Origin: Candidatus Micrarchaeia archaeon
GTDB taxonomy: Archaea; Micrarchaeota; Micrarchaeia; Micrarchaeales; CABMGC01
Direction of reading: 5' to 3'
NCBI GenBank assembly: GCA_049964835.1
Contig: JBMFWW010000001.1
Location: 1-64,000 of the forward strand
Length of the DNA: 64,000 bases
The position numbers were made by a program, and so were the translations under genes. Below the pieces are notes generated by a model. That model was not told where the DNA came from and made no database searches. It saw nothing but the letters and a program-made list of their open reading frames with translations. Shown in pieces: positions 1 to 64,000 of the stretch (position 1 is its first letter; each line of letters starts with the position of its first letter).

Positions 1-435
1 TGCAAAAAATATAAAACCTGCGGCCACAGAGAGTGGTCATCAGCATAACTGGCAACATTTTGTTTTTGTTACAAAATATAGATACAAAATGTTCAAAAAC
101 GAAAAAACAGTTGCAATAATTAAAAAAGCAATAATAGACGCGGCTTCAAGAAATAATATCACTATAAAAGAATTTTCTTTTGGCAATGATTATTCACATA
201 TACACCTTGAATTAAATGTTCCTCCAACGTTATCAATTTCACAAGTTGCACAGTTTTGAAGGGTTTTTCTTCATACACTATTTTTAAAGAAATGCCAGAT
301 CATCGTTTACGTTACCCTAACGGTGCTTTTTGGAGTGCAGGTTATAGTAGCAGTAGTGTCGGGTCTCAAATCGAAGAAATAGTAAGAAATTATATTAGAC
401 AACAAAACATTTCGGGGCAAATGAAATTGACATAA
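1..435 (+). pseudogene. tnpA: IS200/IS605-family Y1 transposase TnpA, frameshifted, 5' end outside the window
   Basis: Manual translation gives HFVFVTKYR...DYSHIHL (HUH motif)...SQVAQF, then a 1-nt frameshift at ~254-258 (cagttttgaag), then KGFSS...FWSAGY...VRNYIRQQ (catalytic Tyr). Stop TAA at 433-435. Confidence 0.9.
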
Positions 436-450
436 CTCCCTTATTCAAAA

Positions 451-485
451 ATGATGTCTAGAGCTTTAGCTCTAGGAGACGGTCA
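451..485 (+). mobile_element. IS200/IS605 right end (subterminal hairpin)
   Basis: Hairpin CTAGAGC-TTTA-GCTCTAG (458-475) followed by GAGACGGTCA, directly after tnpA. No tnpB in between. Confidence 0.75.
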
Positions 486-540
486 TTTTAATTTCTGTTT
501 TATTATTTTTCATAATTAACTCCTAAATAATACATAAAAT

Positions 541-1257
541 CTATTCATAAAATCCTATTTCCATCTCTCCAGCGTAGTTAAAATTAGGAGCTTTTATAAC
601 AATGTTTGCTACGTAGCTGTCTTTTTTATCTAATATGAATGGAACTCCAGGTTTTATTGATATTATCTCAAACGGTTCATTTATTTTAACTACGCTAACT
701 TTTGTATTATAGCTCAATACCTTATAAAGCTGTATATCTTTCTTAAAAGGTTGGCCTTTCTTAATGTTCATACTGAACATAGACTCTTCAAGTTCAACCT
801 TTTTATTATTAGTTGTTAAGATAATTTTTGATATATTTAGGTCTATATTATCTTTGCTGTTTGTTTCAAGTTTTATTAACATCGGTCCACTATAATTCCC
901 TTCAGGAGCCTTTATTTTAAGGTCAAATTTCATTTTTGTTAAATACGGCACTTCTGTAGGTAGCTTTGGATTTATATCTAAAAGAGTAAACGGTTTTTCT
1001 ACAGTTATCTTTTCTACATTTATTGTTGGACCTTTTAAATTATCTGGAAGTAATCCATTGCCTATTGTATTTTGAAATGGGAGTTGAAATGTAAAAGTCT
1101 CATCGACATCCATTCCTGGAAGACTGTGTACATCTCCTCCAAATCGAATATTTACTGCTGTTATAGTTCCCGCCTTTTTACTTTCTTCTTTTGGATCTTC
1201 TAATTTTTTATCCTTTAGTACATTTTTTTTATTTTTAAAAATATCAAATATTGACAA
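541..1257 (-). CDS. Hypothetical protein with two tandem beta-rich repeats
   Basis: 238 aa, TTG start. Internal duplication PFTLLDINPKLP...IKAPEGNYSG / PFEIISIKPGVP...IKAPNFNYAG. Confidence 0.75.
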   Translation of the reverse strand: MSIFDIFKNKKNVLKDKKLEDPKEESKKAGTITAVNIRFGGDVHSLPGMDVDETFTFQLPFQNTIGNGLLPDNLKGPTINVEKITVEKPFTLLDINPKLPTEVPYLTKMKFDLKIKAPEGNYSGPMLIKLETNSKDNIDLNISKIILTTNNKKVELEESMFSMNIKKGQPFKKDIQLYKVLSYNTKVSVVKINEPFEIISIKPGVPFILDKKDSYVANIVIKAPNFNYAGEMEIGFYE

Positions 1258-1342
1258 ATTATCACTATCTATTTTACTTGTATATATTATCTTAGATAAC
1301 TTATTTATAGCTGTATTTGTTTATATCATATTAGGTGAATTT

Positions 1343-1795
1343 ATGGTTGTTGAAGGAGAAAAAGCTCCAGATTTTGAGCTTGTAGGTTCTGATGGTAAAA
1401 AGCACACATTAAAAGAGTTTAAAGGGAAAACACTGGTTCTTTATTTTTATCCTAAAGACAATACCCCTGGTTGTACTACAGAAGCTAAAAATTTCAATAA
1501 GAGTATAGAAAAAATTAGAGAGCTTGGAGCCGAGGTTGTTGGTGTTAGTAAGGATGATACTAAATCACATGAAAAGTTCTGCAATAAGTACTCGCTAAAT
1601 TTTCTTTTACTCTCAGATCCTGATAGTTCCATGATAAAATCTTATGGTGCATATGGCGACAGAGGTATATTTGGCATGGGGACAATGCGAAAAACCTACA
1701 TAATAGACAAGAATGGTAAGGTTTCTAAGATTTTTGAAAAGGTTAAACCTGATAAACATAATGAAGAAGTCATAGAAATTTTAACTCATAAATAA
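1343..1795 (+). CDS. bcp: Peroxiredoxin Bcp/PrxQ
   Basis: YFYPKDNTPGCTTEA motif; AGGTGA SD upstream. Confidence 0.95.
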   Translation: MVVEGEKAPDFELVGSDGKKHTLKEFKGKTLVLYFYPKDNTPGCTTEAKNFNKSIEKIRELGAEVVGVSKDDTKSHEKFCNKYSLNFLLLSDPDSSMIKSYGAYGDRGIFGMGTMRKTYIIDKNGKVSKIFEKVKPDKHNEEVIEILTHK

Positions 1796-1856
1796 TTTTT
1801 GATTTTTTTTATATTTTTAACAAAAGATATAAAAGCATTAATACAATAATCTAATC

Positions 1857-4400
1857 ATGGAAAATAATCATTATTCTCTTAGTAAAAATACTACTCCTTA
1901 TAACTATCAATTATTTATAGAGCCTAATTTTTCAGATTTCAAATACAAAGGTGAAGAAAAAATATATCTAAAAGTAAAAAATCCAACAAAAAGTATAACA
2001 CTAAATTCTTCAGAAATAGAGATATCTACTGCATCTATCACATCAAAAAGCGAACATCAAGAATGCAAATTTGATTTTGATAAAAAAAATGAAAGGGTTA
2101 CATTTTATTTCAAAAAGGCAGTATCTGGTGATGCTTTACTAGAAATAAAATTTATAGGTATTCATAATGACAAAATGGTTGGTTTTTACAGAAGTAGATA
2201 TACTCAAAATGGAAAGGAAAAGTACTTCATGACTACACAATTTGAGGCTGCAGATGCGAGAAGAGCGTTTCCTTGTTTTGATGAACCATCTTTCAAAGCT
2301 ACATTTGAACTCTCACTTCTTATAAATAAAGATTTAGTGGCAGTTTCAAATATGCCTGTTCTTTCAGAAGAAAGCATCGATAGCAAAAAATTAGTAAAAT
2401 TCAAAAAAACACTAAAAATGTCATCATACTTATTATATATGGGAGTCGGAGAATTAGAGATTACAAATGAAAAGTTGGGGAAACTCATAATAAGAGCAAT
2501 AACAACTCCCGGAAAGAAGGCATTAACAAAGGTTCCAATTTCATATGCAAAGAAGTTCATATCATTTTATGAAAAGTACTTTGGAATAAAATATCCTCTT
2601 CCAAAACTTGATTTAATTGCTGTTCCTGACTTTGCTGCAGGAGCAATGGAAAACTGGGGAGCAATAACATTTAGAGAAACAGCACTTCTATGTGATGAAA
2701 AAACACCTATAGAAAATAAACAAAGAGTTGCAGAAGTTATAGCTCATGAGCTTACACATCAATGGTTTGGTGATCTTGTCACGATGGCTTGGTGGGATGA
2801 CTTATGGCTTAATGAAAGTTTTGCTACATTTATGAGCTACAAAGCTATGGATTCGGTATTTCCAGAATGGGAGGTAAAGCTAAAGTACATAGACGAGGTT
2901 ATCGCAGAAGCTTTAGCGGCTGATCAGTTATTATCCACACATCCAATAAACGTTCCAGTTAAATCTCCTACTGATATAGATGAGATATTTGATGAAATAA
3001 GCTACGAAAAAGGTGGCAGTGTATTAAATATGTTAGAAGATTATGTAGGTAAAGACATATTCAGAAAAGGATTAAACAATTACTTAAAAAAACACTCTTA
3101 TTCAAATGCTACAAAGCATGATCTTTGGAGCGCTACAGATGAAGTTGCAAAAGCGGGCAAAAACAAGGTATTTGTAACAAAAGTAGCAAAAGCATGGATA
3201 GAAAAGACAGGTTATCCGTATATTAAAATTAATAAAAATTCAAGCACAATAAAGCTCTCACAAAAAAGATTTATATTACTAAATAAATCTGTAAAAAAAG
3301 AGATATGGCCGATACCTATTAGATACTTAGAATCTCACAAAGATAAAACTAGACACATATTACTTTTTGATAAAGAATCTACTGCAATTAATTATAAAAA
3401 TTCAAGCATGATAAAACTAAATAATGGCCAAAATGGATTCTACAGAACATTATACCCTAAGAATATGCTTCAAGAGATAGGAGACATGATTAAGGAGCAG
3501 GAGCTTTCGCCACAGGATTGCTGGGGCATAGAAAATGATTTATACTATTTTGTTAAAAAGGGATTATACCGATTAGATGATTATTTAGATTTTGTAAGTA
3601 AGTATGGTTTTGCAAGCAAATATCCAATGAATTTGAGTATACTTGGGCATCTTAATGGCCTTTACTCATTATTTTACAACAAAAAATCTCAAAGAAAGGA
3701 ACAGATACGAGAGTTGTTAAAAGAGTACAGCAACGAGATACTAAAGCAGGTCGGTTGGGTATACTCTAAAAATGAAAGCCCTATAATAACAAGAATACGA
3801 TCAGCAGCAATAGCATCATCTGGTATTGCAGGGGACATAAGCACAATAAATAAAGCCAAAAAACTATTTGAAAATTATATAAAATCAAAAAAAGAGTTGG
3901 ATCCAAATATAAAATCAGCAATATTTAGAATAGTCAGTAGGTATGGAAATAAAGAAACATTTAATATCATAAAGAAAAAGTATATCGAAGAGCAAATACC
4001 CATAGAGAAAGCAAGATTTATGCAAACGCTTGGTCTTTTTAATAACAAAGATATAATAACCGAAGCGCTTGAATTTTCACTTTCAAAGGAGGTTAGATTA
4101 CAGGACACAGCAATACTTGTATCTATATGCTCTTCAAATCCAGAATTTTATTATCTAACACTTAAATGGATTATGAAAAACTGGAAGCAGTTAATGAATA
4201 AGTTTAGTGAAGGAACACATATGCTTTCTAGATTTGTGGATGATTTTGCAATTATAAAAGAAAAGAAAGAAGCAAAAGAGTTTTCAAATTTCTTCTCAAA
4301 AAGTTCAAACATGCGTGGCGATCTTAAAAAATCTTTAAAACAAGCAAAAGAAATAATAGAAATAAACATATCCTTCTTAGAAAGAGAATCAAGGAGTTAG
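1857..4400 (+). CDS. M1 family aminopeptidase (PepN / tricorn-interacting factor F2/F3-like)
   Basis: GAMENWG and HELTH-x18-E zinc motifs; ERAP1-like C-terminal region. Confidence 0.95.
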   Translation: MENNHYSLSKNTTPYNYQLFIEPNFSDFKYKGEEKIYLKVKNPTKSITLNSSEIEISTASITSKSEHQECKFDFDKKNERVTFYFKKAVSGDALLEIKFIGIHNDKMVGFYRSRYTQNGKEKYFMTTQFEAADARRAFPCFDEPSFKATFELSLLINKDLVAVSNMPVLSEESIDSKKLVKFKKTLKMSSYLLYMGVGELEITNEKLGKLIIRAITTPGKKALTKVPISYAKKFISFYEKYFGIKYPLPKLDLIAVPDFAAGAMENWGAITFRETALLCDEKTPIENKQRVAEVIAHELTHQWFGDLVTMAWWDDLWLNESFATFMSYKAMDSVFPEWEVKLKYIDEVIAEALAADQLLSTHPINVPVKSPTDIDEIFDEISYEKGGSVLNMLEDYVGKDIFRKGLNNYLKKHSYSNATKHDLWSATDEVAKAGKNKVFVTKVAKAWIEKTGYPYIKINKNSSTIKLSQKRFILLNKSVKKEIWPIPIRYLESHKDKTRHILLFDKESTAINYKNSSMIKLNNGQNGFYRTLYPKNMLQEIGDMIKEQELSPQDCWGIENDLYYFVKKGLYRLDDYLDFVSKYGFASKYPMNLSILGHLNGLYSLFYNKKSQRKEQIRELLKEYSNEILKQVGWVYSKNESPIITRIRSAAIASSGIAGDISTINKAKKLFENYIKSKKELDPNIKSAIFRIVSRYGNKETFNIIKKKYIEEQIPIEKARFMQTLGLFNNKDIITEALEFSLSKEVRLQDTAILVSICSSNPEFYYLTLKWIMKNWKQLMNKFSEGTHMLSRFVDDFAIIKEKKEAKEFSNFFSKSSNMRGDLKKSLKQAKEIIEINISFLERESRS

Positions 4401-4402
4401 AA

Positions 4403-6247
4403 ATGGACTTTCTATTTAGGTTTGATGAGCCTAGACAACACCAAAAGCAGATGATAGAAGATATATACACCTCGCTTCAAGAGCAAAAAAGCATCATAAT
4501 AAATGCACCTACAGGAATAGGTAAAACAGATGCATCAATTGCAGCAACACTGACCTTTGCCATAAATAACAATCTTAACATCTTTTTTCTTACGCCAAAG
4601 ACATCACAGCATAAAATTGTAATAGAGGCGCTTAGTGAAATAAATAGAAAATTCAACCTTAATCTAAAGTACATAGATTTTGTAGGTAAAAGAAACCTAT
4701 GCGTAAATGAAAAGATAAATTACATGGAAGGCGAATCATTTTATAAAAGCTGTGAACAGTTAATCAGCAAGAAGGCATGCCCATACTATACTAATTCTAA
4801 AGACTCATTAACAATAGCAACACTAGAAGAATATACAAAAGATGGCCATAATAGCTTTTTCCACAAATGCTTCGAAAAGGGTGTATGTGGTTACGAAGCT
4901 ACGGCTGAGCTAGCTAAAAAAGCAAGATTCATAATAGCCGATTATGCACATTTCCTTAATCCCTATACTAAAAAAGCATTTTTAAAAAAGATAGGCCATT
5001 CTTTAGACAATTCAATAATAATATGGGATGAAGCACACAATATAATAAACACAGCTAGTTCTTATATGAACAGTTCAATGAGCACATATACATTAAAAAT
5101 GGCCGAACGTGAACTTACCTCTATAAAAAGTAATGTTGATATAAGCTATATGCGTTTTATGATTGAGAAAATAGCACAGAAGACATTAAAAGAAAAGAAT
5201 TTAACCGAGGCATTTTTTCTAGGGGAGGATGCAAGAGCATCTCTCACATCTAATATAGAGTCAGTTTCTCAAGATTTGGAAAGAGCAGGTTTAGAGTATC
5301 TTACAAATTCAGGCGCAAAGCGCTCGTATTTAATTCAAATTTCTCGTTTTCTTGAAGCATTGAGCACAGAAAATGATTCTACTGCAAAAATAATCACCAA
5401 AAAAGGCGATGACATAAAGATGTCAATAATAACTTTGTATCCTGGCGCTGCTCTAGAGCCACTTCATGAAGCATACGCAAACATATTCATGAGCGGAACC
5501 ATACTTCCTTTAGAAATGCATAAAGAACTCTTCGGAATCAAAGATGCAAAGACAGCCAATTATCAATCTCCGTTTCCATCTTCAAATAAGCTGTGCATTA
5601 TAGATACGGATATATCTACAAAATATGAAAATAGATCTATTGATCAATACAAACGAATAGCTGCAAAAATAACTAATATAAAGAATAGAGCAGATGGAAA
5701 TGTAGTTGCGTTCTTTCCAAGCTTTGATTTTTTGAAAAGTGTTTATAGATATATGGAAATTCCTGTAGATTTTATTCAAAGAAGCGATATGAAAACTCAA
5801 GCAGTTGAAACGTTAATCTCATCTTTTAAAAAAAGCTCAAACTCTCTAATGTTCGGTGTAATAGGCGGAAGTCTAAGTGAAGGCATAGATTATGCAAATA
5901 ATGTTATAAAAGGCATAATTATAGTTGGCATTTCATTAGAAAAGCCAAATCTTGAACTCACTTCTAAAATAGAGTATATAAATAAGGTATTTAACGGAAA
6001 AGGCAACGAGTATGTGTACTTCGTACCAGCCATAATGCGTTCGGTTCAGGCTGCAGGAAGAGCTATAAGAAGTGAAAATGATCGTGCATTTGTAATCTTT
6101 ATGGATAAACGATATGATTGGGGGATATACAAATTAATAATTAAAAATTTTATAAAAATAACAACCTCCGAAAATTATCTTAAATCAATAGATGATTTCA
6201 ATAAAGAAAAAACAAAACCAATAACTCCTTCAAATAGTAATCTCTAA
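4403..6247 (+). CDS. xpd: XPD/Rad3-family Fe-S DNA helicase
   Basis: APTGIGKT, DEAH, four Fe-S Cys (NLC, SC, ACPYY, VCGY), SEGID, QAAGRAIR. Confidence 0.9.
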   Translation: MDFLFRFDEPRQHQKQMIEDIYTSLQEQKSIIINAPTGIGKTDASIAATLTFAINNNLNIFFLTPKTSQHKIVIEALSEINRKFNLNLKYIDFVGKRNLCVNEKINYMEGESFYKSCEQLISKKACPYYTNSKDSLTIATLEEYTKDGHNSFFHKCFEKGVCGYEATAELAKKARFIIADYAHFLNPYTKKAFLKKIGHSLDNSIIIWDEAHNIINTASSYMNSSMSTYTLKMAERELTSIKSNVDISYMRFMIEKIAQKTLKEKNLTEAFFLGEDARASLTSNIESVSQDLERAGLEYLTNSGAKRSYLIQISRFLEALSTENDSTAKIITKKGDDIKMSIITLYPGAALEPLHEAYANIFMSGTILPLEMHKELFGIKDAKTANYQSPFPSSNKLCIIDTDISTKYENRSIDQYKRIAAKITNIKNRADGNVVAFFPSFDFLKSVYRYMEIPVDFIQRSDMKTQAVETLISSFKKSSNSLMFGVIGGSLSEGIDYANNVIKGIIIVGISLEKPNLELTSKIEYINKVFNGKGNEYVYFVPAIMRSVQAAGRAIRSENDRAFVIFMDKRYDWGIYKLIIKNFIKITTSENYLKSIDDFNKEKTKPITPSNSNL

Positions 6248-6544
6248 TTCTCCAGAGCTATTTTCTTCAACGTTATAACTTTTTGTATCCGTAACCCATG
6301 TTGTGTTTTCATTAGCTTTTCCTGTACTTATATCAAATGCACCACTATGCCATGGGCACACAATTTCATTACCATCAATATATCCCTCACTAAGTGGCCC
6401 TTGTTCATGAGTACATTTTTCTTCTAAAGCATTTACCTTACCTTCATGTAAAATTATAACAAAACTTTTCCCTAAAATCCCGACTTTTATAGGCTCATTT
6501 TCTCTCAATTCAGATTTTCTAATTCCTAATTTTTCCTTAGTTAT
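6230..6544 (-). CDS. Rieske-type [2Fe-2S] ferredoxin (probable ATA start at 6544; ORF-track TTG at 6508)
   Basis: CTHEQGPL and CPWHSGAFD motifs. The frame extends upstream to an ATA 5 nt after a GGGTG SD. Confidence 0.9.
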   Translation of the reverse strand: MTKEKLGIRKSELRENEPIKVGILGKSFVIILHEGKVNALEEKCTHEQGPLSEGYIDGNEIVCPWHSGAFDISTGKANENTTWVTDTKSYNVEENSSGELEITI

Positions 6545-6621
6545 AAAAACACCCTGATTATATTAGGTATATTTACATATTTATCTTTACTCATACTTTA
6601 TTTTTCTAGAGGTAAATAACT

Positions 6622-7704
6622 TTACAATTTATAAATTGTTCCTCTCCAAAGAATGTTTTTCATTCTGCTTGCTATCAATAAATTTATTTCGTATAAAAAT
6701 GGAGCTATAAACACTATAACAAGCACCTTAGGATCTTTTGATCTAGACCTTTTATATGTTATAAAAGTACTTTTTAGTGTATGTATAAAGTATATTAGAA
6801 AAATAGGACTTATAAAAACAGTCAGAAAAATTCCTAATAAAATCAAAACTATCTCGGAAGTATAATACACAAGGCCTTCATAAAGATTTTTTCTATAGCC
6901 TAATAAGGTTAAAGCAGTTTGCCTATTAGCCCACTCAAAGAAGGTATCGAATGTTTCATCACAATTTACTATCGGTTTTGGTTTTCTTACATATGCTATT
7001 TTCAGACCTTTACTTTTTGCTATTTTTGTTAATGAAATATCATCCGATACGGAGTATTTTGAGTTTGTAAAAAAGGTCAATGATTTTTTATCTAAAATAT
7101 CTCTTCTAAAAGCAAGTGAGCCACCCCATCCGAAACGACGTTTCTCATTTTCAAGAAGACTGTCTCCAACAAAGCCCCATACCATTTTAACCTCAGACCA
7201 GAATTTATTCTTTAAAGGTTTAAAAAAGGGATACATAGTTGATAACCCAATTTTTTTGTCTGATAGCGGCGCAACTAACTGTGACAACCATTCTTTACCA
7301 AACAAAACATCAGAATCAGCTATAACATATGTATCGTACTTTTGAAATCTTTTGATTGCCGTAGCTATAGCCCTTACCTTACCACTTCCATGCTCTTTAT
7401 TGTTTGTAATTATATACTTTATTTTTGCATTCTTTATACTTTCTAATGCCAAATCAGTTTCTGTGTCTACTACTGCTATAACTTCATAATTAGTATATGT
7501 TTGTTTTTTAACCGATAAAAGATTTTCATACAATTTTATGTCTCTTCCTTTGCAAGGAACAATTACAAGAACTCTACCTTTATAATTAGAGTAATCTCGT
7601 TTTTCGCTATCAACTCTTAAAAATGATGAGATGTCAAGTATTAAAATAAAAAGGAAAACAACTACTGAGAATGCAATTACAAAATAAATAAAGATATTGT
7701 ACAT
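6622..7704 (-). CDS. Membrane GT2/GT21-like glycosyltransferase (HpnI / ceramide glucosyltransferase-like)
   Basis: N-terminal TM, VIVPCKG, ADSD, SDD, WANRQ, C-terminal TMs and a WRG..Y end. Confidence 0.8.
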   Translation of the reverse strand: MYNIFIYFVIAFSVVVFLFILILDISSFLRVDSEKRDYSNYKGRVLVIVPCKGRDIKLYENLLSVKKQTYTNYEVIAVVDTETDLALESIKNAKIKYIITNNKEHGSGKVRAIATAIKRFQKYDTYVIADSDVLFGKEWLSQLVAPLSDKKIGLSTMYPFFKPLKNKFWSEVKMVWGFVGDSLLENEKRRFGWGGSLAFRRDILDKKSLTFFTNSKYSVSDDISLTKIAKSKGLKIAYVRKPKPIVNCDETFDTFFEWANRQTALTLLGYRKNLYEGLVYYTSEIVLILLGIFLTVFISPIFLIYFIHTLKSTFITYKRSRSKDPKVLVIVFIAPFLYEINLLIASRMKNILWRGTIYKL

Positions 7705-7833
7705 TAAATTTCCACACTTATATTGGAAATGTTTTATTTATATAGATTTCCTATTTCCATATAAAGTTGAAAAAAGTTGAAAAGTTGTTCTGTAATAGAT
7801 AAATCTTTATTTATTATCTTCTTTATAAAATAC

Positions 7834-8874
7834 ATGTCTTACCATACTTTCCAAACAATTATAATACCTGCAATTGTTGTTTTCGCAGTTACCTACTTCG
7901 TAACAAAGTTTTTGATGGGTTATCTATTCGGAGCTGGAATAATAGCAGAAGATAGAAATAAGAAGGTTCCTGTCAAATTGCCAAGCAGCGGCGGTTTAGG
8001 CGTATCTTTCGGTATAATATTTGGAATACTCACATATATTTTTGGTGCTTCCTTTATCTTTCAAGCTGTAATTTCAATAGATAAGCTTTTTGCAGTAGCA
8101 CTATCTATAATGTTAATAGCATTGGTAGGATTTATTGATGACATAAATGTAAAGAGAGAAAGAGAAAAATCAACAGATATGATGGATATACGTGTTGGTC
8201 TTAAGCAATGGCAAAAGCCACTACTTACATTAATTGGGGCACTTCCATTAATGGCAATAAATGTGCATGCAGGCGCAGTAAATATGCCATTTATAGGAAG
8301 CATAAGTTTTGGAATAATATATCCATTAATTATACTGCCTTTAGCTGTAATATTTATTTCAAATGCAGTAAATATCCTTGGTGGATTTGATGGATTACAG
8401 CCAGGCATGATACTAATAGCAAGCTTTGGACTTCTTTTATACTCTTTCTTTTATGGCAATTATATAGGTACATTTCTATCAGTACTATTATTTTCATCAG
8501 TTCTAGCATTTCTCCCATTCAATATCTTTCCAGCTAAGATAATTCCTGGAGATAGCTTTACTTATGCAGTAGGAGCGGCATTTGCATCAATAGCGATAAT
8601 GGGCAATGCAGAAGCATTTGCATTAATAATATTTATACCTTGGATAATTGAGTTCTTCTTACATTTAAGAAGAAAGTTTAAGGTTACTGATTTAGGAATA
8701 TTACAAAAAGACGGAACAATGAAAGCTCCATATGGTAAGAAAATATACAGCTTAACACACTTAATAATGAATATTAAAAAAGCAAAAGAAGTAGATGTAA
8801 GTATTTATTTATGTGCTATGGAGATACTTTTTGTTCTCCTTGCATTTGGTCTTAAGTTCTTAGGTCTTCTATAA
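7834..8874 (+). CDS. MraY/GPT-family UDP-GlcNAc:polyprenyl-phosphate GlcNAc-1-P transferase (AglH-like)
   Basis: GFIDD, NAVNILGGFDGL and IIPGDS motifs; multiple TMs; ATG at 7834 preferred. Confidence 0.88.
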   Translation: MSYHTFQTIIIPAIVVFAVTYFVTKFLMGYLFGAGIIAEDRNKKVPVKLPSSGGLGVSFGIIFGILTYIFGASFIFQAVISIDKLFAVALSIMLIALVGFIDDINVKREREKSTDMMDIRVGLKQWQKPLLTLIGALPLMAINVHAGAVNMPFIGSISFGIIYPLIILPLAVIFISNAVNILGGFDGLQPGMILIASFGLLLYSFFYGNYIGTFLSVLLFSSVLAFLPFNIFPAKIIPGDSFTYAVGAAFASIAIMGNAEAFALIIFIPWIIEFFLHLRRKFKVTDLGILQKDGTMKAPYGKKIYSLTHLIMNIKKAKEVDVSIYLCAMEILFVLLAFGLKFLGLL

Positions 8875-9137
8875 CTTAAAGGATAATTATTTTTAGTATT
8901 GGAAATACCTGAAATACCTACTGCGTCATTGTTCTTAGTTAGTAGTATATCGGATTTTTTAATCAATCTTCTTCTTCCTGCATGTTCTGCATATCTGATT
9001 GCTCTATTTGTTATACTTTCTGCAAGCTTTTCAAGTTCTTTTTCAAGATTTAGTACCGCATCTTCAGTGACTTTCTCAGCGCCAGCCTCCCTTATGAATT
9101 GTTCTATATCATATAAACTGAATTTTCTTTCTGTCAA
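8805..9137 (-). CDS. Archaeal histone (HMf-like fold) with C-terminal extension
   Basis: IREAGAEKVTEDA...AIRYAEHAGRRRLIKKSDI histone fold; TTG start after GGTGA SD. Confidence 0.88.
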   Translation of the reverse strand: MTERKFSLYDIEQFIREAGAEKVTEDAVLNLEKELEKLAESITNRAIRYAEHAGRRRLIKKSDILLTKNNDAVGISGISNTKNNYPLSYRRPKNLRPNARRTKSISIAHK

Positions 9138-9266
9138 TACATCACCAACCGAGATCTGTAGGGTATAAGTTAATAAGCTTTAAAAATGGTTCTATTACTT
9201 ATCAAGTAGTGGAATTCTCATTCAAAGATATTATTGGCAAACTTATTTTTTACGGTAAATTGACGA

Positions 9267-9281
9267 TATAACTTAGTTATA
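9267..9281. promoter_or_regulatory. Palindrome TATAAC-TTA-GTTATA (candidate operator)
   Basis: Same 6-bp arms and 3-nt spacer as the site at 14958-14972. Lies between the divergent histone gene and ORF 9376. Confidence 0.5.
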
Positions 9282-9375
9282 CTTGAGTTCTGTGAAAAAC
9301 AGCACATTCGTTTCTAGTATATACCTATAGATAAGCAATATATATCTTATTAAACACATATTCTCCTGTGATTTA

Positions 9376-9651
9376 ATGTCAAACCCCCATAAATCAAAAC
9401 GAAATGAACCAAAATTTAATTTAGATATAAATGCATTGGTAAGAAGAGGAGTTCCAGAAGAGCAGATAAGAGAGTTTATAATTTTATTGCCTTCTAACAG
9501 AGAAGATGAAAAAGTAGTAGCAGAACATCCAAAAGAGAAAAAAGCAGTTCATAATAGTATATTTGAACATTCATACTCATTAGAACAGTTATTAGAGCTT
9601 GAGAAGGCCGGTATTCTTAGTCTATTAAGGCCAAAAGAAAGGAAGGCATAA
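9376..9651 (+). CDS. Hypothetical protein
   Basis: 91 aa ORF with GTGA SD-like upstream; no recognised motif. Confidence 0.6.
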   Translation: MSNPHKSKRNEPKFNLDINALVRRGVPEEQIREFIILLPSNREDEKVVAEHPKEKKAVHNSIFEHSYSLEQLLELEKAGILSLLRPKERKA

Positions 9652-9772
9652 AAAAGAATATAAAAACAGAGTAATAAAAGTCCACAAAACTCAAAAAACA
9701 GAAAATAAACAGATAAAGAATTAGCAACACAAAATCGACATAATTGCGTCTACTTATTTAATTAATGCTTAA

Positions 9773-11029
9773 TTATTTTTTATGCTTCTTTATTTTTAAT
9801 ATTTTTTTTACCTTTTCTATTGCCTCTATCGCTTTGTCTACCTCTTCCCTTTCATTATAAAGATAAAAGCTCATCCGTGCAACTGCAGGTTCATTAAGTA
9901 CCCTATTAACGAGTGGCATTGCACAATGATGCCCAGCTCTTATTGCTACCCCTTCGCTATTAAATATTGTTGCTACATCATGAGGATGTGCTCCAGTTAT
10001 ATTAAATGATATTACACCTGCCTTATTGCTAAAGTCATCTTTCGGTCTAGGGCCATAAACAACAATTCCTTCTGTTTTCGATAATTTATCAAGTGCATAT
10101 TTTGTAAGCTCTATTTCATGAGCTCTTATCTTGCTCATTGACTTATCATTAAGATACTCTATAGCTTTACCTAGACCTATACCTCCCTCTATATTGGAGG
10201 TTCCGGCTTCAAACTTCCATGGTAATTCATTCCACGTGCAGCTTTGGAACTCAACACTTCTTATCATATCTCCCCCGCCTATTATAGGTTCGGTCTTTTC
10301 TAGAAGTTCTTCTCTTCCGTATAAAATACCAATACCAGCTGGTCCAAGCATCTTGTGGCTTGAGAAAGCAAAAAAATCACAGCCTATCTCTTTCATATCT
10401 ACTTTCATGTGAGGTACCGATTGCGCTCCGTCTATTAAAACTGTAGCTCCATACTCTTTAGCAGCTTTAGTTATTTGCTTTGCATCGTTTATAGTACCTA
10501 AAACATTTGAAACATGAGTGAATGAAACGAGTTTTGGTCTTTCTTCTTCTAGCTTTTCCATGTAGTCGTGCATGTCTAGCTCTCCGTTTTCAACATTTGC
10601 ATATACTAACTTAGCGTCCTTTCTTTTTGCAAGCAAAATCCACGGAACTATATTACTGTGGTGTTCCATTTGTGTTATGAGTATGCTATCACCGCTCTTT
10701 ATATTTTGTTCAGCCCATGATAGCGCAACTAGATTTATTGCTTCTGTAGTGTTTTTACAGTAAATTATATTTCTATAAGACTCAGCATTTATGAATTTAG
10801 CAACATCTTCCTTTGATTTTGTATAAGCTTCTGTAGCTTTTACAGATATATCATAAAGTCCTCTATGTATATTTGCATTATACTCTTTGTAATAGGTAGT
10901 TATTCCATCTATTACTAAATTTGGTTTTTGTGATGTAGCTGCACTGTCAAGATAAACAAGTTTTTTGCCCATATTTTTTGTATTCAATATAGGAAAATCT
11001 TCTCTAATTTTTTTAACGTCTAGTTCCAT
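9773..11029 (-). CDS. sufS: Cysteine desulfurase SufS
   Basis: YLDSAATSQKP, SSHKMLGP (PLP Lys), RAGHHCA (catalytic Cys). Confidence 0.95.
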   Translation of the reverse strand: MELDVKKIREDFPILNTKNMGKKLVYLDSAATSQKPNLVIDGITTYYKEYNANIHRGLYDISVKATEAYTKSKEDVAKFINAESYRNIIYCKNTTEAINLVALSWAEQNIKSGDSILITQMEHHSNIVPWILLAKRKDAKLVYANVENGELDMHDYMEKLEEERPKLVSFTHVSNVLGTINDAKQITKAAKEYGATVLIDGAQSVPHMKVDMKEIGCDFFAFSSHKMLGPAGIGILYGREELLEKTEPIIGGGDMIRSVEFQSCTWNELPWKFEAGTSNIEGGIGLGKAIEYLNDKSMSKIRAHEIELTKYALDKLSKTEGIVVYGPRPKDDFSNKAGVISFNITGAHPHDVATIFNSEGVAIRAGHHCAMPLVNRVLNEPAVARMSFYLYNEREEVDKAIEAIEKVKKILKIKKHKK

Positions 11030-11150
11030 TATCAACTATCTCATTAATTATTATTCTTAATACCTTATTTTTCACAATACTTTTCTTAAATAAAGTCCAT
11101 TAGTTATTTTCTGATTTATATTTATTGATATAAGTTATTGAAATTATCTT

Positions 11151-11873
11151 TTATGTATAACCTTTTTCTTCAATTTCTCTTATTAATTCTTTACCCCCCT
11201 CTTTCACTATCTTTCCATCTATCATTACGTGTATAAATTGGGGCTGCATATACTCTAATATTCTACTATAATGTGTTATTACAAGAAGGCTCATATCTCT
11301 TTCTTTTTGCATCTTGTCTACATTCGTCGCAACTATTTTTAGTGCATCTACATCTAATCCTGAATCGGGCTCATCAAGTATTGCTAACTTTGGTTTCAAA
11401 ATGTGCATCTGAAGTATCTCCGCCTTTTTCTTTTCACCACCTGAAAAACCATGGTTTAATGATCTTCCAATCAACTCCTCCTTAAGTGCAAGTTCTTTTG
11501 ATGTATCTTTTATCTCTGACATAAACTCTTTGAACTGCAATGGTTTTTCTGTTATTGCGCCTCTTGCAGTATTTAAGAAGTTAAGAAAACCAAGACCCTC
11601 TATTTCTATGGGATTTTGAAACTGCAAAAATATTCCAAGCTTTGCTCTTTCATTAGGTTTCATATCATTTATTTTTTTACCATCAACTAATATTTCACCA
11701 TCTGTTATCTTAAGCTGTGGATGGCCCATTATTGCCTTTGCAAGTGTGGTCTTTCCGGATCCATTCGGACCCATTATTACATGCATCTCTCCTTCGTTAA
11801 TAGAAAGATTTACTCCCTTAACTACCTCCTTACCATCTATTTCTATATGTAAATTTTTTATTTCCAATTTCAT
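11151..11873 (-). CDS. sufC: Fe-S assembly ATPase SufC
   Basis: GPNGSGKT, FSGGEKK, LDEPDSGLD, ITHY. Confidence 0.95.
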   Translation of the reverse strand: MKLEIKNLHIEIDGKEVVKGVNLSINEGEMHVIMGPNGSGKTTLAKAIMGHPQLKITDGEILVDGKKINDMKPNERAKLGIFLQFQNPIEIEGLGFLNFLNTARGAITEKPLQFKEFMSEIKDTSKELALKEELIGRSLNHGFSGGEKKKAEILQMHILKPKLAILDEPDSGLDVDALKIVATNVDKMQKERDMSLLVITHYSRILEYMQPQFIHVMIDGKIVKEGGKELIREIEEKGYT

Positions 11874-11874
11874 T

Positions 11875-13122
11875 TTATTCACCCTTTGTTGCTGAAAGCC
11901 AGATGCCCTTTGTTGTTATATCCTCTATTACTCCATATTTGTCATTATCCAATCGGCTTAACAATATAGAAGAGGCAATCTCTTTAGCAGAACTGTCTTT
12001 AATATTAAAAAGATACTTGTTTATGAATGAGCTAATAAACATCTTTCTTGCTTGTTTTTCATCTATTCCTCTAGAAATGATATAGAATAACGCCTCCTTG
12101 TCTATCGGAGATGTTGCTGCGCTGTGTGTTGCTGAAACTTCATCACTATAATCTATGGACATATCTGGCAAAGCATCTATATGCGCCTTTTCACTTATTA
12201 TTATGCCGCGTTCATTTACTCTAGATATCGCACCTTTTGTATACTTATTTACCTTTGCATAACCTTTCAATACACATCTTGATTCGCCATCAAGTACAAC
12301 GCCAGTTTCAAGATGAGTTTTTGTTCTCTCTTTAGCATTTATTAAATATGTATTGATATCAAATTTCTGTTCAAATCCTCCATAAACTACTTCATTAACA
12401 TCGATATTGCTTTCAACACCCAAGGCATCGAAGTAATTTATTGACTTTGTCATTTTCGAACCGTTATAAACAAAGTTCGCGTTTATCTTTCCGCCACCTT
12501 CTGCAACTCCTTTAGATAGGTTTAAAAATGTGGTTTTACTGCTGCAGTTGTTTATCAAATTTATTTCCAGAGAAGATCCTTTTCTAACATTAAATTCATG
12601 AAGTACTGCTTCTATAGATTCATTTTCACAGCACGAAACAAAGAACTCTGATACATTCAAATTTGAATTTTCAGAAAGATCAAAATGCAGTTGCGTCATA
12701 TTATCCGAATCATTTATAAACAAAATATTTATTTTATCATGCGAAGTTGGTCCTATTTTGCATACAAATAAATTTTCAGAATATGCATTTAAGAATGCGC
12801 CAAGCTTATTGTCTTTATTTTTAAAAATCTTCTCCTCAAGTTCTTTATCAGAAAGTTCTTTCATTTTTTTGATTTGAATTATTTTGCTGTTGTTTTTTAT
12901 ATAACTTTTCGATATTATTAAATCGAACTCTATCCTTGTCTTATTTTCCATATTTTTTACTAGCTCCTTAACCTCATTTTCATTATTTGTTGTATCTTTT
13001 TGAGCGTTGTTCTGAGGCAGTTTTATTGGTATATAATATCTTTTATACAGTTCGTTCATCTCGTCGGGTAGTTTTTCATACTGTTCAATCGCATCTGCTC
13101 TGAACTCATTGTAATTAACCAT
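11875..13122 (-). CDS. sufD: Fe-S assembly protein SufD
   Basis: SufBD beta-helix with ATHSA and LFYIISRGI; sits between sufB and sufC. Confidence 0.85.
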   Translation of the reverse strand: MVNYNEFRADAIEQYEKLPDEMNELYKRYYIPIKLPQNNAQKDTTNNENEVKELVKNMENKTRIEFDLIISKSYIKNNSKIIQIKKMKELSDKELEEKIFKNKDNKLGAFLNAYSENLFVCKIGPTSHDKINILFINDSDNMTQLHFDLSENSNLNVSEFFVSCCENESIEAVLHEFNVRKGSSLEINLINNCSSKTTFLNLSKGVAEGGGKINANFVYNGSKMTKSINYFDALGVESNIDVNEVVYGGFEQKFDINTYLINAKERTKTHLETGVVLDGESRCVLKGYAKVNKYTKGAISRVNERGIIISEKAHIDALPDMSIDYSDEVSATHSAATSPIDKEALFYIISRGIDEKQARKMFISSFINKYLFNIKDSSAKEIASSILLSRLDNDKYGVIEDITTKGIWLSATKGE

Positions 13123-13138
13123 AATATTACCTATTTGT

Positions 13139-14557
13139 TTATCCTACTCCTCCAGTAGTATCTAATTTTATGAGTCTTTTTAATTCGAGTGAGTACTCCA
13201 TAGGGAGAACCTTTGTCAAATCTTCTATGAATCCTAAAACTATCATTGCTACTGCATCTTCCTCAGGTATTCCTCTCGACATCATATAAAAGATCATATC
13301 GTCGCTTATCTTTCCTATTTTTGCTTCGTGGCTTATTATCGCATCACTTCTATTTATTTGATTGTAAGGATATGTGTTTGTTTTTGCAAGTCCATCAAGT
13401 AAAAGTGCATCACATGAAACATGTGCCTTTGCATTTTCTGCATTTTTAGCTACATGCAAAAGACCTCTAAATGTGCTTACTCCACTACCTTTCGATATGC
13501 TTTTAGATATTATTTTAGAGGTTGTATTAGGAGCTAAATGATAAATTTTACCGCCTGAATCCTGCACTTGCCCTTCACCGGCTACGGCTACAGAAAGAAC
13601 CTCTCCGCTAGCTCCGGGTCCCATAAGGTATATGCTAGGATACTTCATATTAATCTTACTTCCAATATTCGCATCTATCCACTCAACCCTCCCATTTTCT
13701 TGAACATGGGCTCTTTGCGTTACTAAATTATATACATTCTTTGACCAGTTCTGTATTGTTACATATCTTATGTGTGCTCCTTTTAATGCAACAAGTTCTA
13801 CTATCGCTGAGTGTAATGAGTTCTTCGCATAAATCGGAGCTGTACATCCTTCTATGTACGTTACATCGGCTCCTTCGTCAGCAATTATCAAAGTTCTTTC
13901 GAACTGACCTGAGCCTTCTGCATTTATTCTGAAGTAAGCATTTAGCGGCATTGTAGCTTTTACCCCTTTTGGTATATAGATAAAACTACCACCAGACCAG
14001 CAAGCTGTGTTGAGCGCTGCAAATTTGTTGTCAGTAGATGGTATTACAGTACCAAAATATTTTTTAACAAGTTCCGGATACTTCTTAACAGCAGTATCTG
14101 TGTCTACAAATATTATACCTTGTCTTTCAAGCTCTTTGTTTACATGAGAGTATACAACAGAGGAGTCGAATTGAGCTTCAGCCCCAGCGAAAAACTTTCT
14201 TTCAGCTTCTGGAACTCCTAATTTATCAAATGTTCTTTTAATCTCTTCAGGAACATCATTCCAATCATTTGACTCTTTTACCTTTGGACTTCTATAATAA
14301 TATACATCCTGAAAGCTAATATCATTTAAATCTGCGCCCCACTGTGGCATAGGTTTGCTTTCAAAGATCTTTAATGCAGTTAATCTTTTTTCCAACATCC
14401 ATTCTGGTTCGTTTTTTATCTTTGATATCTTTCTCACTACCTCTTCTGAAAGACCCTTTTCGAAGTCATAGTAATCAACTTTCTCATTAAATCCATACCT
14501 TTCTTTATACTCATCAGTTTTTTGTATAACTTCCTCTCTTTCTATATCAGCTGTCAT
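13139..14557 (-). CDS. sufB: Fe-S scaffold SufB
   Basis: GQFERTLIIAD, YIEGCTAP, CDALLL, YMMSRG. Confidence 0.95.
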   Translation of the reverse strand: MTADIEREEVIQKTDEYKERYGFNEKVDYYDFEKGLSEEVVRKISKIKNEPEWMLEKRLTALKIFESKPMPQWGADLNDISFQDVYYYRSPKVKESNDWNDVPEEIKRTFDKLGVPEAERKFFAGAEAQFDSSVVYSHVNKELERQGIIFVDTDTAVKKYPELVKKYFGTVIPSTDNKFAALNTACWSGGSFIYIPKGVKATMPLNAYFRINAEGSGQFERTLIIADEGADVTYIEGCTAPIYAKNSLHSAIVELVALKGAHIRYVTIQNWSKNVYNLVTQRAHVQENGRVEWIDANIGSKINMKYPSIYLMGPGASGEVLSVAVAGEGQVQDSGGKIYHLAPNTTSKIISKSISKGSGVSTFRGLLHVAKNAENAKAHVSCDALLLDGLAKTNTYPYNQINRSDAIISHEAKIGKISDDMIFYMMSRGIPEEDAVAMIVLGFIEDLTKVLPMEYSLELKRLIKLDTTGGVG

Positions 14558-14565
14558 AAAAACAC

Positions 14566-14898
14566 TCAAATATCATTTTTTACACTTGAAAACTCGCATC
14601 CGAAATCATTTATCGATTTGCATGCTGCACATATACATCTATCTGCGCTTTCCTTTCCATCAACAATTTTTTTTGCATAACTCTCTATCAATGTTTTATC
14701 TATCTCTTTATAATAGGTATTTTTTTCAATATCACTTTTTAATGTACGTAATCTTTTGCTAATTGCCGCTTGTGTGACTCCTAACTTCTTAGCTATTTCT
14801 TCTTCTGTTTGGTTGTACTTGTTTTTCAATTCGAGTATTAAAATACCTCTTACTAACGGAACTATCTTTTTAGTAGCATTTTCATAATTGCTTGGCAT
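14566..14898 (-). CDS. HTH transcriptional regulator (ThiR N-terminal / COG2522-like) with Cys-rich C-terminus
   Basis: EEEIAKKLGVTQAAISK HTH; C-terminal CICAAC-x7-C; first gene of the suf operon. Confidence 0.8.
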   Translation of the reverse strand: MPSNYENATKKIVPLVRGILILELKNKYNQTEEEIAKKLGVTQAAISKRLRTLKSDIEKNTYYKEIDKTLIESYAKKIVDGKESADRCICAACKSINDFGCEFSSVKNDI

Positions 14899-14957
14899 TT
14901 TTTTCCCTACATTTTTTCAATACAACTAAATATCTAAATTAAATATAAATATGTAAT

Positions 14958-14972
14958 TATAACCTAGTTATA
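14958..14972. promoter_or_regulatory. Palindrome TATAAC-CTA-GTTATA, candidate operator of the suf operon
   Basis: About 60 bp upstream of the regulator start, next to a minus-strand TATA-like TTTATA at ~14944-14949. Confidence 0.6.
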
Positions 14973-15079
14973 TTATACTACAAATATTTATATATACTTC
15001 TAATTTTTACCATTGCGTATATATTTTTTATTATTTCCGATACTTTTTTATCCTTTAAATAGCAAGTATTTTTGATTAT

Positions 15080-16012
15080 TTGCAATTTACAATATACTTT
15101 TATATAGAAGCTTTGCTTGTATTTGTGCTGGTGGCATTAACTGCAGGTAATAATCTTTCTGTATCTTCAGGGACACTTATAACCTCGAAAACTGTTAAAA
15201 AAAGATATGGAATACTAATAGCAATATTAGGTTATATTTCAGGTTTTTTAGTTGAAGGAAATTTTTTAAGAGCGGGAATTAGCAAAATTGTGTCATTTGG
15301 AAATCAGTACTTTGTATTTGTAGTCTTTTCTATAGCAATACTAATATTCATAATAGCACACAAAAAACGAGTTCCTGAATCGTTATCAATTACATTGACC
15401 TCTGCGCTTTTCGGTACAGGTCTGGCTCTCAATACTATTAACTTAGGATACGCTTTTTATATAGTTATATTTTGGGTTCTTGCAGGTGTAATTTCATTTA
15501 TGTTGTGCTATTTCTTGATGAAATACAAAAACAAACTCATATTCAAAAAAGATATATGGAAGACAGTTTCAGTGATGAAGGTTTCATTAATAATCCTTGC
15601 ATTCTTTACGTCATTCACATTAGGAGCAAACACAATAGGTTTAATATACGCTTCAATTCCATCTAGCATGGCCATGGTAATTATAATAATACTGGGCATA
15701 ATAGTTGGCAGTGTACTTTTGAGTTCAGGAGAATTAAAAAGAATAGGAAATGAAATAATACCGTTAAGATACTCTAATGCATTGATAACTCAGGCAGTTT
15801 CTGTTTTTTTGGTAGAACTTGCAACCACCTTCTCAATACCATTATCTAATACTCAAACATTAACTGCGGGCATTTATGGCACTGGTCTTAGCTACAAAAC
15901 AAGATTAATCCTTAAAAAACCGCTTTTTGCTATAATGACTATATGGGTTGTAACTGCCGTAATAAGTTTTATATTGGGTTACATTGCTACATTAATATTT
16001 ATAGTGCATTAA
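15080..16012 (+). CDS. PiT-family inorganic phosphate transporter (divergent)
   Basis: Duplicated AGNNLS / GANTIG signatures, PLSNTQ, about 10 TMs. Confidence 0.75.
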   Translation: MQFTIYFYIEALLVFVLVALTAGNNLSVSSGTLITSKTVKKRYGILIAILGYISGFLVEGNFLRAGISKIVSFGNQYFVFVVFSIAILIFIIAHKKRVPESLSITLTSALFGTGLALNTINLGYAFYIVIFWVLAGVISFMLCYFLMKYKNKLIFKKDIWKTVSVMKVSLIILAFFTSFTLGANTIGLIYASIPSSMAMVIIIILGIIVGSVLLSSGELKRIGNEIIPLRYSNALITQAVSVFLVELATTFSIPLSNTQTLTAGIYGTGLSYKTRLILKKPLFAIMTIWVVTAVISFILGYIATLIFIVH

Positions 16013-16086
16013 ATAAGACTCTAAGTAAAATTTAATTAAAAAATAAATAAGAAATAAAAATAGTTAAAATTTATTCGAGTGAATTT

Positions 16087-17031
16087 ATGGATACTATACC
16101 ATTAGGAAAATCAAAAGAAAAAATACCAATTTTAGGTATCGGAACATGGAAGTTAGGTGCGGATGAAGATACAACCATAACGGTAATAAAAGAAGCCATT
16201 TCAAAAGGTTTACGATTAGTAGATACTGCACAAATGTATCAAAATGAGGTAGTAATAGGAAAAGCAATATCTAATACTAATGCTTTCATATGCACAAAGG
16301 TTTCTCCAGATAATTTTCATGAAAGATCTTTAATTTCCTCATGCGAATCAAGTCTTAGAAAATTAAATGCAAAACATATTGACCTATATCAGCTGCATTG
16401 GCCAAATCCATCAATAAAAATATCCGAGACTATGCGCGCAATGGAAAAACTTGTAGATGAAGGAAAAATAAGATATATTGGAGTAAGTAACTTTTCAGTT
16501 TCAGAACTAGAAGAAGCGATGGGCGTTATGAAAAAGTATGAGATTTCATCTAATCAAATAGAGTATAGTGTTCTAACTAGAGAGTTTGGCGATTCTCTCG
16601 AAAGTTTCTGTAAATCAAATAAGATAACAATGATTGCTTACAGTCCTTTAGCTACTGGCAAATTATACGATGAAAAATACAAGGGTGTATTCTTAATTTT
16701 ATCTGAGATAGGTTTAAAATACAATAAAACTCCAACACAAGTAGCGCTAAACTGGCTTTTGCAAAAAGGAAATATCTGTGCAATACCAAAAATATCCTCA
16801 ATAAAACATTTAAATGAAAATATAGGTGCTCTTAATTGGCATCTTAGTCAAAAAGATATTCAAAAAATAGATGAGATAGGCCAGCTTAAAGCTCCTCTCG
16901 CATCACGTCTAAATAATGTAACTAAAAGAATGGCACCTGTATGGTCTAAGTTGATGACATTTAATGAAAGTCTAAGAATAAATAAAAAAACAAAGAAAAA
17001 AGATCAAGAAAAGCCTTTTGAAGAAACATAA
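16087..17031 (+). CDS. Aldo/keto reductase
   Basis: GIGTW, DTAQMY, DLYQLHWP, IGVSNF, AYSPL, IPK. Confidence 0.93.
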   Translation: MDTIPLGKSKEKIPILGIGTWKLGADEDTTITVIKEAISKGLRLVDTAQMYQNEVVIGKAISNTNAFICTKVSPDNFHERSLISSCESSLRKLNAKHIDLYQLHWPNPSIKISETMRAMEKLVDEGKIRYIGVSNFSVSELEEAMGVMKKYEISSNQIEYSVLTREFGDSLESFCKSNKITMIAYSPLATGKLYDEKYKGVFLILSEIGLKYNKTPTQVALNWLLQKGNICAIPKISSIKHLNENIGALNWHLSQKDIQKIDEIGQLKAPLASRLNNVTKRMAPVWSKLMTFNESLRINKKTKKKDQEKPFEET

Positions 17032-17438
17032 TCACAGCTTTCATAATTTAATTGTAACTCTATTTTTTTAATATCCTCTACCGTTCCATTCTTCAAGAAG
17101 TTGTTAAGTTTTTCCATTGAGTTGGTTACAACCAAAAGATTTTTTGGGTTTTTTACAGTAGAGTCTTTTAGTGCATTTCCAATATCCTTGTAATCAGATA
17201 GCAAAATAAGAATTTCTTTATAGACAAAATCAGAACGCATACAGTTCTCTTTGAGTCTAAGTATTGCATTTAAATATGCTGGTATTATTTTAGGAATTAA
17301 CTTCTCATTATACTCTAATAATATTACAAAGCTATTATTATCAGATAATTTTACTGCTAACTCTATCAATTTACTAGCTTCTTTCTTAGAAGAGCCCTTA
17401 AATGCATAAAGCATACTGTCTAACTCCATACCAATCAT
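17004..17438 (-). CDS. KEOPS subunit Cgi121-like protein
   Basis: AYLNA...MRS...KEILILLS..KDIGNAL resembles the Cgi121 core; size fits. Confidence 0.6.
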   Translation of the reverse strand: MIGMELDSMLYAFKGSSKKEASKLIELAVKLSDNNSFVILLEYNEKLIPKIIPAYLNAILRLKENCMRSDFVYKEILILLSDYKDIGNALKDSTVKNPKNLLVVTNSMEKLNNFLKNGTVEDIKKIELQLNYESCDYVSSKGFS

Positions 17439-17493
17439 AATATATTATTTTTGCTTCATATATATAAATCACTAATATATTTAGGTTGTCAGC

Positions 17494-17889
17494 ATGAGCC
17501 AATTTGGATCGCAGCTTCATAGCAAGTCAAAGAGAAAATTATATGGTAATGGTAAGCTTAAGAAAAAAAGCCGAGATAAAAAGAGATTTGAGATGGGAGG
17601 TTACTTCGCAAGCACAAAGCTAGGTGCAGAAAATAAGATAAACAAGGTAAGAGGAAGAGGCGGCAATATAAAAAATAAATTAAAGTATGTTGCATTTGCA
17701 AACTTATTAACAGATAATGGGTACAAAAAGGTAAAAATAACCTCTATAATTGAATCAAAGGATAACAGAAACTTTGCAAGATTGAAAATAATGACAAAGG
17801 GAACATTAATCGATACAGAAGCGGGCAAAGCAATAATAATAAATAGGCCTGGAAGAGAGGGAATGGTAAACGCAAAATTGGTAAAGTAG
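17494..17889 (+). CDS. rps8e: 30S ribosomal protein S8e
   Basis: RGRGGN, NRNFAR..IMTKG.LIDT, RPGREGMVNA. Confidence 0.95.
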   Translation: MSQFGSQLHSKSKRKLYGNGKLKKKSRDKKRFEMGGYFASTKLGAENKINKVRGRGGNIKNKLKYVAFANLLTDNGYKKVKITSIIESKDNRNFARLKIMTKGTLIDTEAGKAIIINRPGREGMVNAKLVK

Positions 17890-17896
17890 TGATAAA

Positions 17897-18271
17897 ATGC
17901 CATCAAGAGTTTATTTATGTGATGCAACTGAGAACTCAGCCTTAACAAAATTAATGGCTTACGATCCATATTTAGACAAATCACTAAATGAAGAGCAGTT
18001 ATCAAAGATAAAGGAGGATCCAGAAGCAAATATTATCTTTGCAAGACAGGACTATATCATAAAGGATGGGGTTTCAATAGGTCTTGAAAGAGACAAGTAC
18101 TATCTTTATTTAAGTGCATCAGAAGACTTTCTAGAAAAAGCAGATAAAAAGTTAAAATCGAAAATAAAGAGTATAAAAAGAGCAGATAAAGAAACTGAAG
18201 ATAAGGTAATAGCAGTAGTAGAAGGGGAAAGAGAGTCAAGCGAAGAAGGTTTAGGCAGCATCTTCGGTTAA
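17897..18271 (+). CDS. Hypothetical protein, probably co-transcribed with rps8e
   Basis: 124 aa ORF 7 nt after rps8e; acidic C-terminus ending GLGSIFG. Confidence 0.75.
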   Translation: MPSRVYLCDATENSALTKLMAYDPYLDKSLNEEQLSKIKEDPEANIIFARQDYIIKDGVSIGLERDKYYLYLSASEDFLEKADKKLKSKIKSIKRADKETEDKVIAVVEGERESSEEGLGSIFG

Positions 18272-18422
18272 TTATCTTATTATAATTTTTTTAAAAGTTT
18301 TTTAATCTTTTTAAATTTTCTAATTTTCTAGTTTTTAGATTTATTCTTATTTTCTAATATTATTTTTCAAAATGCTTATTTACAAATGTTATATTTTTAT
18401 TTGTCTTCTTTTAAATGATTTA

Positions 18423-19083
18423 ATGGAATATGTTTGTATATCTATTGGCGGGGTATACTTTCACGTGAGTATGGCATAAATGTTTTTTATGTTATTGGTC
18501 TTAGGAATTTACTAAAAAAGCATAGTAAGAAAAAATTCATACTCGTTGTTGGTGGTTATGCAAGTAGATTATACATAAATTCTTCAAGAAAAATAATAAG
18601 GAATAACTCAGTTCTCGATGAGATTGGAATAACTATAAAAAGAATAAATGCGTTAATACTTACGGATATTATATCAACTCTGTACATTTATCTTAATGTC
18701 ATTTCAACATTAGATGAACTTCGTGTAGCTTTAAATACAAATAGAATAGTAGTGACGTGTGGTCCACTTCATGGAATTTCTACAGATTCTGTGTCTATAC
18801 TTGCTTGAACGCAAGCAAAGAGTCGTATATACACGATAAAAACCCATCTGAAAAAACTGCAAAGAGATTTACTAAATTATCATACGATGAACTTATTAAA
18901 ATAGCTTCAGAATTTGATACAAGAGAAGCTGGACCAAACTTTATATTTGATCTTACTGCGAGCAAACTTGCAAGAAGAGGTAAAATAGAGCTTCGTTTTG
19001 TTAATGATAAAATAAGTGAACTTGAGCTTGCAATAAATGGAAAAGATTTCAATGGAACACGTGTTTTTGATCTGAAATACTAA
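18423..19083 (+). pseudogene. pyrH: Uridylate kinase pseudogene
   Basis: ATG 18423 gives MEYVCISIGG, frameshifting into VVGG..SR.YI...LDEIGI...STDSV (stop at 18808). A further frame shift gives DKNP...AGPNFIFDL.A.KL..R...GT. The intervening NATNVDG segment is missing. Confidence 0.85.
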
Positions 19084-19145
19084 CAATATACTTTCAAAAT
19101 TACGCATTACTTCTAGTTCTAAAAGGCTTGTATTTTGTTTTGTAT

Positions 19146-20393
19146 TTATCTTATTACTACTTTATCCGTAATATCTACTACTCTGTCTATACTGTAATTC
19201 ACAGGATTTCCAAAACTTGTATTTATTATTAATCTGTTGTGTTTTTGGTCAACCTTACTTATTTTTCCTATAAGTGCGCCAAGTTCATTTACAACCAACT
19301 TGTCCTTTAATTTTTTAGATTTTATTGTGCGCTTCTTTAAGAATCCTGCCATTAAAGATATACAAATTCCTATAAATATCGCTAAAATAGAGTAATCGAT
19401 AAGTTGACTAAAATATATTTGGCCTATAAACCACGACATAAAGGAGTATAAGAAAACCCAAAAGATTAATGATGAACCCATATAAATCATGTACTTATAA
19501 CTTCTGAAGATATGCCTTGAAGTTTTGGTATCTATTATTCTACCTATTAAATATAGTATTAATACGATAGGTATTAATATCAAAAAGCCCTCCACCCCAT
19601 AACTTAGTGCTAATCCTGGATTATTGTTTATACTTAACTGTTCTTGATAATTTCCTATGCCTATGAATATACTAGTAATTATGAAGATAATCGATGCCAT
19701 ATAAAATATAAAGCTCATTCTATCTATACTAAAGCCGAAGCCTCTAAATGACTCTATAAGCGCATCTTCAAGGCCAAAGCCCTTAAGCAATAAATATATT
19801 CCTATTAATGCAATAGGCAGCTCCCAGCCAAGACCTGCGATATAGCTTAAAGAGAAAAGCAAAAGCAATATAGCCGGTATTCCGAAAATTATTCTAGCAT
19901 AATGTGGCTCCTTTAGCTTTTCAAGTATTGTAAAGTATGTATTCTCAAGACCCTCGGCTTGCTTTACTATGACTAACTTTATGCTGTTTACTTTTACTCT
20001 AGCTTCAACGAGAGGTAGTATTCTCTTATCGCTTTCTCCGTCGGTAACGAAGACGCACGAATCAGCCTTATACTGCTCTAATACAAGCTCTAGCTGTCTT
20101 ACTATCTCTCTATCTGCATCATAGCCTTCTCGTTCAGAGCCTGTTATAGCAGCAACATTTACTGTATATCCTTCTCCTTTAAGCTCGTCGTATAATTTAA
20201 CTGCTTCAAACATAGCATTCGAGTCTGTATCTTCGGGATCCGCCAAAGCAAGCTGCGTAGCCCCATTAAGCACTTGAACCTTTCCTGTTAACGGACCACT
20301 TATGCCTGTTTTTCTGTAAAGATCATTATCAATATCACTAACAAGAATGAGCACACGTTCTTCCTTATTAACTATTTTATCCTTACTTTTCAA
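19146..20393 (-). CDS. DUF373-family membrane protein
   Basis: VSDIDNDL, LADPEDTDSN, VTDGESD, VKQ N-domain; TM bundle; C-terminal PRC-barrel-like segment. Confidence 0.8.
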   Translation of the reverse strand: MKSKDKIVNKEERVLILVSDIDNDLYRKTGISGPLTGKVQVLNGATQLALADPEDTDSNAMFEAVKLYDELKGEGYTVNVAAITGSEREGYDADREIVRQLELVLEQYKADSCVFVTDGESDKRILPLVEARVKVNSIKLVIVKQAEGLENTYFTILEKLKEPHYARIIFGIPAILLLLFSLSYIAGLGWELPIALIGIYLLLKGFGLEDALIESFRGFGFSIDRMSFIFYMASIIFIITSIFIGIGNYQEQLSINNNPGLALSYGVEGFLILIPIVLILYLIGRIIDTKTSRHIFRSYKYMIYMGSSLIFWVFLYSFMSWFIGQIYFSQLIDYSILAIFIGICISLMAGFLKKRTIKSKKLKDKLVVNELGALIGKISKVDQKHNRLIINTSFGNPVNYSIDRVVDITDKVVIR

Positions 20394-20463
20394 ATAAACA
20401 CAGTTATATATCTGTAAGAAAGTTTAAAATATCTATCCGATTAAAATCTATTTACTTTTATAT

Positions 20464-20588
20464 GCCAGGGTGGCAGAATCTGGTAACGCGCTGGTCTTGA
20501 GTTTTCAAAACATCAAGAGCTGATTTGGTGATGCGACAAGCGAACCAGTGCCCTTCGGGGCTTTAGGGTTCAAATCCCTACCCTGGCG
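20464..20588 (+). tRNA. tRNA-Ser(UGA) with 41-nt intron (20502-20542) at 37/38
   Basis: Acceptor GCCAGGG/CCCTGGC with G73; anticodon arm CTGGT-CT-TGA-G|A-ACCAG; long variable arm; BHB central helix CTTG/CAAG. Confidence 0.93.
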
Positions 20589-20609
20589 AACTCTTAAATG
20601 AATGTATAG

Positions 20610-20708
20610 GAAGCACATGTCGTTTACTGGCGGGAAGATGTCAAAAGCCAGACTGTTTATCAACAGTAGGTGTAAAACTCACATACTTTAGCGGTAGGAC
20701 AATATCAC
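20610..20708 (+). mobile_element. Two tandem degenerate IS200/IS605 right-end-like remnants
   Basis: GAAGCACATGTCG-TTTA-CTGGCGGGAAGATGTCA (20610-20643) and AAACTCACATAC-TTTA-GCGGTAGGACAATATCAC (20675-20708). Both follow the hairpin(TTTA)...TCA(C) pattern. Confidence 0.5.
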
Positions 20709-20816
20709 TTAGAAAAAGACACAATAATCAAAAACGTAGAAAGAGGGCCATTAACTATAAACGAATACAATAAATGAAAAAAGAAAAAATAAAAGAAAAT
20801 AAAACAATTTAGTTAA

Positions 20817-20999
20817 TTAAAACATGCTGTTCTTAATTGCTCCTTTTATCTTTGCGGCTGTGGCAGCATCTATCTGCTTCATACTATGTGCCTGCATGGC
20901 GTGCTCCTTTATCTTAGCCATTAATTCATCTTCATCTTTAGCCTTGGCTTTAAAGCCACAACTCATTCCTATATCCTTACATGCGAAAGTTTTTGCCAT
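20817..20999 (-). CDS. DUF1059-family small metal-binding protein
   Basis: F.CKDIGMSCGF...EDELM..I.EHA..AH. Confidence 0.85.
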   Translation of the reverse strand: MAKTFACKDIGMSCGFKAKAKDEDELMAKIKEHAMQAHSMKQIDAATAAKIKGAIKNSMF

Positions 21000-21117
21000 A
21001 TAATCTCCAATATAAATAAGGTAAGAAGTATTTTAAATTGATATTATATGTAATGGCTTATTTTTATTTTTAAGAAGGTTTTTTATATTAGTATGAAAAA
21101 GGCATAACTTTAAAAAG

Positions 21118-21402
21118 ATGTCCAACAAATATACTTTTGATTGCATGGTAAAAAATGTTAAAAAATACAATAAAGACCAAAAAGAGCTATATTTTGATTA
21201 TATGCTTTTCGATAAAATTTCAAAAGAGCTAAAAGAACATAATAAAAAAATCATGGTCATAAGAAAAAATATAGCAAAATCAAAAAAAGCATCTTCCGAC
21301 CTGAAGTTTGAGTTCTTAGAGAACTTTGACATAATAACAGATCATATAGCAAAAGCAGTAAAAGAAATAAACAAATCAAAAAAAATATTAAAAGAGTTAT
21401 AA
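21118..21402 (+). CDS. Hypothetical basic helical protein
   Basis: 94 aa ORF; no motif. Confidence 0.55.
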   Translation: MSNKYTFDCMVKNVKKYNKDQKELYFDYMLFDKISKELKEHNKKIMVIRKNIAKSKKASSDLKFEFLENFDIITDHIAKAVKEINKSKKILKEL

Positions 21403-21404
21403 TT

Positions 21405-21803
21405 TCATATTTTTATTTTTTCCGCTTCTTTTGGGAAAAACTTTTTGTATATTTCATACACAGTTTTTGCATCATCTTTTAATACTGGTTGCTGGTTTAA
21501 CAACTTATTCTGCACAGTTTTCAATAGCATAGCATCATTACCTACTGCAAACGTATAACTTTCGCCTTCGCTAGATGTTCCAGACATCCTTTCATAAAGA
21601 TCTCCTATCATTTTTGAAACAGGTTTTGCATAATCAATTTTTGATGTTAATGAAACTGTTTCATCATTCCCATTTTTTCTACGACTTTGTACCAATGCAT
21701 TTGAAACTTTGCCATTCGCAATCTTTAATAGTTCTTCTTTAAGTTGTTCTACTAACTCTCTATTTGATTTTTTAATAATCTTTCGAAGTTTTTTATTTCC
21801 CAT
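21405..21803 (-). CDS. Hypothetical protein
   Basis: 132 aa ORF; no motif. Confidence 0.65.
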   Translation of the reverse strand: MGNKKLRKIIKKSNRELVEQLKEELLKIANGKVSNALVQSRRKNGNDETVSLTSKIDYAKPVSKMIGDLYERMSGTSSEGESYTFAVGNDAMLLKTVQNKLLNQQPVLKDDAKTVYEIYKKFFPKEAEKIKI

Positions 21804-21958
21804 TAAAACACAATTACATGCTATTTTTTTAGATATTTATACATTTACATGATGTGTTTTGCAGCTTTTTTATTTGTAAATGTTTCAGATTTCATACCTG
21901 CCTTACTAAAATTCCTCCAAAGTAATAAATAATTTAGATTTCATATTATATCGGTTTA

Positions 21959-24265
21959 ATGCTAAATTATCTTGAACTTGAAAATTGGAAAGCCCATGGT
22001 TCTTCAAAGATACTGTTTTCAAAAGGAACAAATGTCTTTATAGGTCAGATGGGCGCTGGAAAAAGTTCGGTTCTTGATGCAATATCATTTGCCCTTTTCG
22101 GTACCTTTCCAGGAATTAAAAACAGGCGCACAAAAGTTAGTATGTTAATAAGAAATAGACCCGAGCAGAAAAAAACATCAAGGGTAAAATTGTCCTTTTC
22201 AGTAGATAATATCGAATATACTGTAGAAAGGACAATTTCTTTGTCTGATTCTGCAAAGGCAAAACTTGAAAGAAATGGGGTATTTGTACAGTCGCAACCT
22301 GAAAGAGTAACAGAGGAAATAGAAAAAGCATTAAAAATAGACTATGATATTTTTTCAAGAGCAGTATATTCTGAGCAAAATAGATTAGATTACTTTCTTG
22401 AGATGGGTGCATCAGATAGGAAAAAACAGATAGACAATCTTCTTGGAATAGATAGATTTGCTATTGCTTATGAGAATACAGGAACCCTTATAAATAAAAT
22501 GAAGGATATGGTATCTGAGTCGCAAAAAATTCTAGAAAAATTTGATATAAATTCAGCAAAAGAAGAACTAGAACTTCTTGAAAAAGAGCTAGAAAGCATT
22601 AAAAATAACATTTCAGCAATAAATTTAGAGTTAACAACATTAAGAGAAAATGAAAAGGTTATTGATAAAGAGATTCAAGAAAAGAAGATTCTCAGAAACA
22701 AAAAAATCTTATTAGAAAAAGAGGTAGCTGAGTTATTAAGCAAAGTATCAGTTCTAGATAAAGAATCAAAGATCATAAAAAACAAAGAAATGCCATCAGA
22801 AGACGAAGTAGCTAAATTTCTTAGAAACTCAGAACTCTTCATATCAGAAGCAAAGAAGGAAAGGCTAGAGCTTTCAGAATTAGTCCAAAAAGAACAGCAA
22901 GAACTGGGAAAACTTCAGAATAGTATATCAGATTTAGAACGAAAAGTAGTTGAAAAGAAAGCAGTTATGTCAGAACTAGAAAGGAATAATCCTAGTGAAG
23001 TAAAAGAAAAACTTGAAAGTACATCAAAGACTCTTGTAGATAAAGAAAAGGAGTACTCTATACTTTTGCATATACGCTCAGAAGGAGAAAAGTCAATATC
23101 AGAATTGAAAAAAGATATAGCAAAATGTCCGATCTGTGATACAGAGCTTTCAAAGGAAAGAAAAGAAAAACTAATTTTAGATAAGAATACAATTTTATCC
23201 GAAACAAACTCAAAGATTAAATCCTTAACAACAGAGATAGAGTCATACAAAAAATCAGTAAAGTTGCTTGAAGAGATGCGTTTAAAGCTTGAGAGATTTG
23301 AAGAGAAGAAAAGCTCTTTTGATGGGATAGAAGAAAAGAAAGCAAAACAAGAAGAAGAGATAAAGCTTATGTCTGAAAAAATTACAAAAACAAGAGCTCT
23401 TCTTGAAGCATCGCAAAACAACATTAATAAAAAATCAGAAGAAATATCAACATTTAAACTTTATCTGGAGAATTACATACGGTTATCTAAATTGTTAAAA
23501 GAGATGGAAGAAGTAAGTGCAAAGGCAGATTTAAAGAAACAAGAACTTAATAAAATACATGTTGATGATTTTGAATTAGATCTTCTTCAAAAAAGATATA
23601 CAACCTTAAAAGAGTCAATATCAGAAAAATCTGCACTGTTTTCTTCATACTCGAAAATGCAGTCTGATAAGATCAAGCTTTGTGATTCGAAGAAAAAGGA
23701 TATCTCTCTAGTAGAAAACATAGCAAAAGATTTAGATTACAAAAAGAGCGCAATAGATAATGTATCTAAATTTAGAAATGCACTCCAAGAAACGCAAGGA
23801 GTAATGCGTCAAAGGTTAATAAGTTCAATAAATGAGACTATGCAATCATTGTGGCCTGAAATATATCCTTATGGAGATTATTCTGGAATAATGATGGAAG
23901 CTACCGAAGATGATTACTCCTTAAAGATAAGAATAAAGGGTGAAGGAGGTTTTGTATGGGAAGATGTAAACTCAATAGCAAGTGGCGGAGAAAAGAGCAT
24001 AGCCTGCATAACTATGCGAATAGCATTTAGTTTAATACTTGTACCTAATCTAAAATGGTTGATACTTGATGAGCCAACACACAATATAGACTCACAAGGT
24101 CTATCAAAGATTGTTCTTCTCTTAAATGAACGATTGCCAAAACTTGTAGATCAAATATTTATAATAACACACGATGAAAAATTAAAGCAGGTTTCAAACG
24201 CAAGAATATACTTATTTTTAAGAAACAAAGCAGAAAATCAAGAAACAACAATAACAGAACTGTAG
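21959..24265 (+). CDS. rad50: Rad50/SbcC-type SMC ATPase
   Basis: GQMGAGKSS, coiled coils with central CPIC zinc hook, ASGGE, LILDEPT, ITHD. Confidence 0.88.
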   Translation: MLNYLELENWKAHGSSKILFSKGTNVFIGQMGAGKSSVLDAISFALFGTFPGIKNRRTKVSMLIRNRPEQKKTSRVKLSFSVDNIEYTVERTISLSDSAKAKLERNGVFVQSQPERVTEEIEKALKIDYDIFSRAVYSEQNRLDYFLEMGASDRKKQIDNLLGIDRFAIAYENTGTLINKMKDMVSESQKILEKFDINSAKEELELLEKELESIKNNISAINLELTTLRENEKVIDKEIQEKKILRNKKILLEKEVAELLSKVSVLDKESKIIKNKEMPSEDEVAKFLRNSELFISEAKKERLELSELVQKEQQELGKLQNSISDLERKVVEKKAVMSELERNNPSEVKEKLESTSKTLVDKEKEYSILLHIRSEGEKSISELKKDIAKCPICDTELSKERKEKLILDKNTILSETNSKIKSLTTEIESYKKSVKLLEEMRLKLERFEEKKSSFDGIEEKKAKQEEEIKLMSEKITKTRALLEASQNNINKKSEEISTFKLYLENYIRLSKLLKEMEEVSAKADLKKQELNKIHVDDFELDLLQKRYTTLKESISEKSALFSSYSKMQSDKIKLCDSKKKDISLVENIAKDLDYKKSAIDNVSKFRNALQETQGVMRQRLISSINETMQSLWPEIYPYGDYSGIMMEATEDDYSLKIRIKGEGGFVWEDVNSIASGGEKSIACITMRIAFSLILVPNLKWLILDEPTHNIDSQGLSKIVLLLNERLPKLVDQIFIITHDEKLKQVSNARIYLFLRNKAENQETTITEL

Positions 24266-24343
24266 ATAAGTGGTTTATAACTGTTGTAGATTTTCTATCA
24301 TATCGTTAAATATTAATTGCGTATCTTTAATCTAATTGTTAAA

Positions 24344-24369
24344 TAAAAAAAGTATGGGCGTAAAGCCCA
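24344..24369 (-). terminator. Hairpin plus U-tract terminator downstream of ftsZ
   Basis: TGGGC-GTAAA-GCCCA (24355-24369), followed on the minus strand by a T7 run. Confidence 0.55.
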
Positions 24370-24396
24370 AATAAAAATAAATAATTGGCAAACTGT

Positions 24397-25446
24397 TTAT
24401 ATAGAGTCTAATCCAAATCCTCTTTCTTCTCTTTCATTACTTTCTTTGCCTATAACGGAGCTTCCAGAAACACCAGTAAATATAGCAATAACCTCTACCT
24501 TGCCGGTATATGCATTGTCCAATCTTGCACCCCAAGTAACGTTTGCATTTGCAGAAACGCTTTCAGTAAGCTTTTCTCCTATCTTATTTGCATCTCCTAA
24601 TGTCATATCTGGGCCTCCAGTAATATGAAGCAAAACTCCATTTGCTCCTTCATAATCAACATCAAGTAATTTATTATTAAGAGTACTTCTTACTACTTCC
24701 TCTATTTTATTTGCTCCCTGTCCTGTACCAACACTTATCATAGCTAGACCACCATTTCTCATAATGGTTCTCAAATCGGCAAAGTCCAAATTTATCATAC
24801 TTGGCTGTGTAATCGCTTCAGTAATACCTCTTACAGCTTTAGCTGTTATCTCATCCGCTATCTGAAATGTTTGTTCTATTGGAAGGTTAGGATAAAGTTT
24901 GACTAGCCTTTGATTATCTATAACTATTAACGTATCAACAAACTGTCTTAGCTTTGCTATTCCCTTCTTAGCCGTTTCTAGCCTGCTCCTTTCTAGCGCA
25001 AAAGGTAGTGTTACAATGCCTACGACTATTGCTCCTACCTCCTTGCTTACTCTAGCAACTACAGGAGCGGCGCCAGTTCCTGTTCCTCCTCCCATTCCTG
25101 CCGTTAGAAATATAAGGTTTTTATCTCGTATCATTAGCTCTATATCCATTCTTGAAAGTTCAGCCGCCTTTTCTCCCATCTCTGGAAAGCCTCCAGCTCC
25201 AAGCCCTCTAGTAATTTCCTTCCCTAGCATTAATCTATTTATGTTCTGACTCAACATGCCTAATTGCTTTCCATCTGTATTGAAAGCGTATAATCCTGCG
25301 CCTTTTATGTCCATACTATTTAACCTATGTACTGTGTTGTTGCCTCCGCCACCTACTCCGACAACCGCTATCTTAGGTTTAAAAAGATCATAATCAAAGT
25401 CATTATTCTCTTTTTTCTCAGGTTCTGCCCCAAAGTTTGAATACAT
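24397..25446 (-). CDS. ftsZ: Cell division protein FtsZ
   Basis: GVGGGGNN, GMGGGTGTG, NLDFAD T7 loop, short C-terminal GLD tail. Confidence 0.96.
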   Translation of the reverse strand: MYSNFGAEPEKKENNDFDYDLFKPKIAVVGVGGGGNNTVHRLNSMDIKGAGLYAFNTDGKQLGMLSQNINRLMLGKEITRGLGAGGFPEMGEKAAELSRMDIELMIRDKNLIFLTAGMGGGTGTGAAPVVARVSKEVGAIVVGIVTLPFALERSRLETAKKGIAKLRQFVDTLIVIDNQRLVKLYPNLPIEQTFQIADEITAKAVRGITEAITQPSMINLDFADLRTIMRNGGLAMISVGTGQGANKIEEVVRSTLNNKLLDVDYEGANGVLLHITGGPDMTLGDANKIGEKLTESVSANANVTWGARLDNAYTGKVEVIAIFTGVSGSSVIGKESNEREERGFGLDSI

Positions 25447-25518
25447 AGTACCATCTCATAGATTATCTCTACAAATATTAATAAAATACTTTCTAAGCAA
25501 TGTGTATAATGCAAATAC

Positions 25519-26766
25519 CTATATATTCAATTTTTTTGAAACATCCTTCATGTTTAATATATCTGTTTTTGTTATCTCATTTATGAAGATAGTTGCATAG
25601 GAACCAGACTGCAAAGAGAACTTAACCAAAAAGTCTTCATTAATTTTATTTAGAGAGATATCTTTTGCATATCCTAATGTTGTTCTGAAAGAGCCCTTCA
25701 TACTCAACTCAGGCATATGGCTTATCTTAAAAGAGTTTTTATCAATCTCTATTTTTTCAAGAAGATCTCTTTGATACTCATCTATAAATTTGTCTTCAGT
25801 TTCATATCCTATAAGAGGCAAAACAGGAAACTCTCCATCTCCATTGTCAGATATACTTTCTATATCGGGAAAACCAAAGTTGTTTCTTTTGCTTTTTACT
25901 TTTATATCATTTAAATCTTTATTTTTAATTCGCTCTGATAAAACAACATTGAAGATTGCAGACTCAACAGCATGTATAAACATTATGCTTATTCCTCTAG
26001 GTATCCTTCTCAATGCATTTGCATAGTTCTTGTCCTTTGATAAGTACTCTATTACCATATGTTCATATCTTAAATGTTTTGGAAAGTACTCTCTTGCCTT
26101 TTCATAATCTTGATCATCTTTCAAGCGATTTCTTGCTTCTACACATTCCTCATCATTTTCGTTTTTTGTATTTGTCAAAAAGGATATCACTGCCTCTTCA
26201 AACTCACCTTTTATTATGTGCAAGCCGATATCAAAGTTATTTAATCTGTATCCGAATCTCTGTCTGTCAAAGTAATTTGGAAAAAATCCATTTATTTTAT
26301 CCAATGTCTCCTTTGCATATTCTGAATTTCCTTCCCTTACCATTACCTCAAACGCATTGCCTATGTTGTTTCCAAGTTCCACTGGACCTCCCTTCCAAGC
26401 ACCATTTATTTGTATATCTTTTAATTTTAATCCTTCTAATCTTTTAGGTTCTATCTTATGTATGCTTGCAAGTTGAACAGAAACAGAAAACTTGTCCTTA
26501 GTTCCGCAGTATGCAAATGCACCTTTGCCTCTTCCAAATTTTTTAGCTACCGCAAGCAAAGCACGTATGGTGTCCCAGTTGCGCTTTTCAATAATGAATG
26601 TAGTGAACTGCGATTCGTTATCTACTTTAAAGTTTAGCTCTTCTGGTTTGTAATGCACACCGGGATTAAGTACAATACCTGTACTTGTAATCTCCTTTAC
26701 GACAAAGTCCTCATAAAACTTTTTAATTATGCCTCCTGTACCTTTAGTATCTGATAAAAACTCCAT
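25519..26766 (-). CDS. truD: tRNA pseudouridine(13) synthase TruD
   Basis: EDFVVKE, GTKDK, GNAF, FPNYF..QRFG, GSYAT. Confidence 0.93.
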   Translation of the reverse strand: MEFLSDTKGTGGIIKKFYEDFVVKEITSTGIVLNPGVHYKPEELNFKVDNESQFTTFIIEKRNWDTIRALLAVAKKFGRGKGAFAYCGTKDKFSVSVQLASIHKIEPKRLEGLKLKDIQINGAWKGGPVELGNNIGNAFEVMVREGNSEYAKETLDKINGFFPNYFDRQRFGYRLNNFDIGLHIIKGEFEEAVISFLTNTKNENDEECVEARNRLKDDQDYEKAREYFPKHLRYEHMVIEYLSKDKNYANALRRIPRGISIMFIHAVESAIFNVVLSERIKNKDLNDIKVKSKRNNFGFPDIESISDNGDGEFPVLPLIGYETEDKFIDEYQRDLLEKIEIDKNSFKISHMPELSMKGSFRTTLGYAKDISLNKINEDFLVKFSLQSGSYATIFINEITKTDILNMKDVSKKLNI

Positions 26767-26813
26767 TTAATCTAATTTAATAAACCTTATGTTGTAATAA
26801 ATATTGTGGTCAT

Positions 26814-27692
26814 TTGGCAGATAACTCACTTGTCGAACGTATGCTTTATAGACTTGTCAAAAAACACATAGCAGGAACTACGATGAGCGCTGCAATATCA
26901 AAAGCTGCTGAGCTCAATGTTAAAAAAATACCGGTATCTGTTATGTTCCTTAGTGGAACCATCGACACAAAATCAAAAGCACGCTATATTACTTCTACTT
27001 ACATGGAGCTAATACGAAGGCTATCAAGACTAGGCATCAAGGCTAGCGTTCACATCAAGGCAGAGCAGCTAGGCGTGCTCTTAGATAATGAAACAACAGT
27101 AAATAACCTGAATGACATACTAAATACGGCTAAGAAATGCGGTATCTTTGTTTGGCTAGAACTTCCTAAGGAAAAGGTTTCATTCATCGAAGAGCTTAAC
27201 GGAACAAAGGGCTATGGAGTAGCGGTAGATGAGGAAAATGCAATAAATCTTATAAAAAACAAGAACTTTTTAAGTCCAGTAAAGATACTTTTCAATGATC
27301 ACAGCAACAAAGATGAAAAATATGTATTACAGGATCCAAAGATCAAAAATAAAAAAGCCAAAAGCAAAAATACAAAAAAAGAAAAGAATAAAAAAGCAGA
27401 AAACATTAAAAAAATACTAATGTCAAAAAGGAACACAGTAATTTCATCGCCTCCAGACAGTATATTGAAGGAACTTCTCTCTATAAAAAATGACAACAAA
27501 AGCAACTTTTTTATAGAGTTCAAGTTTGGCTACAGCCCTAAAAAACTTAAGAAGTATCTTAAGAAAAATAAAAATATAACAATCTTTGTACCATTCGGAA
27601 AGGATTGGACTGAGTTTGCAATGAACAGTGTGCCTGAAGGGTATATGCGTTTCTTAGCAAATAGCTTATTATCTGAAAAAAATAAAGGTTGA
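26814..27692 (+). CDS. Proline dehydrogenase-like protein (degenerate)
   Basis: KHIAGTT...A N-terminus, IK.EQLG and FVPFGKDW match PRODH positions; catalytic motifs look eroded. Confidence 0.6.
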   Translation: MADNSLVERMLYRLVKKHIAGTTMSAAISKAAELNVKKIPVSVMFLSGTIDTKSKARYITSTYMELIRRLSRLGIKASVHIKAEQLGVLLDNETTVNNLNDILNTAKKCGIFVWLELPKEKVSFIEELNGTKGYGVAVDEENAINLIKNKNFLSPVKILFNDHSNKDEKYVLQDPKIKNKKAKSKNTKKEKNKKAENIKKILMSKRNTVISSPPDSILKELLSIKNDNKSNFFIEFKFGYSPKKLKKYLKKNKNITIFVPFGKDWTEFAMNSVPEGYMRFLANSLLSEKNKG

Positions 27693-27697
27693 GATTT

Positions 27698-28699
27698 ATG
27701 CAACTAGAAAAAACAATTCCAAAACAAGTTCAAAAAACCAGTCCAGGAAGTATTTTAGTTACTGGAGGTGCTGGAAGATTAGGTAAAAGACTAATCGAGG
27801 AATGCATCTCAAAAGGCATTACAGTAAGAGCTCTAGTAAAGGACAAAGAGGATGCTATGTCACTGCCATATGGCACAATACCTTACATAGGCGACATAAC
27901 TTCTAGAGATATAGTTTTTGATGCATGTAAAGGTGTAGATACTGTGTACCATCTTGCAGCGATAGTTAGTCAAAGAGATGGAGGCCAAAAAGAGATTATA
28001 AGAGTAAATGCTGAAGGTACAAAGTTAATAATGGAAGCGGCTGACATTGGCGGCGCCAAGAGGATAATACTTACAAGCACAGTTGATGTTTACGGCTCAA
28101 AAAGAAAGGATCCTCTAACAGAAGAATCTGAATTAAAACCAAATGATATATACGGACATAGCAAGATGCTTGCGGAGAAGCAAATCACCTCTTTTAGCGG
28201 AAATATTTCTTATACTATTTTAAGACTTGCAACTATTTACGGTGAAGAATATAAACACTCTTTCTTTAAAATATTTGACATGATAAATTCAGATAAAGCT
28301 TATTTAATAGGCAACGGCAAGAATAACTTATGCTTAATAAATATAAAGGATGTTTTAAACGCTCTGCTTCTTGTAAGAGAAAGCAAGGTTGCAGCAAATA
28401 AAATTTATAATTTAACTGATGGAATGAGCTATACTCAAGAACAGCTTTTCTCTTTAGCCTGCACTCTTCTAGGTAAAAAAGAAAAGTTAAAACATATAAA
28501 TGAGTTTATGGCAAGATTGTTATCTAAAAAAGCCGGTATAACAATTGATGATTTAAGATTTATAACAAGCAACAGGGTTGTAAGTATTGAAAAGATATCA
28601 AAAGAGTTAGAATTTAAACCAAAAGTAGATATTAAGACTGGAGCGTCTGAACTCATAAAATTATATAAAATGCATAAAGGTGTGCTTAATGGGACTTAA
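27698..28699 (+). CDS. NAD-dependent epimerase/dehydratase (extended SDR)
   Basis: VTGGAGRLG, HLAA, YGHSK. Confidence 0.9.
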   Translation: MQLEKTIPKQVQKTSPGSILVTGGAGRLGKRLIEECISKGITVRALVKDKEDAMSLPYGTIPYIGDITSRDIVFDACKGVDTVYHLAAIVSQRDGGQKEIIRVNAEGTKLIMEAADIGGAKRIILTSTVDVYGSKRKDPLTEESELKPNDIYGHSKMLAEKQITSFSGNISYTILRLATIYGEEYKHSFFKIFDMINSDKAYLIGNGKNNLCLINIKDVLNALLLVRESKVAANKIYNLTDGMSYTQEQLFSLACTLLGKKEKLKHINEFMARLLSKKAGITIDDLRFITSNRVVSIEKISKELEFKPKVDIKTGASELIKLYKMHKGVLNGT

Positions 28700-29483
28700 A
28701 ATAGGTAAGACAGAGAAATACATAAATGAGCAATTAGAGAGGAAGGGAGCACTTCTTTTCATGGTTGTAGATCCTGTAGATTATAAGGATGAAAAAGATG
28801 CAATAAAGTTTGCAAAGGACTCTGCAGAAGGAGGCGCTGATGTAATTCTAGTGGGAGGTAGCGTAGGCGCGCAAGGCGAATTACTAGATGATGTTACAAA
28901 GGGCATAAAGGATGTAGTAAATGTACCTGTAATACTCTTTCCTGGAAATATAGCTACTATAACAAAGTACGCTGATGCATTATACTTCATGTCTTTGCTA
29001 AACGCAAGAAATCCATACTGGATAACTCAGGCTCAAATGCTTTCAGCTCCTCTAATTAAAAAGATGAACATAGAGCCTCTGCCTGTCGGTTATATTGTAG
29101 TCCAACCTGGTGGCACTGTTGGCTGGGTTGGTGATGCAAATTTAGTTCCTAGAGAGAAGCCTATGATCGCTGCGGCTCTAGCAATGGCTGGACAGTATCT
29201 TGGAAATAGGATAATCATAACTGATGTCGGTTCAAATCCACAGTCCCAAGGTCAATCCTCAGTTCCTTTAGATATGATAAAGGCAGTAAGCAGCTCTATA
29301 ACTGTTCCATATGGAATAGCTGGTGGTATACGAGATGAAGATACTATACGTTCTTCAATAAAGGCTGGCGCTCAAATACTACAAATAGGAACAGCTATAG
29401 AAAAATCAAAGGATGCTATTGAAAAATCAAGATTTTTCTCTAAAATAATAAAAGAGGAAGGTTTAAAAAAATTGCGCCAGTGA
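28689..29483 (+). CDS. Geranylgeranylglyceryl phosphate synthase
   Basis: DP, ILVGGS, PVILFPG, FMSLLN.RNPYWI, GYIV, GGIR. Confidence 0.92.
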   Translation: MGLKIGKTEKYINEQLERKGALLFMVVDPVDYKDEKDAIKFAKDSAEGGADVILVGGSVGAQGELLDDVTKGIKDVVNVPVILFPGNIATITKYADALYFMSLLNARNPYWITQAQMLSAPLIKKMNIEPLPVGYIVVQPGGTVGWVGDANLVPREKPMIAAALAMAGQYLGNRIIITDVGSNPQSQGQSSVPLDMIKAVSSSITVPYGIAGGIRDEDTIRSSIKAGAQILQIGTAIEKSKDAIEKSRFFSKIIKEEGLKKLRQ

Positions 29484-29490
29484 GCTTCAA

Positions 29491-30594
29491 ATGAGAGATA
29501 TTTCATCAATAGAAATCAACTTAATTGTAAAAGAACTATCTCCATTTATTCAAGGAAGTAGAATAAGAAAGATATATTTTTTAGGCGGAGATTCCTTCAG
29601 AATAACCTTTTATAAAGATAATGATACGCTACATCTCTATATAAAATTACTTAAAACAATAAACAAGACCAACTTTTCCGAATCTGGAGATGAACCAAAC
29701 AACTTTGTCATGGGTCTTAGAAAAAGAATTGAAAACAGAATAGTAAACTCTATAGAGCAAAAGAACTCAGATAGGATTTGTATAATAGATATAGGCAAAG
29801 AGCACTTCCTTTTTGTAATAGAGATGCTTGGAAAGGGAAATATAATTTTAGTAGATGAAAACAACAAGATTGAGCTTTCATATAAAGCACTTGAGTTTTC
29901 AGACCGAATAATTAAAAAAGGCAATGAGTATAAGCTTCCCAAAAATGACTCTCTTTCTTTTGAAGAAGCAATAAAAAATCTTTCAATTATACTTGAAAAG
30001 TCAGGATCAGAAAAGATAATATCTATACTTTCAAAAAACTTTAACATCGGTCCCCTATACATAGAAGATATATTGAAAAGAGCAGATGTAGATCCAAAAA
30101 AAATAAAAATAACTGAAAGTGAAAAAGAAGCAATAGAAAAAGAAATAATAAAGTTTTCAAAGGTAATAGAGGAACCAAAACCTACGCTATATTTAGAAAA
30201 TAATGTTCCTTTAAATTATGCAATATGCGAAATTAAAAAATATGAAAATCTAGAAAAGAAGATATTCAATACTTTAAATGAACTACTAGATTATCTTTAT
30301 CTCTCGGATAGGTCTTACATAAAAGACAATAAAAAGCAGCAAATGTTAGAGGAATTAAAGGCAAATATAGAAAAACAGGACGTATTATATAAAAAGTTGA
30401 CAGAAGATTCAAAACGCTATTCAAAGATAGGCAACACCATATTCGAAAGGTTAAATATATTAAATGATGCAATATTTTATATGAGAGAAAACAAAAAAAC
30501 AACACTAGAAGAGCTTAAAAAAAGATTTCCTGAGTTAAATATTAAAAAGTTAGATCTTAAAGACAAAAAATTTATTATAGAAATAGATGAGTAA
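29491..30594 (+). CDS. Rqc2/NFACT-family protein, N-terminal part only
   Basis: NFVMGLRK, SDRI, IEMLGKGNIIL, HhH GPLYIEDIL. Ends within the coiled coil; no NFACT-R domain. Confidence 0.82.
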   Translation: MRDISSIEINLIVKELSPFIQGSRIRKIYFLGGDSFRITFYKDNDTLHLYIKLLKTINKTNFSESGDEPNNFVMGLRKRIENRIVNSIEQKNSDRICIIDIGKEHFLFVIEMLGKGNIILVDENNKIELSYKALEFSDRIIKKGNEYKLPKNDSLSFEEAIKNLSIILEKSGSEKIISILSKNFNIGPLYIEDILKRADVDPKKIKITESEKEAIEKEIIKFSKVIEEPKPTLYLENNVPLNYAICEIKKYENLEKKIFNTLNELLDYLYLSDRSYIKDNKKQQMLEELKANIEKQDVLYKKLTEDSKRYSKIGNTIFERLNILNDAIFYMRENKKTTLEELKKRFPELNIKKLDLKDKKFIIEIDE

Positions 30595-31485
30595 ATGTTA
30601 GATATTATATTTTTAGGGACTGCAGGTTCAGCGCCTACAAAGAAAAGATCCTTGCCTTCAACATACTTATTTTATGATGGAGACGCTCTTCTTTTTGATT
30701 GCGGTGAAGGAACACAGATGCAGATAATAAAATTAGGTCTAAGTCCTAATAAAATAAGAGCGATTTTTATAAGTCATATCCATGGGGATCATGTCATCGG
30801 AATAGCTGGACTTGTAAGGACCTTGGCTCTAAACAACAGAACTGAAGAGCTAAAGATATTCATACCAAAAGGATTTGAAAAGGCAATAACATCGCTTATA
30901 AAATTTGACAAGGCAATTATAAATTATTCTATTAAAATACTTCCAATTAAAAGAGGGGTAATATTCTCAACGAAAAAGTATCAAGTTTCAGCCTTTAAGC
31001 TAAATCATACTGTAATGACATACGGTTTTGCTTTCTCTGAAAATGAAAAATTAAAGTTTGACGTTCAAAAATGTAAATCTCTAGGCATCAAAGGAGATAT
31101 GTTTAAGCATCTTGAATTAAACGGAAAGATAATAATAAACAAGAACAAAATACTATTAAAAGAGGTTTCATACAAGAAAAAGGGATTAAAAGTAATTTAT
31201 GCTACAGATACAAGACCCACAAAAGAAACTATAACTAATGCAATGCACGCTGATCTTTTAATTCATGAGTCTTCATATACACAGGAATCAATTGAGCTTG
31301 CAAAGTCAAGAAAGCATTCTACAGTTACAGAGGCTGCAACAATAGCAAAAACAGCAAAGGTAACGCAATTAGTTCTAACACACATAAGCGCAAGATATAA
31401 AGATGATTTCGAATTAATAAAAGAAGGTAAATCAATATTTAAGAATACGAGCGTTGCCTTTGATGGTATGAAGCTGCAGTTATAA
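30595..31485 (+). CDS. rnz: Ribonuclease Z
   Basis: FLGT, DCGEGTQ, SHIHGDH, TDTRP, HES, HST, THISARY. Confidence 0.95.
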   Translation: MLDIIFLGTAGSAPTKKRSLPSTYLFYDGDALLFDCGEGTQMQIIKLGLSPNKIRAIFISHIHGDHVIGIAGLVRTLALNNRTEELKIFIPKGFEKAITSLIKFDKAIINYSIKILPIKRGVIFSTKKYQVSAFKLNHTVMTYGFAFSENEKLKFDVQKCKSLGIKGDMFKHLELNGKIIINKNKILLKEVSYKKKGLKVIYATDTRPTKETITNAMHADLLIHESSYTQESIELAKSRKHSTVTEAATIAKTAKVTQLVLTHISARYKDDFELIKEGKSIFKNTSVAFDGMKLQL

Positions 31486-31536
31486 ATGTAAAATGTATAT
31501 AAATATTAAATGCCAATTGTTATAACAATTATTGAC

Positions 31537-31607
31537 GGAGGTATCGTCTAGTGGTAGGACGGCAGATTGACATTCTGCAAGCCAGAGTTCAATTCTCTGT
31601 ACCTCCA
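31537..31607 (+). tRNA. tRNA-Val(GAC)
   Basis: GGAGGTA/TACCTCC with A73; anticodon arm GCAGA-TTGACAT-TCTGC; no intron. Confidence 0.9.
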
Positions 31608-31611
31608 TTTA

Positions 31612-33387
31612 CTAAAATAATGAGTTTTCTGGTTTGTTTTTCTTAGCCTTTCCTTTAATCTCTATAAGTTCATCAAGAAGATCTTTTTCATCATCACTAA
31701 GTAGTGATGAGAACTTATACTTTAAGTTGCGTACTTCATCATCATTTAAGAACACGTAAAGGGTATCATTCTCCTTTATTTGGCGGCCATATGTTGCATT
31801 TTCTACTGATACCGCAACGCTGTCTCCAGCCTTCGTCTCCTCTATATTTATTCCGTTATTTTGTATTTCCTTTACTCTTCCAACTATATCTCCAAAAGAG
31901 TTTATTAATTGCACCCCAGGTTTTACTCTTCCTCTTTTTATGTCCGCACCAAATATCGCAGGGTGAGAAACCCTAAAACAGTGATTAGGCAAAAGATACA
32001 TGCTTCCTGGAAATGTTAATGCCTTTTCTAACAACTCCTTACTCATCTTCTTTTCCTTTTCAACCCATTCCTTGTACTCATCTATTATTCTGTATATGAC
32101 CTGGCCTTTAATTATATTAATGCCTGTAGCATAAGATTCTTGATCTGCCTCTTCTTCTACATTTACATTAAAGGCTAAAACAACTGCGTAGTTAGGTTCA
32201 GATGCACGCATTGAAAATGCATCCATAACATCTCTTTTAGTTACCTTTCCTATCTCTTTTTTGCTTATACTTACCTTCACACTAGATAATAATTTAGATA
32301 AAGCCTCTATACCTCCTATTGAATCAGCTTTTAATATAATACCGTTTTTTTCTACCTTAAATACCTCTTGTATTTCCATCTTTATATCATTTTCATAATC
32401 TTTTTTATCTGTAGAAATAATCAAAGAGCCTGGCAGTGCCTCTTCAAATCCGCTACCACTTATTTTTATTCCAGAAGCTGCGCTCACACTTTCTATATTG
32501 TAAAATTTGCTTGAAGATTCGCGAAGCTCCTGCAAAGGTCTTGGTTTTAAGAGAGCCTTTATCTTAGAAGTTTTTATACCATTTTCACTAGCAAAGGCAA
32601 CAGTATCATTAACTTTTAGCGTTCCATTATAAAGTATTACATCTACAGTAGAACCCATACCTTTCTCTTCCTTTCTTTCAAGTATGCTTCCTATGCCTGG
32701 ACCTTCAACCTCAATGTTTAGTCGCATTTCGAGGAAGCGTTGAGCAAGACCTGTAGTATACATAAGTAATTCAGCTATTCCCTCTCCAGTTTTAGCGCTT
32801 ATAGGGACAATTATTAGTTCTTTCTTGAAGTCGTTGACTCTGTCGAATCGCTCTGCGTTGAAGCCTAGCTCGCTTAGCTTTCCCACCATCTCGTAAATCT
32901 TGTTATCTAATTGTTCTTTTACTGAATTGTTTTGTTTATCTAGCGATTCGAGTATGCTGTCTGTGTTCTGGTTCCTCCAACTAGTTATTAGGTCTACCTT
33001 ATTAGCAGCAACTATGAATGGCGTTTTATATTCTTTAAGTATCTCTATAGCTTCTACAGTTTGCGGTTCAAAGCTTTTTGTTACATCTACGACAAGTATA
33101 GCAAGATCAGCTACAGAGCCTCCTCTCTTTCTAAGATTAGTAAATGCTTCATGTCCCGGTGTATCTATGAAAAGAAGTCCAGGTATAGTTAAATTTATAT
33201 TAAGCTTTTTAATTAGCTCTCCGGAGGTCTTTTTTATAATATCTATCGGAACCTCGCTAGCTCCTATGTGTTGTGTTATACCTCCCGCTTCCTTATTCGT
33301 AACTGTGGTATTCCTTATTCTGTCAAGAAGTGAGGTTTTACCATGGTCTACGTGACCCATTACAACTATTATCGGTTGCCTTATCAT
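31612..33387 (-). CDS. infB: Translation initiation factor aIF5B/IF-2
   Basis: GHVDHGKT, GGITQHIGA, DTPGHE, NKVD; ATG 33387 after AGGTG SD. Confidence 0.96.
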   Translation of the reverse strand: MIRQPIIVVMGHVDHGKTSLLDRIRNTTVTNKEAGGITQHIGASEVPIDIIKKTSGELIKKLNINLTIPGLLFIDTPGHEAFTNLRKRGGSVADLAILVVDVTKSFEPQTVEAIEILKEYKTPFIVAANKVDLITSWRNQNTDSILESLDKQNNSVKEQLDNKIYEMVGKLSELGFNAERFDRVNDFKKELIIVPISAKTGEGIAELLMYTTGLAQRFLEMRLNIEVEGPGIGSILERKEEKGMGSTVDVILYNGTLKVNDTVAFASENGIKTSKIKALLKPRPLQELRESSSKFYNIESVSAASGIKISGSGFEEALPGSLIISTDKKDYENDIKMEIQEVFKVEKNGIILKADSIGGIEALSKLLSSVKVSISKKEIGKVTKRDVMDAFSMRASEPNYAVVLAFNVNVEEEADQESYATGINIIKGQVIYRIIDEYKEWVEKEKKMSKELLEKALTFPGSMYLLPNHCFRVSHPAIFGADIKRGRVKPGVQLINSFGDIVGRVKEIQNNGINIEETKAGDSVAVSVENATYGRQIKENDTLYVFLNDDEVRNLKYKFSSLLSDDEKDLLDELIEIKGKAKKNKPENSLF

Positions 33388-33468
33388 AACTAAACACCTA
33401 GAAAAATAGGCATACACTATTTATAATTTACCAAATAAAAATATAAATACTAATCATTAGGAGATAAA

Positions 33469-34029
33469 ATGGAAAAAGCACTTGTTTTAATAAAACCAGA
33501 CGGAGTAGAAAGAGCTTTGATAGGAAAGGTAATATCAAGATTCGAAGAGGTAGGACTAAAGGTAATCGCATTGAAGATGCTTGTACCAACTGAGATGCAC
33601 GCTGGCACTCATTATGCTGAAGATGAGGAATGGTTAGTAAGCGTCGGCAAAAAAGCAAATCAATCTAATCTTGAAAAAGGAATGCCTGTTACAGAAAAGG
33701 ACATAGATATAGGAAAGAGAATACGTTCACATCTTATAAAAGAGTTGACTAGAAGTCCAATAGTCGCTATTGTTTTAGAGGGTAATGCAGCAAATGATGT
33801 TTCAAGAAAGATTGCAGGTTCTACCGAACCTAGGAAGGCAGATCCATCAACTATCCGAGGTTCTTTATCAATTGATACATATGCCGCTGCAGATGCGGGC
33901 AAAAGACCGATAAGAAACATAGTTCATGTATCTGAGAATAAAGATGCGGCAGAACACGAAATAAAGATATGGTTTTCAGAGTCAGAGCTTATGCACTATA
34001 AGCGTTGTGATGAGTCAATAATATTTTGA
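33469..34029 (+). CDS. ndk: Nucleoside diphosphate kinase
   Basis: LIKPDGV, TIRG, RNIVHVS. Confidence 0.93.
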   Translation: MEKALVLIKPDGVERALIGKVISRFEEVGLKVIALKMLVPTEMHAGTHYAEDEEWLVSVGKKANQSNLEKGMPVTEKDIDIGKRIRSHLIKELTRSPIVAIVLEGNAANDVSRKIAGSTEPRKADPSTIRGSLSIDTYAAADAGKRPIRNIVHVSENKDAAEHEIKIWFSESELMHYKRCDESIIF

Positions 34030-34134
34030 GTCTATAAATTTTAAAATATTTTAAAAAACTTCACAAAAAATCAGAAAAAAGAACAATTAGAGAAAGATAA
34101 TAAAACCTTAAAAATTTATTACTTCAGTAATTGT

Positions 34135-34431
34135 TTACTGTAGACCTAATCTTGCCTCTTCAGTTATCATTTCAGGACTCCATGCAGGATCCCAAACGAG
34201 ATCTATATCTACCTTTCCAACACCATTTATTGCTTCTGCCCTAAGTTGTACATCTGCAAGTATTATGCTGGTCACTGGGCACATAGGACTAGTCATAGTT
34301 ATTTTTATATAAATATCATTTTGTTGTGATATGCTTATTCCGTAAATTAAGCCTAAATCAACTATATTTAATCCTATTTCAGGGTCTACCGTCTTTTTTA
34401 AAGATGTTATAACATCATTTATATTTACCAT
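34135..34431 (-). CDS. SufT/DUF59 (MIP18-like) Fe-S maturation protein
   Basis: DPEIGLNIVDLGLIY, TMTSPMCP, WDPAWSPE. Confidence 0.9.
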   Translation of the reverse strand: MVNINDVITSLKKTVDPEIGLNIVDLGLIYGISISQQNDIYIKITMTSPMCPVTSIILADVQLRAEAINGVGKVDIDLVWDPAWSPEMITEEARLGLQ

Positions 34432-34543
34432 ATTTTCCCTTATTATTATATTATACTTTGACTTTTTAAATATAAATATTTTTACCTGTAACAACATATT
34501 ACACTGCTGTGTTAATTTGCTTAAAAAATAAAAAAATAATTAT

Positions 34544-37351
34544 TTAATTAGTAGAATTTATTTCTTTTACATTTTGGCTATCATTGTTGAATATATTATT
34601 ATTCAAAGAAGTGTAACTGTCATTATTTTCATATATCCCTATCAAAGAGTTGTATATATTATTATTTTGAATACTGCCATCATTTATATTCTTAATGTAA
34701 ATTCCATTTGACGTGTCAATTATATTATCATTTGATATAGTCGGGTATGAAGTACCGCTTATGTAGACACCGGTTTTTGCATTTAGTATTGTTGTATTTA
34801 TCAATTTAAAATGTGCACCATTATCTACTATTGCAGTTGTAAAGTTTACAAGATAACAATTTGAAATTGTAACTCCTGATGTACTGATATTTGCAAAAAC
34901 TCCTCCATTTGGTGCATAAATTGTATGTCCATTACAATTTATCTCAGAGTTACTTGTAGATTTATTATCTAAATTATTTATAACATAACATGTGTTGCCA
35001 TAAGTATATACGGCATCACTAAACATATTCACTATTCCTGAATTCAAAAAGTTTATGCACTCTAAGTTTGATGCTGGATTCAAAGAAACAAGCCATGGGC
35101 ATCCATACTTATTAATTCCTGTATTAATTCCTATATTATTTGATCTACTTCCACTTCCAATTCCACAATAGTAATCATAAATCTTGTTGTTTTCGGCCAC
35201 ATTTTTATTTACTATATTGTTAGTAAAGTTAGAAAAGTAAAATCCGTAAAAGTTGTTGTTGTTACCTGTATTCTCTATAACTTTGCCATCTGTTAAATTT
35301 TTAAATACAAATCCTGTTGCATTGAAGATTCCGTTATTTGCATTATTCTCATAAACTGTCACATTTGTACCATTATAAATTCCTATACCAACATTCGAAA
35401 ATGATGATACGGTACTTCCAGCAATGCTGCTGCTCTTAACGTTATTTAAAATAATTCCATACTTTCCAGCTATTGCCATATCCGTAATGTTAATTCTAGA
35501 CGCATTATTTACATAAACTCCATATTGATAATTTTGAAGGTTACAATTATCTACACTTACATTACTCTTCCTATAATCTAAAATTCCATATCCATTATTG
35601 CTTCCGATAATAACCTTATTATTGCAATTAAATCGGACATTCGTTGAGTTTATTATTATACAATCTCTTAATGAGCTGACATTCATGGTTAGTTCATAAT
35701 TTCCAGGAATACTTATTGTATCACATGAAAATACAGGTATGGTAGAAAGAGGCGGAGGAACAGTTTTGCTGCAGACTGCCGAAGCAAATTGACAATCAGT
35801 GACACCACAACTTGTGTTGTATATGTACGCATCATTTGTAGAGTTGTAAGTATTTGCTGGGCAGTAAAGATCCTCATTAAAATTATTTATAGTTTTAAGA
35901 TTCTCATAATAATTGGATTGGCCCCCATCTATTACTTCACCATTTAGGTTTTGATAAGTGTATATATTCTTAAACGTAAATCCTGTGCTTGCATTTTGAT
36001 ATACTCCTATATTATCATTATTTTCAGTCGAATTACTTACCGTTCCTACTGTAGAATTTACTACATAAATTCCAAATAATGATTTAGTTGAATTAATATT
36101 ATTCAAATATGTGTTTATAGAACTGTTGACTAGCAAACCATAAGTATCATTTAATAAATTACAGTTTTCTACTGTTGTATTGTACTGTTTAGTTACTAAT
36201 ATGCCATAATATGAGTTATAAATGCTTTTACCATTGCAGTTCAATTTTACATTCGGTGCATTTATAGTTATGCAAGGGAAGGTTGAGCTTTCTGCAAAAT
36301 AATTTCCTATGTTTATATTAGAGTTTAATGTATAAACTCCGTACTGGTCTATAGAACCACAGCCGTTGATATTGTTTGATAATTTTACATTTTGTACACT
36401 ATAATAATTATTAGATGAACAGATTGCAAAGTTGCAGTATGTATTACTATTACACCTAGTTTTAGAGAAGTTATTCGTATTTCTTAAGTATGCTTTACTT
36501 CCACAAATAAAATCTTCCGGATTTTGTATAAATACATCATTACCAAAATCATTACCAGTACTATTAATATACGCGGCATAATATGCGTTGTTTACAAAAG
36601 ATGTATTCAAGAACTTATTTCCATGTCCATTTGATATATTTAATCCAGCTAATCTGCTTTGTGATCCGTATATACTACTATTTTCAATAACCCCACCATT
36701 TGAGTTATTCATAAATAAGTCGGTCAAAGTTGAGTTTGATATTTTAATGTTTATTAATTTTACATTATTTGTATTTTGTAAATATACCGAAAATGAAAAT
36801 CTTGATATATTCAAATTATCTATTGTAACATTTGAAACGTTTGATACAAAGATCCCATAAGTATAAGGTTTAACATCAATGTAAGGCCCACTTCCTTGTA
36901 TTATATACTTCCCACCATTTATTTTTACATCACTTGAAAGTATTTGTATACAATAGCCTGATTTTAAGGTGGTTGTTATGTTATTAGTTAAGGTATAAAT
37001 TCCAGGTTGATTTATAACTTCACAAGAACTAAGGCTTTGTGTTTGTGTAACTTGTTGAACTGTAGAAGTAGAATTTGTTTTTTGCACAATAACGCTTGTT
37101 GTGCTTGTACTAATTAAATTTTTGTTTATTACCAAAAAGTAGCTAAACGCAACAACCAATACAACAACCACAACAACTACTCCAAGAATTATTTTTTTAT
37201 TGCCTCCTCGAACAGAAGAAGCACCTTTATTTACTTCATCGTTATTCTGATTAACTGCCGAATTATTATTATTATTATTTACGTTGTTACTCTCTTGAGT
37301 AGTACTTCTCTGATCCATATCATTATTTTGTATTCCATTTCCATTAGCCAT
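34544..37351 (-). CDS. Membrane-anchored NosD/right-handed beta-helix repeat surface protein
   Basis: N-terminal TM; about four repeats beginning C..I..PG.Y.L...C; Asn-rich beta-helix; many N-x-S/T sequons. Confidence 0.8.
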   Translation of the reverse strand: MANGNGIQNNDMDQRSTTQESNNVNNNNNNSAVNQNNDEVNKGASSVRGGNKKIILGVVVVVVVLVVAFSYFLVINKNLISTSTTSVIVQKTNSTSTVQQVTQTQSLSSCEVINQPGIYTLTNNITTTLKSGYCIQILSSDVKINGGKYIIQGSGPYIDVKPYTYGIFVSNVSNVTIDNLNISRFSFSVYLQNTNNVKLINIKISNSTLTDLFMNNSNGGVIENSSIYGSQSRLAGLNISNGHGNKFLNTSFVNNAYYAAYINSTGNDFGNDVFIQNPEDFICGSKAYLRNTNNFSKTRCNSNTYCNFAICSSNNYYSVQNVKLSNNINGCGSIDQYGVYTLNSNINIGNYFAESSTFPCITINAPNVKLNCNGKSIYNSYYGILVTKQYNTTVENCNLLNDTYGLLVNSSINTYLNNINSTKSLFGIYVVNSTVGTVSNSTENNDNIGVYQNASTGFTFKNIYTYQNLNGEVIDGGQSNYYENLKTINNFNEDLYCPANTYNSTNDAYIYNTSCGVTDCQFASAVCSKTVPPPLSTIPVFSCDTISIPGNYELTMNVSSLRDCIIINSTNVRFNCNNKVIIGSNNGYGILDYRKSNVSVDNCNLQNYQYGVYVNNASRINITDMAIAGKYGIILNNVKSSSIAGSTVSSFSNVGIGIYNGTNVTVYENNANNGIFNATGFVFKNLTDGKVIENTGNNNNFYGFYFSNFTNNIVNKNVAENNKIYDYYCGIGSGSRSNNIGINTGINKYGCPWLVSLNPASNLECINFLNSGIVNMFSDAVYTYGNTCYVINNLDNKSTSNSEINCNGHTIYAPNGGVFANISTSGVTISNCYLVNFTTAIVDNGAHFKLINTTILNAKTGVYISGTSYPTISNDNIIDTSNGIYIKNINDGSIQNNNIYNSLIGIYENNDSYTSLNNNIFNNDSQNVKEINSTN

Positions 37352-37432
37352 AATAACTCCTATATCTCTAAAGTTTCATTAAAGATTATATATTATTATT
37401 GTTATATGTTAAATATCTTTATATAAATTTGT

Positions 37433-37545
37433 GCTCCGGTAGCTCAGTAGTAGAGCGCTTGTCTCGTAAAAACTTTTAAGAAAAGTTTTATCAAAACAGT
37501 TATCGAGCAAACAAGAGGTCGAGGGTGCGACTCCCTCCCGGGGCT
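37433..37545 (+). tRNA. tRNA-Thr(CGU) with 41-nt intron (37469-37509)
   Basis: GCTCCGG/CCGGGGC with U73; CTTGT-CT-CGT-A|A-ACAAG; BHB helix CTCG/CGAG. Confidence 0.92.
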
Positions 37546-37638
37546 AGACTTCGATAGTGAGGTAATCTAATTAGTATTTTGGATGTTTTTTGAAATTGAT
37601 TAGGTGACGAAAAGTAAATTTCAAGTTCCTAATTTTTT

Positions 37639-37807
37639 GGCACTGTTCCTAAATACGGTTGATAATAAGTAGATGCCTTTCATAGTAGTTTTGTCGACTA
37701 AATGATGAAAGACATCTGTGTATACCGTAAATCAGAGAATATAGTAAAGTTTGGGAAATGTAAGACAAAAGACAGAGGATTTATTAAAAGATATAAATAC
37801 AAAAGAT
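37639..37807 (+). mobile_element. IS6-like element left-end remnant
   Basis: Starts GGCACTGTT (IS6/IS26-type IR), then a degenerate zinc-ribbon start MKDICVYRKSENIVKFG...RYK. 46 bp are identical to 62157-62202. Confidence 0.65.
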
Positions 37808-38024
37808 ATCCATAAACATCATTCTGGTAATAATCCAGGTAATATCCATGTTTATAATCCTAATCCTTCACAAAATGCTATAGTAAATAGCATAACAACA
37901 GTATCTACTGGCTATGCCATTACAGGAATGTTTAATACTTGATGTGATTTTTGTTACTTTCATGTTTTTAACTATTTTAAAGTTATTCAATAATTATTAA
38001 AACTTTTACTACCTAAGTATTCCT

Positions 38025-41000
38025 ATGAAAAAATCATTTTTAATAGCTTCGTTAATTGTATTTTTATTACTAAATGTAGGTTCACATGTTTTAGTTAAAA
38101 ACATTACACTTTCATTTTCATCAGCTTCAAATTCAACAAATATTGTGCTATTAAATAAAACAACATCAAGTTATTCAAATACAACAACTTCAAATGCATT
38201 AAATACAAATAAAAATAATAAAAATCTAGAAAACACAAATTTTTTAATAAAACTTAACTCTTCTGTAAATAGTATTATAACTATTAATGGATCATCCTAC
38301 TTAAGCAATAATATAATAAGAATTGCTTCTGGGAACTATGTCATTAATTCAACAGTTCCAAACAATTTTTCTTTTTCTTATTGGAATTATTCAAGTAATA
38401 TAACAATAACAAATCCATACTCAAAAAATACCCGGATTTCAATTTTAGGAAACGCTATCATAACTGCAAATTTTAACTATGCTGTTGTATTTACTCAAAA
38501 TGGTTTGCCAGTTTCAGATCAAAACTGGAGTATAAGTTATAATAATATCAATGAAAATTCAAATACAAACGGTATAATAAAGATTTCATTAAGCTTAGGC
38601 AATTACATTTTTAAAATTTTAAATACTACTATAAATAACACAACTTATACCCCCTCTTCTAATCTTATTTATTTGAACTATACTAATATGAATAAACTAC
38701 TATCAACTCCTATAACTATAAATTTTACTAAAAATTATCAAAACAATACAATAAATTCAATTTTGGCAAACAAAACAAATCAAAAACTGATTAATCAAAC
38801 AATTAACAATACATTAAGTAAAAAAATGATTAATACAAACATCAACAATCAAATATCTGTAAATAACAGTGTATCAAATATTGTTTCTAACTCTTCTAGT
38901 GTATTATTTAAAAATTTAAATATGCAGATAGCGTTACTTAAGCAAAAGCTGCCAAATAACTCTATTTTTATATATAATAGTAGCAATAGTGGCTTTAATT
39001 CTACTGAAAATTTGAATATATTAAATTATTCTAATTCAAGACTACTTAGTTATAATCAACTTAGTAATTTATCATCTTTAAATCAAAGTCAGTTTAATTT
39101 CCTAAAGAATAATATAAACAATATTGAATCATATGGTCATAAAATCAAAAGTTTTTATGAAAATCTTTCTATTCCATACGGATATATATCCCAAAAAGGT
39201 ATTTACTCGAAGGCCGGAGAGGATTTGCATTTTGCTTCTTATGACACACAAGGCACTATCTTCTATTATAACATATCTGTTCAGAAGGCAATACCTAAAA
39301 TTATGATGAGCGTAAATGGTGCTACAGAAAAGCAGCCTAACACAACCTCAAAAATTTATATTCCTTTAATCAATGGAGAAAAAAGTTCTAAAATTTCTAT
39401 TTCACTTAATGGCTCAATGGCAAGAGGCAATAGTGGATTGTATAGCTATGAAATACGATTTAGTAATGGTACAGTAATACAAAATACTGTTAATACAACA
39501 TCATTAAACTATCAAAATACATTTAATTTGTCCTTAAATCAGAATGCATCAATAACATTTGACACTTCTGGAAATGAAAATTACTCTTCAGTAGATCCTA
39601 CTCTTATAGTGATACCATCATCTATCCTAGAATATGTTCCGATAACTTTGACTAACACTCAAACAACACCGACTCCTACCCAGTTTCAAGATATGGTTAC
39701 TGTAAATAGCTTAAGTTATAAATCATATGAAAGTGGAAATCTAGATAATATAGAATTTTTCTATTTCAACGGCACAGTAATACCTAGCTGGATTGAAGGA
39801 AGTGCGAGTAATACATTATTGAATAGTAATACAAATTCAAATTACTTATCTACCTCAACAAATACAATATACTGGTTAAAATTAGCAAACAGTATTTCAG
39901 CAGGTAACACAGTTATTGTGTATATGGGTTTTTCAGCAAATACTGTTGATTTATTTAATACTGTAAATACTGGAGAAGCTCCAGAATTATCTCCAACCTA
40001 TGCCGAGTATGATGATGGTCCAAGTGTTTTCAATTATTATAATGTCAATCCAAAATCAACATCCGGTTGGACTATAGCTGGAATTGCAGGACAAAAAAAT
40101 ACAGCTCCAGTGGAAAGCCAATATAACACTACAAATGCGTTATATGCTAATTCTGCAAATGGAGATTATATGTATACTCCTATTTCTGGTTTTACTGAAA
40201 ATTCAATACTCACATTCGATGTTTATACTACTGGTTTAGGAGATTTCTTCTTTTTAACAAACTCTGCTGGATTAGGGCAGATGGGAAGACTTGATGGAAG
40301 AGGAGGTGCCGATTATTCTGGTCTTGCTACTACCTCTACCTGGAAAAGTTGGGCAGCTCCAAGTTCTGGACTTGATGAAGGCAGAAATGTCTGGTATAAA
40401 TTTGATATTGTAATTAATGGAAACAAAGCAAATGATTATATCGGAAGTGAGTCAGATGGGCTTTCTACTTTAGGGACATTGGCAAATTCAGATTTTTCAG
40501 TTACAAATAATGGAGATTATATTGGTTTGGTTGGAGATGGCTTAGGCTCTTCTTATATAACTTACTGGAATGGCATGATAATTCGGGCATATCCTCCAAA
40601 CGGTGTTATGCCATCAGAGCAGTTCGGATCGATTGAATCTTCAAATAGTCCTGTATTACTTCTTCAAAGCAATTTTATACCTTATGGCACTCAAGACACT
40701 ATAAACGGAACAATTAATACACCAAATGATCAGTTAGAGTTGTTCATAAACAATACACTAGTTAGTGGTCCATCTCCAAACTCTCTAAGTTACATAGTAT
40801 GTGGTTCACAACCATACATAACTAGCTGCGAATCAGCAGGAAACCATAAGGTTATTCTTGAAGATATAACTTCAGGATCTAGCGCTAATATAATTTTAAA
40901 CATAACTCAATCTACTCCAACACTTAACATATCAGAATCATCTGCATTTATAAACACAGGAACCTCCACAAATATTCCATACTCTATCTCAACCGTAGGA

Positions 41001-42542
41001 AACCAACTATCTGCGACTCTTTATATAAATAAAGCTACTGTATCATCATCAAATAATCAAGGTACTGTGAGTTACTCCTTTAATAATAATGAACTTTACA
41101 ATATTACATTATCCACCCCTGGAAACGGAAACTACTTAAAAAATAATATTACACGCTATTCATGTTCGATAGGCACACCAAGCAGTATCCCATTAAATAT
41201 AAAATATTATGCACCATTATGTATCATAAATAACCAAACTTCGGCAGTTTCAGGACCGTTTCAGCAGTTTATAAAAATAAATGAGAGTTTTTATAAAAAT
41301 TATTTATCATACAATAATAACGATGCAAATTTTGAGATATTCAATTCCACTGGAAGTACACAATCTTCATGGATAGAAAGCAACAGCACAGGAAATATCA
41401 CTATATGGTCAAAAATATCTACTGGCATAAATGCAAATACAGTATATCCACTTTATATTGGTTTTGCAAGCAACACTGTAAATCTACTTTCAAATTCAGG
41501 TGTTAGCGGTATTGGCGAGTTTCCTGCGGCTACTTCTACATATGCACAATATGATGATGGAAAATCAGTATTTAATAATTATTTCAATGGTAGTTCATTA
41601 AATGGCTGGACAACAGCTGGAACATCCGGAGACACTTCATCAGCTCCTTCTGGCTCACCATTTGGCACTAACGCATTCTATGCTAACGGTGCAAATGGGG
41701 ACTATTTATATACAATTGCAAATGGACAATCGACAAATTCAATAATAGAGTACTATACATATACACAAAATCTAGACGATGTTTTCTTTTTAGTTAACTC
41801 TCAAGGTGCTGGACAAATTGCAAGAGTTGGTAACGGTCCCGGATGGTACGGTATAGCATCAGCCTCTTCTTGGACTTCGTGGACCGCACCTCCAGATTAT
41901 GGTATCTGGTCAAATGAATGGCTGCTTATGGGAATTATGATACAAAATGGCAATGCGCAAATGTTCTTGTCTACAACTCCTGGAACTTATGGTAGTGAAA
42001 TAGGAAGTAATCCATCTAATATATACTCGGTAGCAAATAATGGCGAATATCTAGGTTTTGTAGGAGATGCGGCAAGCTCATCAACAATGCAGTACATGAA
42101 CGGTATGATAATAAGAGCACTTCCACCAAACGGAGTTATGCCTTCATATGTCGAAGGTTCTCCAATTTCTGTTTCATCACAATCAACCTGCACCATTTCA
42201 TTAAGCAGTAATGAAATAAATTTTGGAAATATAAATCCTAATTACGATTTAAACACAGTAAATTCAATATTCGATACTAATTCCGGAAGCGCTGACGCAT
42301 ATATGCTTGTTTATGGCGGAAATTGGGTAGGCCCATCCCAATTTGGAGTAAGTAATACAACGTGGTCAGAAACATATAACTCACCTTTTTCTACTTCTAC
42401 AAAACTCTCTCAAGTGCCTACCAATACAGTTATAACTGTAAGTCCTAGCAGTAGCAACTCGATATACTTTGGCATGAGAGTTCCGGGGGGTGCTCAAAGT
42501 GGTGTTTATTCACAAAACATAATTATAGAAAATACCTGTTAG
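38025..42542 (+). CDS. Large secreted surface glycoprotein with two DUF2341-like/lectin-like repeats
   Basis: Signal peptide; Asn-rich N-terminal part; two homologous modules (SWIE...GE.P....YA.YDDG.SVF...NGMIIRA.PPNGVMPS); C-terminal Ig-like domain. Confidence 0.85.
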   Translation: MKKSFLIASLIVFLLLNVGSHVLVKNITLSFSSASNSTNIVLLNKTTSSYSNTTTSNALNTNKNNKNLENTNFLIKLNSSVNSIITINGSSYLSNNIIRIASGNYVINSTVPNNFSFSYWNYSSNITITNPYSKNTRISILGNAIITANFNYAVVFTQNGLPVSDQNWSISYNNINENSNTNGIIKISLSLGNYIFKILNTTINNTTYTPSSNLIYLNYTNMNKLLSTPITINFTKNYQNNTINSILANKTNQKLINQTINNTLSKKMINTNINNQISVNNSVSNIVSNSSSVLFKNLNMQIALLKQKLPNNSIFIYNSSNSGFNSTENLNILNYSNSRLLSYNQLSNLSSLNQSQFNFLKNNINNIESYGHKIKSFYENLSIPYGYISQKGIYSKAGEDLHFASYDTQGTIFYYNISVQKAIPKIMMSVNGATEKQPNTTSKIYIPLINGEKSSKISISLNGSMARGNSGLYSYEIRFSNGTVIQNTVNTTSLNYQNTFNLSLNQNASITFDTSGNENYSSVDPTLIVIPSSILEYVPITLTNTQTTPTPTQFQDMVTVNSLSYKSYESGNLDNIEFFYFNGTVIPSWIEGSASNTLLNSNTNSNYLSTSTNTIYWLKLANSISAGNTVIVYMGFSANTVDLFNTVNTGEAPELSPTYAEYDDGPSVFNYYNVNPKSTSGWTIAGIAGQKNTAPVESQYNTTNALYANSANGDYMYTPISGFTENSILTFDVYTTGLGDFFFLTNSAGLGQMGRLDGRGGADYSGLATTSTWKSWAAPSSGLDEGRNVWYKFDIVINGNKANDYIGSESDGLSTLGTLANSDFSVTNNGDYIGLVGDGLGSSYITYWNGMIIRAYPPNGVMPSEQFGSIESSNSPVLLLQSNFIPYGTQDTINGTINTPNDQLELFINNTLVSGPSPNSLSYIVCGSQPYITSCESAGNHKVILEDITSGSSANIILNITQSTPTLNISESSAFINTGTSTNIPYSISTVGNQLSATLYINKATVSSSNNQGTVSYSFNNNELYNITLSTPGNGNYLKNNITRYSCSIGTPSSIPLNIKYYAPLCIINNQTSAVSGPFQQFIKINESFYKNYLSYNNNDANFEIFNSTGSTQSSWIESNSTGNITIWSKISTGINANTVYPLYIGFASNTVNLLSNSGVSGIGEFPAATSTYAQYDDGKSVFNNYFNGSSLNGWTTAGTSGDTSSAPSGSPFGTNAFYANGANGDYLYTIANGQSTNSIIEYYTYTQNLDDVFFLVNSQGAGQIARVGNGPGWYGIASASSWTSWTAPPDYGIWSNEWLLMGIMIQNGNAQMFLSTTPGTYGSEIGSNPSNIYSVANNGEYLGFVGDAASSSTMQYMNGMIIRALPPNGVMPSYVEGSPISVSSQSTCTISLSSNEINFGNINPNYDLNTVNSIFDTNSGSADAYMLVYGGNWVGPSQFGVSNTTWSETYNSPFSTSTKLSQVPTNTVITVSPSSSNSIYFGMRVPGGAQSGVYSQNIIIENTC

Positions 42543-42595
42543 TAAAGTAATGCTCTACACAAGAAAGTTTAACAAAAAATAACTGATATTAAATT

Positions 42596-43285
42596 TTAAT
42601 CTATGTTGTTAAATTTAGATTTTTTATTTCTGTAAATACTTTCAATTTTTTTAAGTTTATTGCTGTTATAACCTCGTCTTTCATACTCTTTCCTAATCTC
42701 TTCTGGAATTAAATCAATATTTTTGGAATATACTGGGTGTATTTTCATACTTATCTCTTGAAAAGGCAGTTTTTGATCGGGAATCTCTTTATACATATGT
42801 TTCAAAAATCTGAATGAATTCTCTTCTAATATTTTAAGTTCATCAAGTCTTTTTTTATCTAATTCACTCATTTTTACTTTAGAAAATTTTATTTTTACTT
42901 TTTTATTAAGTGTTAATTTAAGTAGGTATTTAATTTTACTAATTCTTAATTTTAGTGTAACTACATTTATTAATGACAAATTCTTAATATCATTAAGTAT
43001 TCTTGATGTAAAAATTACATTTCCTATAGTATCATATGATTTATTTTCTAATATTATATACTTCTTATCTATTCCTATTTTATTAGCATATAACTCCATT
43101 GCTTCTGACTCTGTAAACTTGGGCACATATTTTATATTATAAGACCACCTTCCAGATAACAATATAATTTCATAATCTCCAGTATCAAATAATTCTTTTG
43201 CAAGTTCTATTGACCTTTTCGTAATCTCACTAATACTGCCATCTTTGTATATACCATAACCAAACACAACTATCGCTTTGACCAT
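42596..43285 (-). CDS. YdcF/DUF218-family protein
   Basis: IVVFG, LSG, TESEAM, ILENKSYDTIGN. Confidence 0.85.
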   Translation of the reverse strand: MVKAIVVFGYGIYKDGSISEITKRSIELAKELFDTGDYEIILLSGRWSYNIKYVPKFTESEAMELYANKIGIDKKYIILENKSYDTIGNVIFTSRILNDIKNLSLINVVTLKLRISKIKYLLKLTLNKKVKIKFSKVKMSELDKKRLDELKILEENSFRFLKHMYKEIPDQKLPFQEISMKIHPVYSKNIDLIPEEIRKEYERRGYNSNKLKKIESIYRNKKSKFNNID

Positions 43286-43292
43286 ACTCTTA

Positions 43293-43739
43293 CTACACCA
43301 ATATTTTTACCATCTCCCAGCTTTCTATAGGCCCATCTACAACTTTAAAAATCTCAACTGCTTCTGGTCTTTTAATATCTTTAATTTTATCATATAATTT
43401 TTTGTCTCTCATCTTAAGCTTTGATTTTAATAAATCAAATTCGTATTCCAACTGCTTGTTATTCAATTTAATTCTAATTTTTTTATCAACTAATTTTTCA
43501 TTTATTTTTTCTTTTGAAAAATTATAACCTCTGGATAAAGATTCTAAATATACATAATGTAGATATGTGTTTATCCCTATAAGTGGATTATCAAGTTCTT
43601 TGAATCGTTGTAGCTGTGGGTGATTTTTATATCCTTTTGTTTTTCCTTCAAGTACCTTTTTGGCAAGAAGAGTTTCTCTCCAAACTGCAAGTAAGCCTAT
43701 AGTATCTAAATATGACAATTTAATTGACCATACTCTCAT
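43293..43739 (-). CDS. Pyrimidine-dimer DNA glycosylase (T4 endonuclease V-like)
   Basis: MRVWS...YLD..GLLAVWRE.LLA..VL.G.TKGYKNHPQL.RF...RGYNF. Confidence 0.88.
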   Translation of the reverse strand: MRVWSIKLSYLDTIGLLAVWRETLLAKKVLEGKTKGYKNHPQLQRFKELDNPLIGINTYLHYVYLESLSRGYNFSKEKINEKLVDKKIRIKLNNKQLEYEFDLLKSKLKMRDKKLYDKIKDIKRPEAVEIFKVVDGPIESWEMVKILV

Positions 43740-43777
43740 AAAAATCACTATTAGTTATTGCGTCTAACTAATATTAA

Positions 43778-44836
43778 TCAAACATTTTTTCCTGTGATTA
43801 TTGCTACCGTCTCTCCATTTAATTTGAGCTTTTTATATGCGGCTATTGTTGCAGCGCTTGCAAGTTCCACTATTAATCCATACTCATTAAAGATATTTTT
43901 TTGTTCTTCTTGCATTTCCTTTTCAGCTACTATAACTATCTCCGAATTTACTTGCTTCATATACTCTAAAGCTTGAGATCCAAACGTTGGATATCCTACT
44001 GCTATGGCATCCGCTTTTGTTTTTGATACCTCATATCTAACTATTGTATTGTTCTTATACGCTTCATACAAAGGCTTACACATCTTTGACTGTACTCCTA
44101 TTATCTTAGGTAGATGTATCTTAGAGTAACTTTCTTTAAGTTCTGTAAGCGATTTCAGTATGCCTGAAAATAATGTTGCATTTCCTATAGGCACTATTAT
44201 GTTTTTTACTTCTTTAATTTGCGAAAGTATCTCATAAATTATTGTTTTTTGCCCTTCTTTTCTATAACAATAATCTCCTGCAAGAAAGGCATGTTTTTTA
44301 TACGAATGTTCCTCTGCTAACTTCTGCGCTTTCGTGAAGTCTCCATTTACCTTTATTATATTCGCATTGTTTGTTTTTTTAATATTATAAATTTTATCAG
44401 GATTAGAGTCTTTGCTTATGTATACATTTGTTTTTATGTTGTATAACTTTGAGTAGTAAGCTATAGAATAAGCCATATTTCCAGTAGAAGCACAAACAAT
44501 TTCTTTATATTTATACTCTTTTGCTTTTGCCACTTCAATTACAGATCCTCTGTCTTTGAATGAACCTGTAGGGTTCTGTGTTTCAATTTTAAGATATAAA
44601 TTTTCATCTGTTCTGCTGTTTATGACTTTGGTAAGCCCGACATCATAATATTTATATGCGCTGCAATCTGGAAGCATATTTTTGTATGACCAAAATGAGT
44701 TTACCATCTCTTTATGTGCTTCACCTTTAAATTTATACTCTATTTCGAGAAGTCCATGGCATTTTTTGCATATCTGCGAATCATAACTACTATCATAACT
44801 TTCATTGCACGTTAAGCATAGTAGTTTATACTCCAT
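43778..44836 (-). CDS. thrC: Threonine synthase-like PLP enzyme
   Basis: N-terminal CxxC..CxxC, NPTGSFKDRG, ASTGN, EGQKT, ITG. Confidence 0.85.
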   Translation of the reverse strand: MEYKLLCLTCNESYDSSYDSQICKKCHGLLEIEYKFKGEAHKEMVNSFWSYKNMLPDCSAYKYYDVGLTKVINSRTDENLYLKIETQNPTGSFKDRGSVIEVAKAKEYKYKEIVCASTGNMAYSIAYYSKLYNIKTNVYISKDSNPDKIYNIKKTNNANIIKVNGDFTKAQKLAEEHSYKKHAFLAGDYCYRKEGQKTIIYEILSQIKEVKNIIVPIGNATLFSGILKSLTELKESYSKIHLPKIIGVQSKMCKPLYEAYKNNTIVRYEVSKTKADAIAVGYPTFGSQALEYMKQVNSEIVIVAEKEMQEEQKNIFNEYGLIVELASAATIAAYKKLKLNGETVAIITGKNV

Positions 44837-44848
44837 AAAACTCTAACC

Positions 44849-45520
44849 TTATTTAGTATGCTTATGGTGTACAACCATTGCTTTGCTTTTTTCATAAGAT
44901 ACTATTAAAACAACTGCTAACCCTAAAACCAACATCTGCAATGCACCTAAAATTGGAACAATTGGTAGTAATGCAATAATATATAAGGTAATACCAGCAT
45001 TTGGAGATACCTTATTTATTTTATCAAAAACAGCAAGAAAATTTTTATTATCGTTTGTAAGATATCCCGACAAAGATATTCCAGTAACAACAAAGTAAAA
45101 GATGCCAAGTATTATACTTCCTATACCTGCCCCTAATCCATACAATCCAGGTACTCCATCAAATGTAATAGATAAAAATCCTGCAATAAAACCAAGTATC
45201 AAGATAATTAGTGTTATTGAGCTTCTTGACCTTACTATGTCGATTCCTTTTTTAATACTAGAAATATAATCAGCAGTTTTATTTTCTATTATTAAATTAG
45301 CAACATTTCCTAAAGATGCGATATAAATTGCAAAGATTAAAAATTCTACTGCGGAAAAGATCCCATATACTAATGAAAACAACAACGCATTTATTAAGCC
45401 GAATAAAAGTGCTATTTCATACAGTACTAAATATGCAAATAAGAATATTATAAGCATTATTAAAAAAGAAAAAATATTCCTTTCAATCAGCTTCAAAGAG
45501 TTCTCAAAGAGTTCTACCAT
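44849..45520 (-). CDS. Hypothetical multi-pass membrane protein
   Basis: About 5-6 hydrophobic segments. Confidence 0.75.
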   Translation of the reverse strand: MVELFENSLKLIERNIFSFLIMLIIFLFAYLVLYEIALLFGLINALLFSLVYGIFSAVEFLIFAIYIASLGNVANLIIENKTADYISSIKKGIDIVRSRSSITLIILILGFIAGFLSITFDGVPGLYGLGAGIGSIILGIFYFVVTGISLSGYLTNDNKNFLAVFDKINKVSPNAGITLYIIALLPIVPILGALQMLVLGLAVVLIVSYEKSKAMVVHHKHTK

Positions 45521-45668
45521 ACAAACACGTTTAACTATTAAGCAGCAACATTTTAAATAGTCTACGCATTTAACTTATTTTAGTTTTATATATATGAAAA
45601 TTAAGAAAATATAAAAATGTATTTATCTATTGTTAACATATACTAAACGTACTAAATGATTGATATAT

Positions 45669-46421
45669 ATGGTCACTAAGATCCCTACTGGTATTTCAGG
45701 TCTTGACAGAATGTTAAATGGAGGTATTCCTATGGGCAATCAGGTGATATTGGAAGGAGGTCCTGGTTCTGGGAAAACCTTACTGGCTTTAGAGTTTTTA
45801 TACCATGGCGCAGAGCATGGAGAAAATGGCATATTATTTTCATTTGAAGAGGATTTTGAAAGCATCATAGAAAACTTCAAAGAGGCATTTCCTACTTTTA
45901 CTAACTTTGATGCATATATTAAAAATGGTGCAATTACTATACTTGGTTCTGAAGATACCAAGCAGTATGTACAAAAAAATAAGGAAGGGACTGCTTACTC
46001 ATTTGGAAGTTTTATATCAGAGATAGACTCTGTAACAAAGATGCACAATGCAAAAAGAATAGTTATAGACTCTATTTCAGTGATAAGACTCTTTATATCA
46101 GATCCTTTGGATTACAGGTCATTGTCTACTAGTTTGCTATCAGTTCTAAAAAGACAGAAGATAACTACAATACTAATATCAGAACAAAATTCTTCAGACA
46201 AACAGAAGATATACTTCCAGCCAGAATCTTTTATATATGATGGTCTTATACTTCTTTTTTTATATGGAAATGATTTGGAGAATAGAATTCCTACAATCGA
46301 AATAATAAAAATGAGAGGTTGTGAGCATATGTATACTGCCGTTCCGTACGAAATAATAGATACAGGTTTTAATATTCTACTTCTTAATAAGTCAGATAGA
46401 ATAGCTCATGAAAGTGAGTGA
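45669..46421 (+). CDS. Single-domain KaiC/RAD55-family ATPase
   Basis: TGISGLD.ML.GG, GGPGSGKT, SFEE, VIDS, KMRG. Confidence 0.9.
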   Translation: MVTKIPTGISGLDRMLNGGIPMGNQVILEGGPGSGKTLLALEFLYHGAEHGENGILFSFEEDFESIIENFKEAFPTFTNFDAYIKNGAITILGSEDTKQYVQKNKEGTAYSFGSFISEIDSVTKMHNAKRIVIDSISVIRLFISDPLDYRSLSTSLLSVLKRQKITTILISEQNSSDKQKIYFQPESFIYDGLILLFLYGNDLENRIPTIEIIKMRGCEHMYTAVPYEIIDTGFNILLLNKSDRIAHESE

Positions 46422-46533
46422 CGGTTGCTTACTTATAAATTTTGTAGAATTTTCTATTTGTTATTATTCTTTGTATTATATTGTAAATGAGTAATAAACC
46501 ACAAAAAGAAAAAAGAGAAAGTTACAACTAATT

Positions 46534-47229
46534 TTAAATATTGTTCAATCGCATCTTTATCTCTTCTCCATTTAACTTTGTAGTTATTAGTGGTATTCTC
46601 TCTATTTGTGAGATCTTTATCGCTAGTTTATCAACAGTATCTAGGTTTTGTATTATAACAAGTTTTGGTTTTATCGGCGCTACTCTTACAACTACCATTG
46701 GAGATCTGCCAGTGCTTACCTGGTCAAATATAAAAGCTCTTTCGCTTGTACTACCAAAAAGTCTTGGATACTCAGATGGGGATATCTCAAGTATTACTCT
46801 TAAACTATCAAGAAGTGTGTATCCAAAGAGCTTAATTGAATCAAGATAATTTGGATTGGTTACTATTTTACCATCTATTAATCTCACTATATCTGTTCCT
46901 GATATTGGAGAAGAAAAGTCATGTATAAAATAAAATGAGCCATCCTCATTTTTAATATCTTTATTAAACTTTTCAAGGTTTCTTATTACCTCTCCTCCTC
47001 GCTGGTTGTCTATTGTAAAAAGTGCAAGTATGAATCTTTTTATTATTGCTACTCCTGGACTTGCCCTTCTATTTCCTTCATAATCACTTATTGTAGATGT
47101 AGAAATTTTAAGATACTGTGCAAGTTCAACCTGCGAGATGCCAAATAACTCTCTCCATTTCTTCATAGCACTTCCTGGTGTTTCAGATAACGCTATCTCG
47201 CCTGCTATTCTCTCTTGTAAACTATCCAT
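46534..47229 (-). CDS. Conserved archaeal XRE-HTH transcriptional regulator (COG1709-like)
   Basis: IAGEI.LS..PG..MKKWRE.F..SQ.ELA...ISDYE..RR.SPG; VSTGRSPMV. Confidence 0.85.
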   Translation of the reverse strand: MDSLQERIAGEIALSETPGSAMKKWRELFGISQVELAQYLKISTSTISDYEGNRRASPGVAIIKRFILALFTIDNQRGGEVIRNLEKFNKDIKNEDGSFYFIHDFSSPISGTDIVRLIDGKIVTNPNYLDSIKLFGYTLLDSLRVILEISPSEYPRLFGSTSERAFIFDQVSTGRSPMVVVRVAPIKPKLVIIQNLDTVDKLAIKISQIERIPLITTKLNGEEIKMRLNNI

Positions 47230-47291
47230 ATGTATATTATAAACAAAAAGTTCTTTATTACTTTTGACGAAATCTTTTTAGACTATAGACG

Positions 47292-48086
47292 TTATTTTTT
47301 CTTTGTTCTTTTTCTCTTCTCTTTACTACCTTTAGTTTTTCTAGTACTATTTTTCTTTTCTAATTCTTCATATATATCTAATGCTTTTTTATCTACTACC
47401 TCCTGTGCTTTTTTATCATTTGGTTTTCTTATTACTCCATATACTATTAAAATAATGCCTATTATGAATGATAATGAAGATACAAGACTGCCAGGAACAA
47501 AGTTGCTATTCAACGACTCAGTAAAGTTTCCATTAGTAATGTTTGCAAATTTAATTAATGAGTATCTATATGTAACATTTATATAAGGTGAGTTGTTGTT
47601 ATAAAAGTATAAGTAATAACTCCCATCTTCATAAATAGAGCTTCCAGGGCCGTATGCACTTCCATTATAAAAATAATTTGGTTCTTTGTAGCCATAATTT
47701 GAAAGATTAGAGGTATATGGAAAGGTTGTGCCCAATGTGCCATTTAATATGTATTCTAGAACGCCTTTGCCTGCAAGCTTAGGCCCATTTTTATAAATAA
47801 ATGAGCCATTATTTACTGCATTGTAAGAATTAATATAATTGTAACCGCTCTGATTCATAAAATAAAAATCTATTGGAGAACTAGCCGCATAACTAAATAC
47901 AAAAAAGCTAGTATTCTTTATTTCTATTGGACTAACTACAATACTGTTCTGAGCCACTATTATCTTATTTATATAAGTACTATTGCCGAGCTGCTGTGGA
48001 GCTACAGATGGTTCTACAACAGAACTCGCAATAAAGAAACTTACTAAAAGTATTATTACTCCTATAACCACAATTCTTATATCCAA
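47292..48086 (-). CDS. Hypothetical membrane protein (two TMs flanking an extracellular domain)
   Basis: TTG 48086 after GGTG SD; basic C-terminal tail. Confidence 0.7.
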   Translation of the reverse strand: MDIRIVVIGVIILLVSFFIASSVVEPSVAPQQLGNSTYINKIIVAQNSIVVSPIEIKNTSFFVFSYAASSPIDFYFMNQSGYNYINSYNAVNNGSFIYKNGPKLAGKGVLEYILNGTLGTTFPYTSNLSNYGYKEPNYFYNGSAYGPGSSIYEDGSYYLYFYNNNSPYINVTYRYSLIKFANITNGNFTESLNSNFVPGSLVSSLSFIIGIILIVYGVIRKPNDKKAQEVVDKKALDIYEELEKKNSTRKTKGSKEKRKRTKKK

Positions 48087-48156
48087 AAATGCACCAATAC
48101 CATTTTGCAAGTAAAGAATATAAATATAACATATCAAAAGTAATTAGGTTGTTTTT

Positions 48157-49368
48157 TTGAAAAATGATAAGAATACTAAGTTTTCAAAGTCGCTAAAAGC
48201 ATTTATCGATAAGCACTCTTCATTAAGTCATTATTTCATGTTAGCAGCACTTTTAGTAATCGCAGTAATAATACTCACCATATTCGTAAATGGAAATCAA
48301 AGCGCAAATAATGCAAATTACTGTTCCGGTATTCTTCTTTCTTCATATAAGGATTCATGCTTTTTATCATTGGCAGAAAATCAAAGTGCACCATATCTAT
48401 GCAACTACATCTCAAATCCTGGAAATTATCAATGTAGAGAGTTCATAGCTGAAAAAACTCTTAACAATACTTTATGTACAGCTTCTGGGCCTTACTCAAA
48501 TGCATGTATGGAGTATGTTGCTTATTCTTCTGGAAATGGTTCTTACTGTTCAAGTATAAATAATTCTAATTCAACACTGTGCTCTACAAATCTTGCACTT
48601 AAAGAAAAAAATATAACTTACTGTTCATATTCTAGAAATAGTTCCGGATCATCTATTTGCAAATCAGCATACAACTTAAGTTTAGCATATAAACTGGGAA
48701 ATGATTCTTACTGTAAATATATGGAAAGTTTAAATAATACTGCTCTTGCAGATGAGTTAACTCAGTATTCTGGCATAGGACTGCTTGGTTCTTCAGGAAA
48801 TAATCAAAGTTTATTACAGATTTCTCCTCTTGGCTACATTGAATCTACACAAGGTCTTAATTACAGTGCTATGGATATATGCAATATAGCCGTAGCAATA
48901 GCATCAAAAAATAAATCATATTGCAATCTAATAAACAACGGGACTCTTTCAACTTTATGCGTTTCTTCTGTATATGAAATTAATACAAGTAAAACTGAAA
49001 GTTCTTCGATAAATAGTAACATAAACAATACAACTAACTCAAATAATATAATTCAGAATAGCATCTATCAGAATTTCACAAAGAACTTCAATTATACCGT
49101 AATACAGAAAAGCTGCCTAAACTCTTCTATTTCGAGCAATATTAATTCATCTGAGTGTTCATATCTGCAGAATTTAATAACTGCAGTATCTACAAAAAAT
49201 GCAAATTATTGCATTTCAAACAATATACAAGAATCCGACCAGTGTTACTATGTTCTTGCAAAAGCCTATAATCAAACAACCTACTGTTCATATATAACAA
49301 ACGCAACAATAAATAACGCTTGTTATCAGGCAGTAACGCAAAATATTTCATCGATAACTAGCACGTGA
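48157..49368 (+). CDS. Membrane-anchored Cys-rich repeat surface protein
   Basis: N-terminal TM; repeated C-x(~10)-YC..I.N..C units; more than 20 Cys. Confidence 0.8.
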   Translation: MKNDKNTKFSKSLKAFIDKHSSLSHYFMLAALLVIAVIILTIFVNGNQSANNANYCSGILLSSYKDSCFLSLAENQSAPYLCNYISNPGNYQCREFIAEKTLNNTLCTASGPYSNACMEYVAYSSGNGSYCSSINNSNSTLCSTNLALKEKNITYCSYSRNSSGSSICKSAYNLSLAYKLGNDSYCKYMESLNNTALADELTQYSGIGLLGSSGNNQSLLQISPLGYIESTQGLNYSAMDICNIAVAIASKNKSYCNLINNGTLSTLCVSSVYEINTSKTESSSINSNINNTTNSNNIIQNSIYQNFTKNFNYTVIQKSCLNSSISSNINSSECSYLQNLITAVSTKNANYCISNNIQESDQCYYVLAKAYNQTTYCSYITNATINNACYQAVTQNISSITST

Positions 49369-49372
49369 TTAA

Positions 49373-50770
49373 TTGGAAGGCATAGTATCAACAATAAAGA
49401 TTCTTGGGAACTCATTAAAATGTAATGTTTTAAGTGTTGATGAAGGTAAACTCACACTTTCCGAGGCAATTACAAAACAGCAGATAAAAATAGGCGAAAA
49501 GATTTCTCTAAGTTCAACTTTAGATGTGAAATTTTTAGGCACAGCGAATAACAAAGAGCTAAATCAAATAGATAAAATATTATCTACTTTAATACAAGAA
49601 TATATTAAAAAAACTCCACCTATATTTGATTTAGAAGATTTAAATACTGCTACAAAAAAACTTTTCCCAAAAATCATGGAAGCTGCAAAATTATTTGCTA
49701 AAAAACTTCTTTTAGGTGCTCCCATAATAATACGTTTTCATAATGACGCGGACGGATCATCCGGAGCATATGCAATATCTCTTTCAATAAATTCACTAAT
49801 TTCGGATTTTTCAATACAATCAAAGCCAAATATAACTTGGCTTATGCAACGATCTGTAGTTTATGAAATAAGTGACGCAATATATGATCAGAATTTATTT
49901 AATTATTTTTCAAGCACAGAAAAACCATTACTTTTAATAACTGATTTTGGAACATCCTCTCAGAGTAATAGGGGTATAGAGCGTATTTCTGAATCATTCG
50001 ATATAATCTGGCTTGATCATCATCCAATAGAAGATGATTTTAATTATAAAAAATTAAAGCATTATATAAATCCTTGGAACTTTAATTTAGGATCAGATAT
50101 TACTGCCGGATTTCTTTCATGTATTTTTGGTTATGCTCTTTCAGGCAAACTTAACGAAGAGATAATTAATGCATCATTTATCGGTGATTACAGTAAGTAT
50201 GCAGATGTTAAAAAATTAGGCAATGACCTTTCTATATTTTTAGATATGGCAACAAGCGATCCTAGTGCACTAGGAAGTCATAATCCTAAAAACATCACTC
50301 CTTCAGAGATAGAAGGAATAATTTCTGACAAAGAAAAATACAACTCTTTCCTGAAAGTTGCAAAGATGAAGTTAGACGAAACCTTAGAAAGAGCAAAGAG
50401 TTCAATTAAAACCTACAAATTAAAAAATTTAAATATATATGTGTGCGATTTTTCATCTATACGCGATAAAAATAGCAAGTATCCTCTTCCAGGGCGTTTT
50501 TCATCTAAACTCCTTGATGTACTCTCCGAAAAAGATAAAAATTCAATTCTTATTCTTCATTTTGGCGTGTATATATCGATGAGGATGGACAAGGAGTTAT
50601 CAAAGGATATAGATCTCTTAAGCATAATCTCTGAGTTGAAAGATAATATCGATGATGTTGAATCTGGAGGAGGTCATGCTTCTGCATGCAGTTTAAAACT
50701 TTATGAGTATGCAGATAAGAAAGCATATATAAACACTATAATAAACAAGATCAAAGAAAAAGAGAAGTAA
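49373..50770 (+). CDS. DHH/DHHA1 RecJ-like phosphoesterase
   Basis: HNDADG, DFG, DHH, GD, GGGH motifs. Confidence 0.85.
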   Translation: MEGIVSTIKILGNSLKCNVLSVDEGKLTLSEAITKQQIKIGEKISLSSTLDVKFLGTANNKELNQIDKILSTLIQEYIKKTPPIFDLEDLNTATKKLFPKIMEAAKLFAKKLLLGAPIIIRFHNDADGSSGAYAISLSINSLISDFSIQSKPNITWLMQRSVVYEISDAIYDQNLFNYFSSTEKPLLLITDFGTSSQSNRGIERISESFDIIWLDHHPIEDDFNYKKLKHYINPWNFNLGSDITAGFLSCIFGYALSGKLNEEIINASFIGDYSKYADVKKLGNDLSIFLDMATSDPSALGSHNPKNITPSEIEGIISDKEKYNSFLKVAKMKLDETLERAKSSIKTYKLKNLNIYVCDFSSIRDKNSKYPLPGRFSSKLLDVLSEKDKNSILILHFGVYISMRMDKELSKDIDLLSIISELKDNIDDVESGGGHASACSLKLYEYADKKAYINTIINKIKEKEK

Positions 50771-50978
50771 AAAATAAGTGAAAGTAAAAAACTACAACTT
50801 CCAAATAATTCAAAAGTAATAAATACATTATTACTTGATTATATTACATGTTATTATATTTTTAAAAAAAGAAAATTAAAAAATAAAAGAAAAGAAAACA
50901 AAATGGGAATTTATTAATAAATAAAAAATAATAATAAAAGTATAAAATAAAAATTAAAATATTTAAAAAGGAGTTAAG

Positions 50979-51776
50979 ATGGGAATGTTAAAATGGATTT
51001 TTTTGATTGTAGCTGTAATCGGTGTATTTTCAGTTCTTTTTGTTTTATCTAAAAATGTATCAAGCTATAGTGTAGTAAAGTTTGATAATGTTGAGGTTTC
51101 TCAAGCTATTCTTTCAAATCTTAGTATACCAAATTCACTAAGTAATAATATAGGCATAGGTACCGCTTCATATTCTGTCATATCAAAGATTTCAAGCGCA
51201 AATGAATTAATGTTAAACAACAAGCCAGAGATACTATACATGGGTGCAGAGTACTGCCCTTTCTGTGCAGCTGAAAGATGGGCTTTAATAATCGCATTAT
51301 CTCGTTTCGGAACCTTTTCAAATCTTCATTATATGACCTCTTCAGTTACCGATTACTCTCCGTCTACTCCAACATTTACATTCTATAACTCAACATATAC
51401 AAGCAATTATATATCATTTGTGAGTGTTGAGCAGACAACAAATCAACCTGCAAATGGAAGTTATGCAAAGCTACAAACACCTAATGTTTCAGAGTATAAT
51501 CTAATGGCCCAATACGATGGAGGCGGAAGTATACCCTTTGTTCTTTTTGCAAATAAAAGTGTACTAATTGGTGCAACATATGATCCAGAATCTGTTTTAG
51601 ATGGTAGAAACTGGAGCGTTGTAGCTTCAGATCTTCATAATGCTTCATCATTGCAGGCACAAGCAATAATTGGTTCTGCAAATCTTCTAACCACACAAAT
51701 ATGTGAAGCCGATAATAATACTCCTCAAAGTGTCTGTTCACAGCAGTATGTTAAGAATATAGAAAAGCTGTCTTGA
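50979..51776 (+). CDS. DUF929-family membrane-anchored thioredoxin-fold protein
   Basis: N-terminal [23 protein letters not shown], cis-Pro motif IPF. Confidence 0.85.
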
Positions 51777-52210
51777 TGGAAAAGATAAAATTAAGGAGCG
51801 TAAAAGGAGCAATGTTGATTCTATCAATAATAGGTTTAACTGTATCAATATATCTTTCAATTTACCATATGCTTGGCATACCTTTATTATGTTCAACAAG
51901 CGGTTTGATAAATTGTAGCAATGTTATAAATAGCCCATTCGGTTATATCGCTGGAATACCGGTTGCAGATTTTGGGGTAGCATTTTTTGTTATAGAAATC
52001 GGCGTATTACTTTTTATAAGCGATCCGTTTGCTAAAATATTTATCAATACGATTGGATTAGGCTTTGTCTTCTATTTTCTATACGCAGAATATACTGTAG
52101 GCAACATTTGTGAGTACTGTACATCTGTACATATAATTGTTATATTGTTACTTATTCTATCTATTTATCTATTCAAAAAAGACAAAGATAGTAAAAGACA
52201 TATAACTTAG
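51776..52210 (+). CDS. Vitamin K epoxide reductase (VKOR) family protein
   Basis: C-x7-C..V..S loop, GIPVA..G, CEYC active site, four TMs. Confidence 0.9.
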   Translation: MEKIKLRSVKGAMLILSIIGLTVSIYLSIYHMLGIPLLCSTSGLINCSNVINSPFGYIAGIPVADFGVAFFVIEIGVLLFISDPFAKIFINTIGLGFVFYFLYAEYTVGNICEYCTSVHIIVILLLILSIYLFKKDKDSKRHIT

Positions 52211-52360
52211 TAAAAGTAATAAGAAAAAGTAATAAGAGTTACGAATAAGATTACAAAAACAAAGTAGTTAATTAAAGCAAAGCAGAGTTAAATCTCCATA
52301 TTTTTATTTAACTATAATTTTTGAATAATAAATAAATTACCTAATTTATTAAAAATAATT

Positions 52361-53632
52361 TCAAGTAATTGCTGTGCTATCTATCATATCAGTATTTTTC
52401 TCTTTGTTAGAAGCATCAGCATAAAAGAATATTCCTATTGTTTCTATAATATTTGTTATGAAAACGGTTATAAATATCAAACCAAGAACAGCATAAATGT
52501 CTATATTTAATCCGCTATTTATCAATAGTAACCCTATAATTATTGGGGATAATCCTCTGCCTACATCAAATATTGAAAGTATTCTCTCACTGCTCTTTTT
52601 GTTTTTATTTACAAAAAATTCTTCAAGTACTGGCATTGAGGCCTTTCTTATAAGAACTATTGCGGCAGTTAGCACCAAACTTATTGCAATTATATATGAT
52701 AAGGATAGAGAACCAGTATTAAAACTTATAATTGTACCTATATAAACAAAGAAGAATGTGCTTATGAAGAATGTTATCTCTTTTTGGTATTCATTAATAT
52801 GGCCAAACTCTACTCTGACGTTGTAAAAATACTTATCAAAGTTTTTAAAGAGTTTAGGCAGGTTTGCAAATATTATGCCAAACACAAAGACAGTTACTCC
52901 ACTATTTAAACCTAAGAACTGCGCTACTCCATAATTTGCTATTACTACTGTGATTGTGAGCATCCATGAGTATTCTTTGCTATATTCATTAAATGCCTGA
53001 AGTATAAATGTCCATACAAATGCAGTGATTACTCCCAAAATGCTAGATAGCACAAAAAAGTAAAACACCGCGCTGCTTATGCTTGATATTGAAAAGGAGT
53101 TTGTCTGCAATAACGCTATTAGTATTAAGGGTATTATAAGTTGCACTGAATCAGAAGCAACACTTTCAAATACAAGAACGTTGTTTAATCTCTTATTTAT
53201 TCTAGCTATCTTGCTTAATGTGGGAAATATAGCTGAGCTAGGTCCTGCTAGTGCAAAACCTATTATGAAGGAGAGTATAGGATTCCATCCTGTAAACAAG
53301 CCTATAAGAATACCTAATACTATTCCCGTAACTATGGAAAGCGGCAAGAAAAATCTGGTAGCTTTAAACAGCTCAAGTTCAGATATATCTATTCGCAATC
53401 CAACATCAAAAAGTATAAATGCTATGGCTATTGCACTAACTAGCGAAGCAATATCTATTAGAATACCACTACCTTGTGGTGCTATTAAGTGGAATACCGG
53501 TCCTATAAGTATGCCTATTATCATCAAAGGCAATGTTACTAAAATCTTTAGCTTATAAAAAAGTGCATTTAAGATAAAACCTAGAAAAACAACACCTGAA
53601 AAGATAAGAAATAAATCTGTAACATCAATCAT
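52361..53632 (-). CDS. Cation:proton antiporter (CPA1/NhaP-like)
   Basis: About 12 TMs; ILFDVG, FESVASD, FFFVYIG, RGL. Confidence 0.85.
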   Translation of the reverse strand: MIDVTDLFLIFSGVVFLGFILNALFYKLKILVTLPLMIIGILIGPVFHLIAPQGSGILIDIASLVSAIAIAFILFDVGLRIDISELELFKATRFFLPLSIVTGIVLGILIGLFTGWNPILSFIIGFALAGPSSAIFPTLSKIARINKRLNNVLVFESVASDSVQLIIPLILIALLQTNSFSISSISSAVFYFFVLSSILGVITAFVWTFILQAFNEYSKEYSWMLTITVVIANYGVAQFLGLNSGVTVFVFGIIFANLPKLFKNFDKYFYNVRVEFGHINEYQKEITFFISTFFFVYIGTIISFNTGSLSLSYIIAISLVLTAAIVLIRKASMPVLEEFFVNKNKKSSERILSIFDVGRGLSPIIIGLLLINSGLNIDIYAVLGLIFITVFITNIIETIGIFFYADASNKEKNTDMIDSTAIT

Positions 53633-55178
53633 GTTTGACACCTAAGTAGGCCTGACCTGTTATTCTAGGATCTCTATCTAATTCAAGATTTATTTTTTTC
53701 AATACATCAAGCATTTTTCTCTCTCGTTGACCAGATATATAAATATAAACCTCATCTTTTGTATCTCTTGCTATCAAAATGTATATATCTCCTTCCCTAA
53801 ACCTTCCTGTTCTTCCCCTTCTTTGTATGTTTCTTATCTCGCTAGGTATTGGCTCATAAAATATTACTGCATCAACGCTTGGTATATCTAATCCCTCTTC
53901 TGCTATAGAGCTTGCTACAAGCACATTGAACTTTCTATCTCTAAACTCTTGTATTATATTTTTTTGAAGCTCTTGAGTAACTCCTTCCTTTTTCCCTACA
54001 AATGCCTTACATGATATATCGTTATTGGTTAGGTACTCTACAATCATCTTTATGGTTGATCGATACTGCGCAAAAACTATTATACTCTTATTTTTATAAT
54101 GTATTATAATGTCTATTAATGCTATTATTTTCCCATGCTCTTCGCCTCTTTTTAATGCTTGTTCTGCTAGAGCAATTGCAGCAAGAATATTTTTATTTGC
54201 TAATATACTTCTAACTCCTCTGCTTTTATTCTCTTTATTTTGCATATTTTTCATATAAGTCAAAAAAGGGTAAATTCCCTCCGTAGTTAAAAGCTCATAA
54301 GCATGGCAAAGGTTAAGCAATTTTACATAACTAAAGAAGGCACCCATTCTATAATCAGAATCTTTAATCCTACTTATCTGATTTCCTGCATCTATCAATA
54401 TGCCCTTTGGTATTCTATCAAATCTTTTAAATTTTAAAAAACCCATTTTATTCAAAGTCCTCAAAGAGCCTTCAGCTTCTGGCGCAATTAATCTCATCAT
54501 GCTCTTTATGGTTTCTGTAGTATCTACATAAACATTATGTATATATTTTTGTTTTACATAAGCAGATACGTCCGGATCTGTAGATATTCTGACCTCTATG
54601 TTTTTAATTCCTAGAGCATCTATTACTGATTTAATCTTTTCTTTTTTGCTTCCAGGAGAAGCTGTAAGTCCTAACACTGTTATTGATCTTATATTGCACT
54701 CATTTGCAATGTATGTATAAGCGTACTTTCCTACTGCTTTATGGCATTCATCAAAGACCACTATTCCATAATCATCTAACTGTATGTTTGAATTTTTCAA
54801 TTCATTTGCAACCGTTTGCGGTGTTGCCACTATTATTTTGGCATCCTTTTCAAGTTCTACTCTCTTCTTCTTTGAGACCGAACCAATCAAAAGCAAAAGC
54901 TCACTTTCATTTAATTTAAAGGTTTTTTTAAAATTATTATAATGTTGTTCTGCAAGAGGCTTAGTAGGAGCTAAAAAAATTGCTTTTTTTCCAATGTCTA
55001 ATTCAAAAGCAATCATAATTATTCCTATCAATGTCTTGCCTAATCCTGTAGGCAAAACAACTAATGTATTTCCGTTTTTTAATATCGATTCAACTATATT
55101 TCTCTGATAAGCACGCACTTCAAGTCCTTCAGAATTAATATATTTATCAATAAAATCAAAGTAGTTCAAAATTTCCAC
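53625..55178 (-). CDS. Hef/FANCM-type SF2 helicase without nuclease domain
   Basis: RAYQ, LPTGLGKT, DECH, LTASPG, EEGLDIP, QRRGRTGR; ends at 517 aa. Confidence 0.9.
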   Translation of the reverse strand: MEILNYFDFIDKYINSEGLEVRAYQRNIVESILKNGNTLVVLPTGLGKTLIGIIMIAFELDIGKKAIFLAPTKPLAEQHYNNFKKTFKLNESELLLLIGSVSKKKRVELEKDAKIIVATPQTVANELKNSNIQLDDYGIVVFDECHKAVGKYAYTYIANECNIRSITVLGLTASPGSKKEKIKSVIDALGIKNIEVRISTDPDVSAYVKQKYIHNVYVDTTETIKSMMRLIAPEAEGSLRTLNKMGFLKFKRFDRIPKGILIDAGNQISRIKDSDYRMGAFFSYVKLLNLCHAYELLTTEGIYPFLTYMKNMQNKENKSRGVRSILANKNILAAIALAEQALKRGEEHGKIIALIDIIIHYKNKSIIVFAQYRSTIKMIVEYLTNNDISCKAFVGKKEGVTQELQKNIIQEFRDRKFNVLVASSIAEEGLDIPSVDAVIFYEPIPSEIRNIQRRGRTGRFREGDIYILIARDTKDEVYIYISGQRERKMLDVLKKINLELDRDPRITGQAYLGVKHD

Positions 55179-55254
55179 TCGTTTGTCATATTGTTATTTA
55201 TAGATATATATTTATAATATTTAAGTTGCATTTATACAGTAAATTTTAAAATGT

Positions 55255-55362
55255 GCCGTTGTAGCTCAGTCCGGGAGAGCGTTCGGCTGAAGACAAATCT
55301 TCTAAAAAGATTTGATAAATTCAGATACCGAAATGTCGTCGGTTCAAATCCGACCAACGGCA
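55255..55362 (+). tRNA. tRNA-Phe(GAA) with 34-nt intron (55293-55326)
   Basis: GCCGTTG/CAACGGC with A73; TTCGG-CT-GAA-G|A-CCGAA; BHB helix CTGA/TCAG. Confidence 0.93.
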
Positions 55363-55425
55363 ATAAAAATATCAAATAACAATAGGTTTTTATATCCTAA
55401 CCTTTCAATACTTACCGGTGCACCA

Positions 55426-56874
55426 ATGAAAATGAATATACTTTATGTATTACTTGCAATAATAATTCTCGCAGGTTTATATGTTGCAATAACTTATAAT
55501 AATACTATTACTTCTTCTAAAGTAAACACATCTAATGTTAGCAATACTTCAAAAACATCTGTTCAATCTTCATCTCAAACTGAGTTATTCGTTCCTATCC
55601 AATTAACAGATCCCCCACATGTTCCATATGGTACGCAGGCACTTACTATATCGTATTCCTCATTCGCAGTAACTGAAAATTATCAAAATGGAACTTCAAC
55701 ATTTGTTAATATAAATGAAAGCGGAAAGATAAATCTCATGACACTTACAAATCTCACACAGGTAATTGGTGGTGTTAACATAGTTTCTAATTCCATAATA
55801 AGTCAAGTAATGTTTAATGTAACATCTGCAGACATAACAATAAATAATACTAATTATACTGTTAATGTACCTAGCAGTAAGATAATCGCAAATATTAACT
55901 CTAAAAATAGATTGGTTGTATCTAACTCAAGTATACTTTTAGACTTTTCTCCTACTATAGCTACAATATTCACGGCTAACTCCACAGTATTTGTTCTTTT
56001 ACCTTCTGTTAAAGCTATAATAATAGGCAACTCTTCAATGACATCAAAAAATAATCAAAATATAGGTGCAAGATTCAAATTAAACGCGTCAGAAAGGCAA
56101 AGACTTGAAAGTTCTGTACCTAATCTTACTATCGTTTCATCATCACTTTCTCAAAGTAACTCATCTACCTCATTTTCAGTTACTGTAAAAAACAATGGTA
56201 ATCAGAGCGTAGTATTGAATCATATACTACTTTATGGTACAATAAACTCAAAAATAATTATAAACAATAATCCAATAATAAAAATAAATGCTTCTGCAAT
56301 AGGTAGTGAAAGAGACCATATTTCTATTATAAACTCCTCTTCTAATTTAGGTATCGGTGATAATCAGAAGCTAAGAGTCCAAACAACAAATGCTCCACCT
56401 TCTATATCTACTGGATTGAACTCACAAATAAACACAACGGTTTCTGTAAAGTTAAATACTTCATCTTCAGATAAAAGTAAAAATGAGAATAATTCTTATA
56501 ACACATCAACAGATTCAAGTCAGACTATTAATTCTTCAGTAATTTCTAATTTAGATCTTAATTCAACTGACAATTCAGAAATAAATGTTGAAGAGCACGT
56601 AGGCGTAAACCTTGTGAACTTTAGGGTTCTTAATTTCTTAATATCACAAAGTGGCAACTTATATCTTCCAAGCGTTTATGCCAGTGCAGATTTTAAATCC
56701 CCTGGATATATACTTTTACCGGGTAAAAACGAAACATTTACATTCAATGGAAACATAATTTTTGGACATGAGAATAGCGCAGTCTCAGCAGCAATAGTTC
56801 CAGGTAATAATTATAATATAAGAATAATTGGAGAAGAAGGTACATCAGCATCAGAAAACATAACAGCTTCATAA
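55426..56874 (+). CDS. Membrane-anchored surface protein, DUF4382-like N-domain
   Basis: ATG 55426 after GGTG; TM followed by VPIQLTDPP motif; Ser/Asn-rich. The ORF-track extension overlaps tRNA-Phe and is excluded. Confidence 0.75.
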   Translation: MKMNILYVLLAIIILAGLYVAITYNNTITSSKVNTSNVSNTSKTSVQSSSQTELFVPIQLTDPPHVPYGTQALTISYSSFAVTENYQNGTSTFVNINESGKINLMTLTNLTQVIGGVNIVSNSIISQVMFNVTSADITINNTNYTVNVPSSKIIANINSKNRLVVSNSSILLDFSPTIATIFTANSTVFVLLPSVKAIIIGNSSMTSKNNQNIGARFKLNASERQRLESSVPNLTIVSSSLSQSNSSTSFSVTVKNNGNQSVVLNHILLYGTINSKIIINNNPIIKINASAIGSERDHISIINSSSNLGIGDNQKLRVQTTNAPPSISTGLNSQINTTVSVKLNTSSSDKSKNENNSYNTSTDSSQTINSSVISNLDLNSTDNSEINVEEHVGVNLVNFRVLNFLISQSGNLYLPSVYASADFKSPGYILLPGKNETFTFNGNIIFGHENSAVSAAIVPGNNYNIRIIGEEGTSASENITAS

Positions 56875-56960
56875 ATTATAAAATCTACGGTAAAAATAAA
56901 TCTTCAATAGGGTTTTTAATCCTTGCCTAATAAATATACTTTAATATTAATGTGATAAAC

Positions 56961-57449
56961 ATGAGAAATAAAATAGAAAATAAGATAATAGCAGCAATGC
57001 TTCTAGTTTTTGCAACATTTGCATTTGTCGGCGCTTCAGGATTTAATCCTACTGGTGTGTCATTCTTTGTGATACCACCAATAACTAACACAACAAATTC
57101 ATCGCCATCAACTCATACAGCAACAAATACAATTACATCTAATACAATACCAAGCAATACCATTTCAAATAGTACAACTTCAAGCAATACAATCTCAAGT
57201 ACACCAAGCAACACAATCTCTAATAGCACAAAAGCAAGCAACTCAACTTCAAGCAATACATTACTAACAACATCAAATACAAATTCAAGCTCAAACGCAT
57301 CTTCAAAAGTATCAACTTATCCATCTAACACATCAAGCACACCAGCACCTTCAGGCTCAAGCAATCTTGGTATAATAATTGCAATTATTGTAATAATTAT
57401 AATAATAGTTGCAGCTTACCTTTTAATGAAGAAGCCAAAGACAGCATAA
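56961..57449 (+). CDS. Ser/Thr-rich mucin-like surface protein with C-terminal TM anchor
   Basis: Signal peptide, SNTIS-type repeats, TM followed by KKPK. Confidence 0.8.
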   Translation: MRNKIENKIIAAMLLVFATFAFVGASGFNPTGVSFFVIPPITNTTNSSPSTHTATNTITSNTIPSNTISNSTTSSNTISSTPSNTISNSTKASNSTSSNTLLTTSNTNSSSNASSKVSTYPSNTSSTPAPSGSSNLGIIIAIIVIIIIIVAAYLLMKKPKTA

Positions 57450-57561
57450 ATACTTAAATAGTTTTTACTTTTTTTCTTTTATTTTTTACTATTTTTACTT
57501 TGATTAACTAAATTTAAATATACTTATTTAATTTTATTCTATCTATTAACTCTGTGATTAA

Positions 57562-58188
57562 ATGAGCAATAAAGAAGGTAAGCATAAGATAATAGATATG
57601 CCAATAACATACGAGAAAGTAAGTACTCTAATGGATCAGGAGACTTACAAATGGCACCATGATACACATTACGCTGGATATGTGAATAAAAGAAACGAGA
57701 TAGAAAAGGAATTGAATACAGTTGATCTTTCAAAGGCGAATGTAAATTACAGCCAAATCCGTTCATTAAAATTAGAAGAAACATGGAATGCTAATGGACA
57801 GATACTTCATGAAGTTTACTGGTCAACAATGGCTGGAGATGGAAATGCAGATGCTTCACTGTCTATAATCAAAAAAATAAATGAGGATTTTGGCTCTTTA
57901 GATAATTTTAAAGCGGAGTTCATGGCCGTAAGCAAGTCAGGCAGAGGATGGGCAGTTTTAGTATACGACCTATTCAGTGATAAGAAATTAAGATGTGTAA
58001 TGTATGATTTCCACAATCAAGGTGGAATAGCTGGTGCATTACCTCTTATTGCAGTAGATGTATTTGAGCATGCTTATTATCATAAGTATGGTCCAGATAG
58101 AGGTTCTTATCTAACAGCATTAATGTCAAATATTGACTGGAAGAAGGTAGATGAAAAGTATAAAAAGTACTCTAATATACTAATATAA
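57562..58188 (+). CDS. sod: Fe/Mn superoxide dismutase
   Basis: HHDTHY.GYV, LHEVYW, DVFEHAYY. Confidence 0.94.
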   Translation: MSNKEGKHKIIDMPITYEKVSTLMDQETYKWHHDTHYAGYVNKRNEIEKELNTVDLSKANVNYSQIRSLKLEETWNANGQILHEVYWSTMAGDGNADASLSIIKKINEDFGSLDNFKAEFMAVSKSGRGWAVLVYDLFSDKKLRCVMYDFHNQGGIAGALPLIAVDVFEHAYYHKYGPDRGSYLTALMSNIDWKKVDEKYKKYSNILI

Positions 58189-58250
58189 CTAAAATAAGTA
58201 ATATGCAAAGTTTTAAATACTAAAAGTAATAAAAAGTATCGGTTAATTTA

Positions 58251-58835
58251 ATGAGCATTTATTCTTTAGCCTTATTTGATCCCTCTAAGTTAAATATAAA
58301 CATATGGGCATTTCAGTTTGTCAAGTCTATAGCAAATCCAGCACTAAATACACTTTTTTCTACGCTTTCATCATCTTTTTTAATAGTAATACCAATACTT
58401 GTCATATATTTATATCTTAAAAAGGACAAGAATGTATACTCATTTATAATTGCAGGGACAGTTTTTTTCATAGTTTCTGATATTATAAAAATGCTTACTA
58501 TGGAGCCAAGGCCGTGCAATGTACCACAATTATCCTGGATAAATAATCTTGGCTGTGAGAATACCTTTTCATTTCCAAGTAATCATGCCTCAGTTTTAAC
58601 AGGACTTATATTCTTCTTAAAGCCATATAAATATCTAAGAGTACTTTATTTCATATGGCTAGCTCTTGAGCTTTTTGGCAGAGTATATTTAGGGCTGCAT
58701 TACTTTACAGATGTAATAGCAGGCATAGCATTAAGCATAATCTTATACTATGTCCTAAGTTTCTATAAACCAAAAATAAATGAGATGTTAAATAATATAG
58801 TTAAAAAGATTGTGCCAAAACTAGCTCTGAAGTAA
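58251..58835 (+). CDS. PAP2-family membrane phosphatase
   Basis: K-x6-RP, SFPSNH, RVYLGLHY..D. Confidence 0.9.
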   Translation: MSIYSLALFDPSKLNINIWAFQFVKSIANPALNTLFSTLSSSFLIVIPILVIYLYLKKDKNVYSFIIAGTVFFIVSDIIKMLTMEPRPCNVPQLSWINNLGCENTFSFPSNHASVLTGLIFFLKPYKYLRVLYFIWLALELFGRVYLGLHYFTDVIAGIALSIILYYVLSFYKPKINEMLNNIVKKIVPKLALK

Positions 58836-58906
58836 GTGAAATGTTTTAGTAAATAAATAATACAAGTTTTTCATGCAACTTTTAACACGTAGCTGTAATT
58901 TAGTTG

Positions 58907-59689
58907 CTACTTTCTGCATTCTTCAAAGGTCTTTATTATTTTATTAAAGTATGATATTGTATCCTTGTAACTATTTACCTTTATACAATCAACTCCAAGC
59001 AGTTTAACAGGGTAATCATTTCCTCCCTCAAAAAGAGCATCGCCGAAGAAGAGCAATTCCTTTATTTCATAATTAAAATACCCGCAAATTCTTCTTATCC
59101 CATAAGCCTTGTCTATTCCCTTGCGTGTTATATCTATAGAGGTGCTCCCTCCAATAGTTATTTCAAATTCAGGTATGAGCATTTCTAAAATCTTCTTTAT
59201 TTTCTTTCTTTTTTCAAGATTTGAGTCCCAAATTGATTTGAGCTCTATGGGTGCATCTTGTCCAAGACCTGAATAAGTTATCTGTGTTTCACGATCATCT
59301 ATACTCTTCCCGAATGTTTTTTCTGGTTTTATTTTTGTTTCATCTAATACAGCATTTATAGCATTAATTATTCTTTCTTTTTCTTTCTCAGTAAGTTTTT
59401 CAGAATAAACCTCTTCCCATTCATTTAACTTATATTTATAAAATCTAGTAGCACATGTAGGGAAAAGATATATTCTACTTAGTGTTTTTTCATCACTTCC
59501 AATTCCATGTGCGAACTGTTCTGTAAACTGTTTATAAGTACCACCACCTATAACTGCCAAAGGAAGATACTCTACCAATTTTTTAATACACTCTGACATC
59601 TCATTTGTTATTCCCATCTTGCTTTCTGTGAGAGTGCCATCAAGATCGCAAACTATCATTTTCCTTTCTGCAATTTTAAAATCTATCAT
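58907..59689 (-). CDS. HAD-IIB hydrolase, eukaryote-type phosphomannomutase-like
   Basis: DLDGTL, DR..QIT, IGGSTSID, DKAY, FFGD...GGND. Confidence 0.87.
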   Translation of the reverse strand: MIDFKIAERKMIVCDLDGTLTESKMGITNEMSECIKKLVEYLPLAVIGGGTYKQFTEQFAHGIGSDEKTLSRIYLFPTCATRFYKYKLNEWEEVYSEKLTEKEKERIINAINAVLDETKIKPEKTFGKSIDDRETQITYSGLGQDAPIELKSIWDSNLEKRKKIKKILEMLIPEFEITIGGSTSIDITRKGIDKAYGIRRICGYFNYEIKELLFFGDALFEGGNDYPVKLLGVDCIKVNSYKDTISYFNKIIKTFEECRK

Positions 59690-59742
59690 GCTTATCTACA
59701 CTGTGTAAATGTGTGTATAGTTGTAGTTCGTGAAAGTGCGTT

Positions 59743-59879
59743 TGGGGTTGCCGGGATTTGAACCCGGACATGCAGGTTACTTCATATTTTTCAAATTTCC
59801 AGATCTTCATCACAGCATTATGCTCAAAGATTATTAAACATCTGGAGCCTGCCGCGCTGCCAGATTACGCAACAACCCC
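59743..59879 (-). tRNA. tRNA-Trp(CCA) with 64-nt C/D-box-type intron (59778-59841)
   Basis: GGGGTTG/CAACCCC with A73; GCAGG-CT-CCA-G|A-CCTGC; intron contains GTGATGA and two TTGA boxes. Confidence 0.93.
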
Positions 59880-59935
59880 TATACTCTTATATTTTTCCAT
59901 GCAAAGATATTAATACTATTTAGAGAGGTTAGACT

Positions 59936-60529
59936 ATACCAATAAAAGCTATAATTTTTGATTTAGGCGGCGTTGTAATAAATTTCAATAACTCTGGTTA
60001 TTACAAATACCTCTCTGAGGTTAGTGGATTTGATAAAGAAAAAATAGCAAAAATTATAGAAAATAAATACTTACAAGAGTTTGAAAAAGGCAAAATAAGT
60101 ATTGATTTTTTTGAAAAACAAATCTCTAAAGAGTTAAAAATTAAAAGAAGTGCGGTAAAATGGAGAGCTTTCTACGAACAAACTGTAAAGTTTAATTACG
60201 ATGTTGTCGAGCTAATTCAAGAACTCCATAAAGAGTTTATAATCTCTTTTCTTTCAAACATAGACAAAGTAAGATACAACTATACTAAAAAAATCCTTGA
60301 CTTAAACCTTTTTGATTTTAGATTCGTTTCCTGTAATATGGGTATCAGAAAGCCAAATCTCTTAATATACAAAGAAGTGCTCAATATACTCAAAGTTATG
60401 CCGGAGGAAGCAGTTTTTATAGATGATAGGATAGAAAATGTATTAAGTGCAAAAAGTTTGGGCATAAATGCAATTCAATTTAAAAATAGGAGAGATTTAG
60501 ATATTAAACTTTCAAAAATAATAGAATAA
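59936..60529 (+). CDS. HAD-IA phosphatase (YihX-like), apparent ATA start
   Basis: Unbroken frame IKAIIFDLGGV...LSN...GIRKP...FIDD..ENV..A..LG. In-frame TAG at 59930 and GAGAGGT SD precede ATA 59936. The ORF track captured only the last 63 aa. Confidence 0.85.
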   Translation: MPIKAIIFDLGGVVINFNNSGYYKYLSEVSGFDKEKIAKIIENKYLQEFEKGKISIDFFEKQISKELKIKRSAVKWRAFYEQTVKFNYDVVELIQELHKEFIISFLSNIDKVRYNYTKKILDLNLFDFRFVSCNMGIRKPNLLIYKEVLNILKVMPEEAVFIDDRIENVLSAKSLGINAIQFKNRRDLDIKLSKIIE

Positions 60530-60546
60530 AATATTTTGGTGTTTTT

Positions 60547-61998
60547 TTGGATAGTAAAAAAGTAGAAGATGAAAAGGGTATAACCGTCAAGAAAAGCGAA
60601 AATCTTTCAGAGTGGTACACTCAAATAGTAATCAAGGCAGAGTTAGCCGACTACGGTCCTGTTCAAGGTACAGTTGCCATAATGCCTTATGCATATGCAA
60701 TTTGGGAAAAGATACAATCTGAGTTCAATAAAATGATAAAGAGTACTAATCATGTAAATGCTTACTTTCCATTATTCATTCCAGAAAGCTTCTTTTTAAA
60801 AGAATCGGAGCATATGAAGGGCTTTGCTCCAGAACTATTTTGGGTAACAAAAAGCGGTGACAGAGAGCTTGGAGAGAGAGTGGCGGTAAGGCCTACTTCC
60901 GAAACTATAATATATCATTTTATGTCAAAATGGATTAGAAGCTGGAGAGACCTTCCAATGCTATTAAATCAATGGTGTAATGTTGCTAGGGCAGAAATAA
61001 AAGCTACAAGACCCTTCTTGAGATCTAGCGAGTTTCTCTGGCAAGAAGGTCATACTGCTCACGTTACAAAAGAAGAAGCAGAAAAAGAAGTCTTTCTTAT
61101 ATTAAACTTTTATAAGGAGCTTGCTGAGAAGTATCTAGCCATACCCTCAATAATAGGTAAAAAATCAGAATCAGAAAAGTTTGCAGGAGCAATATATACA
61201 ACAACAATAGAGGCAATAATGCCAGATGGCAAAGCGCTTCAATCAGGTACCTCTCATTATTTAGGCGAGAATTTTGCAAAGCACTTCGGCGTAAGCTATT
61301 CTGATAAAGATGGAAATACCAAATCAGTACATACAACTTCTTGGGGAATATCTACAAGATTACTAGGTGCAATAATAATGCTAAACAGCGATGATAAAGG
61401 TTTAATTTTGCCTCCAAAAATAGCACCTATACAAGTAGTTATAGTACCAATCTTATTTTCTGAAGAGGATAATGCTTTAATATTAAAGCAAAGCGAAGAA
61501 ATAGAAAAAACATTTTCAAAAAAAGATATATCTATAAAAATAGATAATAGGGAGGGTAGAACACCTGGCTACAAATTTAATTATTGGGAATTAAAAGGTG
61601 TTCCAATAAGAATAGAGATAGGTCCTAAAGATATTAAAGAGAACAGCGTTGTAATAGTTAGGAGAGATACCGGTGAGAAACTTAAGGTAAAGACAGAAGA
61701 CGTATTAAAAACATGCAAGAAACTTTTAAATGAAATACAAAAAAATATCCTTAAAAGAAACAAGGAAGTAATGTCAAAATTAATCTTTACTGCAAATACT
61801 TATGATGAGTTCAAGGAAAAGGTTGCAAAAGGTTTTGTAAAGGTTTCATGGTGCGGAAGTTCGGGATGTGAAGAAAAAATAAAAGAAGAGACAACAGCTA
61901 CAACAAGAGCAATTCCATTCAACGAAAACAAAAAGGGTAAATGCATATACTGCCAAAAAGAAACAGAGATACTCGTTTACTTTGCAAGATCATACTAA
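60547..61998 (+). CDS. proS: Proline--tRNA ligase (archaeal/eukaryotic type)
   Basis: RPTSET, EFLWQEGHT, QSGTSH.LG, SWGISTR, C-terminal zinc domain ending ARSY. Confidence 0.97.
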   Translation: MDSKKVEDEKGITVKKSENLSEWYTQIVIKAELADYGPVQGTVAIMPYAYAIWEKIQSEFNKMIKSTNHVNAYFPLFIPESFFLKESEHMKGFAPELFWVTKSGDRELGERVAVRPTSETIIYHFMSKWIRSWRDLPMLLNQWCNVARAEIKATRPFLRSSEFLWQEGHTAHVTKEEAEKEVFLILNFYKELAEKYLAIPSIIGKKSESEKFAGAIYTTTIEAIMPDGKALQSGTSHYLGENFAKHFGVSYSDKDGNTKSVHTTSWGISTRLLGAIIMLNSDDKGLILPPKIAPIQVVIVPILFSEEDNALILKQSEEIEKTFSKKDISIKIDNREGRTPGYKFNYWELKGVPIRIEIGPKDIKENSVVIVRRDTGEKLKVKTEDVLKTCKKLLNEIQKNILKRNKEVMSKLIFTANTYDEFKEKVAKGFVKVSWCGSSGCEEKIKEETTATTRAIPFNENKKGKCIYCQKETEILVYFARSY

Positions 61999-62044
61999 TG
62001 TCAAGATTTAAATATTATACAAAATAAATATATCCTTAATTTAT

Positions 62045-62117
62045 AGCCCCTTCGTCTAGTGGCCAAGGACAGTGGGCTTTGGACCCACGAACATCGGTTC
62101 GAATCCGATAGGGGCTA
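62045..62117 (+). tRNA. tRNA-Gln(UUG)
   Basis: AGCCCCT/AGGGGCT with A73 (archaeal A1-U72); GTGGG-CTTTGGA-CCCAC. Confidence 0.94.
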
Positions 62118-62137
62118 CATTTAATTTTTCATCTTTT

Positions 62138-62375
62138 GGTACTGTCTCTAAATACGAAGACAAAAGACAGAGGATTTATTAAAAGATATAAATACAAAAG
62201 ATGTAGTAAGACATTTTGTAAAGATGATGGCTTCAGATGAAAACATTATTCGAAGGAAAAGATCGTAGAAGCCATTGAGTTTTATGTTGGTGGAGGAAAC
62301 TCATTGAGGTTTCTTTCAGAGAACCTCGAATTATCGAAAAATACTATTCTCAGATGGATTTTTGAGTATGTGGAA
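62138..62375 (+). mobile_element. IS6-like remnant (IR plus zinc-ribbon/HTH fragment, internally deleted)
   Basis: IR GGTACTGTCTCTAAATACG. Translation KTKDRGFIKRYKYKRCSKTF...*...IVEAIEFY..G.SLR.LSE...SKNTILRWI. Confidence 0.65.
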
Positions 62376-62379
62376 TTCC

Positions 62380-62980
62380 TACCATTAAAATTAGTTGCAC
62401 AGGATAGTACTAATATTCCTACATATTCCTAGAAAGATAAAACTGCAAGAAGAGGGATAAGAACAATATCAAAAAGCCGTCAACAAACAAATGAACATGT
62501 CGAATTTTTTATCGGATTTAAAGTTCATATAATCATTGAATTAGAATATGAAGTTTCATTAACTGTTTCGATAGAACCAAGAAATATTTATGATAAAAAA
62601 TTATTCCAAAAACTCTTTAGATTAACACGTGATACATTTGGCTTCAAGTATGGTGCAAAGTACATTGATGATTCTGCTTTTGATTCTACAGAGATAAAGG
62701 AAGAATTAAGAGGTAATCTCATAATTCCCGTAATTGCAAGAAATTGTAGAAGAGTTAGAACACCAGAGATTTCAAAGGATTGTAATTACAGAAAACGATG
62801 GGCAATAGAAAGGATTTTTTCAAGATTAAAAGGAGTTTTTGGTCTTTCAAAAATAGATTTGTTGGAATAAATAAGATCGCAATTCATGTATATTTTGCCT
62901 TATTGCATACTTCATGAAATACGTGATGTAATGTGTTTGTATTTGACGAGGTGAATTAATATAAATGTCAAGTCCCTAAT
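62380..62980 (+). pseudogene. IS5/IS4-superfamily DDE transposase remnant with probable right end
   Basis: VAQDST...(TAG)...GFKVH...D...DSAFDS...PVI..N.R...YRKRWAIERIFSRLK. Internal stop and 3' frameshift; ends near TGTCAAGTCCC. Confidence 0.8.
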
Positions 62981-63027
62981 CTTTTAAAAAACTCATATTT
63001 TTATACTTTATCTTTTCAATTAGTATT

Positions 63028-64000
63028 ATGAAAGGTCAATCCGCATTAGAGTATTTGATAAGTTACTCTTGGGCAATAATACTAATTGTAGTAGTTGTTC
63101 TTGTATATTATTTATTAACATCAGGCTCTTCTTCTGGTACTTACAGCCCATCATATTGTTATATCTCTAGCGGTTTTCCATGTTATCAACTCGTAATAAG
63201 TACAAACTCCTTAGGTTCTTCAGCAATTATAATATTTACAAACGAAATAGGCAAACCAATATACTTCACTTCAAACCCCTCATTTTTTATAAAGTTTAAT
63301 CCTACTTCCGGATATGGCTCTGGATTTTGTGTGCCATCAAATGTTCTAGTAGGTACAAAAATAACCTGTGTTGCATTTCTTTCTAACTACTTTCCACAAA
63401 CAGGTTCACAGTTAGAACCACAGTTTTATTTTGATTATAATGAATGTGTAAGTAACAACTGTAATCAAAAAGCCTCACTAATTAAATTATCTACTCAAGG
63501 TTCCTCAGTAAGTTATGCATATCCTACAAATGTACTACTTCAAGAAGGTGTAATAAGTATACCCCCCGGGGGTATACCTCAAATAATTATTCCGGGAGGC
63601 CCATCTTCTCCTACTCCAACAATTTCTACAAGTACTTCAACCTCAACGAGTACTTCAACCTCAATGAGTACTTCAACTTCAACAAGTACATCAACTTCAA
63701 GCACATCAACAAGTACCCTAACTTCATCCTCAAGTACCCTAACTTCATCCTCAAGTACCTCAACAAGTACTTCCTCAGTAATTACTGTTATAATAACTCC
63801 TAGTCCTACTACTCAAATACCAACAAATTACTGGGTAGGTGCAGGAGCTTTAGCAGATCCCTCTCAAGATGCCGGAACCGGAACAAATTTTCTTAATTAT
63901 GCACCACAGGGTGGCGGTTTCAACGCTCAATATTCAAAAGATGTTGCTTCTTGTGTGACTATAGGCCCTGCTTCCCCATCAGAAATGAATCCTTTTATTG
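63028..64000 (+). CDS. Class III signal-peptide (archaeal pilin-like) protein, truncated by window end
   Basis: MKG|QSALEYLISYSWAIILIVVVVLV; Cys-containing pilin-like domain; S/T linker; frame open to 64000. Absent from the ORF track. Confidence 0.88.
   Translation, partial: MKGQSALEYLISYSWAIILIVVVVLVYYLLTSGSSSGTYSPSYCYISSGFPCYQLVISTNSLGSSAIIIFTNEIGKPIYFTSNPSFFIKFNPTSGYGSGFCVPSNVLVGTKITCVAFLSNYFPQTGSQLEPQFYFDYNECVSNNCNQKASLIKLSTQGSSVSYAYPTNVLLQEGVISIPPGGIPQIIIPGGPSSPTPTISTSTSTSTSTSTSMSTSTSTSTSTSSTSTSTLTSSSSTLTSSSSTSTSTSSVITVIITPSPTTQIPTNYWVGAGALADPSQDAGTGTNFLNYAPQGGGFNAQYSKDVASCVTIGPASPSEMNPFI
63628..63753 (+). repeat. Coding tandem repeats (4x18 bp, then 2x21 bp)
   Basis: Four ~ACAAGTACTTCAACCTCA units (63628-63699) and two AGTACCCTAACTTCATCCTCA units (63712-63753). 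Confidence 0.85.

Follow-up and report, generated by a model that had tools for sequence, protein, structure and literature searches.

On the current view, RNA-guided 2'-O-methylation requires a bipartite guide RNA whose two kinks are bound by proteins. Guides made of a single part are, to our knowledge, known to work only as laboratory constructs, and the results obtained on their specificity conflict.

Several described systems come close to the element presented here. The guide of the euryarchaeal pre-tRNA-Trp (in Haloferax volcanii, and as sR50 in Pyrococcus) lies in an intron at position 37/38 and is directed by the +5 rule to the wobble position (34) of the tRNA that contains it. Because it pairs on both sides of the exon-intron junction, it must act before splicing, and its guide fold and its bulge-helix-bulge (BHB) fold exclude each other (PMC7994747, PMC2584109, PMC4090602). 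This Trp intron guide is bipartite, about 65-105 nt long, with boxes C, D', C' and D and two guides, for positions 34 and 39. The Trp guide is described as always intronic and the Met guide as exonic (PMC2584109). In the accessible part of the 2021 review (PMC7994747), Trp is the only intronic wobble-directed guide given, and the 2014 review (PMC4090602) calls the tRNA-Trp intron "a unique example" carrying the tool to modify its own tRNA. Guided methylation of the wobble base is also performed by stand-alone C/D sRNAs of Pyrococcus directed to Leu(CAA), Leu(UAA), Met and Trp; these are separate genes, bipartite and trans-acting, and tRNA-Ser is absent from the targets listed in the part of the source available (PMC7994747). 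Finally, in the DPANN archaeon Nanoarchaeum equitans, C/D elements occur in a non-Trp intron, that of the elongator tRNA-Met (Randau 2012; PMC3491384). That intron has 66 nt and yields a stable C/D-like sRNA, with no target assigned in the text available, and does not belong to a tRNA-Ser.

One-part guides have been built by Wang, Yang and Ye (2022, RNA 28:1597; PMC9670817), who combined a K-turn or a K-loop with a 12-nt guide. One of them, MMG5, has a single K-loop, a 12-nt guide on the 5' side and its target at guide position 5, and is L7Ae-dependent, specific and efficient in vitro; it is synthetic and was used with Saccharolobus proteins on a separate substrate forming 8-11 bp. According to the same authors, half-mer C/D RNAs are functional in vitro, and shorter substrates are modified less and at times less specifically (PMC9670817). 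On the other hand, single-motif complexes of M. jannaschii were found to be active and intolerant of mismatches but not site-specific (Hardin and Batey 2006; PMC1635284). Because engineered monopartite K-loop guides work in vitro (PMC9670817), a single-K-loop design appears feasible, with a precision that would depend on the system.

The window analysed here, i.e., the first 64,000 nt of contig JBMFWW010000001.1 of a Candidatus Micrarchaeia archaeon (GCA_049964835.1), contains a tRNA-Ser(UGA) gene whose intron is best read as a new, monopartite and self-targeting variant of the intron-encoded C/D guide. Like the Trp intron, it sits at position 37/38, the +5 rule predicts position 34 of the same tRNA as its target, it pairs across the junction of exon and intron, and its guide and BHB folds are exclusive. 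Unlike the Trp intron, it measures 31-48 nt among its relatives, contains a single K-loop with a single guide that is directed only to position 34, belongs to tRNA-Ser(UGA/CGA), and joins target and guide through a short hairpin loop. It shares the layout of MMG5 and differs from it in being natural, in having its substrate covalently joined and in a contiguous duplex that is mostly 6-7 bp. In the openly accessible literature that we searched, no guide is described for an intron of tRNA-Ser; the main text of the ARMAN tRNA paper (PMC3239211) mentions neither "box C" nor "methylation".

The tRNA-Ser(UGA) gene and its intron

The features of the locus are given below in window coordinates. The copies come from a BLAST search in which the 125-nt gene was compared with 60 relatives belonging to three families, and were counted when the match ran from end to end, intron included.

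20464..20588, + strand: tRNA-Ser(UGA) gene, class II, one intron (Rfam tRNA model, 40 bits; cloverleaf read from the sequence)
20464..20501, + strand: 5' exon, positions 1-37 (from the sequence; the splice site after G37 follows BHB geometry)
20491-20495 and 20544-20548, + strand: anticodon stem CTGGT/ACCAG
20495..20504, + strand: strand targeted by the guide within the hairpin, from U31 to G37 and three bases into the intron (pairs with 20508-20518 in the minimum free energy (MFE) fold)
20496-20501, + strand: anticodon loop C32 U33 U34 G35 A36 G37, with A38 at 20543
20498..20500, + strand: anticodon TGA, in which U34 (20498) is the predicted 2'-O-methylation target
20500..20502, + strand: 5' bulge of the BHB, A36 G37 U, with the 5' splice site at 20501/20502 (from the sequence)
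20502..20542, + strand: intron, 41 nt, at the canonical position 37/38 (from the sequence)
20505..20507, + strand: loop of the target-guide hairpin
20508..20519, + strand: 12-nt guide directly upstream of box D' (from the MFE fold and conservation)
20520..20523, + strand: box D', CTGA (69/69 BLAST copies; invariant alignment columns)
20524..20527, + strand: K-loop spacer TTTG (variable in sequence and length, 3-9 nt, mode 3)
20528..20534, + strand: box C'-like GTGATGC, i.e., RTGATG plus C or T (RTGATG in 69/69 copies)
20537..20540, + strand: CAAG, the second anticodon-loop complement and 3' strand of the 4-bp BHB central helix (pairs with CTTG 20496-99, C32-G35)
20541..20543, + strand: 3' bulge of the BHB, C G A38, with the 3' splice site at 20542/20543 (from the sequence)
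20543..20588, + strand: 3' exon, positions 38-73 (from the sequence)
20549-20563, + strand: long variable arm
+ strand, read by hand: acceptor stem GCCAGGG/CCCTGGC, discriminator G73 and T arm TAGGG/CCCTA
59743-59879, minus strand: tRNA-Trp with an intron guide, miscalled as Arg by ARAGORN

Default ARAGORN did not call the tRNA-Ser gene at 20464-20588. With introns allowed, it returned Ala(tgc), setting the intron inside the anticodon, a call that is ruled out by the class II body, by G73 and by the lack of a G3:U70 pair. Given this class II body and no G3:U70, the gene is Ser(UGA). Pairing across 66 sequences reaches 100% in its acceptor, anticodon, variable and T stems, where compensatory changes occur. 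An earlier note, made from the letters alone, had described a 41-nt intron with boxes and a guide; on reading the sequence, we found every one of these elements exactly where that note had put it.

The guide core TCAAGA (20513-18) is the exact complement of TCTTGA (20495-20500, positions 31-36), and beyond a bulged A20512, AAAC (20508-11) pairs with GTTT (20501-04). This is the pairing that the earlier note had drawn. A20515, the fifth base upstream of CTGA, lies opposite U34 (20498) and pairs with it; this +5 register, also proposed there, is fixed in 69/69 copies and the pair covaries (see below).

Downstream of the guide, the boxes can form a K-loop, which is defined by the replacement of stem I by a loop (PMC1865073). 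The sequence fits the pairs G20519-C20534, C20520-G20533, U20521.U20532, G20522.A20531 and A20523.G20530, i.e., at sequence level the intron has the tandem sheared G.A/A.G pairs and a loop in place of stem I, and the geometry claimed earlier (G-C, C-G, U-U, G.A, A.G) can be written just as it was claimed. The same geometry is seen in the canonical two-guide C/D sRNAs of this genome, whose internal K-loops read CTGA-N3 or N6-RTGATGA. The box C' consensus is RUGAUGA. In the intron, the seventh base of this box is C in 62, T in 7 and A in 0 of the 69 copies, and it pairs with the invariant G that precedes CTGA. The canonical two-K-turn layout of archaeal sRNAs (C/D plus C'/D') is not that of the intron, which has one motif only. 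A second K-turn was also sought within 80 nt on either side of 29 copies: RTGATG lies upstream of 1 copy, CTGA lies downstream of 7, and 0/29 have both, which led us to reject a bipartite RNA completed by a second K-turn in the leader or trailer. With no second K-turn, the intron would be a natural single-K-loop guide.

The BHB splicing motif of archaeal introns consists of a 3-nt bulge, a 4-bp helix and another 3-nt bulge, with the splice sites inside the bulges. This arrangement is found in the tRNA-Ser intron, where the central helix is paired in 91.6% of cells (66 sequences), with all 4 bp in 45/69 copies, and where the outer helix has about 2 bp, a relaxed form. One 388-aa frame of the genome matches the catalytic domain of the splicing endonuclease twice. 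The ARMAN-2 endonuclease is a multi-unit enzyme of broad specificity (PMC3239211), and both the 388-aa frame and the outer helix of about 2 bp would fit an enzyme of this type. The anticodon loop is a partner in the guide pairing and in the BHB helix alike, so that one fold excludes the other, a point on which the earlier note is upheld. This is not the case for the CATCA/TGATG helix that it had included in the splicing fold. We rejected this helix, as it presents no compensatory change and one of its pairs is open in 46/66 sequences. Between the two folds, the RNAfold MFE favours the 10-bp guide hairpin with the 5' copy of the complement over the BHB fold.

Conservation, distribution and covariation

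The BLAST search returned 69 end-to-end copies of 75-100% identity, in 56 of 61 genomes when the window's own is counted. The G followed by CTGA is present in 69/69 copies, as is RTGATG (GTGATG in 48, ATGATG in 21), and in none of the 69 does an indel alter the distance from the 6-nt guide core to the box. Apart from a compensating A/G and the first base, the guide core and the G are invariant. The remaining intron, by contrast, varies in sequence and in length (31-48 nt, with a spacer of 3-9 nt). The invariance of CTGA, RTGATG and the guide spacing in orthologous introns, which the earlier note had asked to be checked, hence holds in all 69 copies. In the 66 distinct copies, the Watson-Crick pairs closing the K-loop are GC in 58 and GU in 6 for one, and CG in 66 for the other, while 5/10 pairs of the target-guide hairpin change on both sides (66 sequences).

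Taken alone, the bare K-loop motif is uninformative, because it stands at chance level: CTGA-N3-9-RTGATG occurs 12 times in the 806-kb genome, versus a mean of 14.3 in 20 shuffles. The combination is far rarer. When the intron was shuffled 2,000,000 times, the motif with a correctly placed guide came up 0 times and the K-loop motif alone 1,191 times; this shuffle test is post hoc, and the deciding evidence is conservation and covariation in relatives.

A scan for the module pattern, with one genome per species, gave at least 119 stretches, among which 116 close into a full tRNA, 2 are cut by contig ends and 1 is a random non-tRNA match in Corynebacterium. For 80 of these at least 119 stretches we have titles: 73 name Micrarchaeota, Micrarchaeia, Micrarchaeales or Micrarchaeaceae, and the other 7 are four "Marsarchaeota", one "archaeon", one contig of a Methanothrix MAG and the Corynebacterium. 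The element is also present in the complete genome titled "Candidatus Micrarchaeota archaeon ARM-1". Among 300 genomes sampled evenly across the phylum, 48/53 in one family and 71/75 in another carry the module, as do 0/172 genomes of the 28 other Micrarchaeota families, with 0 matches in a control read backwards. In this 300-genome sample, the sequence pattern thus places the module in two Micrarchaeota families only.

Outside these two families, we saw by eye, among the matches listed, many intronless Ser(UGA) genes and some introns without visible boxes; the exon-only pattern search behind this observation is noisy, as its control matched too, and was used by eye only. We also searched for the guide in other locations. 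In the 150-nt leaders of intronless Ser(UGA) genes from other families of the phylum, an anticodon complement beside a K-turn occurred in 0/20. A stand-alone guide against intronless tRNA-Ser (pattern GTTYTCAAGANCTGA) gave 6 matches in 301 genomes versus 3 in the backwards control, and a box C at the right distance was present in 0/6 of these matches. With the module in 0/172 genomes and neither a leader-borne nor a stand-alone guide in these searches, Nm34 on tRNA-Ser is not established as a need of the whole phylum. Among genomes flagged as unpublished, G050 contributes 2/69 Ser copies and 1/30 of the CAU copies discussed below, and G050 and G219 are included in the tallies of the phylum sample, the exon-only search and the stand-alone guides; no claim hangs on unpublished genomes alone.

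To follow the target pair, the 69 BLAST copies were merged with the 116 pattern copies among the matches listed, which gave 154 unique sequences. Position 34 and the guide base five upstream of CTGA are U:A in 118, C:G in 30, C:A in 6 and U:G in 0 of these. The retrieval pattern allowed either purine in the guide and either pyrimidine at position 34, so this covariation was not forced; the same pattern fixed the boxes, and their invariance is therefore counted on the 69 BLAST copies only. Among the 66 distinct BLAST copies, which were retrieved regardless of the intron pattern, the same pair is UA in 55, CG in 8 and unpaired in 3. On a tree calculated with both columns masked, C34 falls into 17 maximal clades, of which 12 have G throughout, 4 consist of one sequence with A and 1 is mixed; the number of events is soft, the tree having about 125 columns and paralogues within a genome possibly exchanging sequence. 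These sequences clearly point to a compensatory change that happened repeatedly at the target pair. Moreover, in the 36 CGA copies, the guide copy of the complement is compensated in 30 and the BHB copy in 11, which indicates a stronger selection on position-34 pairing in the guide helix. The 6/36 CGA copies that keep A opposite C34 have a C:A mismatch at the target pair, which should block methylation.

The duplex itself is short. The contiguous pairing is 6 bp in 63 and 7 bp in 35 of the 154 copies, i.e., 6-7 bp in 98/154, and 7-10 bp are reached only past the bulge; the earlier note had already called its 6 bp short. A canonical archaeal guide of about 12 nt forms some 10 bp with its target. 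Counted in total, the hairpin has 7-10 pairs in 150/154 copies, and the pairs beyond the core average 2.71 versus 1.11 when the insert is shuffled (154 copies). The commonest class of hairpin (68/154) has 24 nt, which means that the 12 bases preceding CTGA are used in full. Positions 8-12 of the guide covary with the beginning of the intron, and compensatory pairs are present. This pairing of the 5' half of the guide with the first intron bases designates the unspliced precursor as the target.

Methylation machinery and other introns of the genome

The earlier note had set the absence of fibrillarin or Nop5 as a ground for abandoning its proposal. The genome encodes both (261 bits and 163.5 bits, respectively), together with L7Ae (97.2 bits) and a second gene of the L7Ae family.

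Two other tRNA introns of this genome carry comparable elements. In the window's tRNA-Trp, the intron contains GTGATGA, a 12-nt guide (AGATCTGGAAAT) and TTGA, with C34 at +5. In a CAU tRNA (contig C13), the intron contains ATGAGT, the complement of positions 31-36, then one base and an NNGA box, again with C34 at +5, and this layout, together with a covarying GC stem and NRTGA, is found in 30/30 copies from this archaeal order. The Ser(GGA) gene of the genome, a partial match on contig C16 that has no Rfam match and was identified by eye, has a short intron without the module.

Proposed mechanism and rival readings

Altogether, we consider it probable that this intron serves as a natural monopartite guide for methylation, built on one box C'/D' K-loop and acting on its own precursor. 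Before splicing, the 12 intron bases located directly 5' of CTGA would pair with positions 31-37 of the tRNA-Ser and with the start of the intron, while CTGA and RTGATG would fold into a K-loop bound by L7Ae. Nop5 and fibrillarin would then assemble on this K-loop and methylate the 2'-OH of the +5 base, that is, U34, or C34 in the CGA isoacceptor. After that, the anticodon loop would swap to the CAAG near the 3' end of the intron, the BHB would form and the endonuclease would remove the intron. The binding of L7Ae, the methylation of N34, the action in cis and the order in which methylation precedes splicing are what we infer from the sequence comparisons. The core of what the earlier note proposed, a minimal K-loop guide aimed at its own position 34, stands on the boxes and spacing in 69/69 copies, on covariation and on the presence of the proteins, and has lost the CATCA/TGATG helix. 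The fixed +5 register recurring in the CAU and Trp introns also supports the guide reading. Several points count against it: the shortness of the contiguous duplex, given that shorter substrates were modified less (PMC9670817), a seventh base of box C' that departs from the consensus, the six C:A copies, the lack of site specificity in the M. jannaschii complexes (PMC1635284), and the absence of the module from the 172 genomes sampled in other families.

The same hairpin could have other uses. The K-loop might bind L7Ae without any methylation, the kink and the anticodon-sequestering hairpin being then a folding or timing device only, by which, for example, neither the BHB fold nor other enzymes might gain access to the anticodon loop before the RNP lets go. 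Two mutually exclusive and conserved helices, an MFE that prefers the guide hairpin over the BHB fold, a duplex short for a guide and the non-specificity of single-motif RNPs in one in-vitro system (PMC1635284) all agree with such a device. We nevertheless hold it to be unlikely, since it does not predict N34 at +5 in 69/69 copies without an indel, nor the recurrence of the +5 register in the CAU intron and in the Trp intron, for which C34 methylation by guides is established in other archaea (PMC2584109); compensation in 30 versus 11 of 36 copies also suits a guide better, though a competitor helix needs pairing as well. Alternatively, methylation might be guided in trans, so that a pre-tRNA-Ser is modified with the help of another precursor molecule or of an excised intron, linear or circular. 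Nothing in the sequence forbids this, and in-vitro work on pre-tRNA-Trp favours trans action (PMC2584109, PMC4090602). Here, however, a loop of only 3-7 nt separates the target strand from the guide strand, and their hairpin is the MFE structure, so that intramolecular pairing should beat an intermolecular duplex of 6-10 bp; moreover, the 5' half of the guide pairs with intron bases, which means that the mature tRNA is not its best target. We thus find action in trans improbable, without considering it negligible. The intron carries two complements of the anticodon loop, TCAAGA on the 5' side and CAAG on the 3' side.

The two copies weigh directly on a further reading, according to which the guide would be aimed at another RNA, e.g., rRNA, and its match to the anticodon loop would merely reflect the need of the intron to pair with the anticodon. 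Introns at 37/38 do always carry an anticodon-loop complement for the BHB, but in this intron that complement is the separate second copy (20537-40), the guide base tracks the tRNA's own wobble base, and the first bases of the intron covary with the 5' half of the guide. No perfect complement of the 12-nt guide exists elsewhere in the genome, where 14 one-mismatch sites are scattered. An external target is consequently very improbable in our view. As for a chance resemblance without function, it agrees with a bare K-loop motif at chance level (12 observed vs. 14.3 expected) and is refuted by the invariance of the module in 69 copies and two families, amid a variable intron, and by the recurrent compensatory change.

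Returning to a guide that acts on its own precursor, a stronger version can be advanced only tentatively, as one possibility. The intron would be an obligatory cis single-K-loop enzyme and a checkpoint at the same time, its guide hairpin barring the splicing fold until N34 is methylated and the particle released, and this compact design, seen in tRNA-Ser and in the CAU tRNA, might be a general reason for keeping such introns.

If the guide reading is true, a natural one-kink guide, kept in two archaeal families and co-evolving with its target, would mean that evolution uses the minimal design, and the presence of guide and target in one molecule would provide a ready-made substrate. The idea of the self-modifying intron would be widened to a new tRNA and, in this lineage, to at least three tRNAs, which bears on the persistence of introns. 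It also predicts unreported Um34 or Cm34 on the tRNAs reading UCA and UCG in organisms with very small genomes. Finally, if the checkpoint reading is true as well, wobble methylation would be hard-wired before splicing.

Guide-like architecture in other tRNA introns

Besides the tRNA-Ser(UGA) intron, two further tRNA introns of the same genome carry a guide-like arrangement. One of them lies in the tRNA-Trp(CCA) gene, for which the ARAGORN call of Arg(cct) is a miscall.

C13:17106-17225, minus strand (locus L220/L221): tRNA-CAU with a 45-nt intron
59743-59879 of the window, minus strand: tRNA-Trp(CCA) with a 64-nt intron
59824-59827, minus-strand gene: TTGA, followed by a GCAT/ATGC mini-stem
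59807-59813, minus-strand gene: GTGATGA
59798-59806, minus-strand gene: AGATCTGGA, part of a 12-nt guide, complementary to U33-G37 and the first intron bases
59791-59794, minus-strand gene: second TTGA, beyond the guide

In the intron of the tRNA-CAU, probably an elongator Met, ATGAGT, complementary to tRNA positions 31-36, is separated by a single base from an NNGA box, after which come a GC stem-loop that covaries and then NRTGA. In this layout, C34 falls at +5 relative to the D'-like box, of which only GA is invariant, and the layout is kept in 30/30 copies of relatives. Its overall build is like that of the tRNA-Ser intron, whereas the true stem in the kink (K-turn) is a feature of tRNA-CAU. 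In the tRNA-Trp intron, C34 falls at +5 because of the location of the TTGA at 59791-59794. This intron resembles the bipartite guide classically carried by Trp introns, from which it differs by having TTGA where CTGA is expected.

Three other tRNAs also bear introns.

37433-37545 of the window, plus strand: tRNA-Thr(CGU), 41-nt intron
55255-55362 of the window, plus strand: tRNA-Phe(GAA), 34-nt intron
C16:6900-7124, minus strand, same genome (locus L073): tRNA-Ser(GGA)

The CTGA/RTGATG pair is absent from the tRNA-Thr and tRNA-Phe introns and, therefore, long introns are not all guides here. The tRNA-Ser(GGA), reported by neither ARAGORN nor the Rfam model, possesses an intron of about 12 nt within its anticodon loop, in which the K-loop is absent, and its body seems to be interrupted a second time past the T-loop.

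Mismatched tRNA-Ser copies and canonical C/D sRNAs

In six unique copies with a CGA anticodon among the relatives (L037, L057 (=L056), L064, L106, L109 and L184), the guide base facing C34 is still A; in five of the six, A likewise persists in the second anticodon-loop complement, which serves the bulge-helix-bulge splicing motif. These copies may derive from UGA genes whose anticodon switched recently, or may have lost the predicted methylation. At another locus (L199, G262:C7), the leader of an intronless tRNA-Ser(UGA) contains a K-loop-like motif, CTGA-AATCT-TGATGA, about 50-60 nt upstream of the gene; the bases preceding it have no complementarity to the anticodon loop.

The genome also encodes canonical two-guide box C/D sRNAs, located outside the window.

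C1:79656-79702, minus strand
C14:4450-4490, minus strand
C19:9492-9543, minus strand

All three are built as RTGATGA, 10-13 nt, CTGA, N3 or N6, RTGATGA, guide and CTGA. In the C19 sRNA, the second guide, AGATCTTGAGTA, includes the tRNA-Ser anticodon-loop sequence in sense orientation.

Probable promoter and splicing endonuclease gene

20420-20435 of the window: A/T-rich box AAGTTTAAAATATC, about 30-40 nt upstream of the tRNA-Ser start
C7:4341-4814, minus strand, same genome: tRNA-splicing endonuclease gene, 388-aa frame

The A/T-rich box probably represents the tRNA-Ser gene's archaeal promoter, and similar GCTTAAA(A/T) boxes are found at equal distance upstream in relatives. The endonuclease gene is the sole one found in this genome. 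Its single frame matches the family of catalytic domains twice, which suggests a multi-unit single-chain enzyme comparable to that of ARMAN-2 (PMC3239211).
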